DNA of 64,000 nucleotides from Mytilus edulis (lineage: Eukaryota). Below, piece after piece: positions 1-64,000 of this stretch. Below the pieces are notes generated by a model. That model saw nothing but the letters and a program-made list of their open reading frames with translations. It was not told the DNA's origin and did not search any database. The first letter of the stretch is position 1, and each line of letters opens with the position of its first letter. A program made the position numbers and the translations under genes. The stretch is from contig NC_092346.1 in the NCBI RefSeq assembly GCF_963676685.1, forward strand, positions 55,552,001-55,616,000. Reading direction: 5' to 3'.

Positions 1-166
1 ACACTGGGATTTCCGCAGTATTAGTCATATTTAGTCTGGGAAGAAAACATCTTTTGTATACACATATAATGTATTGACTTTTTATAATTAAAAGTTTGAA
101 CAAGGTAGTCCATTATTAGACCGATAATTATGACATCAAGTACAGACGGGCATTATATTTATTGTT

Positions 167-182
167 TGTGTGTGTGTGTGTG
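167..182. repeat. (TG)n microsatellite
   Basis: About 8 TG units, inside intron 1 of the Rho GTPase gene. Confidence 0.9.
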
Positions 183-500
183 CTTTCTTTCTTTTATAAT
201 TTTTGAAATATAATAGCTTTCAACAGGAAGCTTTAAATGTGTCAAATTTAGGTCGAATCTCATGCAGTGATATCAAACGTCCAGTCACCAGTTTTTGAAG
301 ATTATATACTGTGTAGAATTTAGAAAGATCGAATGTATAAACAAATCAAAATTTAATATTTTCTGACAGTGAGACGAATACGAAATAAAGCTTATGAATA
401 ATTCATGTATTCAAACTATTACAAGTAGGACAATAGAAGTGAATGATTTAGATTTAAAAAAAAATGTGATAAGTATGTGTACTATAGGTGAGCTGTTTAC

Positions 501-642
501 CTGCATAATTATCAAACACAGTTGGTACATAGTCCGTTGGAAACTTGTTCGTAGCATAACTCATTAACATACAAGTCTTTCCCACGGCTCCATCGCCAAC
601 CACTACACATTTAATAAACTTTGTATCGCTCTCTGCCATCAT
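501..642 (-). CDS. Rho-family small GTPase (Cdc42/RhoJ/RhoQ group), first coding exon; the gene continues beyond the left window edge
   Basis: [47 protein letters not shown] contains the P-loop and the switch I motif YVPTVFDNY. Phase-1 donor CAG|GTAAAC at 501/500. Confidence 0.93.
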
Positions 643-1359
643 AAATTGTCAAAAATATAAAGAAAATCCTATGAATAACTAAATGTTGTTGACATTTTCT
701 TCTAATAACTTTTCAAAATGAGAGAAGAATTCCGAGTATTCCGAATGAAAGAAAACGTCATTAAGGTGCGACTACAGCCAATCAACATACAAGATATAAA
801 TAAAGTTACAGAAATTATTTATATATAGTAGGTCGTTGATTATTTGGTAATATCAACACCAATTTAACGATTGCTTAAAAAGCGTAACAAATTTTGAAAT
901 TGACTGTTTTGGCCAAACAAAAAGTGATATAAATATATAGGTTCAGAGTTTTAACAAAACTAATTGGTTAAAGATGGACTTAATATAACATTAATTTAAC
1001 TATACCATATTATAGTATTACATATAGCTAATGTAATGTAAAATTAGTTACAATACAGGCTATTGTCACGAAAAAGTAAATGCATTTTTTTTTAATTTCC
1101 TGGTTCAGTAAATAAATAAGCATGATAAAGAGATTTTCAGATAAAAGTTCAATGTGTGTTTTAATCTATTCTAAAAACAAGAAAAATATCACAACGTTAT
1201 ATCTGTAGAGGATTTTTTCATAGGATCGAGTTTGTTGATAGTTTTTTATTTATGCTTCTAAAACAATAGAATTAAAGGTCATTCCCTTTTAAGTAAACAC
1301 AATTAAAAAAAAAAGCAACCAAATTGTAATAAAAAAATAGAATAAAAATCAGTTCAGTA

Positions 1360-1692
1360 CGGAGCCCTATTGTTCTCATTCATACACTGGAGATGCAAAG
1401 TCTAACGCTGAAGGTTTTAAGTCAAGCGCTGTAGAAATAGATATAGACTGTAATCTACTGTGCTGGACATTTGTTTAGATCTAGAGCGCTTGACTTTTAT
1501 ATTTCACAGCGCTCAACTTCACTGCTTCAGCGTTTGACTTCAAATATACAGTGCGCCCGACTACTAGTATTATATCTACAGCGTTCGAATTTACAACTCC
1601 AGCGGTATTTAAATATACAGAATTTATGACAACTATAGTTTACAATTTTAGCGCTTTATTATATATAATTATATGAGACCAATAGGGCTCCG
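1360..1692. mobile_element. MITE with 20-bp TIRs and internal ~21-bp degenerate repeats
   Basis: Left CGGAGCCCTATTGTTCTCAT and right ATGAGACCAATAGGGCTCCG (1 mismatch). Internal recurring AGCG(C/T)T..ACTT units. Confidence 0.75.
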
Positions 1693-2188
1693 CCTTTCAG
1701 TTCTCGAGGTTCTGCATCAGTTGTAAAATTACCAAAAATTGACTGTTGGGGTTTCAAAGGGGCATTAGCTACGAGATATACAAAAAAAGGTATGTTTTTT
1801 GTTGAATCATTAATGAAAGTGATAAAGTGAAATTCTAATTCGCGTTTAGCAGCAAATTTTTTTCAATTTTGTCAACATAAGCTAAGAAACACCCACGATG
1901 AATTATTCACTTCCAAGTGAATAATTCGACCTCATTGAATGTTCTGTTTGTATATCATATTTATTATCAGTAATTAATTACTTTCATTTTTGAGAACTTT
2001 AATTGTTCACTTTCATTTTGACCTTATGTGATTGTACTTTCACTTTCACTTTAAAGTTACTTTCACTTTCACTTTTACTTTTGTTGATATCCTGTTTCCT
2101 GTTTTGAATTGTGAACCACAATGCCATTGGACCAATGTTAAACTTTATCAAGCTGTAGCTTTATCATCCGTTTATGGCAAACCACTAT

Positions 2189-2557
2189 GTAAGTTAAATA
2201 TTTATTACTAAGGTTTCTATTTTGTATGTGCATATTTATTTTTGATGCAAATAAGTTAATTATGAAGTTCTAGAGCAAAGTATTTACATACATTTTTCCT
2301 ATGATATTTTGAGTAAGGAACCCCGTCTGAGCTATATTTCTAGTGTTTATGCTAAAGCATTTGTCAAATTTTAATACTTCATAGTACATTCATTTATTTG
2401 ATTTGATATTGAAGTTGTTAAATGTTGATTTTTGTATCTACTAAACTTACTTAACTATATCAATTTTAAGCAAGAACATTACACTTTTATTGTTGTATTT
2501 TTGGTTCAATATAATAGCCTTTCCAAATATTATATGGTATTTTCATTCTTGTTGCAG
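2189..2557 (+). other. Putative 369-nt GT-AG intron inside the LTR (same intron at 12513-12881)
   Basis: Donor AT|GTAAGT and acceptor TTTTCATTCTTGTTGCAG|C. Both sites are identical in the two LTRs. Confidence 0.7.
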
Positions 2558-2607
2558 CTTTTTACCTGCATACACAGTTGTCTATATACATTCATGCCAG
2601 AATTAGG

Positions 2608-2613
2608 AATAAA
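2608..2613 (+). promoter_or_regulatory. LTR polyadenylation signal
   Basis: AATAAA about 70 nt before the LTR end, followed by GT-rich sequence; present in both LTRs. Confidence 0.55.
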
Positions 2614-2682
2614 CTTTAATATGAGCAATGGTGTTTTAGTTAACTGTATGGTTATCTATCTGCTGAGTACCTTAGCGGAATA

Positions 2683-2696
2683 GTAAAAAGATAGTG
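2683..2696 (+). promoter_or_regulatory. Non-tRNA primer-binding site GTAAAAAGATAGTG
   Basis: Sits at the PBS position, lacks the TGG that pairs with tRNA CCA, and is complementary to the spliced LTR junction CACTAT|CTTTTTAC. Confidence 0.7.
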
Positions 2697-2716
2697 TAAA
2701 TTTATGTCTGAAACGC

Positions 2717-4330
2717 GTGAGAAGCGTGACCGAAAGTTTACACCTAAAGGACAAACCATTTAACGACCAGAGTAACGAACTGCGCGAAAAATGTGAGAAG
2801 ATTTGGTCTAAAATCGAAGATCTTATGATAATTGTTCCTTCTAGCAACACATTAGAAACATTAAGACAGTTAAATACAGATATTGACAGTCGCTATAAAA
2901 ACTTTTGTCGTCGGTCCGAAGAATACAAAAGTGTCATAACAAGAGCTGATACAAATGAATCACAACAGTTGATAAGTGATTATAATGAATATGTTGTGAC
3001 GTGTGTTTCAACATACAGAAAAGTGAACTCTGAAATTAAGAAAAAGAAAGCTGACTTAGTTGAACAACTATCACAAGTAAGTAGTTCAAATGGAAGTTCA
3101 AAAGCAAGTAGTAAGCGGGCAAAGGCAGAAGCCGAGAAAGTGAGACTGGAATTTGTTAGAAAGGAAGGCGAACTTATGAAACAAAAAGCAGCCATTGAAG
3201 CTGACATAAACATTGTGAAACAGGAGAGTAAAGTCGCAGCAGCTGAAACTGAGGTGCGTATACTTGAACAAGGTGATCAAGAACAGGATATAATTTCTGA
3301 AGTGTGCGAAAAGAAGGATGACATTAGTAAATATGTCCATAATGTGCATTTTCAAGAACCAGTTGCATCATGGTTAAATCAACAACCAGACATTCCTGTG
3401 GTTGCTTCATCTGCTTCTCAGGCCTTTAGTGCAGCTGTAAGTGTTCCTCAAATTCCGAGTGTTGTAAATACAGTTTTCACACCACTATCTAGTCAACCAA
3501 ACATTCAACCATCTTTATCACAATATCCTGTACAACCAAATGCTAATTTTACAAATTCTCTACTACATGATGCTATGACAGACATAACTCGTTTTATGTA
3601 CAGAAAAGACTTTCTGCTGTCGCGATTCACAAACTTTGATGATAAACCGGAGACATACGAATCATGGAGAGCATCATTCCAAAGTGTAACACGAGAGCTT
3701 GGCATAACACCCTTTGAAAAATGGATTTATTGGTCAAATGGTTGGGTACAGAATCTTCCAAATTTGCAAAAATCATCCGTGCTGCTAATGCTCATGATCC
3801 GCCTGGAGGTCTATAAAGAATATACGATCGTCTACAAGAAAGATACGGTAGGCCTGAAATGGTTGAAAGCGCACTCAAACGTAAGTTAAACGCATTTCAA
3901 ACAATTACAAACAAAGACTGTGTAAAACTATATGATCTTTTTGTAAGTTATATTCGAGACATGTGTCAAATTCGAAATGATCCTGCCTTTTCGTACAATA
4001 GTGTCAATTCAACTGCTTATTCTAAACAACGTCTGTCAGTGATATCCAGGAGACTAGAAGTTTCTTCCTAAAGTTCAGTTAGATGCCCACTACACAAGGC
4101 AGGACATACCCTCAACGACTGTCGTGGATTCAGGAAATATCCAATACAAGATCGTCAGAAGTTTCTACGCGAAAAGAGAATTTGTTTTAAATGCTGTGAA
4201 ACAAATGAACATTTCGCCTCCAATTGTACAGTGAATGTTAAATGTGTCGTATTTGGAAACAAACGCCATGTCACAGCAATGCATATAGACCGATATACTC
4301 AAAATCGAACACAAGCCGATAATGAAAAGC
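2717..4330 (+). pseudogene. BEL gag (coiled-coil region, FDDKPETYESW motif, zinc knuckles), disrupted
   Basis: ORF 2717-3889 with a frameshift near 3720, apparent internal deletion near 3940 and a stop at 4069-4071. Then CPLHKAGHTLNDC and CFKCCETNEHFASNC knuckles. Confidence 0.85.
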
Positions 4331-7300
4331 CTCTCACAGCTGATGGCGGGGAGCATAGTGAGGTCAATGTAACTGTCAAATGTACCACTCTTTGTGGTGA
4401 CATCCGGGTTGGTCGGTCCTGTGGAAAGACCCTTCTAGTAGATGTATACTTACCAAACGCCCCGGATAAGTCGATGAGAGTCTATGCTGCCATAGACGAT
4501 CAAAGTAACCGCACTTTGATTACTCCAGAACTCTTTGATGACCTTGGAATTCAAGGACAACATGCACAATTTAACATGTCTTCGTGTAATGGTAATTCGA
4601 CCATGAAGTGCCGAGTTGCTAACAGTATATGTGTTCGATCGATTGATGGCAAATCTACATTCGAATTACAAGACGTAATTGAATGCGATTCTATTCCTAG
4701 TGAATTACCGGAGATTGCGACTCCAGAAGTTGCATTTGCCTACTCACATCTTCGTCGTATTTCGTCATACTTACCTCCTCTTGATCCGAGCATCAAAGTT
4801 GAACTTTTGATTGGTCGAGATATACCTGAGATTCATCATGTGCAAGAACAAATTACTGGAGATAAAGGTGAACCTTTCGCTCAAAGATTAGCACTAGGAT
4901 GGGCGGTAATAGGAGAAGTGTGCATGGGCAAAGTACATACTCCAAACAAAATCAGTGTGCGTAAAACTCATGTTCTCAACGATGGACGATGCACCACGTT
5001 CCCTCTTTGCGAGAACAACATAGAGCTAATTGATCTCAAAGATGACATTTTCATCAGGACGACAATTTCTTAGCTTGATGGACACGGATTTTAGAAAGGA
5101 TGACACTGGTCATTGGTCAGCGCCATTACCGTTTAAACAACCAAAACCACCTATTCCAAACAACCGCTCACAAGCCTGGAAACGAGCACAGATACTTGAC
5201 ACTAGTTTGCGTAAGAATCAAACAAAACGTGAACATTTCATGACATTTATGGAGAAAGTGTTGAACAGCGGTGCAGCGGAAATTGCACCTAAAGTTATTT
5301 CAGGAGAATGTTGGTGCCTTCCGCTTTTCGGGGTTTATCATCATAAAAAACCAGACCAAATAAGGGGAGCATTTGACTCGTCTGCAGTGTACGGAGACGT
5401 ATCGTTAAATAATCTATTAATTTCAGGACCAGATCTTACAAATAACCTCGTTGGAATTCTTATGCGTTTTCGTAAAAATGCTATTGCTATAACTGGAGAC
5501 ATTGAGCAAATGTTATACCAGTTCAGAGTGTCAAATCATCACAGAGACTACCTTAGATTCTTTTGGGACCAAGATAATGACTTTTCGAAACCTCTCATTG
5601 AATATCGTATGACATCTCACGTGTTTGGTAACACGCCTTCACCTGCCGTGGCTTCTTACGGCCTTCGACAAGCTGTTGCAACTTCCGATGAAGACGTCCG
5701 TGCATTTGTATGTAAAGATTTTATGTGGACGATGGTCTCACTTCATTCACCAACAAAGAACAAGCAATCGATCTTGTAAAGAAAACTCAAAACGATCTGA
5801 AAACAAATGGACATATAAGATTTCACAAGATTGTGTCGAATGATATTGACGTCATGAAAGCTTTCCCCAGTGATGACCTAGGTAAAGACTTGAAACATTT
5901 GGATTTGTGTTCAGATATATTACCTACGCAACAAAGTCTAGGTATAACATGGGATCTTCATTCCGATAATTTTGTGTTTCATGTAAATAATGATGTCAAA
6001 CCTATAACACGAAGAGGACTCCTATCTTCAATAAACAGTTTGTTTGACCCTTTGGGTTTCGTATCACCTATTGTGATTAGCGGTAAAATTCTTCTCCGTG
6101 AAGTAGTTCCACCTGGAACTGACTGGGATGAACCGTTAAGTTCTGAACATGCTGATAGATGGAACCTTTGGCTTGAGTCTGAAATCTCTTGGCAATTTTG
6201 AAATTCCGCGAATGATTACTCCTGAATCAGTGTCGACAGCGCACCATCTTGAGATTTATATTTTTTGTGATGCTTCCGAACAAGCAATTTCTTCAGTAGC
6301 CTATTTGAAATCCGTTAATGAGACTGGAAATGCATCTTTAGGTTTTCTGATGGGAAAAACAAAACTAGCACCTTTGAAAGGTCACACAATTCCTAGATTG
6401 GAACTTTGTGCTGCTGTTCTTGGCGCTGAGTTAGATGAAGTCATTTGCGACAACATGAAGCTTTTACCGGAGACTTGTCATTACTACACGGACAGTCAAG
6501 TTGTCCTAGGATATATTAGCAATACCAAAAGACGATTTTTCACTTACGTCACAAATCGTGTTGAAAAAATTCACAAAACGTCAAATCCGTCTTAACTCGA
6601 ATAATTCAAGCCCTTTCCGTGTCCGATTTTCTCCTACAAGAGGGCTTGAACTCCTTATGATCATTGGCCGCGTCGCCTGCTCTCTGTGAGAGAGAGCCAA
6701 TCGGCGGCGATCAGGATAATGAGTCTGCGCAACTGTCTTGTAATTGTCTTACCGAACACGTGTGTTCAATTAACACAAATCCGAAAATACTTAATTAACA
6801 TCAATTAACATCAATTAACATGAGTTTACATCATTTAACATCAATTAACATCCGGAACTCCTCCTTCTTTAGCTGCCAATTTAAAACAAAATTCCCATAT
6901 TGCATAGCGGTGTGAATTTTCCGGTTGACGGTCTTGATCGAGGAAGACGTTCAGGCGTTAATGTAGCCTTCGTAGATCAGAGGAATATAACGACTGAATT
7001 ATTCGGGTTAAATCCGTCTCAGTGGTCCTACATATCAACTGATCAGAATCCAGCTGATGCCGAAACTAGATTTTCAAGCTCACCAGATATGATTCTTGCC
7101 ACTAGATGGATAACAGGTCCGACATGTTTATCATCACATGATGTTATGATTGAAGACAATTCTTATCCGTTAGTAACACCAACTGAGGACAAGGAAATTC
7201 GTCCTTTAGTATTATCTAAAAAAACAGTTATTCGAAATCCAGAGATCGGTTGTCATCGTTTTACGAATTTTTCAAGTTTGAAAGCTCTCATTAGGGCAGT

Positions 7301-7884
7301 TTCGTTTTTGAGACATTTTGTACGTCCTTGGAAATCAAAACGTTCTAGTCAAAAAGTGTCTGAAGACAAAGATAGTCCAAAATTTCAAAAGGAGACCGAA
7401 TCTTTTATAATTCGTCAAATTCAGAATGAGATTTTTGAAAAGGAAATTTACAATTTGAACGAACAGAAACCAATTTCAAAGGAACGCTCAATGTTGAAAT
7501 TAGATCCGTTTGTTGATGAACACGGAGTGGTTAGAGTAGGAGGTAGACTCAAACATTCAGTTCAGATTTGACACTTGGTGAGAAACATCCGATACTTATT
7601 CCTGGTAATCATCACTTCGCCAAACTTATTGTCTTACATTATCACAAACAATTAGACATCAAGGACGTCATTTAACGGAAGGCAGTATCAGAAGTGCAGG
7701 ATTTTGGATAATTGGTCTTAAGCGCCTAGTTAACACTGTTATTTCCGAATGTGTATTGTGTCGTAGATTTCGTGGTAACCTTATGACTCAAAAAATGTCT
7801 GATTTACCGGAGGAACGACTGAAATCGTGCCCACCTTTTACTTACGTCGAAGTGGATTGTTTTGGTCCTTGGGACATTGTAACT
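4331..7884 (+). pseudogene. BEL pol, 5' part (protease, RT, RNase H, integrase N-terminus), frameshifted and interrupted
   Basis: PR YAAIDDQSNRTL. RT KKPDQIRGAFDSS, DIEQMLYQF, HVFGNTPSP and a frameshifted YVDD. RNase H FCDASEQA, IPRLELCAA, TDSQVVL. IN PPFTYVEVDCFGPW. Confidence 0.92.
6593..7010. mobile_element. 418-bp non-autonomous DNA transposon with a 9-bp TSD (Mutator-like), inserted in the BEL RNase H region
   Basis: TIRs TAACTCGAATAATTCA and TGAATTATTCGGGTTA; TSD AATCCGTCT (6584-6592, 7011-7019). Removing it restores SNPSQW. Six 10-bp TCAATTAACA-type repeats at 6791-6850. Confidence 0.9.
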
Positions 7885-10800
7885 GGGACAATATCCCTAA
7901 TGCGCCTTGAAATGAGGAACTCAAAAGTCACGTGTAAACAAAACATCTCTGTGTAGTGATATTTGACACATTTCTATGATAAACAAATGATTAAGCTGAA
8001 CCATTTGTGTTTATTTAGAAAGTAAGGGAACACAGAATAAATGTGTAAAACCTATGGAGCCATTAAATGTGTTTAAAGTATTAAATTTTTATAGAACTTA
8101 TTGTGTCAAAAATGGGATTTTTTACCATGAGGAGCCACATCGCAAAAGGATACTCTGGGTTTGCTAATTTACGGAAAAATGAATCACACTTCGTACCCCG
8201 AAAATTTAACCACATATGTAAAAATGTCTCAGCTTCGAAACAAGCCATCATACATATACAAGTTTATGATATGGCCTGAGCAACAGAAGAAAACTTTACC
8301 ATTACCGCCTATGTAGAAACAATTGCGCATATTGCCCGATCTTCTAACAAAAAATCCTGAGATATCTTAAGATGATTTCACCTTGTACACCACAGAAAAT
8401 AGTGAAAATGATGGTTAGTATTTTTTTATTTATACCTAGTTATCATAAACAGTTTAAATATTTAAGATAAATATTATTGATAAAGATCAGCCAAAAGGCA
8501 ATGAAATTTTCGCTTTTAAAATGCATTACTGGCACGGGGCTGAACACTTTTTTTAAGGCACAATCATAACTTTAATTACCCCCGAAAGATCCGAAAGGAA
8601 TTGTTTATTTATTGAAAAAGGCTGCAAGAAATAACTTACATGTATTATTATTAAATTGTAAGTAAACATGACACAATATAGTCTTGGTTATGTAATTATC
8701 ACTCTGGTCTACAGGAATAACTGACAATCAAGGGAGATAACACACTTCACACGAGTAAAGTGAGATACATCATCACGTGTGCTTTTATCCAATGATTTGA
8801 CCCTGGTCAGTAGATATCATATGCAAATAAACAGAAAACAAACATGTACATGTATTAAGAAAATCATGAATTACTATTTTTAATACACACGAGCAAAACA
8901 CTTGATATTGTCATTTCTCAGTGAAAAGGGGGAGGGTCAAACCTTCTTGAAAACAATATTGCTATTCAACTATTAAGCTAGTTAGCTACTACTCATTGCT
9001 TCTAATATAAACGGTTTGAATGAAGGTGGCTAAGCAGCAAGGGAGAAGCTTTTTTCTTTCTTTACGATAAAACTTTCAAAAGTTAGATTTTTCTCTCTCA
9101 ATAATACTTATGTATTTAAATTAAATGATAACACAGCTTGAGTAATTTTTTTTGTCTTATTTCAGTTCCAGACATATCATTACTTTTTTACATGAGATGG
9201 CAAACTAAAGGTTTTAAAAAGTCCTGAATAATTGGTAAGCATTTTGTTTTGTTAGGCAAGCTCTAAATTATTTATTTATGGTATTTGTGCAATTGAAATT
9301 ACAGTCGGTATGTTAGAAATATGCTAATATGAAAACTGTTGCTATGGTCTTGATATTAAATGAAAAGGCTTGGTTACTGATCTTTTCGACTCGATGTTTC
9401 CCATGTAACACTGCAAACTATATTTAGCACTATTTTGATCTGTCGTTATTTAATGACGCCATAATACATGTGATGTCACAATGTTTCCTTTAATACCTCA
9501 TGTGGATTTCTCACTGATAAAAGTTTTTACTGAAATACATGTAAAAAGCCTTTTTTTCTCAAATAGAATTATGTGAAAGGACAAGTTTTGAAAATTTGCA
9601 CTTCATTGCACTCTAATTACATGATAAGAATGAATTTCTCAGTAGTTTCGAGTGGTTTCCACAGTATTAGATACCAGATGTCCACTAGTAAAAATAATTA
9701 TTTTGGTGGTTTTTTTTTTATAAAATCTACATTTTTGCATAATTTCTGTGTCAAAATGCACTTTTAGACACAAGAAAATGTTATGGAATGCTTTAACAGG
9801 GTCTGTGTATTGTAATTTAAGGTTATCATCAGAAGTTTTGTCCTTGTTTTGAATAGTGAAGGTATACTGGAAGAAATTAATTATACATACACATTGTATT
9901 AAAAATAAATGAATATAGCGATAAAAGTGTCATTGCCATATAGTGCTGAAACTACTTTATTTTTTTTCAGAAATGGACAAAAATACACAGATTTATTCAG
10001 AATGTCATACCGATGAAGATCACCTAAAAATATTTGGTCAAATCAGAACTATGGATTTCAATATGGGACAATATCCCTAATGCGCCTTGAAATGAGGAAC
10101 TCAAAAGTCACGTGTAAACAAAACATCTCTGTGTAGTGATATTTGACACATTTCTATGATAAACAAATGACTAAGCTGAACCATTTGTGTTAATTTAGAA
10201 AGTAAGGGAACACAGAATAAATGTGTAAAACCTATGGAGCCATTAAATGTGTTTAAAGTATTAAATTTTTATAGATAAAGAAAGGCAACAGTAGTATACC
10301 GCTGTTCAAAACTCATAAATCCATGGACAAAAAACAAAATCGGGGTAACAAACTAAAACCGAGGGAAACTCATTAAATATAAGAGGAGAACAACGACATA
10401 ACACCGAAACGTAACACACACAGAAACGGACCAAGCATCAGACAAAACACCACGAGAATAACAAATATAACATGAAAACCAAATACATGAATTTGGGATG
10501 GACAAGTACCGTGCCACCTCTTATCTCAATTTCTCAAAAATAAGAGAAAACACAAATGACTCAACGTTAAAATGCAACACACACAGAAACGAACAATAAT
10601 ATAACAATGGCCATCTTCCTGACTTGGTACAGGACACTTTTAAAGGGGAATAAAAGTGGTGGGTTGAACCTGGTTTTGTGGCATGCCAAACCTCGCGTTT
10701 TAATGGCAAAGTTAAATATAACATTGAAATGACAACATAATATTACAGGACTACAATACAAATTAATAGAACATATTAGACAAAGAAAAACATGATTAAT

Positions 10801-11239
10801 AGATAACAAAAAGCTTCAGGTTTAAAATTCAATACGCCAAAAACGCGCCTTGTCCACACAAGACTTACAAGTGACGCTCAGATATATAAGATCGAAAGTT
10901 AAAAAAGTACAAAGTTGTACAACACTGAAGATCAAAAGTTGAAAAGGTTTCGCCAAATACGGCATTGTTTTTATGCCCGGGATAAGAACAATAGAACTTA
11001 TTGTGTCAAAAATGGGATTTTTTACCATGAGGAGCCACATCACAAAAGGATATTCGGGGTTTGCTAATTTACGGAAAAATGAATCACACTTCGTACCCCG
11101 AAAATTTAACCACATATGAAAAAAATGTCTCAGCTTCGAAACAAGCCATCATACATATACAAGTTTATGATATGGCCTGAGCAACAGAAGAAAACGTTAC
11201 CATTACCGCCTATGTAGAAACAATTGCGCATATTGCCCC
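7885..11239. mobile_element. 3.35-kb A-B-A insertion with GGG...CCC termini and a 4-bp TSD (Sola2-like ends), inside the BEL integrase
   Basis: TSD AACT (7881-7884, 11240-11243). Removal restores FGPWDIVTRRTRGG. Direct repeats 7885-8338 and 10065-11239, each bounded by GGGACAATAT...ATATTGCCC. Confidence 0.88.
10276..10990 (-). mobile_element. Retroposed dispersed repeat with a degenerate hammerhead segment, inserted in the second A copy
   Basis: Absent from the first A copy and flanked by an ATAGA duplication (10271-10275, 10991-10995). Begins AAAGGCAACAGTAGTATACCG, as do copies at ~29560, ~31742 and ~43032. Confidence 0.8.
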
Positions 11240-11243
11240 AACT

Positions 11244-12122
11244 AGACGAACTCGTGGAGGAAGCGTCAACTCAAAACGATGGACTGTACTATTTTCATGT
11301 ATGTCATCTAGAGCTGTACACATTGAGGTTATTGAAGAGATGAGCACCTCATCTTTTATCAATGCGCTACGACGGTTCGTGTCATTAAGAGGCAAAGTTA
11401 AGAAATTATTTTCCGACCGAGGGAAAAATTTCGTTGGAGCAGCGAATGAACTTGGGATTCCTGCAATATGTGTGGAAGATAAAACTTTGAAAACCTTTCT
11501 TAACGAAAAAGGTACTGTTTGGAAGTTCAACACTCCATATTCGTCACATATGGGAGGCTCGTGGGAACGTCTCATAGGCATGGCTCGCCGTATTATTGAC
11601 TCTATTCTCTATGATGCAAGACACAACAAATTAACACATGAGGTTCTGTGCACCTTTATGGCGGAAACAACGGCCATCATGAACTCTCGTCCATTGATTC
11701 CAATTTCATCAGACCCTGATTCACCGTGTGTTTTGTCGCCAAATGCTCTGCTAACTACCAAAACCATTGACTGTGATGAAGATTTTAGTCATTTGAACAT
11801 TCGATATGTATACACTACTCAATGGAAATTCGTTCAAGTACTAGCTGAACAGTTTTGGACTCAGTGGCGTCGCGAGTACTTACAAACGTTGCAATCTCGA
11901 CGAAAACAAACTCAGGAGAACATTAAAGAAGGTGATACCGTTATTCTCAAGGATGGTGATCAACACAGAAACCTTTGGCCAATAGGACTTATTGAACATA
12001 TATTTCCTAGTAAAGACAAATTAGTTAGGAAAGTGTTAGTAAGAACAATCAGAGATGGACAAGTTCGTGTATGTGTGCGACCAATCACACAGACTGTTCT
12101 TTTGTGTCGCAATGCATTGTAA
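11244..12122 (+). pseudogene. BEL integrase core and C-terminus
   Basis: SRAVHIE, FSDRGKNFVGA, GGSWERLIG, NSRPL and FWTQWRREYL motifs; stop at 12120-12122. Confidence 0.93.
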
Positions 12123-12248
12123 AAGACTGGTATTATTGAGTTTTTGTCTGTATTATTGACATTAGTTAGTTAAACTAATTTTTGAGGGTTTATATGTATT
12201 GAAGGTCATATTTTTCTTTTTATGAATGTGGTGATATTTTTCATATCA

Positions 12249-12257
12249 GACGGGGAG
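12249..12257 (+). promoter_or_regulatory. Short polypurine tract (GACGGGGAG)
   Basis: Purine-rich run immediately before the TG that starts the 3' LTR. Confidence 0.7.
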
Positions 12258-13006
12258 TGTTCTGTTTGTATATCATATTTATTATCAGTAATTAATTACT
12301 TTCATTTTTGAGAACTTTAATTGTTCACTTTCATTTTGACCTTATGTGATTGTACTTTCACTTTCACTTTAAAGTTACTTTCACTTTCACTTTCACTTTT
12401 ACTTTTGTTGATATCCTGTTTCCTGTTTTGAATTGTGAACCACAATGACATTGGACCAATGTTAAACTTTATCAAGCTGTAGCTTTATCATCCGTTTATG
12501 GCAAACCACTATGTAAGTTAAATATTTATAACTAAGGTTTATATTTTGTATGTGCATATTTATTTTTGATGCAAATAAGTTAATTATGAAGTTCTAGAGC
12601 AAAGTATTTACATTCATTTTTCCTATGATATTTTGAGTAAGGAACCCCGTCTGAGCTATATTTCTAGTGTTTATGCTAAAGCATTTGGCAAGTTTTAATA
12701 CTTCATAGCACATTCATTTATTTGGTTTGATATTGAAGTTGTTAAATGCTGTTTTTTGTATCTACTAAACTTACTTAACTATATCAATTTTAAGCAAGAA
12801 CATTACACTTATATTGTTGTATTTTTGGTTCAATATAATAGCCTTTCCAAATATTATATGGTATTTTCATTCTTGTTGCAGCTTTTTACCTGCATACACA
12901 ATTGTCTATATACATTCATGCCAGAATTAGGAATAAACTTTAATATGAGCAATGGTGTTTTAGTTAACTGTATGGTTATCTATCTGCTGAGTACCTTAGC
13001 GGAATA
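12258..13006 (+). repeat. 3' LTR (749 bp)
   Basis: Near-identical to 1940-2682 and followed by TSD TTGAA. Confidence 0.96.
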
Positions 13007-13741
13007 TTGAAAGCGTATTGATATGACCTCCAATTATAACCCTTATAGCTGGAGATAGTTTACGCATGTATTCAATTATTCAAATTAAATATTATTGATT
13101 TATTGAAGCATTTTGAGTGGACAAAACAAATTTTACTATAAATGTGAAAATGCAAAAATAACACGAAATGCACTTAAAATTTCAAATAATACATTGAGTC
13201 ATTTTTACAGTTGCAGTTACGTTATCAAACGTGTATTGTGGCATACATTGACTAACTTAGAAAAGTGTTGTTATAGTTATTCACATCCTTATTTTGTAAA
13301 CCCTTTGTTATCACTGACATTGGGGTTTTCAAATCAAATATTATTGATTTAATTTTGGTGCCCATAATTGAAACAAATTGCCTAATTTCCAACTAGAATC
13401 CGATTGATTTAAATTTTAGTGCCTAATTTTGAAAATGATCGTATTTTTCCAAACTGAAACCGATTGATATCATCTATGTTGCCTTTATTTCATAAAGATT
13501 GTCTTTTTTTAATTGGGCACTGATTGGTATACCTTTGGTGCCTATATTTGAGAAAGACTGACTTATTTGTATATTTGAGAACGATTGTCTTCTTTCCGAC
13601 TGGATTTCGTTCAATTGGTTGATAATTTTATTAGCACGTAAAATTGATAGTATCGCTTCATTTTTTTCTCCTAATACTTGATAACTAGAAGACTTGTGTA
13701 GAGAGATTGTAAAAAAAACCTCCAAAACATATACAAAGTGT

Positions 13742-14250
13742 CATAAAAGAGGGACAAAACATATCAGGGGAACATTCAAACTCATAAATCGAAAATAAAT
13801 TGACAACGCCATAGCTAATAAATAAAAAGACAAACAGACAAACAATATAGTACACAAAACACAGTCAACATAGAAAAAAAACAAGAATGTGTCCAAAGTA
13901 CACGGATGCCCCACTCGCACTATCATTTTCCATGTTCGATGGACCGTGAAAATGGGTAAAAAATATAATTAGGCATTAAAATTAGAAAGATCATATCATA
14001 GGGAACATATGTACTAAGTTTCAAGTTGATTGGACTTCAGCTTCATCAAAAACTACCTTGACCAAAAACTTTAACCTGAAGCGGGACAGACGGACGGACG
14101 AACGAACGGACGCACAGACCAGAAAACATAATGCCCCTCTACTATCGTAGGTGGGGCATAATAAAGACCAGCTAGGCAACACGAATGCTCTTGAAGGGTA
14201 GGCAGCTCCTGCTTCACATGTAACACCCGTCGTGTTGCTAACTCTTATAC
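13742..14250 (-). mobile_element. 3' tail of a Penelope-like element family, split by a HINE insertion
   Basis: 13742-13878 and 14165-14250 are reverse-complement homologues of the tail at ~47960-48103 (CACGACGGGTG..ACATGTG..GCAGG..TACCCTT). Confidence 0.6.
13879..14164. mobile_element. Helentron-associated (HINE/DINE-1-like) non-autonomous element
   Basis: Subterminal ATGCCCCAC/GTGGGGCAT, a GGAC/GAAC microsatellite, terminal hairpin ATGCCCCTCTAC-TATC-GTAGGTGGGGCAT and A-rich flanks. Confidence 0.75.
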
Positions 14251-15193
14251 AAAATGATATAATCAAAATGGCACAACAATGTGGTCAACTACACATGATA
14301 TCAAACAACCATACTAAGTAAAATTGATTTTTATATAATACAATCTGAGAAAGTTTGTGTTCACTAGGTGTTATTGTCACACAAAAAAATACAGTTTGAC
14401 TGTCCCTTTGGTATCTTTCGTCACTGTTTTATTGCACACTTATTTAAGAAAATAGCGATAGTGTGGGCTCAAATAACACGAATATATATAATGGCTACCT
14501 ATTTTGCATCAATTATTTCGATTCTGATTAGGATAATTAAGGTAATTTCTATGTCCGATGTGTATAAGTGTACAGCGTTTGTGAAGGCTCTTCCACGAAT
14601 TATTTTCAGAGGGAGGGGTTTTTAACAGAGAGCATGAACGGTTGTCGTATCTAGGTCAAATATGTCAATTTCGAATTGCAACACGTTAGTCATAATAAAT
14701 GAATTATTAACAACATGTGCATCATTTAAAAGAGTTTGGAAGTGTTTTAGGTAAAAAATATATTAAATGCATGCCAATTTGATTTTTTTTGCAGTATAGT
14801 CAATATACGCACGTGCAAACCAATTTTATTGGATTTAGAGCATGTGTTTATTCACATAGCGAATGAAGCACGTCATATAAGAATTTTTAAATATAATTGT
14901 AGAAATTTAAAACCTTTAACGAGCAGAATTTGTTTTAATAATCGGCAAGGTGTAGCTTAGGATACTGATAGATGTAATGATGATTAAAGCACTGCAGCAG
15001 CTTATTATAGACATTTTAGTAAAATCCTTGTTCAGGTAGCAAACGAACACGCACCTACCAAAAACAGGAAAATGTTGCCAGGACATATATCATATATGAA
15101 TAAAGAATTATTAGTTTGTATAAAAACAGAATGATATACAACAGGTTAACGCTAAAACAAACTGGAAAGCGTATAAAGCTCAAAGAAATGTGT

Positions 15194-15622
15194 CTGCCCT
15201 ATGGTCGGGTTGTTGTCTCTTTTGACACATTCCACATTTTGATTCTTAATTTTATTTGTAACCAAATTTAATAAAAAAAAAAAAATTGTAAACACTTTCG
15301 TTATTGAAAGATGTACAAGTGACCCTAAGACAAAACAGATATCTGACTTAGAGTTAAACTATTTCTTACAAACAAAGGGTGCGCCAATAACAAAAACATC
15401 ATTTTACAAGAGACATGGCTATAGAGAACAATCAGGGGGAAATATGCGAGATCTTTAAAAACTTTTTTTAACGTAATCAATAAAATTGAGAATGGAAATG
15501 GGGAATGTGTCAAAGAGACAACAACCCGCCCAAATAAAAAACAACAGCAGAGGGTCACCAACAGGTCTTCAATGTAGCGAGAAATTCCCGCACCCGGAGG
15601 CGTCCTTCAGCTGGCCCCTAAA
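15194..15622. repeat. Two oppositely oriented fragments of an abundant dispersed repeat (another copy at 17492-17836)
   Basis: GGTCGGGTTGTTGTCTCTTT..ACACATT (+, ~15203) and AATAAAATTGAGAATGGAAATGGGGAATGTGTC (-, ~15479). Confidence 0.7.
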
Positions 15623-16565
15623 GAACATAGGGATAACAACATTGTTATCGATGGAAAGAATCCAGGTATTGATAATCAATGAAGCAATCATAAAAAATTG
15701 TCAAGATTGTCATAATCAGAAAAACTTAAATAAATGAAATAAATGTTTCGAAAAAGCTCCACGTATTACTACACTGCTAAAACTAAAGAAATAAACCCAA
15801 TGACTGATTTGTAAATTGTCTTTGTCTACTCAAGTTTTTTCTAGACTCACTTCATAAAACATTATTTTTGCAAAGAATAGTTACAAGCACGTGAGTGTGC
15901 TCCTTCAATTGAATTGTTTGTTTTTAGACAGCCAGTGAGACTTTGGCGTCATTTCAAGGTTTTTAATTCATTTTTTCCCTGTAATTTAGATTAGGTTTTG
16001 ACTTTATTAAATAAAGTCGACTTTATTAAACATAATTATCAATCGAAGACTGGAAAGGCCCTATACAATGATAAATACCTGGCAGCAATATTGGTGGATA
16101 AGCTTTTGATTGCTTGCCTCATGTCTTAATACTTACTGTGCTGAGACACAATGGTTTAAGTGAATCTAAATGTATTCAATGGCTATCTGACTCGTAGAAA
16201 ACAATGTGTCAAAATTGGTCAAACGTTAAGTATTAATGAAATGCTTGATATAAATAAAGGTGTACCACAGGGTTCTTTACTAGGTCCAGTCTTATTAAAC
16301 ATTTTTATCAACGATATTATTCTTTTTGTAAAAAAAAAAACACTGTGACTTGTCTCATTATGCTTATGACAATATCCATTCCGAAATATGGCCCTTCTTT
16401 GGACTCAGTAATTAAACCTTGAAGTAAGACAGTCACTGTTGGGCTCTCTAATGTTAAGGCATTTAAACAAAATACATGCCTAGGCTAAAAATTACAAGCC
16501 GCAGAAATTCATAATATATAACAACACATACAAACACCATTGCCTTCAATTTAAATTGCCCCTAA

Positions 16566-16958
16566 AGTGACTGGAGATTAGAAATATGATCACTTAGGTC
16601 TTTTTCAGACCGGAAGTAAAAGTCTTTAGCTTGCCGAAGTGTAACGTCCCCTTGGATTGGTGGATATACAAGTACACAGCCACGTCCTCTCTGGTACGTT
16701 TAATTCCGAAGTCTCGTGTAAAGAGAGTGTCGTCATGAACCATTGCAACAACTCTTTGAGGGGTCCGTAGGTGGTCTGTTGCAAGGCTTCATTTCCTATC
16801 CAGTATGCAAGTGACAATCCAAATACCCCGATCTTCATTCCGGATGGCCTCTATCACAGGACCTACATATTGTTTGCAATGTTTTAATTTGTTATTGTCA
16901 TGAATATGCATGAAATATTTGCCACTGGACGTTGAGTATCTAACAATCAATCAATCAA
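16566..16958 (+). mobile_element. Probable SINE, 3' part
   Basis: GC-richer block ending TGCCACTGGACGTTGAG..CAATCAATCAATCAA, a simple-repeat tail typical of SINEs. No clear A/B boxes seen. Confidence 0.45.
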
Positions 16959-17178
16959 CTTAAATAAATGCACTACCAAATGTGATCATTGGGTTAAGCT
17001 ACTTTGAGTGACCATTGATTTTAATCTGAACTTTTGCCAACACACTTCGAACATATTATATATATAAAAAAAAAAAAAAAAAAGCAGACATATTATTAAT
17101 TGTTTTGAAAAAAGAAACTATCATAAATTACCATTTATAACTTATTCGCCATATCAAATCTATGATACTGTGCACTAA

Positions 17179-17417
17179 GGGGCGACATCAAAAGATCGAT
17201 GAAGGATAAAAAAAAACTTAATTCACATAGTGTTTTCACTGACCCCCCCCCCCCCCCCCCCCCCCTCTTAACTTAATTTGGGAAAAATTGATTGACCAAT
17301 AGGGATATATGTAAAATCGATTTTAGATTAACAATACTTGAAGCAATGTTGACCCCCCACCCCCAAACTATTTGATTTAAGTTTTTTTATCCTACATCGA
17401 TCTTTTGATGTCATCCC
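17179..17417. mobile_element. PIF/Harbinger-type MITE
   Basis: ~40-bp TIR GGG..GACATCAAAAGATCGATG.AGGATAAAAAAA with TAA on both flanks. Second copy at 60237-60432. Confidence 0.85.
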
Positions 17418-18171
17418 TAACACGGCAGCTTTGTAGCGAGCGCAACACAAACAAAATTGAACCGCAAGAACGAGCGACTAAATTAATTTACAATAAAATT
17501 GAGAATGGAAATTGGGAATGTGCCAAACAGGCAACAACCCGACCATAGAAAAAAACAACAGCAGAAGTTCACCAACAGGTCTTCAATGTAGCGAGAAATT
17601 CCAGCACCCGGAGGCGTCCTTCAGCTGGCCCCTAAACAAATATATACTAGTTCAGTGATAATGAACGCCATACTAATTTCCAAATTGTACACAAGAAACT
17701 AAAATTAAAATAATACAAGACTAACAAAGACCAGAGGCTCCTGACTTGGTCAGTCGCAAAAATGCGGCGGGGTTAAACATGTTTGTGAGATCTTAACCCT
17801 CCCCCTATACCTCTAGCCAATGTAGAAAAGTAAATAACTGTTACAACACAAACGAACACTTACTGTGTTGTTATAGTTATTGTAAATTAATATAAACGCT
17901 TGTTCTTGCGGTTTAATTCAATCTAATTCATATGTAGTACAACGTAATCAGAGATCAATATTTTAATTAGATTTGGTTTAATTTTGTTTCGAAATGTTCA
18001 TCGGAAAGTAGCATACCAAGATATAATGATAGATAAATATGCAGTGTCTACTCCACAGATAAAACAGGACGGTTTCTATTTAAAAATTATAGGTGCTGAA
18101 GTTGTTTTTTTTTTTATTTACTCGACAGTTTGTTTTTGTGCGTGCTGATAATTTCTTTTTTTTTGTACGAC

Positions 18172-19215
18172 TCTTAAAAAGTAAAATCACAAAAAAACTG
18201 AACTGCGAGGAAAATCCAAAACGGATAGTCCCTAATCAAATGTCAAAATTAAATGATAAAACACAGCAAACGAATGGACAACAACTGTCATATTCCTGAC
18301 TTGGTACAGCTTTTTCTTATGTGTTATAGCTAGCTTAACCTCTAACTTATATGATAGTCGCACAAAATTCCATTATATTGAAAACGATATGTAAACAAAA
18401 CAGACATATTAAAAAGGTAAAAATGTTAAAAATAAAAAGTAGGGTACAGCCGTCAAAATTGTGCTATCGATTCATCCTAATCACTATAAAAATAAACAAA
18501 TAATTATGTAAACAAACATTTACAATGCCACAATAACACAATTACGGGATGTATAAGTATAGAGCCACGTCACATGTAACAAAGAGAAAAAAGGTCGTAC
18601 AGTCAAATCATGTTAGAAAAAATGAATGACAAGAATACAATAATTATCATAGAATATTCACACAATGACGGGATGTCAAGTACAGAGTTACGTCACATGT
18701 AACATAGAAACACAAAAACCATAAAGACAAACCTTGATAACAAAAATGAAGGACAGGAATACAAAATTAACATGGAACAATAACACAATGACGGGTTGTA
18801 TAAGTACAGAGCCACGTCATATGTATATGTACCAAAGAACACTAAAAGGCATATAGACAAATCATATTAGCAAAAATAAAAGACAAGAATACACAGGAAA
18901 TCATATAAAATAACACAATGACGGGCTGTATAAGTACAGAGCAACGTCATATATAACATAGAAACACAATAATCCATGTAGGCAAAGGATATAAAAAAAA
19001 GCACGAACGACAAGAATACAAAAATTATCATAGAACAGTAACACGGTGACGGAATGTGCAAGCACAGAACCAAGTCAAACGGATACCATCAAAACACACT
19101 AAACAGAAAAAGTGATATCTATAAAGACAAATAAAAGAATACTATAACACGTTATTTTAAAAGATGCCAAACAACGTCAACACCTAGATCCTATACTTTA
19201 AAACCATCGTGTATT
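18172..19215 (-). repeat. Dispersed repeat containing five ~125-bp tandem units
   Basis: Core ACACAATGACGGGATGTATAAGTACAGAGCCACGTCA at ~18535, 18661, 18783, 18913 and 19041. The left end matches the reverse complement of 26882-26949. Confidence 0.75.
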
Positions 19216-20397
19216 TCGTGTATTAAGGTGATACTGAATGTTTTTCAATGTGATTAAATCCATCAAGTTATTAAACGGGTTTGGGCTTTTATTTGGCCGT
19301 TCCTAGTGCAGGTACATTGTAGGCGATTCGGAAGCAAGAGTTTTTACACTGTTGTTTTCATATTGTTTACCAACGTCTTTATATTTTACTTAATTTGAAC
19401 ATTGACGATAAAGTGTGTACTATAAAGTACACAATCTTTTTTGGTCGCTGTCTATATCAAATTTACTATAAACTACAAAAACGTTTTTGTTGGCGTCTTT
19501 GTTAGATTTATATATGTGTGTTTGTTTCGACAGTAGTGTTGTATGTATGTGATGTATAGTAACACAGTTTCAGCTGCTAGGTCCAAATTATTGTAACTTT
19601 GACCTATAACGTCTTTTTGATTTGCTCATCAAAATGTGTTAATATAACAAAACTATCATGTAAGTGAGAGGTTGAGCTAACTATAAAACCAGATTAAACC
19701 CTGCTTTTTTTCCGGGAAATGCCTGTACCAAGTCAGGAATAGGACTTGTTTTCCATCCATTTGGTTGTTTTGATTATGTCAGTTTTTATGGATTTCATCC
19801 TTTTGAATTTAACTTGGAGTTCAGTTTTTTGCTTTATTTTTTTTTTTGTCTCTTTAAATTGTCAGCTATTTCGTAAGATGTGTTTGTTTGCTTTGATACG
19901 TTTTTGCCTGTCATGTTATGCAGGTGTTTTATAAATATGTGTGCTGTACTTTGTACTGTGTGCTTATGGTTGTTATTTGCGTTTAAAATTTAAGTCGATT
20001 TAAGAGATTTACAGAGCTCCTGTTACCATCATGGTAAATTGTATGCAGATTTTGTACCACTGTAAAAAAAATACTTACTTAATAACAAACACGCCTTTTG
20101 GAAAGAAGGGATACGTTTTTCAGCATCTGAGTATAATAATTGATATCACTTTTTTTACTTTTTCCTCTTCTTTCACTTTGAAATTTTGTATAGCATAGGG
20201 ATTTTACTGCATTTTATGCAGATTAGTCACGTCATTAGTGTGTCCCACTAAACCAAAATCTTGTACTTTAATGACATTTCTAATGTTACTAGTTTCTCTT
20301 GTACTTGTAATGCGATGGCCATTCGTCAATATCAAATCAGTTGGAAAAGAAACATTTAAACTTTACATTTGTTTTACGAGAAATGAAGAACTTTACA

Positions 20398-23023
20398 CAC
20401 GGTGGGTATAAGGTTATCCTGCGAGAGAACGTACTGTGCTGGTGATTCGGTCCTGACGGGTGCTGGTGGGTCCTGATTCTGTGCTGGTGGGTTTGTTTAC
20501 ATTGTATCAGAACGGCTTGTTGCTTATTTTTTTTCTCTGATACGTCATACCATGCAAAGAATATTACAAATGCTTTATTGCAAAAGTCGTGCAAGTTCGC
20601 CAAACGAAACTGTCCTGACGCCGTGCTGGTGATTAGAAAAACGGTCCTGGTTCTGTGCTCCAATGCCCTGGTTCTGTGCCGTTATATTTTAGTCAAAAGT
20701 GGCAAATATTCAAGATCATTGATGTTTAACTGTAATTGACTAATTAGCTGTTATCTGTTTTCTTAAAATTGACATTGTTGTGAATCTGTTTACTTTTATT
20801 TTGAAAAAAAATGACCCATAATGTTTTAATTTACTGTTTTCTATTTTCTCATAGAAGATGATTTAAAAGCTGTTATCGGTTATCAATATATTAATGAACT
20901 AAAATATAAAAAAAATCCCATACAAGACTTACAAAGCCAAGAGTCCCCTGACTTGGGCCGGGCGCTAAAATGTTTTGGGGATTTAACATGTTTTGTAAGA
21001 ATCAGACACAAACAAAGTTGATCAAGGCAAACAATCAGGTGAGCCTGAACACTTCTTAGATGAGTTTAGATAATAAATTCAATGTTATCTAAGCATCTTG
21101 AATATTGTTTCTCTGACAAATTTGTACAATACTGCAGATACTTTACTTTTTAATAAGTTTATTCAAAGGGTTTGTTAGTTTTTGAGGTGAATACTGACAC
21201 CTTTCAACTAATAGATAAAGCAAGTTCTCTTAGATAAAAATTTCATTCGTACCGAAAACTATTTAGAATTTAATGCAACGAAGGTTTAAAGTCTTTCGCC
21301 AAAAAATACTATCAATTTCTTCTTATCCTATGTTAACCTCCATCCAATCTCCATCCCTTCATGATCATTAAATTGAAATGTAAAACACTTCTTGGTATCT
21401 TCGAAATTCAAAATGCCGATTTATACATATTAGTCATGACAATAACTGTTGTGAGCACAAGATTCACTGCACACTTTTAAAGTATTGCTTTATCAAAAAT
21501 TAACATGTATGATCGGTACGAATGAAATTTTTATCTAAGAGAACTTGCTTTATCTATTAGTTGAAAATGCAGCTTTGAACTAGCTTTCACTAGCTGCGAG
21601 TATTCGTTGTTCAATAATGTGTGTCTTAATGTTATTATTTTATGTGATAAATTGTTGTGTTGTTACACGACTGATGAAATGAAGGAGGAAAGGAGGAGGA
21701 TTTGGTAGAAGGTGTGTGTTGAGCGCAAACAAACATATTAATAACTATGCGGTATAAGCTTTGTTCATTGTTGAAGGCCGTACAGTTACCTATAGTTGTT
21801 TTAAAATTTCTGTGTCATTTTGGTCTTTTGTGGAGAGTTGTCCCATTGGCAATTATGTCACATCTTCTTTGTTATATGTTAAGTCCTGTCAAAAGTGCTC
21901 TAAACAAGTGGTTGTCGATGGTCGCTTTCTCTCATATTTTGTTGTAGTTAAAATCAGCCGAAATTATTCACTTTTTATCGTTTACATCTTTATAGCTAGT
22001 ATTCGTTATGGTTTTTGCTCATTGTTGCAGGTCATACTTTGAATGCAATTGTTCACATCTTGTTTCATTCTAGTTAGTTTTTATGAGTCATGTATGAAGA
22101 GCAAGTCTAGGTCGGTTTTTGTTTTATCCAGTCGAAATTTATTGGAGACAGTGTATTTATTAAGGAAGAAATTGGAGGTACCAGTACGTATACTTAGATC
22201 GTCTTACCTCGTATATTTAACTGAAATAAACCAGTCAAACCTTAATGCCAATATAAGTCCCCCTCTTCTTAATGTCGCTTTACTTTAATCACCTTTTAAA
22301 ACTGTTAAAGTTAACATATTATGTAGAGAATCACCAATTCAAGGGCATTTAGTATCTTAAATAAAACTATTCTAATTAGATAAATTTTCATCTGATATTG
22401 GACGGAATATGTTGCCCATTTATGTAATATAAGTTACGATTATTTGAAAACGCTTATAATGGATGCACAAAAGTATAAAAAGGAGTCACAGATCCGATTG
22501 AATACAATTATCAGCCCACTTTATTGATTTTGTAACATTTGTTTCAAATATGAAAAACTTTTTACCCAAAATCACCAGCACCATATCAGGACCCACCAGC
22601 ACAATGACAGGATCCACCAGCACAGTATCAAGACATGAATAATATAAGAAAATGCAAAATTTTACTAGATTGCACTGGTTTTTCACAAAATAATTTTGTC
22701 GTGTAGATTTGGGTATTGAAAGCGGACTCCATGAGCATTTTTGTTTTATTTTTTCAGTTTAAGATTTTCTGGAAATGAGCACTTTTGTGTTACGCTTAAT
22801 TAAACAGTTTAAAGGGTCAACTTTTGAATGGTAAAAATGCCTATAAACGCCATAAGAAACAAAATTGAAAAATCTCAACCGTTTCCTTCCATTTTTTATG
22901 GGAGAAAACGTCAAAAATCATCATTTTCTTCTTTGTTTACATTTTTTCAATGATCACCAGCACCAGTCAGGACCGAATCACCAGCACAGAACGTTTTCTC
23001 GCAGGACAACCTTACCCACCGTG
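20398..23023. mobile_element. 2.6-kb non-autonomous DNA transposon with CACGGTG termini
   Basis: ~70-bp TIRs (CACGGTGGGTA..AGGTT.TCCTGCGAGA), ~21-bp GTGCTGGTG subterminal repeats, and TTTACA on both flanks. Confidence 0.88.
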
Positions 23024-23700
23024 TTTACAGTTGATCATGAATCACAGTAACTCTAATTTAATTAATTATAAGATATATTTATACATATAAATCACGATTC
23101 TCCAACAAAAAAATATTAAGCTGTATACGAAAATATCAAATGTTGAAGAAAATGTTAACACACCAGGAAGATGGAAGGTTGTCTCATTAAAAACCATATA
23201 CACATATCTCCATATCCGTACTAATCGGTGACTCATGTCAGATGTATCAACTTGGTTGACAAGACAATATAGCAAGGCTTCATTTTGAACCCATCATTTT
23301 GACGGAATAGGGAAAAAATTGCAATATCCCTTTTAATGTATACGTTAGCTTAAAAAAGCGTAAATTGTATAACTGGTACCCCATAATAAAGGCCTCATTC
23401 GTAGGAAAATGAATACGATACTACATGCTGATTTCAATGCCCGCAAGACTAAGCTTAGGTAGAAATAAGTAATAATTGTTTTATACGGAAGCCGGTTTGG
23501 CCCACATTGAAAAAAATTTGGCTATCAACCAATCAAAACCCAGGATTCTTACATAAGGTGTAATTAACATAAAAATTGAGTTATATGAGAGAAATATTTA
23601 TTAAATACCTCACCCGGCATTATACAGGTGTGAAAATTACGTTGACATGAAAATCGATCAGTGTAGGCATATGTACCAATAGTTCTCCTGAAGCGAAAAG

Positions 23701-23872
23701 ATGAACAAGAAAACAGCTCTGATTGTTTATGCTCATCCCGAGCCAAAATCGTTTAATTCAGCACTTCGCGACACAGCTGTTAAAAATCTTAACGCCCAGG
23801 GATATAATGTTTTAGTGTCCGACCTTTACGCACAACATTTTCAACCAGTGATTTCAAAAACAGATATTATAG
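23701..23872 (+). CDS. NQO1: NQO1-like NAD(P)H:quinone oxidoreductase copy A, exon 1
   Basis: MNKKTALIVYAHPEPKSFN...VSDLYAQHFQPVISKTDII, the flavodoxin-2 N-terminus. Phase-1 donor AG|GTGAGT. Confidence 0.9.
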
Positions 23873-24929
23873 GTGAGTACAGAGTAATTTTACATTTCAC
23901 TTTTAATAATATCACTCTCATTCGTTTATGTTACTCAATAAGACATGTAAATTTATCACATTAAGATTGTTAAAAAAAAATGTACATGTCTTATTGAGTA
24001 ACATACATGCAAGGGTTATACAGTGATTGATCAACACATTGGTACTTTTTTTCCTGCTCGTCATCTCAACACAGTTTTATTTGTTTTGAATGATAGCATC
24101 AGTTCAGTTAGTTTGATATTGTGTTTTTTGGGTTTTATTTAACCCCGACTCACGAAGTAACAAAAGGTATATAACAGAACGTATGCAATAAAAATCAGTA
24201 CTGAATCAAAGTATATTCAATTTTAAATTTGTTTCAAGACAATTCACTCAATTCAAAATACAAATTAATGAATCTATTTAATACCCCCCCCCCCCCCCCC
24301 CAAAAAAAAAAAAAAAAAAAACCAACCCTGACGTAATGATTGAAAAGCAAAAGTATCATTAAAACCCGGAAAATAACCATTAATTAAACGTTTTCGTTAG
24401 ATTGGGTAATTTTCGCATAAAAAGTTGTATTTCGTATACAGGTTGATTTAAGCTTGCTTGACTTTTTTTCGTTTCATTTAAAATTAATAGTAATAAAAGT
24501 AAAACATTGGAACTATTGCATTTAAGATGTTTCCATGAATTATCGTTTAATCTTGATTCCTTTTGCCATCAAAAACTTTGTTCCTGAATCTATAGATGAC
24601 TGTAACTAATGAAAAAGACAATTTTTTACAGTTTCATTTATCACATATGTATATTGATTGAAACACTCCAAACACTCTTTAATATCAGCTCTTCAATGAC
24701 AATAATAATCAGCTGGATATCGATATTAATTCATACGTGTCTGTTTCACACTTGTTACACACTAGTATAATGTATACCATTTAACATATTTATATTTGCC
24801 ATGTCTTTTAATATTTAATACTATTCAATTCAATTCAAACTTTATGGTCATATGAATCAACTTAGACTATAAACATGAATTGTATATGAAATAAACTAAA
24901 CATACTAGTATATTAATACAAATGACTTG

Positions 24930-26593
24930 GGCGGTCCAACGATTTACAGAAAAGAGCGACGATTTACAGAAAAGAACCGAAAAGGACCAAAAAGAACCGA
25001 AAAGGACCGAAAAGAACCGAAAAGAACACACATATGATTATTGATTATTATTTAAAGTTAAAACAATGTATATATCTATACACCAATGTCCCCCCTCGTA
25101 ATAAAGGAATGTATAATTCAAATTTAGATTGTACATTTATATGGACATGTAGTCTTACAAAAAAGTTAGATTTCTCTGTATCAGATTAAGGCATTTAAAT
25201 ATTTTTGAAAAAAAAAATCAAAGTGTCAATTCCGTTGTTTTCGAAAATAGAATTGTAAAAAACATTTGAAGAAATTTTCAATTCCTGCTACATGTAAACC
25301 TTGGCAAACTTTACGATGTTCTTGATTCGTTTCAATTTCTTAATTCAATTTACGGTATTAAACGATGGGCTACATGGGAATAAAATGAGATTAATCAATA
25401 AAAAAAAATACATCATTATCTATATATATTATAAATTTTGTGCAAAACACAGTCATTTCATTTCGTCTTTCAAGAAATATACACAGTGGCGGATCCAGGG
25501 GAGGGGGGGGGGGTTCCGGGGGTGCGCACCCCCCCTTTATTTTTGCCGATCAATGCATTTGTATCGGGACATATGTTTTGCACCCCCCTTTGCCCTGGGT
25601 TAGCACCCCCCCCCTTTCGAAAATTCCTGCATCCGCCCCTGTATACATAAATGAAAAGCGTACCCGCTTTCGGTATAATTGATAATTGTTTACTCTTTAT
25701 ATAGCCGCCATAATAGCGTATAGATTAAAGGGTGTGAAAAAGTTAATGGCCTGTTGATTTCTATTAATTTTATCTAATAAACCACTTTTAAAAAACAGAT
25801 ATGTAGATTAGTGGAATGATGTCAGATGGTGATAAATGTTGGCCTGTGGTGCTACATGTATCTATAGAAAAACTTGTGCATGGAGATAACGGGGCTTTTC
25901 CTTAACGAATTCAAATCCTTGACAGGTTTAACGTGTCAAAGTAACAATCATGATGTGTTTCCATTTTATATGTAATACACGTACACACACACGAAAAGAA
26001 CGAAATATTCGTATTTATTCAATAACTCCTGTAAAGTTTTCCGTCATGTTTTAAACGATATTTTGTTTTATTTTGTTTTTGTCCGATTGTCCGAATGTCC
26101 GTGTTATAATATATATTCACTGATGAATGAACACATTCCTAAAAAAATATAAGGAACTGTTGTAATGTTCGAAATGAATTAGCGACCAAGATTGAACAAA
26201 ATAATGGCACTTAGCTTATAAATATACTTCACGTAGAACGATTGTTTGACAGTAATGAATTAATATCTTTTATTTTCTTGTCTGTTCTATGTTTTTTATT
26301 CCATAAGATAGGCATCCGACCCTACCTATAATATTTTACATGTACAGTAAGTTATTATATGTAGTCCTGTCGCAGTATAAGGTTTCAAAACCTAAGAATA
26401 AACTTTTGTGAAAAATATCTTTTTATTTATAATAGACTTATATAATTTTGCAATTCTTAATTTTCTTCGATTACAAAAAACTTCGATCTCCTTTTCGGTT
26501 CTTTTCGGTCCTTTTCGGTTCTTTTTGGTCCTTTTCGGTCCTTTTCGGTTCTTTTCTGTAAATCGTCGCTCTTTTCTGTAAGTCGTCGAACCC
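24930..26593. mobile_element. Foldback/Mutator-like element with ~100-bp TIRs built from 10-bp repeats, in NQO copy A intron 1
   Basis: ACGATTTACAGAAAAGAGCGACG..(GAAAAGAACC/GAAAAGGACC)n at left, mirror image at 26491-26593. Absent from copy B. TSD not resolved. Confidence 0.8.
25484..25641. mobile_element. hAT-like MITE (CAGTGGCGGATCC family)
   Basis: TIRs CAGTGGCGGAT and ATCCGCCCCTG, flanked by TATACA on both sides. Confidence 0.85.
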
Positions 26594-27083
26594 GACAAGA
26601 AGAAAGCATTTACAATCATAATAAACAAACTAATAAATACATGTAATTACATGTATATAATATGACACGACAATTGTTCGTTCAAAGTTCACATTTAGGA
26701 TTTTGTATATTTCTATAGTCTATGCTTTTTATTATCATTCCGAGTCCTCGTTGCGTTTTAATAATTCAATAGTTAATTGTATGTTACGCAAATTTTGATA
26801 TTTTAAAACTTTGATCAAAATTCTAAAAATTTAAAATTTAAAAACTTTTTAAAACTTTGAATTGATAAGTGATACACGGACCCATTTGATTAGGGACTTT
26901 TCGTTTTGAATTTTCCGCAGATTTCAGTATTTTTGTGATTTTACTTTTTGTATTTTGTTCATTTTTGTTTGATGATAACTATAAAGTAATGTTAATCAAA
27001 GGATAAGAAAATCAAGATCACAGTCAGGTTAAATTTTACCATCATTTATAACTTTTTATTATTGATTCACTTATTCATTTCAG

Positions 27084-27327
27084 GTGAACTCGAGGATCCA
27101 AAACATTTCAATTATCCAAATGAAGTCGGCGCAGCCTATAAAAAGACAGTTTGTGCTTAGATGTCAAACAAGAAATACAAAAGTTAAAATTGGCTGACTT
27201 GGTTATTTTCCAATTTCCAATGCAATGGGCCTCAGTCCCAGCTATTCTCAAGGGATGGTTTGAACGTGTTCTCATCAAAGATTTTGCATTCAGCTTTCCA
27301 AAAATGTTAGATGAAGGACTACTCAAG
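27084..27327 (+). pseudogene. NQO1: NQO1-like copy A, exon 2, with a 1-nt frameshift (true pseudogene or sequencing error)
   Basis: 244 nt versus 245 nt in copy B. An A5 run at 27140-27144 leads to TAG at 27158. The downstream frame reads [26 protein letters not shown]. Confidence 0.8.
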
Positions 27328-28009
27328 GTAATTGTTAAATACATCAGTGGGTATTTCTATTTCAGTATGATTATTATAGATAGATACAGAAAGACATATT
27401 CCTATTTTACCATGTAAGCGAGGTAAATACTGCCTATCCTTCAGTAACAACTAATTTAAACATGAAAAGATGGTATGATTGCAATAAGACAACTATCCAA
27501 TATATAATAAATTACGCAAATGTAATCTACTATTGGTCAAGGTACGGATATGTACAATGAGCAAAATTTATACTGTGGATCTAAGATCCTGAAATAAAAA
27601 ATAAACTACAATTCAAACGAAATATTTACTAATCGAACAAGAAATATGAATAATAACGACTAAGGACCACTGAATTACATGCTCGTGAGATGGGACAAGA
27701 TGATGTCACGCTCATTGAAATTAACAACGCCAACCACTGACACGTGTCTAGTGAACGAGTTGTGATGCTCAAAAGAGACGGGTGCGAAAGAAATGATATT
27801 TCACTCAAAAAATTAGAAATTAGCAATTTCCTTCTTTTTCTTATTATCTTCAGGGTTTTCGTTCTGAAAATCTTCTTTATGTTTGTAACGTTTCTGGATC
27901 CTTTTTTCCAAAATAATATTACCTGTATAATATTAATACCATCCAGGTCCTATTTATGAAAAATTAATGACCAACAATTATTGTATATGTTACATATAAA
28001 TCATTGTAG

Positions 28010-28111
28010 GAAAAGAAAGCTGTTTTGTCATTTACAACAGGATGTCCAGGTGGAATGTTTACACCTAATGGTTTGCTAGGAGACCTAAATGTGATTCTTT
28101 GGCCTATTCAG
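28010..28111 (+). CDS. NQO1: NQO1-like copy A, exon 3
   Basis: TAG|[34 protein letters not shown]|GT, 102 nt. Confidence 0.9.
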
Positions 28112-28149
28112 GTGATTACTTGTTAGTTTTAAGGTATATAATAGATGTG

Positions 28150-28574
28150 AAAGATAGGCAAAAGACACCAGAGAGGCAGTCAAATTCATAGATAGAATAT
28201 ACACTGACAACTTCAAGGCTAAAAATGAAAAAGATAAACATACAAATATTAGTAAACAAGACACAACATAGAAACTAAAACCTGAGCAACACGAACCCCA
28301 CTAAAAAAATGGGGGTTATCTCAGTTGCTCCGAAAAGGAAAGCAGTTCCTGCCTCACATGTGGCACCAATCATGTTGCTCATGCTATTACAAACCCGGTA
28401 AATAGTCTAAGTGGATAGGTCACATTCATAAAAAGGGAAGGGGATTGTAGGAACATATCTGATATCATCTGTGAAACGGTTATTCCATAACGGTCAACCA
28501 ACTTGTGATGGCGTCCGTAAAAATTACGAAGGGGTGATTTCGACTTCGCCATTTTGAAACTCTTGGTTTAATAG
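28150..28574 (-). mobile_element. 5'-truncated Penelope-like copy in NQO copy A intron 3
   Basis: Reverse complement aligns with ~47770-48103 (end of RT thumb plus 3' tail). Confidence 0.75.
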
Positions 28575-28728
28575 TAGATGGTATCTAGGTATAAATTTTT
28601 ACAGAGATGAGGAATAAAAAAAATGTAAAAGCAGTAAAATGGGCAATGATTTTGCGCTGGGACATTATTTAAAGCTCCTTTACAGATATCTATTTTTTTT
28701 TTCAAATAACAAATTTCTAATTACATAG

Positions 28729-29083
28729 GAGAGCCGTGGTGTAGAAGTTAGTGCATCAAACTACTACCACAAAGGTTCCTAAATCGATCCTTGTTCCGAG
28801 GTGAAAATTTCAGGGATAGTTTTTTCGGCTCTCCCTTAACACCATTTGCGAGTATAGTCTTGATAAACGATGACAGTCCGTCAGAAGCGGACGATAAATG
28901 ACTGACCCGTGTTAAGAGAGAGCCACATTTCTTGCACGTAATAGACACCCTGTGGGATTTTGAAAAAGAGCAGGCTAATGCTGCTACAAGGCATCACTCG
29001 CACCACATGCAAAGTGAAAAGGGATTTATATAAGTTGCAATTACTTGTTTCCCAATCCACTATAAATAAATATGTTTAAACTA
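28729..29083 (+). mobile_element. tRNA-derived SINE
   Basis: A-box-like TGGTGTAGAAG and decayed B box, AT-rich tail, homologous to 34112-34467. Empty site in copy B near 40955. Confidence 0.8.
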
Positions 29084-31035
29084 AATCACAAAACCAGTTG
29101 AACAGCAAGTTTCACTGTCGCTTTAAACCGCCAACTTGAATGGGTTCAATTGATGATGTAATATATACATGTGTTAATCATTTTGCAGCTAGGGTATGCT
29201 CTTAACTTTAATTAATGTCATTTAGATATCATATTTGAAGAATGGAGTGAAGCAAAACTTGTTTTCATACTTGGTCGATTTTGTTTAGGAAAATAAAAGG
29301 AACATTATCTATGCCTATAGAATTTGATTCTGATATTTACAGGAAGGATTGAGTAAATGAGAAACCCATTTTCACATTAATCATGTTAATATCCATTATC
29401 CATTATTCATAATTTTATTATGGAACCACATGAATAAGAAGTCGAACTTAAGAGACGCTTTTCAATGTAATAAATCAACCGCTAGTTTCGAAATTTGCAT
29501 CATTTTTGAAGGCATTTGTACTCTTTAAATTGCCTCAGAACTCATCTAACATTATAAATAAAGGCAACAGTAGTATACCGATGTTCAAAAGTCATAAATC
29601 GATTTAGAGAAAACAAATCCGGGTTACAAACTTTAACCGAGGGAAACACATCAACTATAATAACGACAGAAATAAAACAATAACCACGTTAAGAATTATC
29701 TGTACCTGTCAGTGATTTAGAGACAGTTAGTAAACTCATCCGTCACAGCGCCTTCACGTTTGTTTTTTACTGATTATAGAACTAATTCTTTAGGGCATGT
29801 TGTTAATAGGAACTATAAACATGGCGTTACTTTCTTGGTTCCGAGCAGCTTACTGCTTTAGAGTTCAAATGAGCAGACGCTCGTAGTTTTGCATAAAGAT
29901 ATGGAACATTTCACAAGGCAACAAGAACAATAGCTACACCGTATGTGTATATTTATAGTTTAAATTCTCCCTCGCCCTGCTCGTCCGAATTTAAAGCATT
30001 TAATTTCTAATTCAATGGGTTATAAACAAGACAAACACAGATATAGGATTAGTTGCTCGCAGTAACATCTTATTTTCTCTTGCGATACAATATTTTATTT
30101 TACTGAATTGTACATATTTCTTCAATCGAAACATTATATAAACACATGACATATAACATTGTTCCTCTTTCGCATCGTTTCTTTTCCCCCGGCTAATGCC
30201 TCCAACGCCTGTACGTACAATAAACATAGCAGCAACTGCACATATACCTATGTGACCAACTTCAATCCGACGTAACTGCGAGCACCTTCGATACTAATAC
30301 ATTTAAATCCCAAACTTTATATAGTACCTTTAAACCCCACCCGTAAAAACCGCCAAAACTTTCCTCGTGCCTCCTGCACCTAACATCAAACTTATAAATA
30401 GTACATACTGTTACAAAACCAGTATCCGAACTAGTTATACTAGTTCCCATCTGTAAATATTAACTACAAATAGCAAACGGGAAAAACCCTATTTCAAACG
30501 AAATAAAATACATACATTCAACCATCTGTTTTCTAAATAAACATTTTATGATGATACTTTTACGTCTAGTTTATCTTATATCCAAGAACTTGGATAGACA
30601 ACGGAAAAATGTATTTTGTGTAATACCATATTTGGAATGAAATTTAGTTTAGTTTTTAGGATAAAAATCTAAATTAGAAATAACAAATTGGTGTCACTAA
30701 TTTCAATTGAAAAAATATCTGTTTTATTTTACACTTCTGGTTCAGAAAGGATTCGAAGTTATCATTGTGGATAAAAAAAGAACTACACTTTAACATTTTT
30801 ACATTTAAATTTTGATTAAACAATCGGGTTAAGATTCTGATCCATTGTGACTCGCTTACTCGTCGGCCTACTGTTATAATCATAGCGACATCACACATCT
30901 TTATGTATGAAACTAGCTAATACATGTACAAGGAATAGATTACCTTATCCGTATTTGGCACTACTTTTTGGAATTTTGGGTCCTCAATGCTCTTCAACTT
31001 TGTACTTGTTTGGCTTTATAACTATGTTGATCTTG

Positions 31036-31080
31036 GTGTTACTGATGAGTCATATGTAGACGAAACGCGCATCTGGCGTA
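31036..31080 (+). ncRNA. Type I hammerhead ribozyme motif (retrozyme-like repeat ~30930-31110)
   Basis: GTGTTA-CTGATGA-GTC-ATATGTA-GAC-GAAA-CGCGCA-TC-TGGCGT. Core boxes intact; stem I is wobble-rich and stem III has one mismatch. Confidence 0.75.
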
Positions 31081-31133
31081 CTATATTATAATCCTGGTAT
31101 CTTTGATAACTAAAACTATTTTGTATTTTTCAG

Positions 31134-31409
31134 TATTGCACACTTCGATTTTGTGGATTTGATGTTCTGAAGCCTCAGTGTTCATTTTCACCAACACATG
31201 CCGATGACAAACAGAGAGAAGAAATGCTAAATGATTGGGGAACTCGGCTAAAGAACATTCTAACAGAAGAACCAATAATGTTCCTATCGCTTTCTAACTT
31301 TGATGCACAAAAGTGGTTTGTCATTTCTGACAATTATGTGGAGGAGCAAAAGAATAAAGAGGTCGGACCATCTGTTGGACATCATCTGGGTAAAAAAATG
31401 CCACTCTGA
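31134..31409 (+). CDS. NQO1: NQO1-like copy A, exon 4
   Basis: CAG|YCTLRFCGFDVLKPQ...GPSVGHHLGKKMPL*. The GHHLGK tail is the NQO1-type C-terminal extension that NQO2 lacks. Confidence 0.9.
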   Translation, partial: YCTLRFCGFDVLKPQCSFSPTHADDKQREEMLNDWGTRLKNILTEEPIMFLSLSNFDAQKWFVISDNYVEEQKNKEVGPSVGHHLGKKMPL

Positions 31410-32080
31410 ATACAGATATTAATACTAATATTGTCGCTACATACTTTTAATTGTATATGTATACTTGGTTTTAGTTATTTTGATATTTATTCATATCCTG
31501 CATGACCACAATGCATATCCATGTAATCATTTTCCTGTAGAACGAAAAGGAAAACATACGAAATAAATAGTTTCAATTATCATAAAGCAAATTCCAAATT
31601 TATTAAATTTAAAAACCATTGGAACACGACAAACAATTTCTACCCTTCATTAAAATTGATATAGAATTGCATAACCACCAAATCTGAACCCTTGCAATGA
31701 TGCTGATACAGACACCATAACACCAAGGGTAATGGATAAATAAAGGCAACAGTAGTATACCGCTGTTCAAAAAACCATAATCGGTTAAGGAAAACAAATC
31801 AGGGATACAAACTAAAACAGAGCCAAACACATCAACTATAAGGGGAATTAACAGAAAGAACCAATGAACTGCAACAAAAACTCCAACATACATAGAAACG
31901 GGCTATTTGAAAACAACTCATATTCCTGACTTGATATTGGATATTTTAAGAATAAATGGTTGATTAAACCTTGTTTTAAAGCTACACAAACCTCACTCTT
32001 ATATACTACTAGCAATGTAAAAAAAACATTGCTAAATTAACAATAAACTCATCATAGATACCAGGATTAATTTTGTATTT

Positions 32081-32124
32081 ACGCCAGATGCGCGTTTCGT
32101 CTACAAAAGACTCATCAGTGACGC
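32081..32124 (-). ncRNA. Type I hammerhead ribozyme motif in a 316-nt retrozyme-like monomer
   Basis: Minus strand GCGTCA-CTGATGA-GTC-TTTTGTA-GAC-GAAA-CGCGCA-TC-TGGCGT. Confidence 0.82.
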
Positions 32125-32962
32125 TCGAATCCAAAAAAGCTAAAAGGCCAAATAAAATGACAAAGTTGAAGTGCAATGAAGACCAAACTTCCTAAACGTT
32201 TGCCAAATACAGCTAAGGTAATCTATTCCTGAGGTAGCATAGCTATAGTTAATTTATAAAATTAATATGACTATATCAATGATAATTCATATCAGCCCAG
32301 AAGTGATGACTATTGGGCCGGTGATACCATCGGGGAATTAAAACTACAGTGGTTGTAAATAAACTCATCATAGATACCAGGATTAATTTTGTATTACGTT
32401 ACAGGAATAAAGATCAAACAAACACATGAACACTCAGCACAGAGAAATGCATAAATAATTTATAAATAAATTAAAGAATCAAGTTTAAGGCAAAACATAA
32501 CAAACAAATAATTTACGTGAAAATAACGGCCACAGTTCACTTTGAATGACGAATGACGAGATCTGACATGATAACAGAATGCTGATATGATTGATTTAAC
32601 TGACAAGTCTGTGTACCATCAGTAGCAATGGATGCCCAAGTTCCTCAAGGTTAATTATTAAAGAGAACGAGGGCCATGATCTCCAAAAACGTTGGGTTTT
32701 ATTCGCATCACCCCCTGGTTTCAGGGGAGTAAAGATTAACGATTTCTATATCATAAAACATTTAAGCTCGAACTGGTACCAGTTCAGAACCGGCTTTTTG
32801 AAACTTTTACATATCTACAAGAGTGGCTAGTTCAATGTAATGCTGAAAAGTCACGTGACGTTGAATAGCGGGAAACGAGATACGGATCCGAATGATTTAT
32901 AATAATATCTCCTTCATTAAATTGGTTCATAGTTATCAAAGGTACCAGGATTATAATTTAGT

Positions 32963-33006
32963 ACGCCAGACACACGTTTCGTCTACATAAGACTCATCAG
33001 TGATGC
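32963..33006 (-). ncRNA. Type I hammerhead ribozyme motif (retrozyme-like repeat ~32929-33192)
   Basis: Minus strand GCATCA-CTGATGA-GTC-TTATGTA-GAC-GAAAC-GTGT-GTC-TGGCGT. Intact core and GUC cleavage triplet; one mismatch in stem I. Confidence 0.82.
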
Positions 33007-33410
33007 TCATATCAAAATATTTATAAAGCCAAACAAGTACAAAGTTGAAGAGCATTGAGGATACGGCAAAGGTAATCTTTGCCTAGGATAAGAAAATCCT
33101 TAGTTTTTTTAACAATTCTAAGTTTTGTAAACAGGAAATTTAAAAAATGACCACAATATTGATATTCATGTCAACACCGAAGTGTTGACTACAAGAGATA
33201 AACTGAAAGAGATTGCGATATATTGCTCTTATCTGAACAGCTATCTGCTTTATAAAATCGATGAATTACCAGGTATATGAAAGAAATCAATATAAGTAAA
33301 ATATTAAAGAAGGGGGCAATGTAAACTACCGCCAAGTTCACTGCCTTGTATCTGCTGTAAATAATGGGAAACAAACCAACTCATCATAGATACCAGGATT
33401 TAATTTTTTT

Positions 33411-33454
33411 ACATCAGACGTGCGTTTTGTCTTTAAAAGACTCATCGGTGACGC
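33411..33454 (-). ncRNA. Degenerate hammerhead motif (paralogous remnant at ~44245-44287)
   Basis: GCGTCA-CCGATGA-GTC-TTTTAAA-GAC-AAAA-CGCACG-TC-TGATGT, with two core substitutions. Confidence 0.6.
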
Positions 33455-33559
33455 GCGAATAACAAAAGTACGAAGTTGAAGGATAAAAAAATCCTGAATG
33501 TTTTAACAAAAAACAGCTTAGCTACACTATACAAAATTTCAATCCTGATATTAAGACGA

Positions 33560-34600
33560 GTTTATTTTTAACAAGCTCATGATAAACCATGCTGACAACC
33601 ACGATACACTTTATCCTCTACAAAAATTATTCAGGAGAAGCATATCCAGCGGAAACATCTGATTGAATGTATCATTGAAATTACAATTAACATCGATACA
33701 AAGAAACAAACTGACTATATAGTTATGAATTTCTGTAAAACTTTCCATGAAGCAAGTAACAGCTTGTACTGACTTTCAAACTGGGTTTTACATCTCCATC
33801 AAATGGAAAACCAACAAATGGATCCATTTCCTTTCTGACAGGAAACAATTGGTAAAGGAGAAACATCTTAAACAATCAAGATCATCGATAAACTTATTAA
33901 GGGGAACACAATGGAAAACGGTCTTTTATCTACATCAATGTTATTCACTAACACAATCAAGAAAATGCAAACCTATAGATAGAGAGTACACATTGCATGG
34001 CCATACCGTTCAGTTTGTTCAGTACGCAGTCTGTACCAACAGTTCAGATCCGAGATAGAACGAACATATTGAAAACATATGTAATAAGGCAAAAACGACC
34101 ATAGGATTCCTAGAGAGCCTGGTGTATTGGTTAGTGCATCGGACGTCTAACACTAAGGGTTCCTGGTTCGATCCACGCACCGAATAGAAAATTTCAGGGA
34201 CTGAATTTTTTGCTCTCCCTTAAAAACATTTGCGAGTATGGTCTTTAGGAAACGATGATAGTCCGTCTGAAGGCGACAATAAATGGCTGACCGGTTTTAA
34301 GAGAGAGCTATATCTCTTGTTCGTAAAAGACATCCTTGTAGATTTCGTAAAAGAGCAGGCTAATGCCGCTACAAGGCAACACTCGCACCCGCAAAGTGGA
34401 AAGGGATTAATATAAGTTGCAATAACTTGTTTCTCAATCCACTATAAAATAAATATGTTTAAATTAAAAAGGAAAATTTAATATATACAACATAACAATA
34501 AATAATACTGCATATAAGTTATTGGTAAGACAAACATTGCAATATGCGTGAAGAGGCTGTGACCCTATCAAACAAAATAAAAAACACCGGCTGGAAATGG
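33560..34600 (+). mobile_element. Highly degenerate LINE RT fragment at the duplication junction (paralogue ~44400-44820)
   Basis: Remnant RT-like peptides (QTDYIVMNFCKTF, WIHFLSDRKQLV) and clear homology to 44400-44820. Confidence 0.55.
34112..34467 (+). mobile_element. tRNA-derived SINE
   Basis: A box TGGTGTATTGG, B box GGTTCGATCC; same body and tail as 28729-29083. Confidence 0.85.
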
Positions 34601-34729
34601 TACAGTATCAGTTTATATCCCGTTTTACTTTATACTAGTATGTTAGCTTAAAAAGGCGTAAATTGTATAACAGGGACGCCATATTAAAGGCCTCATTTAT
34701 TTAAAAATGAATACGAAAATACCTGCTGA

Positions 34730-35276
34730 CAGGGGCGGGTCCAGGTGAGGGCGTGTAATGGACGTCGCCCCCTTTTTAAAAAAAACCCAAAACAAACAAA
34801 ACATTATCGCAATCTGCTAATATTGTATTGAATATGGCAATTTTCATATTCAATCATGTATTCTACAGTGAAGCCTACAATATTTAGAACGAAAGAACTT
34901 TATACTTCCGTGTTTGTTTGTCTTGTATCATATGTGTCTGAGCTCCTGAGCTTCCAATGCATGGACCCTCTACCAGGGCAACAGTAATTACGCCTCCCGT
35001 TCATAAAATTCGGGTCTAGGACTATTTAAATGTTAAGTAACGCCTAATACCATAGAATCTGAATTTCTTATTATTGGTCTACTGCTGTTAAGATCCGTCC
35101 ACTCATTTTAATATACCATAGACATTTAATGGACAGAACTCGGCATATACAAATATCAAACCCTAATATTTTTATACTTTTGTTAGCAAACAAAGGTCCA
35201 AAATATTTTGCCTCGCTCCCCTTGGCGAAAGATTTGATTCTACGCCCCTCTTGCAAATACCATATGAACTCCCCTA
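34730..35276. mobile_element. hAT-like MITE (CAGGGGCGG family) upstream of NQO copy B
   Basis: GCTGA duplicated at 34725-34729 and 35277-35281. A single GCTGA marks the empty paralogous site near 23427. Confidence 0.75.
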
Positions 35277-35417
35277 GCTGATGTCATAAGCCTGAAAGAT
35301 TAACTAGACCATACGTTCTTATGGTATTCTGGAATAGTTACATATAACAACCTTTAACATACAAAATGCTTTAAAATTTAATAAGCTTAGGTTTAAATAG
35401 TTATTACCCGTTTTATA

Positions 35418-36681
35418 CGGAAGCCGGTTTTGGCCACATTGAAAAAACTTTATCGCAATAAAGACATCATTTGCCATTACAACGATCCAACTCTTTCGTA
35501 GTAACGACATGGCTATTGTAGGTCATTTTTTTATAAGAATTGTCGCCCTTATTAGACTATTTATTTATTTTGCACTTTGCACTTTTATTTTAAGAACTAT
35601 TATTAATAAAAAAAAAGTCAAATTGTAAACCGTGTTAAGTTGAAGTATGTGTTCAAGGAAAGCATTAACAATAACATCGATCTCCAAGGTTTTGAAGTTT
35701 AAGTGACGTCGACTTAAACCTTTGTACATGTGCACACAATGGTGTGATCTTTTTATAGCTAATTATCTAATGCATGCAGAGCAATACGTTTGTTTCTTTG
35801 CTTGCTTTGTTTGCATATTGTACAATTGCAATTGGGATAACGTCCAATCAAATTGAATATAATATTCACAGATTTAACTATGCACACATTGTATATAGAA
35901 TATATTGTTTGAATATGTCAATCTTAATATTAAAGCTCGAGTAAACGTTTATACAAACAAAGCAAGCAAGCAAGCCCAACAACTCTACAATCATTAGTTT
36001 TAGTCGGGTTGGTGTGGTGTGTTCCACATATTCATAATAGGCAATTCCCATTGGTCCCTTTAATGATGCAAATTATGCTGAGTATTTTTAGCGAGAGACT
36101 TCTAGCTTGACGGACTAGAATTAAGAAGCATTTATTTAATTCTACAAACATTTATCCACAAATTCGTCTGTCTTTGCCGTTTTGTAAATAAGGTATAATT
36201 GAATTTCTATTAACAGTTTTTGTCTTTTTCGTAGTTCTGAAGATAAAAGCGAAAAGTGGAAATATATGTATAAATAGTCCTTTAAGGGTAATAACTCTTA
36301 TAACAATTTAAGTACATCTAACCTTGGTATAGCACGATAACTTATGTCGCAATTACAACATATGATGTCTTAATAACGATATATGATTTGTTATTACGAT
36401 AGATAGGATGTCGTTATTACGACAAAGTTGTGTGCGGTATTCGGTTTTCTCATTGTTGTAGGCCGTACGGTAGCTTATAAGTGCTTGAATCCACTTCATA
36501 TAAACTTGGGTAGTTATTTGTCTCATTCCCAAGCATACCTCATTTCTTTTCTCTATATGCTGTCATTATTACGACAAGGTTATGTCGTTATTACAACATA
36601 CGATATCGTTATTACGACATTGTGTCATAGAATGTCGTTATTATCAGATTTTTTTTCTCATGTGGCCCTTACTGGCTTCCG
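35418..36681. mobile_element. TA-flanked TIR element with internal ~21-bp TGTCGTTATTACGACA repeats
   Basis: TA-CGGAAGCC.GT...GGCCACAT at left and ATGTGGCC...ACTGGCTTCCG-TA at right. Ends 160 bp before the copy B ATG. Confidence 0.8.
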
Positions 36682-36841
36682 TATTACGGGTGTAGATTAT
36701 ACAGAAAAATTAGATTTGAAAGACTAAAGAAATATTCATTAAATACCTAACCATTATACAATGACTGGTGTGAATATTACGTTGGCATGAAAACCGATCA
36801 TTATAGGTGTATTGTACCAATATTTCTCCTGAATCGGAAAG

Positions 36842-37031
36842 ATGTACAAGAAATTTCTTGAAACACAGAAAACAGCTCTGATAGTTTATGCTCATCCCGA
36901 GCCTAAATCGTTCAATGCAGCACTTCGCGACACAGCTGTTAAAACTCTTAAAGCCCAGGGATATAATGTTTTAGTGTCCGACCTTTACGCACAACATTTT
37001 CAACCAGTGATTTCAAAAACAGATATTATTG
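36842..37031 (+). CDS. NQO1: NQO1-like copy B, exon 1
   Basis: MYKKFLETQKTALIVYAHPEPKSFN...KTDII; donor G|GTGAGT. Confidence 0.92.
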
Positions 37032-38197
37032 GTGAGTACAGAGTAATTTTACATTTCTGTTATTAAAAAAATTGCACTCATTTATTTATTCGTAGAATAT
37101 TGAGATTGTTCAAAATAAATTTACATGAGAAACATACATTGGTTATTCGGGGAATAATCGACACAAGGGTACTTTTATCACTATATCATGACAGTTTTTC
37201 TTGTTTTGAATGATATAGTATTAGCAGTTCAGTGTTTTGAGTGATTTGCGTGTATGTGTGTTTATGTGTTTTGGGTGTTTTATTCAACATTGACCAATGA
37301 AGTTACAAAGGCATATAGCAGAACGTATGTAATAAAAAATCAGTACTGAATCTTTTTTTTAAATTGAAAATGTAACTTAATAAATCGGGTTTTATCCCCA
37401 AAATAAAATTCGTCCCCAAACGGAATCATTGAACCTCAAAAGTATCATTGAAAACTAGATTATTTCCTTAATAATACTTTTTCGTTAGATTTAGCCATTT
37501 TCACAATTAGAAAAATGTATTTTATATATATAGAGTCATTTTAAGCTTGCTTGAGTTTTTCGTTTCATATAATTACAATAGTAAATAGTAAAACATTGGA
37601 ACTGTTTAATGAATAGAACATTTGTACAGTTTCATTTATCACATATGTATTGAATGAAGCACTCCAAACACTGTGTTATATCACTTCTTCTATTATAATC
37701 AGCTGAAATATCGATGTTACTTTATACGTGTATGTTTCACACTTTTAACAAACTAGTGCATTGCATATATTTATACCATTTTACGTATAGCCATCTTTAA
37801 CATCTTCCACGACAGGTGGATGGAATGTATTAAAACGTAAGGCAAAATCAGAACATTTTAAAGATGATTTCTAAAGAAAGCTATGCACAAACAAAAATAA
37901 ACAAATTATGCCTCTTTTCATATTGTTTTTCGTGTGATTTTTAAAGTTTAAATCACATCCCTTATCTGAGAACCTATACAAGAAGAGATTTTTTATTTTA
38001 TTTTAACAACTTGTCAACAGTTTAATGTCCGCTGATCTATTTCTAATAGAGAACATTCTTGTTTTAAGATATTACGTGATATAAAGAAAAGGATAAAAAA
38101 ATCAAGATAACAGTAAGGTTAAAATTCAACCATCATTTATTCACAGAATATCAACTACATATATCATTTTCATAAGTTAATCACTTATTCATTTCAG

Positions 38198-38442
38198 GTG
38201 AACTCGGGGATCCAAAACATTTCAATTATCCAAATGAAGTCGGTGCAGCCTATACAAAAGACAGTTTGTGCTTAGATATCAAACAAGAAATAGAAAAGTT
38301 AAAAATGGCTGATTTGGTTATTTTCCAATTTCCAATGCAATGGGCCTCAGTTCCAGCTATTCTCAAGGGGTGGTTTGAGCGAGTTCTCATCAAAGATTTT
38401 GCATTCAGCTTTCTTAATATGTTTGATGAAGGACTTCTTAAG
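38198..38442 (+). CDS. NQO1: NQO1-like copy B, exon 2
   Basis: 245 nt, in frame, GELGDPKHFNYPNEVGAAYTKDSLCLDI...FDEGLLK|GT. Confidence 0.93.
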
Positions 38443-39504
38443 GTAATTGTTAAATATATCAGTGGATATTTCTATTTTAGTATGACTATGATAGTTGGAT
38501 AAATAGACACATATTCCTTGATTTTTATAAGATGAATACATAATCTTTCAATCAGTTAAATTGAGGTCTGGAGCTAACATGTCAATAACTGATAGCAGTC
38601 TTTTGATAACAGTCAGGAACCTGATGTTCATTAGTTGTCGTTTATTGATGTGGTTCATAGGTGTTTCTCGGGTTTTTTTTATATAGACTAGACCGTTGGT
38701 TTTCCCGTTTGAATGGATCTAACACTAGTAATTTTTGGGACCCTTTACAGCTTGCTGTTCGGTGTGAGCCAAGGCTCCGTGATGAAGACCGCACCTTGAC
38801 CTTTTACTTTTATAAATTATGACTTGGATATATAGTTGTATCATTGGCACTCATACCACATGTTCCTATATCTAATCATTGTCATTTTGCTTAGTTCTTT
38901 TGTTATCTATTCTGACATCGGACTCGAACTTCTTTCAAACTGAGTTTTATTGTGTGCGTATTGCTGTGTATTTGTTTATTCTACATTGGCTAAAGGTATA
39001 GGGGAGGGTTGAGGTTTAACCTCGTCATATTTTTACGCCTGTCTCAAGTTAGGAGCCTCTGGCCTTTGTTAATCTTCTATGTTTTTATACCCCCTCCGTG
39101 GACACAATCCACATTTATTTTATTTAAGTTCGTTTATATGTTTTAGAGTATAGTGTGACGTCCATTTTCACTGAACTAGTACACATGGGTTTTTTAAGGA
39201 TACATTCTCCATTTCCATTTTTAAACTATTGAAGTGAAGTGAAAGCTGCTTATCCTTCTATAACACCTAACTTTAAAAAAAAAAAAAAAAGATGATATGA
39301 TTGGCAATAAGACAATTATCCAACATATAGCAAATTACTTAAATGTGAGCGACTACTGATCACGGTACGGATATGAACAATGAGCAAAAATCATACTGTG
39401 TAGTATGCATCTAAGATCCCGAAATATAAAGCAATTCAAACGAAATAGTTACTAAACATTTTACGAACACGAAATTTGATAAATAACAACCAACGACCAC
39501 TTAA

Positions 39505-39778
39505 GGTGGTACCTAACATACAGGAAGATAACTCTGTAAAATCAGATAAACGTTTTAATTACGTTTTGTTGTTAAGGAACTATTAAGCTTCTCAATGATC
39601 AAAATTAGTGTTTGTCAAACTGCTGAATAACCAGTGTAATTTTTTTGAGAAAGTGATTGGTTCAATTTTTTTTTTTTAATTTTATGTTTTTGTCAAAGGG
39701 TCAATGTAAATACTTTGTCAAGATTTTATGAAAATTAAACGAGTCAAATTAATTTTAGTGAAGGTGTTGGGTACCACC
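39505..39778. mobile_element. TTAA-flanked MITE (Kolobok-like)
   Basis: TTAA-GGTGGTACCTAACA...TGTTGGGTACCACC-TTAA. Absent at the paralogous site near 27670. Confidence 0.85.
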
Positions 39779-40309
39779 TTAATCACAGGCTCCTGGGTTT
39801 GGACAGAATGTGGAAGGGGTATACATGCTAGCAATAGCCCAATCACCCCCTAAACTTAACAGCACAATATAAGAAAATACTATAAAATCACTTGAAAAGG
39901 CTTCACTCATCATATCGGTACAAAGCGCAGAAAACAACTAAATATATATAACACACAAAAAATAAGTACACATAAGAACTAACTTACAGTTCTTGTAGTT
40001 ACTAAAATCTACTAAAAAAAATAACAGCCAAAACAGTAAAAACAATCTAGGCAAACTTCCCAACCATATCTTTGTATTTATGTAAAAAAAAAAGTTAATC
40101 AAATGCTGCTTTCATATTAGTTACTTTGATAGACAGTTGCATCAATATTATCTCCGTGGTTTTCGTTCTATAAATCAGCTTTATATGTTTGTAACGTTTC
40201 TGGTTCCGTTAAAAAAAAACTACCTATATTATATTAATAACAACCTGGTCGTATTTATGAAAAGTTGATTACCAAACATTGTATATGTGATGCATATAAT
40301 CAATTGCAG

Positions 40310-40411
40310 GGAAAGAAATGTGTTTTATCAATGACAACAGGAAGTCCAGGAGGAATGTTTACACCTAATGGTTTGCTAGGCGACTTAGATGTTATTCTTT
40401 GGCCTATTCAG
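40310..40411 (+). CDS. NQO1: NQO1-like copy B, exon 3
   Basis: CAG|[34 protein letters not shown]|GT. Confidence 0.93.
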
Positions 40412-40505
40412 GTGATTATTTTCGAAGTTTTGAAGTATGATAAGTATATGAAAATAAAGAAGACACAATAGTAATTTAAACCCCATATGTTAAAAAATAC
40501 ATATA

Positions 40506-40714
40506 CTGTGAATTCATTTATTTTCGTGGGTATCAATTTTCGTGGATTGCTGAAAACTTGCATATTCGATGATATTTGATTTCGTGGTTTTGCCAATCTC
40601 TGTATTCAAAACCTATTGAAAAAGTGCTATTCGTTGAACATTTGAATTCGTGGTTCACCTGTCCCCACGAAACCCACGAAAATTGGTATCCAACGAATAA
40701 TAATGAATCCACAG
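40506..40714. mobile_element. TA-flanked Tc1/mariner-type MITE
   Basis: TA-CTGTGAATTCATT..TTCGTGG at left and CCACGAA..AATGAATCCACAG-TA at right. Confidence 0.85.
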
Positions 40715-42300
40715 TACCTTGACCTATAATGGTTTACTTTTATAAATTGTGACTTCGATCGAGAGTTGTCTCATTGGCACTCATACCACATCTTCCTATA
40801 TCTATTATATCTTCACTTGGTGGTATATAGGTAAAGATTTTTACAGAGAGTAAGGAATAAAAATGTAAAACCGTAAAATAGGCAATACTTTTCACTAAGA
40901 GATAGAACATTATTAAAAGCCCTTTTACAGGTATCTTTTTTTTCCAAATTCCACATCTAAATCACAAAACACGTGGAATACTAGTAGCAAGTTTCACAGT
41001 CTCTTTAAACGTCGCCTTTTATGTGTTTATTTCAATGTTGAATACTTAAACTTTCTCTTTTTTTGCACCTGCATGTTCATTACTCTTTTATTTTACCCCT
41101 TGCAAGGAAGTTGGTCCGTCCCTCAGACCTGTTCTTGTCATCTAAACTCCTCTGAAACAACACAACATAAATTCATGAAACTTTGTAGACAATATGGAAA
41201 TACAATGTAGATGTGCATATCGATAGGGAATATCGATTCAATTATTTAAATAGAAATTATGCCCCTTTAACATACAATTTTGGCCAAAATGTACTTTGTC
41301 ATCGCAACAGAATTTTATGAAACTTTGTAGATAATATGGATATACTATATAAATTCCAATTGGAAGTCCTCTAACAGACTGAGTGAGCGTAAAATCACTG
41401 TTATCGATAGCGATGACAAATAAATTAAAGGTAAATGATTCAGTATTATTACCAACAAAAGTATTGTGGTTGTCTACGCTGTTGTGCAACTGATTCAAAA
41501 TTATTAATTTTGGTGCTGAAAGGAAGTTATCATTGTACATTCGAACAATTTAAGGTCACATTTCCCAAATTGCACCAATTCAACAAAATTCGCCGTGGAT
41601 CGTTCAATTTTTCCTTGAGACTAAACAATTTATATTTTTTTGATTTGATATTATACACGTCTTTCAACATAAGTAAATATATCAAGATATACACAAAAGT
41701 TCACAGTATGTATTAAAAAAAATAAAGCATTCACTATAAAAAAAAAGTAAATCTACGGAAACGTTTCCATGCCACATTCACAAAAAGTCATCTTTCAAAA
41801 ACAAACAAATTAAATATGTTACAAGCATCCGTTTCTGAAAAATGAATATTAAGCATGGACTAATCTCAAATTGTTCTTAATATTTAAAAAAAGAAAGCAA
41901 GACATCTGAACTTCGAATTTTAATGAAGTGAATTTAAGCATGGATGCAATGTGGGTACAACTCATAACTGAATCATGGAACGTTTGAACGTCGGATCAAA
42001 CCCATTTTTCTATGATACATTATGGATTCAAAATTAAATTTGTGTAAATATATAAGAGATAAGGATACGTCTACAAAATGAACACAAACTGGTACGTTTT
42101 GTCTGAATCATAAAACAAAACGTATATGAAAAAAAAGGTCAAAATAGGTGCAATTTGGGAACCTGTACGTTACATTTAAATGTTGATTAAAACTCTTATC
42201 TATCATGACACGGCTTACTGTTATAATCATAGGGGAAAAACACAACTTAGTTTGATTAGAGTGTATAAAAACTAACAAATTATGTTGTGAATCTTTTCAG

Positions 42301-42576
42301 TATTGCACACTTCGAGGTTGTGGTTTTGATGTTCTGAAGCCACAGTGTATATTTTCACCTGCGTATGCCGATGACAAACAAAGAGAACAAATGCTACATG
42401 ATTGGGGAACTCGCTTAAAGAACATTTTAACAGAAGAACCCATAGTTTTCCCTTCGATTTCTAATTTTGATGCTAACAAAGGGTTTGTAATGTCAGACAA
42501 TTATGTGGAGGAGCAAAAGAATAAAGAAAACGGACCGTCTGTTGGACATCATCTGGGTAAAAAAATGCCACTCTAA
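42301..42576 (+). CDS. NQO1: NQO1-like copy B, exon 4 (270-aa protein in total)
   Basis: CAG|YCTLRGCGFDVLKPQ...GPSVGHHLGKKMPL*. Exons total 190+245+102+276 = 813 nt. Confidence 0.93.
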   Translation, partial: YCTLRGCGFDVLKPQCIFSPAYADDKQREQMLHDWGTRLKNILTEEPIVFPSISNFDANKGFVMSDNYVEEQKNKENGPSVGHHLGKKMPL

Positions 42577-42681
42577 ACACAGTAGCAAACATTTTAAAGT
42601 TAATGATATTATCGCTACATATCTGTAAATGATTTGAATAAATATGTTTTTAATTTTTTTGTGTCATTTTTTTTTATTTGA

Positions 42682-42725
42682 ACGTCACTGATGAGTCTTT
42701 TGTAGACAAAGAACGCGTCTGACGT
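42682..42725 (+). ncRNA. Hammerhead motif with a mutated GAAA box, in the 3' region of NQO copy B
   Basis: ACGTCA-CTGATGA-GTC-TTTTGTA-GAC-AAAGAACGCG-TC-TGACGT. Stems I and II are perfect. Confidence 0.65.
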
Positions 42726-45700
42726 AAATACTAAATAGAAATCCTGGTATTTATGATGAGTTTATTAAACCATATCTTGAATGACCACAATACATTTCCG
42801 TATAATAATTTTTTTTCCAGGCCGTAAAGGCAACCATTCAAAATAAACATTTCAACTATCATAAACCAAATTTCAAAGACATTGAATTTAAAAACCATAC
42901 GACAAACAATGTCTAGCCTTCCCTGAAGGACTTTTAACTTCACTGAAATTGATATAGAAAAAAAATACTTCCATATCTGAAGACAAACACTGCTGCGGAT
43001 ACACACAATTACACCATGGGCACTGAATAAATAAAGGTAACAGTAGCATACTGATGTTCTGCTAGGTAATCGTGAAAATTGGCCTGCTAGTTATGAACAT
43101 TGCATCATATATACATATCCTATAAAGGTTACCAGGTGCCACACAAATGCAACAGAATAGTGATTTGGAGAAACATGACATTTAAAATTTTAGATAAATT
43201 TATAAATCTATACCTTTTTTGTTTGTCTTTTCTTGTTTTAAAACTCAAATTGACCTTAATAGTAGACAAATTTTACAAGTCAACGCAATTTTAAAGCTTT
43301 TAAATTTCAATTGTGTTGTGTTTTAGCATACCAAAATCCTTGGTTAACATTTGGTAAATACTTAATTAATTACTAACAGCTGGGGACAAATTTAGATTTA
43401 ATTCATGTAACATTATATCTTTGTACTTGCTCAAAATATAAATGTATTATATATCGGCATCAAAAAATATAAAGCGTTCCATATTGAGGTTGCTTCAAAC
43501 TGCGCATCGTTTCTTTTCCTAGGGTAGCTGATAAAGTATCAATTTATGACTGAACCAAGTCTTTCCTTCAAAATGTCTATATTAGTTGCTAAGGACGGAC
43601 AATAAATAACAAAAAATAACATATATTGTCATAGTAAAAGATGTTACTCACTCAGAATTGTATCTATAATTTAAATATTAATAGATTTGTGAATTGATTT
43701 GTCTTAATAAAAAAAGTAATTCTGTGATTTCTCAAATGCCATAAAGTAGCAATACACAACAAGATAGAAAAAAACACTTATAATTGACATAATTTTTGAT
43801 CACCCTTCCTTTCTGACAAATAAGACAAATAATATATGTGTTATGCATGAAATGTATATATTTCTGGCAAGAACATCTTCCATAGATTTGATTTACACTA
43901 GTTTAAATGGTGAAATATAATCACTTTTTGGTGTAACTATGGCAACAATCTGCATTTATTTAATACAAAATATTGCAAAAAGGAGGGGGTGAAAATGTCA
44001 CAAAAGAAACGAAACCTCTATTTGTGTATTGCTATCATAAGAGAAAAACAACAGAACAACAGAAACACTGAACTGCAACAAAAACAAACACCAACATACA
44101 TAGAAACGGACTGTTTGATTAAAACTCCCATATTCTTGACTTGGTACATGACATATTAAGAAAGAATGTTGGGTTAAACCTTGTTTTATGGTAAAATCAT
44201 AGGAAATAATCTCGTCATAGGGTTGAAATTTTGTACAATTTTGTACACTAGTCGTGAGTTTTGTAAAATAAACTCATCAGTGACGCTCTGACAAAAAAGT
44301 TTAAAAAAAACGCCAAAAAGTACAAAGTTGAAGTTCATCGAGAATTCAAAATTCCTAAAAATATAACAAATACAGCCAAAGTACAGTTTATAACTAGCCC
44401 ATGCTGGCAAACACGATACATTTTATCCTCTACAATATATATCCAGAAGATTATCCTGCTAAAAATAGCTGATTGATGTGTCAATGAAATCAACATTCAC
44501 ATGGATACAGAGAAAAAAACTGACTGTCTAATTATGGATTTATCTAAGACTTTCCATCAAGTAAGTCACACCTTTTACTGACTATCAGCATGCGTTTTAC
44601 ATCTCCATCAGACGGGAAGCCAAAAAATGAATTCACCGCCTTGCTGACAGGAAACAACTGGTAGAAGGGGAAACATCTGAAATAACCAAGATCACTTATG
44701 AATATGTCTCGATAAACTTATTTAGGAAACAAAATGGAAAATGGTCTTCCACCTGCATAAATGCAATTTACTAACAAAATCAAGAAAACGTATTTACAGT
44801 AAGAGAGTACACATTGAAAAAGTCATAAATCGATTGACGGGGGAATCCGGCTTACAGACTAAAACCGAGGGGACACGTCAACTGTAAGAAGATAACAACT
44901 TAACAGAAAAACCTGAAGTGTAACAAATACAAACGCCAATTCAAATCTTTATTGCCATAAAACTACATTTTATTTTAAGATATCTTCCCTTTTCTAATAA
45001 TATATTGTGGTCACTTATTATAAATTTTGTTAGTTTAAATTTCTAAATTTAAATTTTGAGCAAGTTAAATATTTTTCTTCTGTATTAATTAGTTTTACGC
45101 GTTTATAAATAGTGAGTTTGCTGTGTTCCATTATATCTGATATTTACTATCTATTCATGAAAATACTTCAATTTTAATTATATTTGTTCTCTTATAGTTT
45201 AAGTTATCTTTTGTAAGAAATATTTCTTAAAAAGTGTCCACACCCATAACAGTTTCTTCTAGAGTCGTGTTTGACATTTGGAACTAAGATTAATTAAATT
45301 CCCGCAGAGTCTAAGTTTTAAGAAAATATAAAGGATTCTTTTAAAAGAAGATGTATGTCTTCAGAATATAATCTAATAAGATACAATACAGTTTGAAATT
45401 TAATATTTAGTTCCAGAGGAACTCTCCTCAGATCAGCTCTTGTACCTAAATTTATTGAAGTTTCTTATATTAAGTGTATATTTATAAAACTGTAGATGTA
45501 ACTTTTCTAAACGTGTTTTATCAATGAAATAAAAAGGGTCCAATTGTTTTCTTGAGGTATTTGCTATTTTTTTTTACTCTAAAATATGTTATATACGAAT
45601 CCAAAAATGCAACTTCTTACAATTACGCACAAACTTGCTAACTGGATGGTCAATGTTGACACAGAAAAAAAATCCACAACACCAGACAGAATATCTCGAA

Positions 45701-46592
45701 ACAAAAAATGTCAACCGATTCCGAATACCGTCGTTTAGAACAAATTGGAAGAACAAATCATTTTATCGAAGAAAATTTACAGCATTGAATGCATTTCCAA
45801 TTGCGTCATCGGTGCTGGTTGTCTTGGGTCATAAAAGACCGGGCTACACTAGATGGACTAGACAATCATTCAGGATATTCTCAACTCAACTTCATTGTAT
45901 ATATGGGATGCATAAAATACACTAGCTCTAACTACATTCGCACCCAAATGTAATTATCAGGGGTTTTATCGGTTCATTTATATTCTTGGCTTTCAAAAAT
46001 TCGGTTTTGAGTTTTTCCGATGAAAGAAAATCCAGAAAAGCGTTTCGGAAGCATGACATTTCTCATCTGCTGTTTTCCTTTTTTATTGATGAAATAATAA
46101 TGATGATATAATAAAACACAGAAATATCTAGATAAATAAATTTGAACATGCCCACATCTCGCTTTTTCCTGATATTCATTTAACTGTTGGATACAGTTAT
46201 GGTAAACGCTTACTTATGAAATCTTAAATCTCTGTGCTAAAGATTTTAAATTATTTGGGTATTTTGTGTCAGAAATTGATATACCATATACCTTCTTAAT
46301 CATTTACTAGTCTTCATTTTTACAAAATTGTTCCATGTCTTAGCGCTGTAATCGGCCGAAAAGTGGGTCAACATGAATGAAACCCATATAGTTTGCATAA
46401 ACTATATATATACTAATACTAAAATTGAGTTGAATATTTAGTGTCCTTATTTCACATTTAGTTTTGATACCAGTATCTTCTTTGTTACAGGAAGATCATA
46501 AATTATTACTATTATGGCTATTTAAAGTTTTTATTTTGCATTTTAGAATAATGATCATATCCAAGTTATTTTTAGGCATGTTGGCCATCAAT

Positions 46593-48103
46593 TCTTAATC
46601 TTTAAAGACCCAAATATTACAAAACACTTGTCCTATGTCCATGACAAATGTGTTGTGATCGCAGATAAAGCTCCAAATAACATCGTTTTTGTTTGTAAAT
46701 CTCAACTGCTTGATAAATGAATCTGATATTGAAAATTCACTTGGAAACTCAACATATACCCTCACGACACTTACCAAAGAGGAAATCCTGTATAATCATA
46801 GGTCTATTCTATGTTCCTTTGGAATTTCAACCAAATATGAAGAACGAACTGGATCTTCCATCACTGTATTGGATACCTAAACTACATAAGTGTCCTCACA
46901 AACAACGGTATATTGATGGGTCTTCCAAGTGCTCCAAGAAACCTCTTTCTAAATTATTTACATCTATTTTATCAGCAAAGCCGGGCTTCAAAGTTATGGT
47001 GAAACTGCCTATTCTAGAGGCGGCTTGAATCAGATGTGGATACTAAAAAATCCAAATATCTTGTATAGTACGTGCAATCTAAGACTCTTTCATCTTGCAT
47101 TAATAGTATAAAAAATGACTTTTCTACACTATTCCTAATTCCAAAATAAAAAGACAAATTAAAAGAGTTGGTATTGCTTTGTTCTATATATATAAAAAAA
47201 AAGGATCAATCTTAGTTTGTAAAGAATCACTCTGATTCAAACAAAATATTCTCTGAAACTGACATTATCAAGATGCTGGGTTTCTTGACTGACAACATAT
47301 TTGTTACGTTTGGAGGATTGGAATCAATTTTGCCCCCTCTTCTTGACGAGTTGTTCCTGTATTATCATGAGGCTGACTATATAGAAATTGTTTAAAAGAT
47401 AAGAAGTTAGCAATATCCTTTAACGTAACGTTCCGCTATAAAGATATTCGCTCTCTAATTCATTCAAAATTTGGTGACTATGTTGAACGCATCTATCTCA
47501 TCGAACTAGAGATAAAGGATACTACAGGTACAGCTAAGTCTGTCTCATATCTTGACTCACATATAGAAATTGACAGTGAGGGTCGTTTGGAAACAAAACT
47601 TTACGACAAGAGATGATTTCAGCTTCCCAATTTTGAACTTTCCATTTTTATGTAACAACATTCCAACAGCACCTGCATACGGAGTATATATCTCCCAGTT
47701 GATACGATATTCCCGTGGTTGTATTTCCTATCATGATTTCCTTGATACAGGGTTGCTGCTCACAAGGAAGCTATTAAACCAAGATTTCCAAATTGTGAAG
47801 TTGAAATCATCCTTTCGTAAATTTTTCACCAGTTGACCGTTGTGGAATATCCGATTCACAGGATGATATCGGATATGTTCCTTATGTCGTAACTACAATC
47901 CCGTTCCCTATTCACGAATGTCACCTACATAATTATGCTATTTACCGGGTTTGTAATAACAGAAGCAACACGACGGGTGCAACATGTGGTGCAGGATTTT
48001 GCTTACCCTTCTGATTGTCTGATGTTGGTTTTTTTTTTAGTGCTGTCGGTTTATTTTCGATCTATGAGTTTGACTATCCTCTGGTATTTTTCGCCCCTCT
48101 TTT
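46593..48103 (+). mobile_element. 5'-truncated, degenerate Penelope-like retroelement (RT, thumb and 3' tail)
   Basis: ADKAPNNIVFVCK, LPSLYWIPKLHKCPHKQRYI and RDDFSFPILNFPFLCNNIPTAPAYGVYISQLIRYSR; many frameshifts. Confidence 0.85.
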
Positions 48104-48706
48104 AAAGGAGATAGACCTTGATATTATTGGTATCTTTGCATGATTTTTTCATAACTATCAAAAGTCGTTGCCTTATTAGGCTAATGTAGGTTTATTTGTG
48201 GGTATATTCCCCTATCATTCACTGAAAAGACATAATTGTCATAATGAACATTTGGTGCAATTAAACTGGTACTGTTTGTGTTATTGATATTTTCCCGATG
48301 TACAGACAGATGACAGACGTAACGATTTCAACTTTTCAACTGTCAACTTCAAAATAACAAAACGTGCCATCTGCTACATCGCATGACGTTTACATATCTC
48401 AGTTAATACGTTATGATCATACATGATCATATTATAAGCATTTTATAAACAGGGGTGCTCCTTGTACACATCGGTTGACTGATATGATGCATTGGTGTTT
48501 AAACTCACTTGCAAAGATGTGATGATGTTGGGATAAAATGTTCGATTATCTTGATACATATTGAGGACTTTCATGCAGTGATGGATATGTTGTTTTTCCC
48601 TTTTTTTGGCTTCGGCCTGGTGGTTGAGTTTGGTACAAAGTATCTGACCGTTTTTGTAAGGCAAAAGCAGTTTAAATGGCCCCTAGATTTGGCAATTATA
48701 TGGAAT

Positions 48707-48765
48707 TAGTTATCAAAGGTACCAGGATTATAATTTAGTACGCCAGACGCGCGTTTCGTCTACAT
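48707..48765 (-). repeat. Truncated retrozyme-like repeat (3' half of the hammerhead only)
   Basis: Minus strand GTAGAC-GAAA-CGCGCG-TC-TGGCGT, with the same flank as 32929-32985. Confidence 0.75.
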
Positions 48766-49542
48766 GGAAGATGTACGAGATGGTAAACAAAGATGTTTCG
48801 CTCTTAAATCTTTTAATACCAGTAAAGTCATCTCCTCAGTTATTTTCAAAAATCTGTCTTCATCCTTGATTATGACATTTTTATAAGTTTTGACTCGCAT
48901 AACAGGTAATGCATGTACATAGATGTCAACACACTGGATCTCGCTCCTATTAGAGTTGATGCAAATCACCAGTTTTTGTTTTTATCTTGATTTGTCTTTT
49001 CTTAATCGATTTACAAGATTTGATTATCGGTAAACAACAGGTGCCTTAAATAATAAAAAAAAATATATATAGGATGAAGAAAAAGTTGTGTCTCAATATT
49101 CTCAATTTGCCTTGCTATGAAAGACATATCAAAAGTTTTCAACAGAGAACATATGGCACACAATTGAGAGAATATTTTGAAAGATGAGAAAATATTCAAA
49201 GGAAACAACTGAGTAAAGATGAAACTATTTTTTTATTTTCACATCTTTAATCTCATCTGGTAAATATTAAATGATCAACCACTTTCGAAAATCATTACAT
49301 GATTTATAACACATGAAAATGAGGGCATAAAAATCTCAATTTGAAATGAAATGCAATATCAATTACTGAATTAACATACAAATTGGTAATCTTTTTATCC
49401 ATATTTAAAAGAATTACATTATATGATAATAATAACTATTGCTTGTTTTGAAAACAAATATCTTCTGGAATGATAACATAAATAGAATAGTCATGAATAT
49501 CAATCTTTTTTCTTTTTCTTTGATATCTAACCTGGTGACCTA

Positions 49543-50356
49543 AAACTAGAGGCTCTAAAGAGCCTGTGTCGCTCACCTTGGTCTATGTGCATATTAAACA
49601 AAGGACACAAATGGATTCATGACAAAATTCTATTTTGGTGATGGTGATGTGTTTGAAGTTCTTACTTTACTGAACGATTTTGCTTCTTACAATTATATCT
49701 ATAATGAACTTTGCCCATTAGTAACAGAGAACTATATTTGGTAAAAATTTACATAAATTTACCAAATTAATGAAAATTGTTAAAAATTGACTATAAAGGA
49801 CAATAACTCCTTAAGGGGTCAATTGAACATTTAGGTCATGTTGACTTATTTGTAGATCTTACTTTGCTGAACATTATTGCTGTTTACAGTTTATCGCTAT
49901 CTATAATAGTATTCAAGATAACCAAAAACGGCAAAATTTCTTTAAAAATTACCAATTGGAGGGCAGCAACCCAACAACCAGTTGTCCAATTCATCTGAAA
50001 AATTCAGGGCAGATAGATATTGACTTGATTAACAATTTAACTTCTTGTCAGATTTGCTCTAGATGCTTTGGTTTCATAGTTATAAGCCAAAAACTGCATT
50101 TTACCCCTATGTTCTATTTTTAGCCGTGGCGGCCATCTTGGTTGGTTGACCGGGTCACGCCACACATTTTTTAAACTAGATACCCCAATGATGATTGTGG
50201 CCAAGTTTGGTTTGATTTGGGCCAGTAGTTTCAGAGGAGAAGATTTTTGTAAAAGTTAACGACGACGGACGACGACGACGGACGACGGACGCCGGACGCC
50301 GGACGCCAAGTGATGAGAAAAGCTCACTTGGCCCTTCGGGCCAGGTGAGCTAAAAA
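49543..50356. mobile_element. HINE/DINE-1-like element
   Basis: Subterminal GCTCACC/GGTGAGC, a GACG(G) microsatellite at 50260-50307, and terminal hairpin GCTCACTTGGCCC-TTC-GGGCCAGGTGAGC. Confidence 0.85.
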
Positions 50357-50813
50357 ATAGTCACATTATTTCTCACACTTAGTAAGAATAAAAAAAAAAG
50401 TGTATCAGAGGTTATTTTCAGAAGAAAAAAAAGAAAAAAATCATTTTATTATTATCTCTATCAACATCCTTACCTGGTCTAAAAGATAGAGACAGGCAAA
50501 AAAAAAAAAAAATCCTCAAGTGGTATATCCAAATTGTATGACATTTGAACATCCATCAGATTTTAGTATTAAAGTCAAAAGAGATTGATTCAAAAGAGAT
50601 TGTCCAGAATCAAACATGTTTTCATAAAATTAAAAGTAGATAGACCACTCACTTTTGTGATATCAAAATCAATAGACAACATCTTCTTCGAACAGAATGA
50701 ACAGAATAGATCGATAACAACTATAACTTGAAAGAAAAAATTCCCAAACTAAAATGCTGACACAAAGCTATCCAAATGCCTTCATCACAATATAAACTAA
50801 GGTAAAGGTGTAA

Positions 50814-51269
50814 CACCACTAATTCAGGCCCGGCCAGAAAGCACATACCAGAAAGTAGTACATATTTAACACAAAATAGTTCCTACGCATGGACATAACT
50901 TTCAATATATATAGAATATTTTATTAATTTTGGTATCAAATGAAAGCTGCATGACTGGTGAACATTGCAGAACAATTTTTGACTAATAAATTTGAATAAT
51001 AAAAAAATGGCATGAAATTTAAAAAGGAGGGTACATTTTGCCTTTTTGTCAGATCGGAAGTACCTGTTTTGGTACATCCGAAGTTCCGGGAACCAGTTCT
51101 TTCTTATATGCAATGTAAGGTATGTTGATTTTTTCAGTACAGAACACCAGAAGGTGTTGCTTTGACATGCAATGATTGTCACTTTATTTGAACTTAAGAT
51201 AAAAGAGCTGTGACCACTCGAAATTGACGAATTTAACATAGAAAGCAATGGGGCCATTAATTAGTGGTG
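50814..51269. mobile_element. Probable MITE
   Basis: CACCACTAATT..GGCCC at left and GGGCC..AATTAGTGGTG at right. Confidence 0.55.
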
Positions 51270-54211
51270 TACTTCCTATTACAGAGAATCACCAGAAATC
51301 CAATTTTTAAAAGTTGTACCTATTCCAATGAAAATAAGTCCAATTTGATGTTAGTAATCATGTTTAATCATCTTTTTTTGGTCAACCGTCCTGCTTATGG
51401 GAAATTTAAGCTCTTAAATTGGCATACTCAAGTATGTTAGCCTTTTATGGTCATACAGCATGCATGCAGGTAAGACTTGACTCCAAGTTCTTATTTTTGC
51501 ATTTTTTCTGATTGAAATCAATAAAACAAGTATTTTATGACTTGTATATGGAAAAAAATAGCTCTTGGTCAAATAATCTTATGATTTTTCAAGTTTTTTT
51601 GTTTTTCTTATGGTAGCTTTTTACAATCAAGGCAAATGGTACATACTCATATAAGAATTCTAAAATCTCACTGTACATGCAATTTTGAACCAGTTTAGCA
51701 AGTTATCTAGCTGAGGGATATATAAATTGCTCTTATTAGTCTATGTTTTACCACAGAATTATGGTATATACAAAAAAAAAAGCCCTTTTCCAGTTTCAAG
51801 AAAAAAGGGGGGATAATTTCTCATTTATGTCTTAAGTTTAAACTGATATATTTTTATTTAATGAAGAACCTCTGATAAAAATATGACTATTAGTAAGCAC
51901 ATAGCTTTCCTAATAGAAATTAATAAATAAAACAATAATATTGAGAATAAAAAAGGTATATTGGCCAATGGTAATATCCATATGCAGTTTTCTTTGAATA
52001 ACCCATATGTTACTACCAGTCCAATTTGAGCTTAAAATTAATAAAATAGTATTTGGACTAAAGCTTTATATGTTTTTTATTGCTTGAAATAGATCATAGA
52101 ATGAAATAAAGTAATGCTCAAGTCAATATAGCAAGTTTGGTTCTGTTATAAAAGGAAAAATCATAGCTTGTTCGTTATCTAAATTTCTTATATTTGTTTC
52201 ATAACTGCAGTCATAAAAATCAACAGTATTTTGTTACCAAATCATGAAATTATATTATTAATAACCATATATGATTAAGTAAAACAAAACATATTCAAAC
52301 AAAGGTAGATACAAACAACTAAAAATGATTTTGGAATGCTTTTAACAAACAATTAACTTCTGCTGAAATTTAACAACTGAAGATAAGCTTCATGTATTTA
52401 CAAAGTCTAAATATTTTATACATATTTTAAAATATATGAAGTGTTCACACATACATGTAAAGTGCTTTTTCATTTTTATTTCAAGTCAAACATTTAGCCT
52501 TTATTATCAGGCATTTCTGTGTACTTTGAGAAAATGCATTTTAAAGTGAAGCAATTTTGGGGGTTTCACAAATAATTGAATTCATCCTTTTAAAAAGCTC
52601 TGCTAAAAAGAAAATTTATTGAACAATCAATCTGGTAGTTTACATAAAACCATGATTAGTATCCCACGATTAACATGTACCCATAGTAAAACACTTGTTC
52701 TAACCAATAAAAAAAAACAAATCTTATAAACATCATAAATATATATACCACTAGGTTTTTTTTCACACATATACAATAAGGATATTATATGACAAATTCA
52801 TATAAAAGAAACTAATGAGGTAGTTAACTTCAAGTCAGATTTTATTCAATTCTATTAAAATACAGATGAAGCTTCACTTACAAGAATCTGACAATGCAAC
52901 TTCTTCTTACTGTTTTATATATCATTAGGAATTATATGGTTTTCTAAATGGATACAAAAATTTGATGGCTTAAATTTCATTCGTTGATGTTATAATACCA
53001 CAACCAAAAGGAAATTAGAGTGTTTTCAGATCCTTTTTAATGAAGCTTGGACAAAGGATCTGTATTTTATCAAGAGGATTTTACTAAATGTTCATTGTAA
53101 CATATATCCTTGCTCTATCTATGGATATGAATAACAAGAGTTTAGGCAAATGTAACCAAAAAACATTTTAGTGGTATCATGAAATAAAGATAATACAAAG
53201 GACAACTCACATGTTTTCACTAATATCAGGAATATATTTACGAATGAACACAAATCTTGGAAGTTTCATGTGATATTAGTGATGTAGCACATTTTCTTAT
53301 TGCATAAATAGCTCAATTTTACATTTGTGTATCAATAGCATGAATAGTGTTGACATGCTTCAAAATAATAATAAATTATCATACAATAAAAAAAAATTAA
53401 TGAGACCCAATGCTTATGCCTTGGTCCATGAAAAATACAAGTAATATCAAATGCCAGTATAATCATTACATGTAATGCAATTATATAATAACAGATTAAG
53501 AAAATTAAAATATATCTCAATAATACACCAAAATGACATCCCAAAAAACTAGAAAGGACAGCTGCATATATCTACTATATTTGTCTAGTTATAAATTATC
53601 ATCAGTTTGCACAAGCTGAGATCAAATTAAACAGAGAATATTAAAGATATAAGCATTCAGTTAGAGTATTCTTAAATAAATGTTTAGCACTTTATTTGAG
53701 GTTTTCTAAACCTAAAAATTCACAATCTTAGATATCAATATTTATGTATTTTCAGAGTAACACACTTCATTTTATCATACATCATGTAAATTATGACAAT
53801 ACTGGTTACATGAGAACAAAAAAAATAACTCTTCAAGTGATAAGTCCAAATAGAACCAGATGCTCTGCAGGGTGCACCTTATACGACTGCAGAGTTCGAA
53901 CCCTGAACATTGGGGCAAGTATGGACACAACATTCAAGCTTGATACAGCTCTGAATTTGGATTGTGATTAAATAGTTGACACAACAAAGGTTTCTGACAC
54001 ATAATGAATGTGGTCTCAGAACTTAAACTTAAAAACTTTAAATTTTAAATTGGACATTACCTATTATGGTCCAATATCCAAAATCAAAATACATAATTAG
54101 AATATACAGTTTTTGTTGAAATCAAACAAAGTTTAATTTGACCCCAATTTGGACCATCTTGAAAACTGGGCCTATAATCAAAAATCTAAATACATGTTTA
54201 GATTCAGCATA

Positions 54212-54654
54212 GAATGAAATTCAAAACAGTGTGGCTGTGGCCATTGATTGACACATTAAATTCATCCATTGACTGGGACAATTTACGTGAACGTTTGTCT
54301 GTAACGACCACTGTTCACGACGTACCTACGATAGACATTTAAACTGTGGGGTCACCAAAGGTTTCTTAACGCCTTTAATTATAAAATAATTCGAAAAATT
54401 AATCAGGAATAACCTTTATGTTTTGATTTATATAATTGTTATAAATCAAAACATCGTGTTATTTCTGATTAATTTTTCAAATTACTTTATTAAGGTGTTG
54501 AGAACCTTTGGTGACCCCATAGTTTAAGTGTCTTTAAAAAGTACATAGTGAGCAGTGGTCGTTACATACAAACGTTCACCTAAATTGTCCCAGTCAATGG
54601 ATGAATTTAATGTGTCAATCAATGGCCACAGCCACACTGTTTTGAATTTCATTC
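54212..54654. mobile_element. Fully palindromic fold-back MITE with a TA TSD
   Basis: Arms of ~215 bp, near-perfect at the outer ends. Removal restores the host unit CAGCATATCAAA. Confidence 0.9.
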
Positions 54655-55171
54655 TATCAAAAAAACCCAAGGATTCAATTTTTGTTGATAGCAAACAAAG
54701 TTTAATTTTGGACCACAATTTGGACCAACTTGAAAACTGGGCCAATAATAAAAAATCTAAGAACCTGTTTAGATTCAGCATATCAAAGAACCCCAAGGAT
54801 TCAATTTTTGTTAAAATCAAACTTAGATTAATTTTGGACCCTTTGGACCTTAATGTAGATCAATTTGAAAACGGGACCAAAAATTAAGAATCTACATACA
54901 CAGTTAGATTCGGCATATCAAAGAACCCCAATTATTCAATTTATGATGAAATCAAACAAAATTTTATTTTGGACCATTTGGGCCCCTTATTCCTAAACTG
55001 TGGGGACCAAAACTCCCAATATCAATCCCAACCTTCCTTTTTGTGTGGTCATAAACCTTGTGTTTAAATTTCATAGATTTCTATTTACTTATACTAAAGT
55101 TATTGTGCGAAAACCAAGAATAATTCTTATTTGGGCCCTTTTTTGGCCCCTAATTCCTAAACTGTTAGGAC

Positions 55172-55324
55172 ATAAATCACATGTAGCAGTTGATATAATT
55201 GAATGGGCACAGGAACATCACATCATCATTCACGTCTTACCAGCTCATACCTCACATATTTTACAACCTTTGGATGTTGGATGTTATGGGCCGTTGCAGC
55301 GTATTTACGATAATGAATGTCACA
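55172..55324 (+). other. Captured pogo/Tigger-type DDE_1 transposase fragment
   Basis: GHKSHVAVDIIEWAQEHHIIIHVLPAHTSHILQPLDVGCYGPLQRIYDNEC, flanked by the 13-bp direct repeat AAACTGTTAGGAC. Confidence 0.8.
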
Positions 55325-56049
55325 AAACTGTTAGGACTTAAACTCTCAAAATCAATCCCAACCTTCCTTTCATAGTCACAAACCTTGTGTCAAAATTTCA
55401 TAGGTTTCTATTAACTTAAACTAAAGTTATAGTGCGAAAACCAAGAAAATGCTTATTTGAGTCCTTTTTGGCCCCTAATTCCTAAACTGTTGGGACCAAA
55501 ACTCCCAAAATCAATCCCAACCTTCCTTTTATGTCATAAACCTTGTGTTTAAATTTCATAGATTTCTATTTACTTATACTAAAGTTATAGTGCGAAAACC
55601 AAATGTCTTCGGACGACGACGACACACGATGACGACGCCAACGTGATACCAATTTTTGCGGTCGTATAAAAATATGTGTGTTTCCTATAACCCTATCCTC
55701 CCTATTTTTTAAGCTAAAAAATCACCTACCCTAAAAAAACATTTTGTCAATTGATATTGTTCTATTTTAAATGTTTTAATTTTATTGAGAAAATTGCAAC
55801 AGAAAGGTTTTACATTTAAAGTTGTTGATTTTTGCTGCATATTGCAAAAAAAATATAAATCATGAAAAAATCTATATATCTCGTTTACTACAAAATGTGC
55901 TAACATTCATATTTTGAAGAATTCAACATAGTTTTATCATGATACAAAAATGTAAATAAAATAATGTTATCAAAATGAAAAAAGACAAGATCATAGAAAA
56001 TCAACAACTTATAATTGTAAAATATCACAGTCTTATTTATTAACATAAT

Positions 56050-56463
56050 TCATGTATCAATAGTAATATAACCATTTGTAGAGTCATGAGATTTCTTTGA
56101 TCCTTCAATTCTTAATGAACAATTTGATACTAAAGACTTGACCTTTGTAGAAAGAAAAATTGGCCAAATGTATGCAAAACTGTGCTTTGGATCTGTTCTG
56201 GTACAAGCCAGAATCATGAAGAAAATTTGTAGATATGCCATGATAAATATGATGAAGAAGACAAAAGCAGGTATATCAATTATGTGATGCCACAATCCAT
56301 GTGTATCTTCTGTTCCTGAGTTTGTATGGAATTTTTCAACATGGTCAATGGCAAATTTATTGAAATGTTCATTTATCTCAAAAATATAGTACACAAGAGC
56401 ACATGTTGCTGCTAGAAAAAACACTATCACTAACCAAGCCAGTCTTTGTCTAAATCTCATCAT
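56050..56463 (-). CDS. LYSET: Lysosomal enzyme trafficking factor LYSET/TMEM251 (137 aa)
   Basis: MMRFRQRLAW...YYIFEI...YLQIFFMILACTRTDPK...IDT* matches vertebrate TMEM251 motifs (MMNFRQRMGW, YYVFEI, YLQ, CTRADPK, terminal IDT). Two hydrophobic segments. Acceptor TTTTACAG upstream, exon starts at 56486; the 5' exon was not located. Confidence 0.92.
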   Translation of the reverse strand: MMRFRQRLAWLVIVFFLAATCALVYYIFEINEHFNKFAIDHVEKFHTNSGTEDTHGLWHHIIDIPAFVFFIIFIMAYLQIFFMILACTRTDPKHSFAYIWPIFLSTKVKSLVSNCSLRIEGSKKSHDSTNGYITIDT

Positions 56464-57835
56464 CCACACCTCATTTGTTCTTAAATCTGTAAAATAAAAT
56501 AAAAGCAAACTTTAACAAACCTGTACCATTGTATTGTGTTTTAAAAACTTATAAGAAAATACCAGGTACTTCATATGTTAAGATAGAAATCCTTGAATTT
56601 TGTTTTGTTTTCTCTTGTTTATTTAAGACTGGAACGAGTCAGATAATTTATTGTGAGCAGTGTTCATTAATGTCTATGTATAAAGTCCTAAAATCTATGT
56701 TCATTTTTACATTGTGTCAGATTCATCCCAAATCTATGTCCTTTTCAAAAGAGTATAGACGTCAAAATCAACAAGGCATCATCAAGTATAAGACGTCATT
56801 GTGGAAAATGATGGCAAAGCAGGAAACTATTATAGATGAGGGATACATCATATCAAGCATGAGGAAAAAAGGAAGTCAAGATAGGGTAATAAAGTCCTGT
56901 TTTAGGTGTATATCATGCTTGTACATGTATATATAATAACATCCTTTAAATCTCCTGACAATCCTTACTACATTTGTATTAGGTTTCTGACATCATGTAC
57001 ATTAAAAGATTATTAGATACTCCATGTACTCATTATTAAACCTTCTAGCAAAAGGATTGGGGAAACATTATTAGTGGGTAATTTAATCAGAGAATCAGAG
57101 GACATTGTCATTAGATTTGAGGCCAAACTTTTTACAAGGACATACCAGGTGTCATATGGTATTTTGAACCTCCAAAAAAGTGAACCTGAGGTCAAAATAC
57201 CATGCGGTCATTTTTCGCATATGGTATTTTGACCCCCCTGTTTTTAATAAATAGTACTGCAGATAATCCAATTAACAATTTGTTGGTTATCATTTTTTTA
57301 AATCAGAGGTTTTTAGTAGGGGGTTCAATATACTGCAGCGGGGTCAAAATACCATGGCTAGGTAAAATTTTCAAAACATCTTTTCCATCATGTTAAACTT
57401 ATTGGAATATTACTACTATGTTAAGGAGTTAGAATAGCTAGAATTTGTGACATGAGTGGTCTATAGTAGGGGGTTCAATATACCGCAGAGGGTCAAAATA
57501 CCATGGCTAAGTAAAATTTTCAAAACATCTTTTCCAGCAAGTTAAATACATAAAAACTAGACTGGTAGATTGACAAGTTAACAACTGCATGTAGGCACAG
57601 ATTTGAAGACATACTTTTCAAGTAAATGACTCTACACTTAAATTATATGTTGTATCAGAGACATGTATACTAAAGAGATTAGCGACTTGTAAATCTCGCT
57701 GACTTCACGCGTGTAAACTCGTACCCAGCATCCTCTAATCATATGATAACGAGATTAGCGGTAGTCTAGGCAATCGATAATAATCACTCGGAACACCCTG
57801 TTGTTTTTCTTTGTATGAAGGACCAGGACAAAGAC

Positions 57836-57918
57836 CACAGGCACTTGTTTCTATCCATTGGAAGAACCGGCACTATCAACGTATATTTTCTTCCAATGGA
57901 TAGAAACAAGTGCCTGTG
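57836..57918. mobile_element. 83-bp MITE with 31-bp TIRs and an 8-bp TSD (P- or hAT-like)
   Basis: Perfect IR CACAGGCACTTGTTTCTATCCATTGGAAGAA; ACAAAGAC at 57828-57835 and 57919-57926. Confidence 0.9.
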
Positions 57919-60143
57919 ACAAAGACTTTCAGAATTAAAATCTTGTATTGTAAACAAATTCGCAGGTGAATAATAATGACACTGTTTACATGTAGCATCA
58001 ATCGGTCTGTTAATTAGGGGGTCCCATGATTAGGTGTGTATGTGGAAAATTATTATCTTTGCAAGAAATAACTGTGTAATGTCGAAGATGTCAGCAAGCG
58101 AAATTTCCCCTTTTAAAATTAACTTTCAATCATCTCAATATTTATATCTATATTAAAATTGATGCTTGGTGGTTGTTGTGATATTCACGATGTCCAAGAC
58201 AGATTTTTTATCATTGGACGACAATGACACTGACCCAATTGTAGATAGTGACGACTTTGTTCTAGCGACAGGTGTGCACCCCCCCCCCCCCCCCCCCCAA
58301 AAAAAAAGGTCAAGGAAATTGACAAGAGTTTAAGTGCAGATGTTACTGCTATACTTTGGTTACAAATGTCCTGACTTTGACAAGATTCTGAAATCTATCT
58401 CTGGGTTCCTAGGACACACTTCAAGACAACATGGAAAACAATTGAAATGTAATTTAGGCGAAAATGTAATTTTTTTCTTCATCCTTTTAACAAGGACGCA
58501 TTTGTTAAAAAAAAAAAAGGATATGCAAAAGTGCATGTCCTTTAAAAGTATTTAAGGTCCTGTCCATGCATGCTATGTTAATTTTGTAATACTTCCCTAA
58601 GAAAAACTTTAAGAATCATCAATTCCGCCAAGATTGAATAATTATTTATATGAAAACAAAATGTCAAAGTGGCTTGGTACTTAATTTAAATGGCTTCGTG
58701 GTGCATATATGACTTATTAAGCATAACAACTTGACAAGATATGTCGGGCTACTTTACACTGTGATAAAAAGTTTCAAGTTTTAACACCAGGGGTTCACAC
58801 TACCTTGTTTATGATGTTAATAATTAATCTAGAAAGACTTCATCAATTTGTTAACAACAGGTGACATTTCTGCATGTCCAAGTGGTTTAATTACATGAGT
58901 TACTAACTTATTAAGAGGAAGAATCATACAGCTACTGATAACCTAACATGTTTGATGTTTACTTCGTGTACCTTACAGGATGTTTACTTATTAATAGGTG
59001 TCAAATTATAAACAGTTTTATTACCATGATCAAGATTTTTAATTAGCAACATTAAAACCTGTATCAATGGAGCTTAACAACAAGAACATTAGCATGTGTT
59101 TAGTAATTTAATTATCATTGCTTTAATTTTCAAGTAAAAGAACATTATGACTCTGAAGCCATTTTGAGACCATTCAAGTAGTTTTGTTATCCAACGATCA
59201 TTTTATTCAGGATTATCCTAGTCCAACTATAATAGAAGAAACCGTTTTATAGACCTTATATGTCATTGTTTAAACAAACACAACCTCGAAATATTGCTTA
59301 GTTTTATTTATTTTTGTTCCAAAAGTCGGGAGCCTTATCGAGTACTGAATCTAAAATTTGGGCTTCTTGAATCGGGATATAAATTCGCCTATAATTTTAT
59401 TAACCATTACTAAAGAAAGCTTAAAATTATAAATAAACTATGCCACTTCATAAATTTAAGTTATTTTTAATTGAATTGTGTTGATATAGATTGTATTTTA
59501 TTATAATTTGGTTGTTTTCTGTACGTTAAAGCTGTTTGTAAATAATCAATAATGGCGGATTGTTTGGCGAATTTTCTACTCTCGAGAAATCTCGTGCACA
59601 CGCGTGAAGTTGACCGCTGGTCAATAGCCGTAACGATAAGTTGCCAATCTCTGTATTTATATGTCTCTGGTTGTATCCGGTATTTTTTTTGTTTGAACAA
59701 GAAGGAATATATATAGGAAAAGTTTGTATATATCTTAAATTAAAATAATTTATGGTGTACTATTGGCAGATCATGTCCATGTCAGCATGGGGTCAATGAA
59801 TGGTACAAATAAAATAGTTGGTTTGATCAAGGATAATTGTGTGTAGTGTCAGTAAAGTGATCTATGTCATAAAAAAATCATTTATGACTTATGATCACTT
59901 ATGACTATGTCCAAAGTTGAATCTGGGCTAACAATGTTATATAGCTTATGTAGAGCTAAATATTTCTAGAAGCTGTGTCTTGCCTCATATCAGATAACTA
60001 TATTGTCTTGTCAATTCAGCATCACTCTTAATGATTGTTTTCTTTTTTGTGATGATCATGTGCCACGCAAAGTACCAACAGATAGAAAAATCTAGAAGTA
60101 CTCCGCATGACTACGACTGGTTCCCTCTGTATCAGTTTAGTCT

Positions 60144-60233
60144 TATCTAAATACCACATAATCAAAATAATTCGAGGTATATAACCTCCAGGTTATATAC
60201 CTCGAATTATTTTGATTATGTGGTATTTAGATA
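60144..60233. repeat. Perfect 90-bp palindrome
   Basis: 44-bp arms around a CC spacer at 60188-60189. Confidence 0.95.
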
Positions 60234-60236
60234 TTT

Positions 60237-60432
60237 GGGACGAAATAAAAAAATCAATGAAGGATAAAAAAAAAAATGAATTCAAATAGTTTGGCGTTGG
60301 TCAAAATTGCTACAAGTATTGGTCAATCATTTTTTTCCGAAATTAAGTTAAGAGGGGTAGGCTGGGGGATGTAGTGAAAAAATATACTGAATTAAGTTTT
60401 TTATCCTACGTTAAACTTTTTGATATCGTCCC
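60237..60432. mobile_element. PIF/Harbinger-type MITE, older copy
   Basis: GGGACGA...TCGTCCC termini; homologous to 17179-17417. Confidence 0.7.
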
Positions 60433-60643
60433 TAACTACCCTTAACTTTGAGTTTTTTAGAAATGAAAAAATACAGATACTTAGGACACATTGACAATAA
60501 TTTTCCTCCACGTCTTTTTAAATTTTGTATATGTCTACCGTTTTCTTCTTATTTCAATCATTTCGTGGGTTTTTCCCTGAGTTATCATAAAAGGATATTT
60601 TTTCAGAGACAAAGAACCATGCAGGGATTTGTTTAGTATTATA

Positions 60644-61409
60644 CTAGAACACACTCGTATATCGCGGGTCCGTGACAGAATTAAAGTATATAACTATGCG
60701 CAAGCCTTATTTTAGTATCAGTATTGTTATCTGATAAAGTCATGCTGATTATAAGATACACAGTTTTTCTCTGCTTTCAAATCTTTCTGTTTGAACCCGT
60801 CGAACTGGAACTTATCAATTATTGATAATATTAATTATTTGGAAAACAAAAGGTCCTAGAATGGAGTATTTTTTAATCAACAGCATTGTCCTATATTAGT
60901 TATAAATATTGAATTCTTTGATTCGCTGTTTTACGTCATGCCCGCTAACAGATTGAAAACTGTACCTATATACACCTTATTTTAGTCCAGATTTTTAGTA
61001 TTCGTATTGTTATCTAAAAGTTTAACTGATTAAAATACTACAATAGGTAACAATTTGACAATTAAGTAGTGACAACCCTGTGATTATGACCCGTGTAATA
61101 CTATAATTATATATATAGCATATTAATCCTGAATACACCGTTTGGTGGCGCGCCTGTCAGATGCGGAACGTACAGATAAGGTAATCGGTAACAGGTGAAT
61201 ATACTATTGGTATCGGTATCGGACTCGACCCGGAACTTCTTAATTATTGGCGATATTAATTACGTGGAAAACAAAAGGGCCTGGAGTGGTGTAATTTTTA
61301 ATCTACACCTTTGTACTATATTAGTTATATATAAAGTTGAATTCTTTGATTCGTCGTTTTTACGTGATGACGGCTGACAAATTGGACCTCGTAATTTTAG
61401 TATTATAGA
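60644..61409 (-). mobile_element. Non-autonomous Helitron
   Basis: Minus strand A|TCTATAATAC...imperfect GC hairpin...TTCTAG|T: 5'-TC and CTAG-3' ends, inserted between A and T, no TSD. Internal duplication ~60830-60960 / ~61250-61385. Confidence 0.8.
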
Positions 61410-61427
61410 TATATAACTATACAAATC

Positions 61428-61550
61428 CATAGGCGGATCGTGTGAAAAATTTGGTTGATTATATAGGGAATCACTGAAGCATGACTCGAGTCCCCCCCTT
61501 TTAGGGCAGTCAGCGGCCCCCCCTTACGAAAAGTTCTGGATCCGCCACTG
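61428..61550. mobile_element. hAT-like MITE (CAGTGGCGGATCC family)
   Basis: CATAGGCGGATC at left, GATCCGCCACTG at right, AAATC on both flanks. Confidence 0.8.
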
Positions 61551-64000
61551 AAATCCTTGATTTGTAGGCGATAAAACTTTTAAATTATTACGGCATGATA
61601 GTAAATTCCATTATACTCTTCAGAAACATCTTTCACTTTGCAAGATTGTGTCACAGTTTAATGATAGTTTTGTTACTGTTGTATCTTCGTTTTCATTTGT
61701 TTTTAAAAATCTTAGGGTTTCGAACGGCCCGCTGGGAAGAAAAAAAAGCGCCCGAAAGAATAAAATAATAATGTTTTATAACAATAAATGTTTTCCTGAA
61801 TAAAAAAGATAATCATTGCTTGTTTTGTTCTTAATATAAATGTGGATATGTTCTATATGCTACATCTAAAGTGTGTAGATAGTGTTGTTGCACTTTTACA
61901 TTTTAGATTTCAAAATTGTATACAAGTAAGTAAGAAAATTTAAACAAGAGTATATAGAAGAATCCTGAACGATATTAACCTCGATCAAAACGTTTATTTC
62001 GTTATTAAAAAAAAATCAGTGCCCGAGGTCTAATAATCGCAACCGCGGGGAACACTTTTCGAAGTTTTGTATTTTATAATTAAACGCACTTGAATTGATT
62101 GTGGAAGATCGTGGAAGGATTTCAACAAGCCTGCCACTAAGAAAAGAAAAGTTAAACCCACTGTTAAGCAAATATGATATTCTGGCCTTGTGGAATGAAA
62201 ATTGTAAAATTGCAAGCATCTGCTGTGACAGTTGTGATACGTGGTACCATCTACGATGTAAAAGACGGCTTGAATTGGCAGACCAACAGAAGGCATTTAA
62301 TAATGCCGACGACATACACACATTAATGAGTATGCAACATGGTCTCCCATTCATTAAAGAACTTGTATTCTGTACGTGAAGCGTCTTATTTGCAATGTAT
62401 ATTTTTCTTCCATGACGCAATGGTGGTGTGATCGAGTCGCGGGCTTCTTTGGATATTGCTACCATGTAATTCTCGATTTAATATAACATTACTAGTCTAT
62501 TTCCTTTCTTCGTTGGTGTAGTGATTTGCATCATAGGTGAGCTATCATTTCAAAGACACAAACATTTTTTTGGTTTATACTTATTTGTAACGCATCTGAC
62601 GTGTACTTTTTCTTCTTTTATAGATAGATAAAAAAAAAAATATTGCTGTATCCCAAACAGTTTCATAATTAAGTCGTATTCTACCTAATATGAAACAAAG
62701 CAGATAGGATACAACTGGAACACTTTAGAAAAACTGGCGCTATATCGAGTTAGATAGAGGATCGTCAATGGCCTATGCTCCCGGAGAGGTCAAAGGCCTA
62801 TAAGTAAGTAAATATTTCCTGTGGTATTTTAATATAGTTCAAGCCTGGCTCTTGACTTTTGGTAATGAAATCTGATGTTTCTCTGCAGAAATCTAACTGT
62901 TATTTGCTTTGTCCTTTACCTGTTGTATCGATATGTGTTGAGCAAATGGGATTTGATTGGGTTTTGTTTTCTGAGAAATTTGTATTTGCCCTCTAAATTA
63001 GTTTGCAACTTATTCTTTACTTTCAAGCGCTTTGAAAATCTAAATTAGCCAGCCTCCTGTGAATTGTACTTAAAAAGAGTGCAGATTTCAATTGTGCATT
63101 TAGGATGTGTGTCTTGTCGGCCGGACCTGTGTACAATGTTCCTTCCTTAATTAGTGATGACATATACCAATCTTTTTATTAATGGTTGACAAAAGTTCAG
63201 ATTTTCTTGGATCTGTTTAATTTTTTATATCTTTTTGCAGAGTAATGTTTTCGATGGATGAATTTTCAGTATGCATTTTGTTGTTTTCTTTACTTGTCTA
63301 TTTGAAAGGGTTTTTTCTTCTTTACTTTAAAATCCTCGGTTTTTGTCGTTCTTGACTTTTTGTAAGCTTCTTAATAATGTTTCATATTATCCATGGTTGT
63401 TTATTTCTCTTTATCCGATTTGTGTGTGTGTGTGTGTTTTATGTAATCTTTTATACCTTTGTGTAAAGCATTTTGACCCAGAAATCGTTTGCATCAGAGA
63501 TCTTAGATCTTTATATTTGACACATCAGTTTATGAATTGTTGTTATTGCAGCAAAGCTTAGCAGGTCTCTTTAATAATAAACTTACAAACATAAAAAGAT
63601 AAATCAAATGTTATTTTGAAAACAAGTGTCTTCATAGTCTTGTAGCATTTGAAAGAGTCGGCAATAAATCGATTTATTGTGTGTAGATAGTGATACAACC
63701 TTTTCAACATTAAATGCTCCTCATTACTCCAATATTTTCGTTGTAGTATAAGTATAAGGGGTCATATATTTTATGGATATAGGTGGAAAATAGTATGTCA
63801 GTACGGGAAATCCTATGCATGTTTTTAAACAGCTGTTCTGTTTCAATTATGCTTTCACCTTTTTTCAAACCATTTTACCACCATAATTATAATCTCCCCC
63901 CTACTCAACATGTCTATAACCGTGAAAGGGCCCCACAAGGCTGAATAACGGGAGATACGTCAATGAGCTATCAATGTATGGTAATGACATGTTTAATTAA

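Follow-up and report, generated by a model that had tools for sequence, protein, structure and literature searches.

The window analysed here is a stretch of 64,000 nucleotides from Mytilus edulis (contig NC_092346.1, positions 55,552,001 to 55,616,000 of the forward strand), and it contains a degenerate LTR retrotransposon of the BEL/Pao type at 1940-13006 on the forward strand. LTR alignment places the 5′ LTR (TGTTC...GGAATA, 743 nt) at 1940-2682 and the 3′ LTR (749 nt) at 12258-13006. The two LTRs are 97.6% identical and are flanked by the 5-bp target-site duplication (TSD) TTGAA at 1935-1939 and 13007-13011, while the polypurine tract AGACGGGGAG precedes the 3′ LTR at 12248-12257. The internal region (2697-12247) encodes gag, Pao peptidase A17, an integrase core and DUF5641 in broken frames (PF05380 at E 2e-24 and 3e-14; PF18701 at E 8e-20; rve at E 1e-5). 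A nested composite insertion with 134-212-nt direct repeats lies within the element at about 7885-11239. The element itself sits inside another repeat that is well expressed, with an RNA-seq depth of 20-60 over window 1880-1953; reads from other copies of that repeat run past 1940 into their own sequence, which also confirms the LTR start.

The 5′ LTR carries a consensus GT-AG intron of 369 nt (2189-2557), with a GTAAGT donor, a pyrimidine tract and an acceptor (TTGCAG) ending at 2557. Upstream of it lie U3 and exon 1 (1940-2188), which hold a conserved CCA at -7 to -5 from the donor. Tandem ACTTTC repeats (GAAAGT on the other strand, resembling interferon-regulatory-factor sites) occur at about 2036-2078, and such repeats, about 100-150 nt upstream of the donor, are conserved between families, being found also in a sister family and in the foreign contig described below. 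Exon 1 ends in CACTAT (2183-2188) and exon 2 begins with CTTTTTAC (2558-2565). AATAAA is found at 2608-2613, and the remainder of R, to a poly(A) site inferred to lie about 15-25 nt after it, and U5 occupy 2566-2682. The same donor and acceptor stand in the 3′ LTR (intron 12513-12881). The first 14 nt after the 5′ LTR (2683-2696, GTAAAAAGATAGTG) are the exact reverse complement of the two exon ends once joined, with 2183-2188 pairing with 2691-2696. No TGG-type primer-binding site follows the LTR. The preliminary description, which had proposed that this site is complementary to a splice junction in the element's own LTR, is therefore confirmed in its observation. For this window alone the match is unlikely to be due to chance (about 2e-4): 5 of 20000 shuffles of the 14-mer, and 1 of 5100 interior 14-mers of the element, have any GT..AG split complement in this LTR.

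The window's own family provides little further information. The genome holds about ten full-length copies, all of which carry the intron and show only decay mutations without compensation, and the family is too young to be informative; two further loci, L023 and L025, are truncated LTR fragments. A search for the 14-mer on both strands returned 21 occurrences, against 27 for a reversed control. Seven of these are element copies, while the rest have unrelated contexts and no tRNA, and no intronless LTR of this family was found. An Rfam search of 1800-2900 gave no match. Four RNA-seq runs were aligned to 1880-2960 at 90% similarity, but the family is nearly silent: the few reads (depth 0-19, from diverged copies and partly of uncertain strand) cross the donor or the acceptor unspliced, and no spliced read was seen, coverage being too thin to count for or against splicing.

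A gag search of the genome uncovered relatives at 24-46% identity, and ten BEL/Pao families in total, with gag identity down to 24-28%, show the same split match of 11-14 nt. In every family whose 5′ region could be read, the LTR contains a consensus GT-AG intron (283-619 nt) with a pyrimidine tract and YAG acceptor, AATAAA lies about 40-60 nt after the acceptor where it was noted, and the LTR is directly followed by the complement of exon-2 nt 1-8 and then of the last 3-6 nt of exon 1. Donors are GTAAGT in eight families, GTGAGT in one and GTAAGA in one. The junctions are CACTAT^CTTTTTAC in the window family (14 nt), CAATAT^CTTTTAC in a sister family (13 nt), and, in the further families designated by locus, CAAT^CTTTTTAC in L083 (12 nt), AGG^TTTTTTAC in L084 (11 nt), AAT^CTTTTCAC in L085 (11 nt), AGT^CTTTTTAC in L086 (11 nt), AAT^CTCTTCAC in L088 (11 nt), CAGA^CTTTCTAC in L091 (12 nt), CTAGA^TTTTTTAC in L096 (13 nt) and AAGC^TTTTTCAC in L094 (12 nt). 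For L094, the site lay outside the sequence first examined; it was predicted from the donor and acceptor and then read as predicted, 12/12. LTR ends were fixed independently in eight families, by target duplications or by where 3′-LTR and solo-LTR matches stop, and in these pairing starts at the first base after the LTR. In the L086 family, however, 3′-LTR matches end 1-3 nt beyond the predicted boundary. The LTRs of the window family (2679-2682), the sister family and L083 end in TA (..AATA or ..TATA) instead of the usual CA, whereas the other seven end in ACA.

Both halves of the match co-vary with the site. The exon-1 ends are TAT, AAT, AGG, AGT, AGA and AGC, each with its complement in the site, and exon 2 changes at positions 1, 3, 5 and 6 and has one 1-nt length change, all of which are mirrored. 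Each junction 11-mer is 11/11 complementary to its own family's site and at most 10/11 to any other, while shuffled sites find a split complement in 0.1-2.4% of trials per family. All 120 pairs are Watson-Crick, with no G-U, which fits templated copying of a primer better than selection on an RNA helix alone. Another family, L089 (C12:74996284-74997584), has the acceptor and the exon-2/site complement (TTTTTTAC / GTAAAAAA), but no donor matching the next site bases, GCC, lies within the 1.3 kb examined; its intron holds a hairpin-ended insertion that looks like a MITE. Locus L095 gave no LTR signal. A degenerate pattern for acceptor and exon-2 start followed by LTR end and site gave 229 genomic hits against 144 for the control. 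Many of these have a constant spacing of ~115 nt (for example C1:29577696-29577810 and about 40 similar places) and probably belong to a further, abundant family with the same architecture. A motif, GTATGGAACGCC (variants GTAAGGAACCCC and GTATGGCAACCC), is conserved in the otherwise unalignable introns of L083, L084, L085, L086 and L088, with a variant at about 2314-2330 of the window, and may be a cis element that explains why the intron is retained.

Natural copies preserve traces of splicing. One young provirus of the L088 family (C13:12831549-12838818, TSD AGACT) has a 5′ LTR that lacks the intron to the base, whereas its own 3′ LTR keeps the 431-nt intron; the two are otherwise 100% identical. 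Thus, an RNA spliced at its 5′ LTR copy and unspliced at its 3′ copy went through reverse transcription and integration, which is the asymmetry that the preliminary description had proposed for keeping the intron. Another example is contig JYMV01024714.1 (L099; gag 59% identical), the closest relative found outside this genome and the only one found in a metagenome collection; a scan of viral contigs gave nothing. Its LTR is intronless, its homology to the window's LTR (75-81%) ends exactly at base 2188 and then continues with exon 2, and the 11-nt complement of the site is contiguous. In this LTR, at about 2574-2878 of L099, a ~151-nt segment holding the end of U3, the exon1-exon2 junction and 27 nt beyond is tandemly duplicated, and the contiguous self-primer is therefore present twice. 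The natural intronless leader L093:919-1030 folds with its 5′ end on the site (z = -3.6). In addition, a 5′-truncated copy of the window's family (L026/L013; C6:2663828-2670739, minus strand) starts with the reverse complement of 2683-2714, fused through the 14-mer to 2566 onward, forming a 32-nt inverted repeat around R-U5, a snap-back product of this inverted repeat. Its 3′ LTR end is normal, it has no target duplication, and about 26 nt of a host ~99-nt tandem repeat are missing. The single arm mismatch (C instead of A) equals LTR base 2182, as if at least 7 nt of exon 1 had been copied.

These elements most likely prime their own reverse transcription with spliced RNA instead of a host tRNA (probability about 0.8), as the preliminary description had suggested; every sequence-level prediction of that proposal that could be tested held. 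In the proposed mechanism, which is inferred, the spliced leader pairs with the site, with fold-back on the same RNA favoured, and the RNA is cut after exon-2 nt 8 (C2565), as RNase H does in Tf1. The new 3′-OH would prime minus-strand DNA through U5 and the rest of R (2682 back to 2566), and the strong-stop DNA would transfer to the 3′ R. Copying of the unspliced 3′ LTR would then restore exon 2, the intron, exon 1 and U3 in both new LTRs, while plus-strand copying of the RNA primer would rewrite the site in each cycle and keep it perfectly complementary to the junction. In this model only spliced RNA can prime, so replication depends on host splicing. The transcription start, poly(A) site, cleavage and priming are all inferred, however, and the families come from one genome plus one foreign contig. 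The model also leaves unexplained how the 3′ copy of the intron escapes splicing and why intronless LTRs are so rare here, only one having been seen among the roughly 100 LTR copies listed for nine families, although an intronless lineage exists elsewhere.

A possible but less favoured variant is that the template is the unspliced full-length RNA and the primer a separate spliced RNA of the same family, for example the 5′ LTR donor joined to the 3′ LTR acceptor, annealed in trans and then cut. This would keep the intron without different splicing at the two ends of one RNA, and the few RNA reads seen are unspliced. However, the C13 provirus shows that an RNA with a spliced 5′ leader served as template in a real replication event, and a primer with a long unpaired 5′ tail would give the plus-strand strong-stop DNA a non-homologous 3′ end. 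It is unlikely that the pairing is instead a regulatory hairpin just upstream of gag, controlling translation, packaging or dimerisation, with reverse transcription primed by something else. The natural intronless leader does fold into such a hairpin and priming itself was not observed, but in the eight families with fixed boundaries pairing starts at the border that is set by the 3′ end of the minus-strand primer, no alternative TGG-type or tRNA-like site is present, and a purely structural helix would tolerate wobble pairs. Self-priming by unspliced RNA starting at the acceptor (2558), with a chance exon-1 match, is very improbable: a TATA-like TATTATAT lies about 25-30 nt upstream of 2558, but the exon-1 half co-varies with positions 9-14 of the site in all ten families, GT-AG signals are kept in introns that otherwise cannot be aligned, and two natural copies show precise intron removal. 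A chance match or a host RNA primer of the same sequence is contradicted by the ten different sites that each match their own LTR, the per-window chance and the absence of a tRNA at the non-element sites of the 14-mer.

A more tentative extension is that transcription starts only about 3-7 nt upstream of the donor, so that exon 1 is a few capped nucleotides and, after splicing, the first 11-14 nt of the RNA are the whole primer, exactly as in Tf1. A conserved CA 5-6 nt before the donor in all ten families, a U3 plus exon 1 of only 130-139 nt in four families and AT-rich tracts 20-35 nt upstream in several families hint at such a start, without being conclusive. Splicing would then act as a binary licence, in which unspliced RNA can be translated but cannot prime, whereas spliced RNA can prime, and the intron is rebuilt in every cycle from the unspliced 3′ LTR. 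The trait would be ancestral to a large BEL/Pao clade, which would overturn the view that Belpaoviridae are tRNA-primed.

No report of self-priming in BEL/Pao or of a primer made by splicing was found in the literature searched, which lacks most subscription journals. The arrangement described here would be the first self-priming described for BEL/Pao elements and the first retroelement primer assembled by pre-mRNA splicing, tying retrotransposition to the host spliceosome as a new point of control and of conflict. It would also explain why tRNA-based annotation finds no primer site in these elements, and it gives a simple sequence rule, junction equals complement of the first bases after the LTR, that can be checked in any genome.

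Self-primed reverse transcription is established for Tf1, Tf2 and Tj1 and predicted for the Tf1/sushi group of Ty3/gypsy, plant Tcn1 and copia TAR lineages (PMC4600332; PMC5341516; PMC6317226; Levin 1995/1996 as cited there). As in those systems, there is no tRNA site, a site next to the 5′ LTR is complementary to about 11 nt of the element's own leader, the pairing ends where the primer 3′ end must be, and the leader has internal stems inside the loop; the intronless L099 has this layout in contiguous form. Here, however, the complementary stretch is interrupted in the DNA by a spliceosomal intron and exists only in spliced RNA, and the elements are BEL/Pao, not Ty3/gypsy, the Pfam hits being BEL/Pao-specific. 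In Tf2, transcripts that lack the self-primer cannot be reverse transcribed (PMC5341516), and in both cases a host RNA-level decision determines whether a transcript carries a usable self-primer; there the decision is where transcription starts, while here it would be whether the LTR intron is spliced. Canonical Belpaoviridae are described by ICTV as primed by a host tRNA at an 18-nt site complementary to the 3′ end of tRNA-Arg or tRNA-Gly (PMC8742986). The mussel element shares with them the Pao-type peptidase A17, integrase core and DUF5641, the LTRs, the 5-bp target duplication and the polypurine tract, but it has no tRNA-type site, and the site that it does have matches the element's own spliced LTR RNA.
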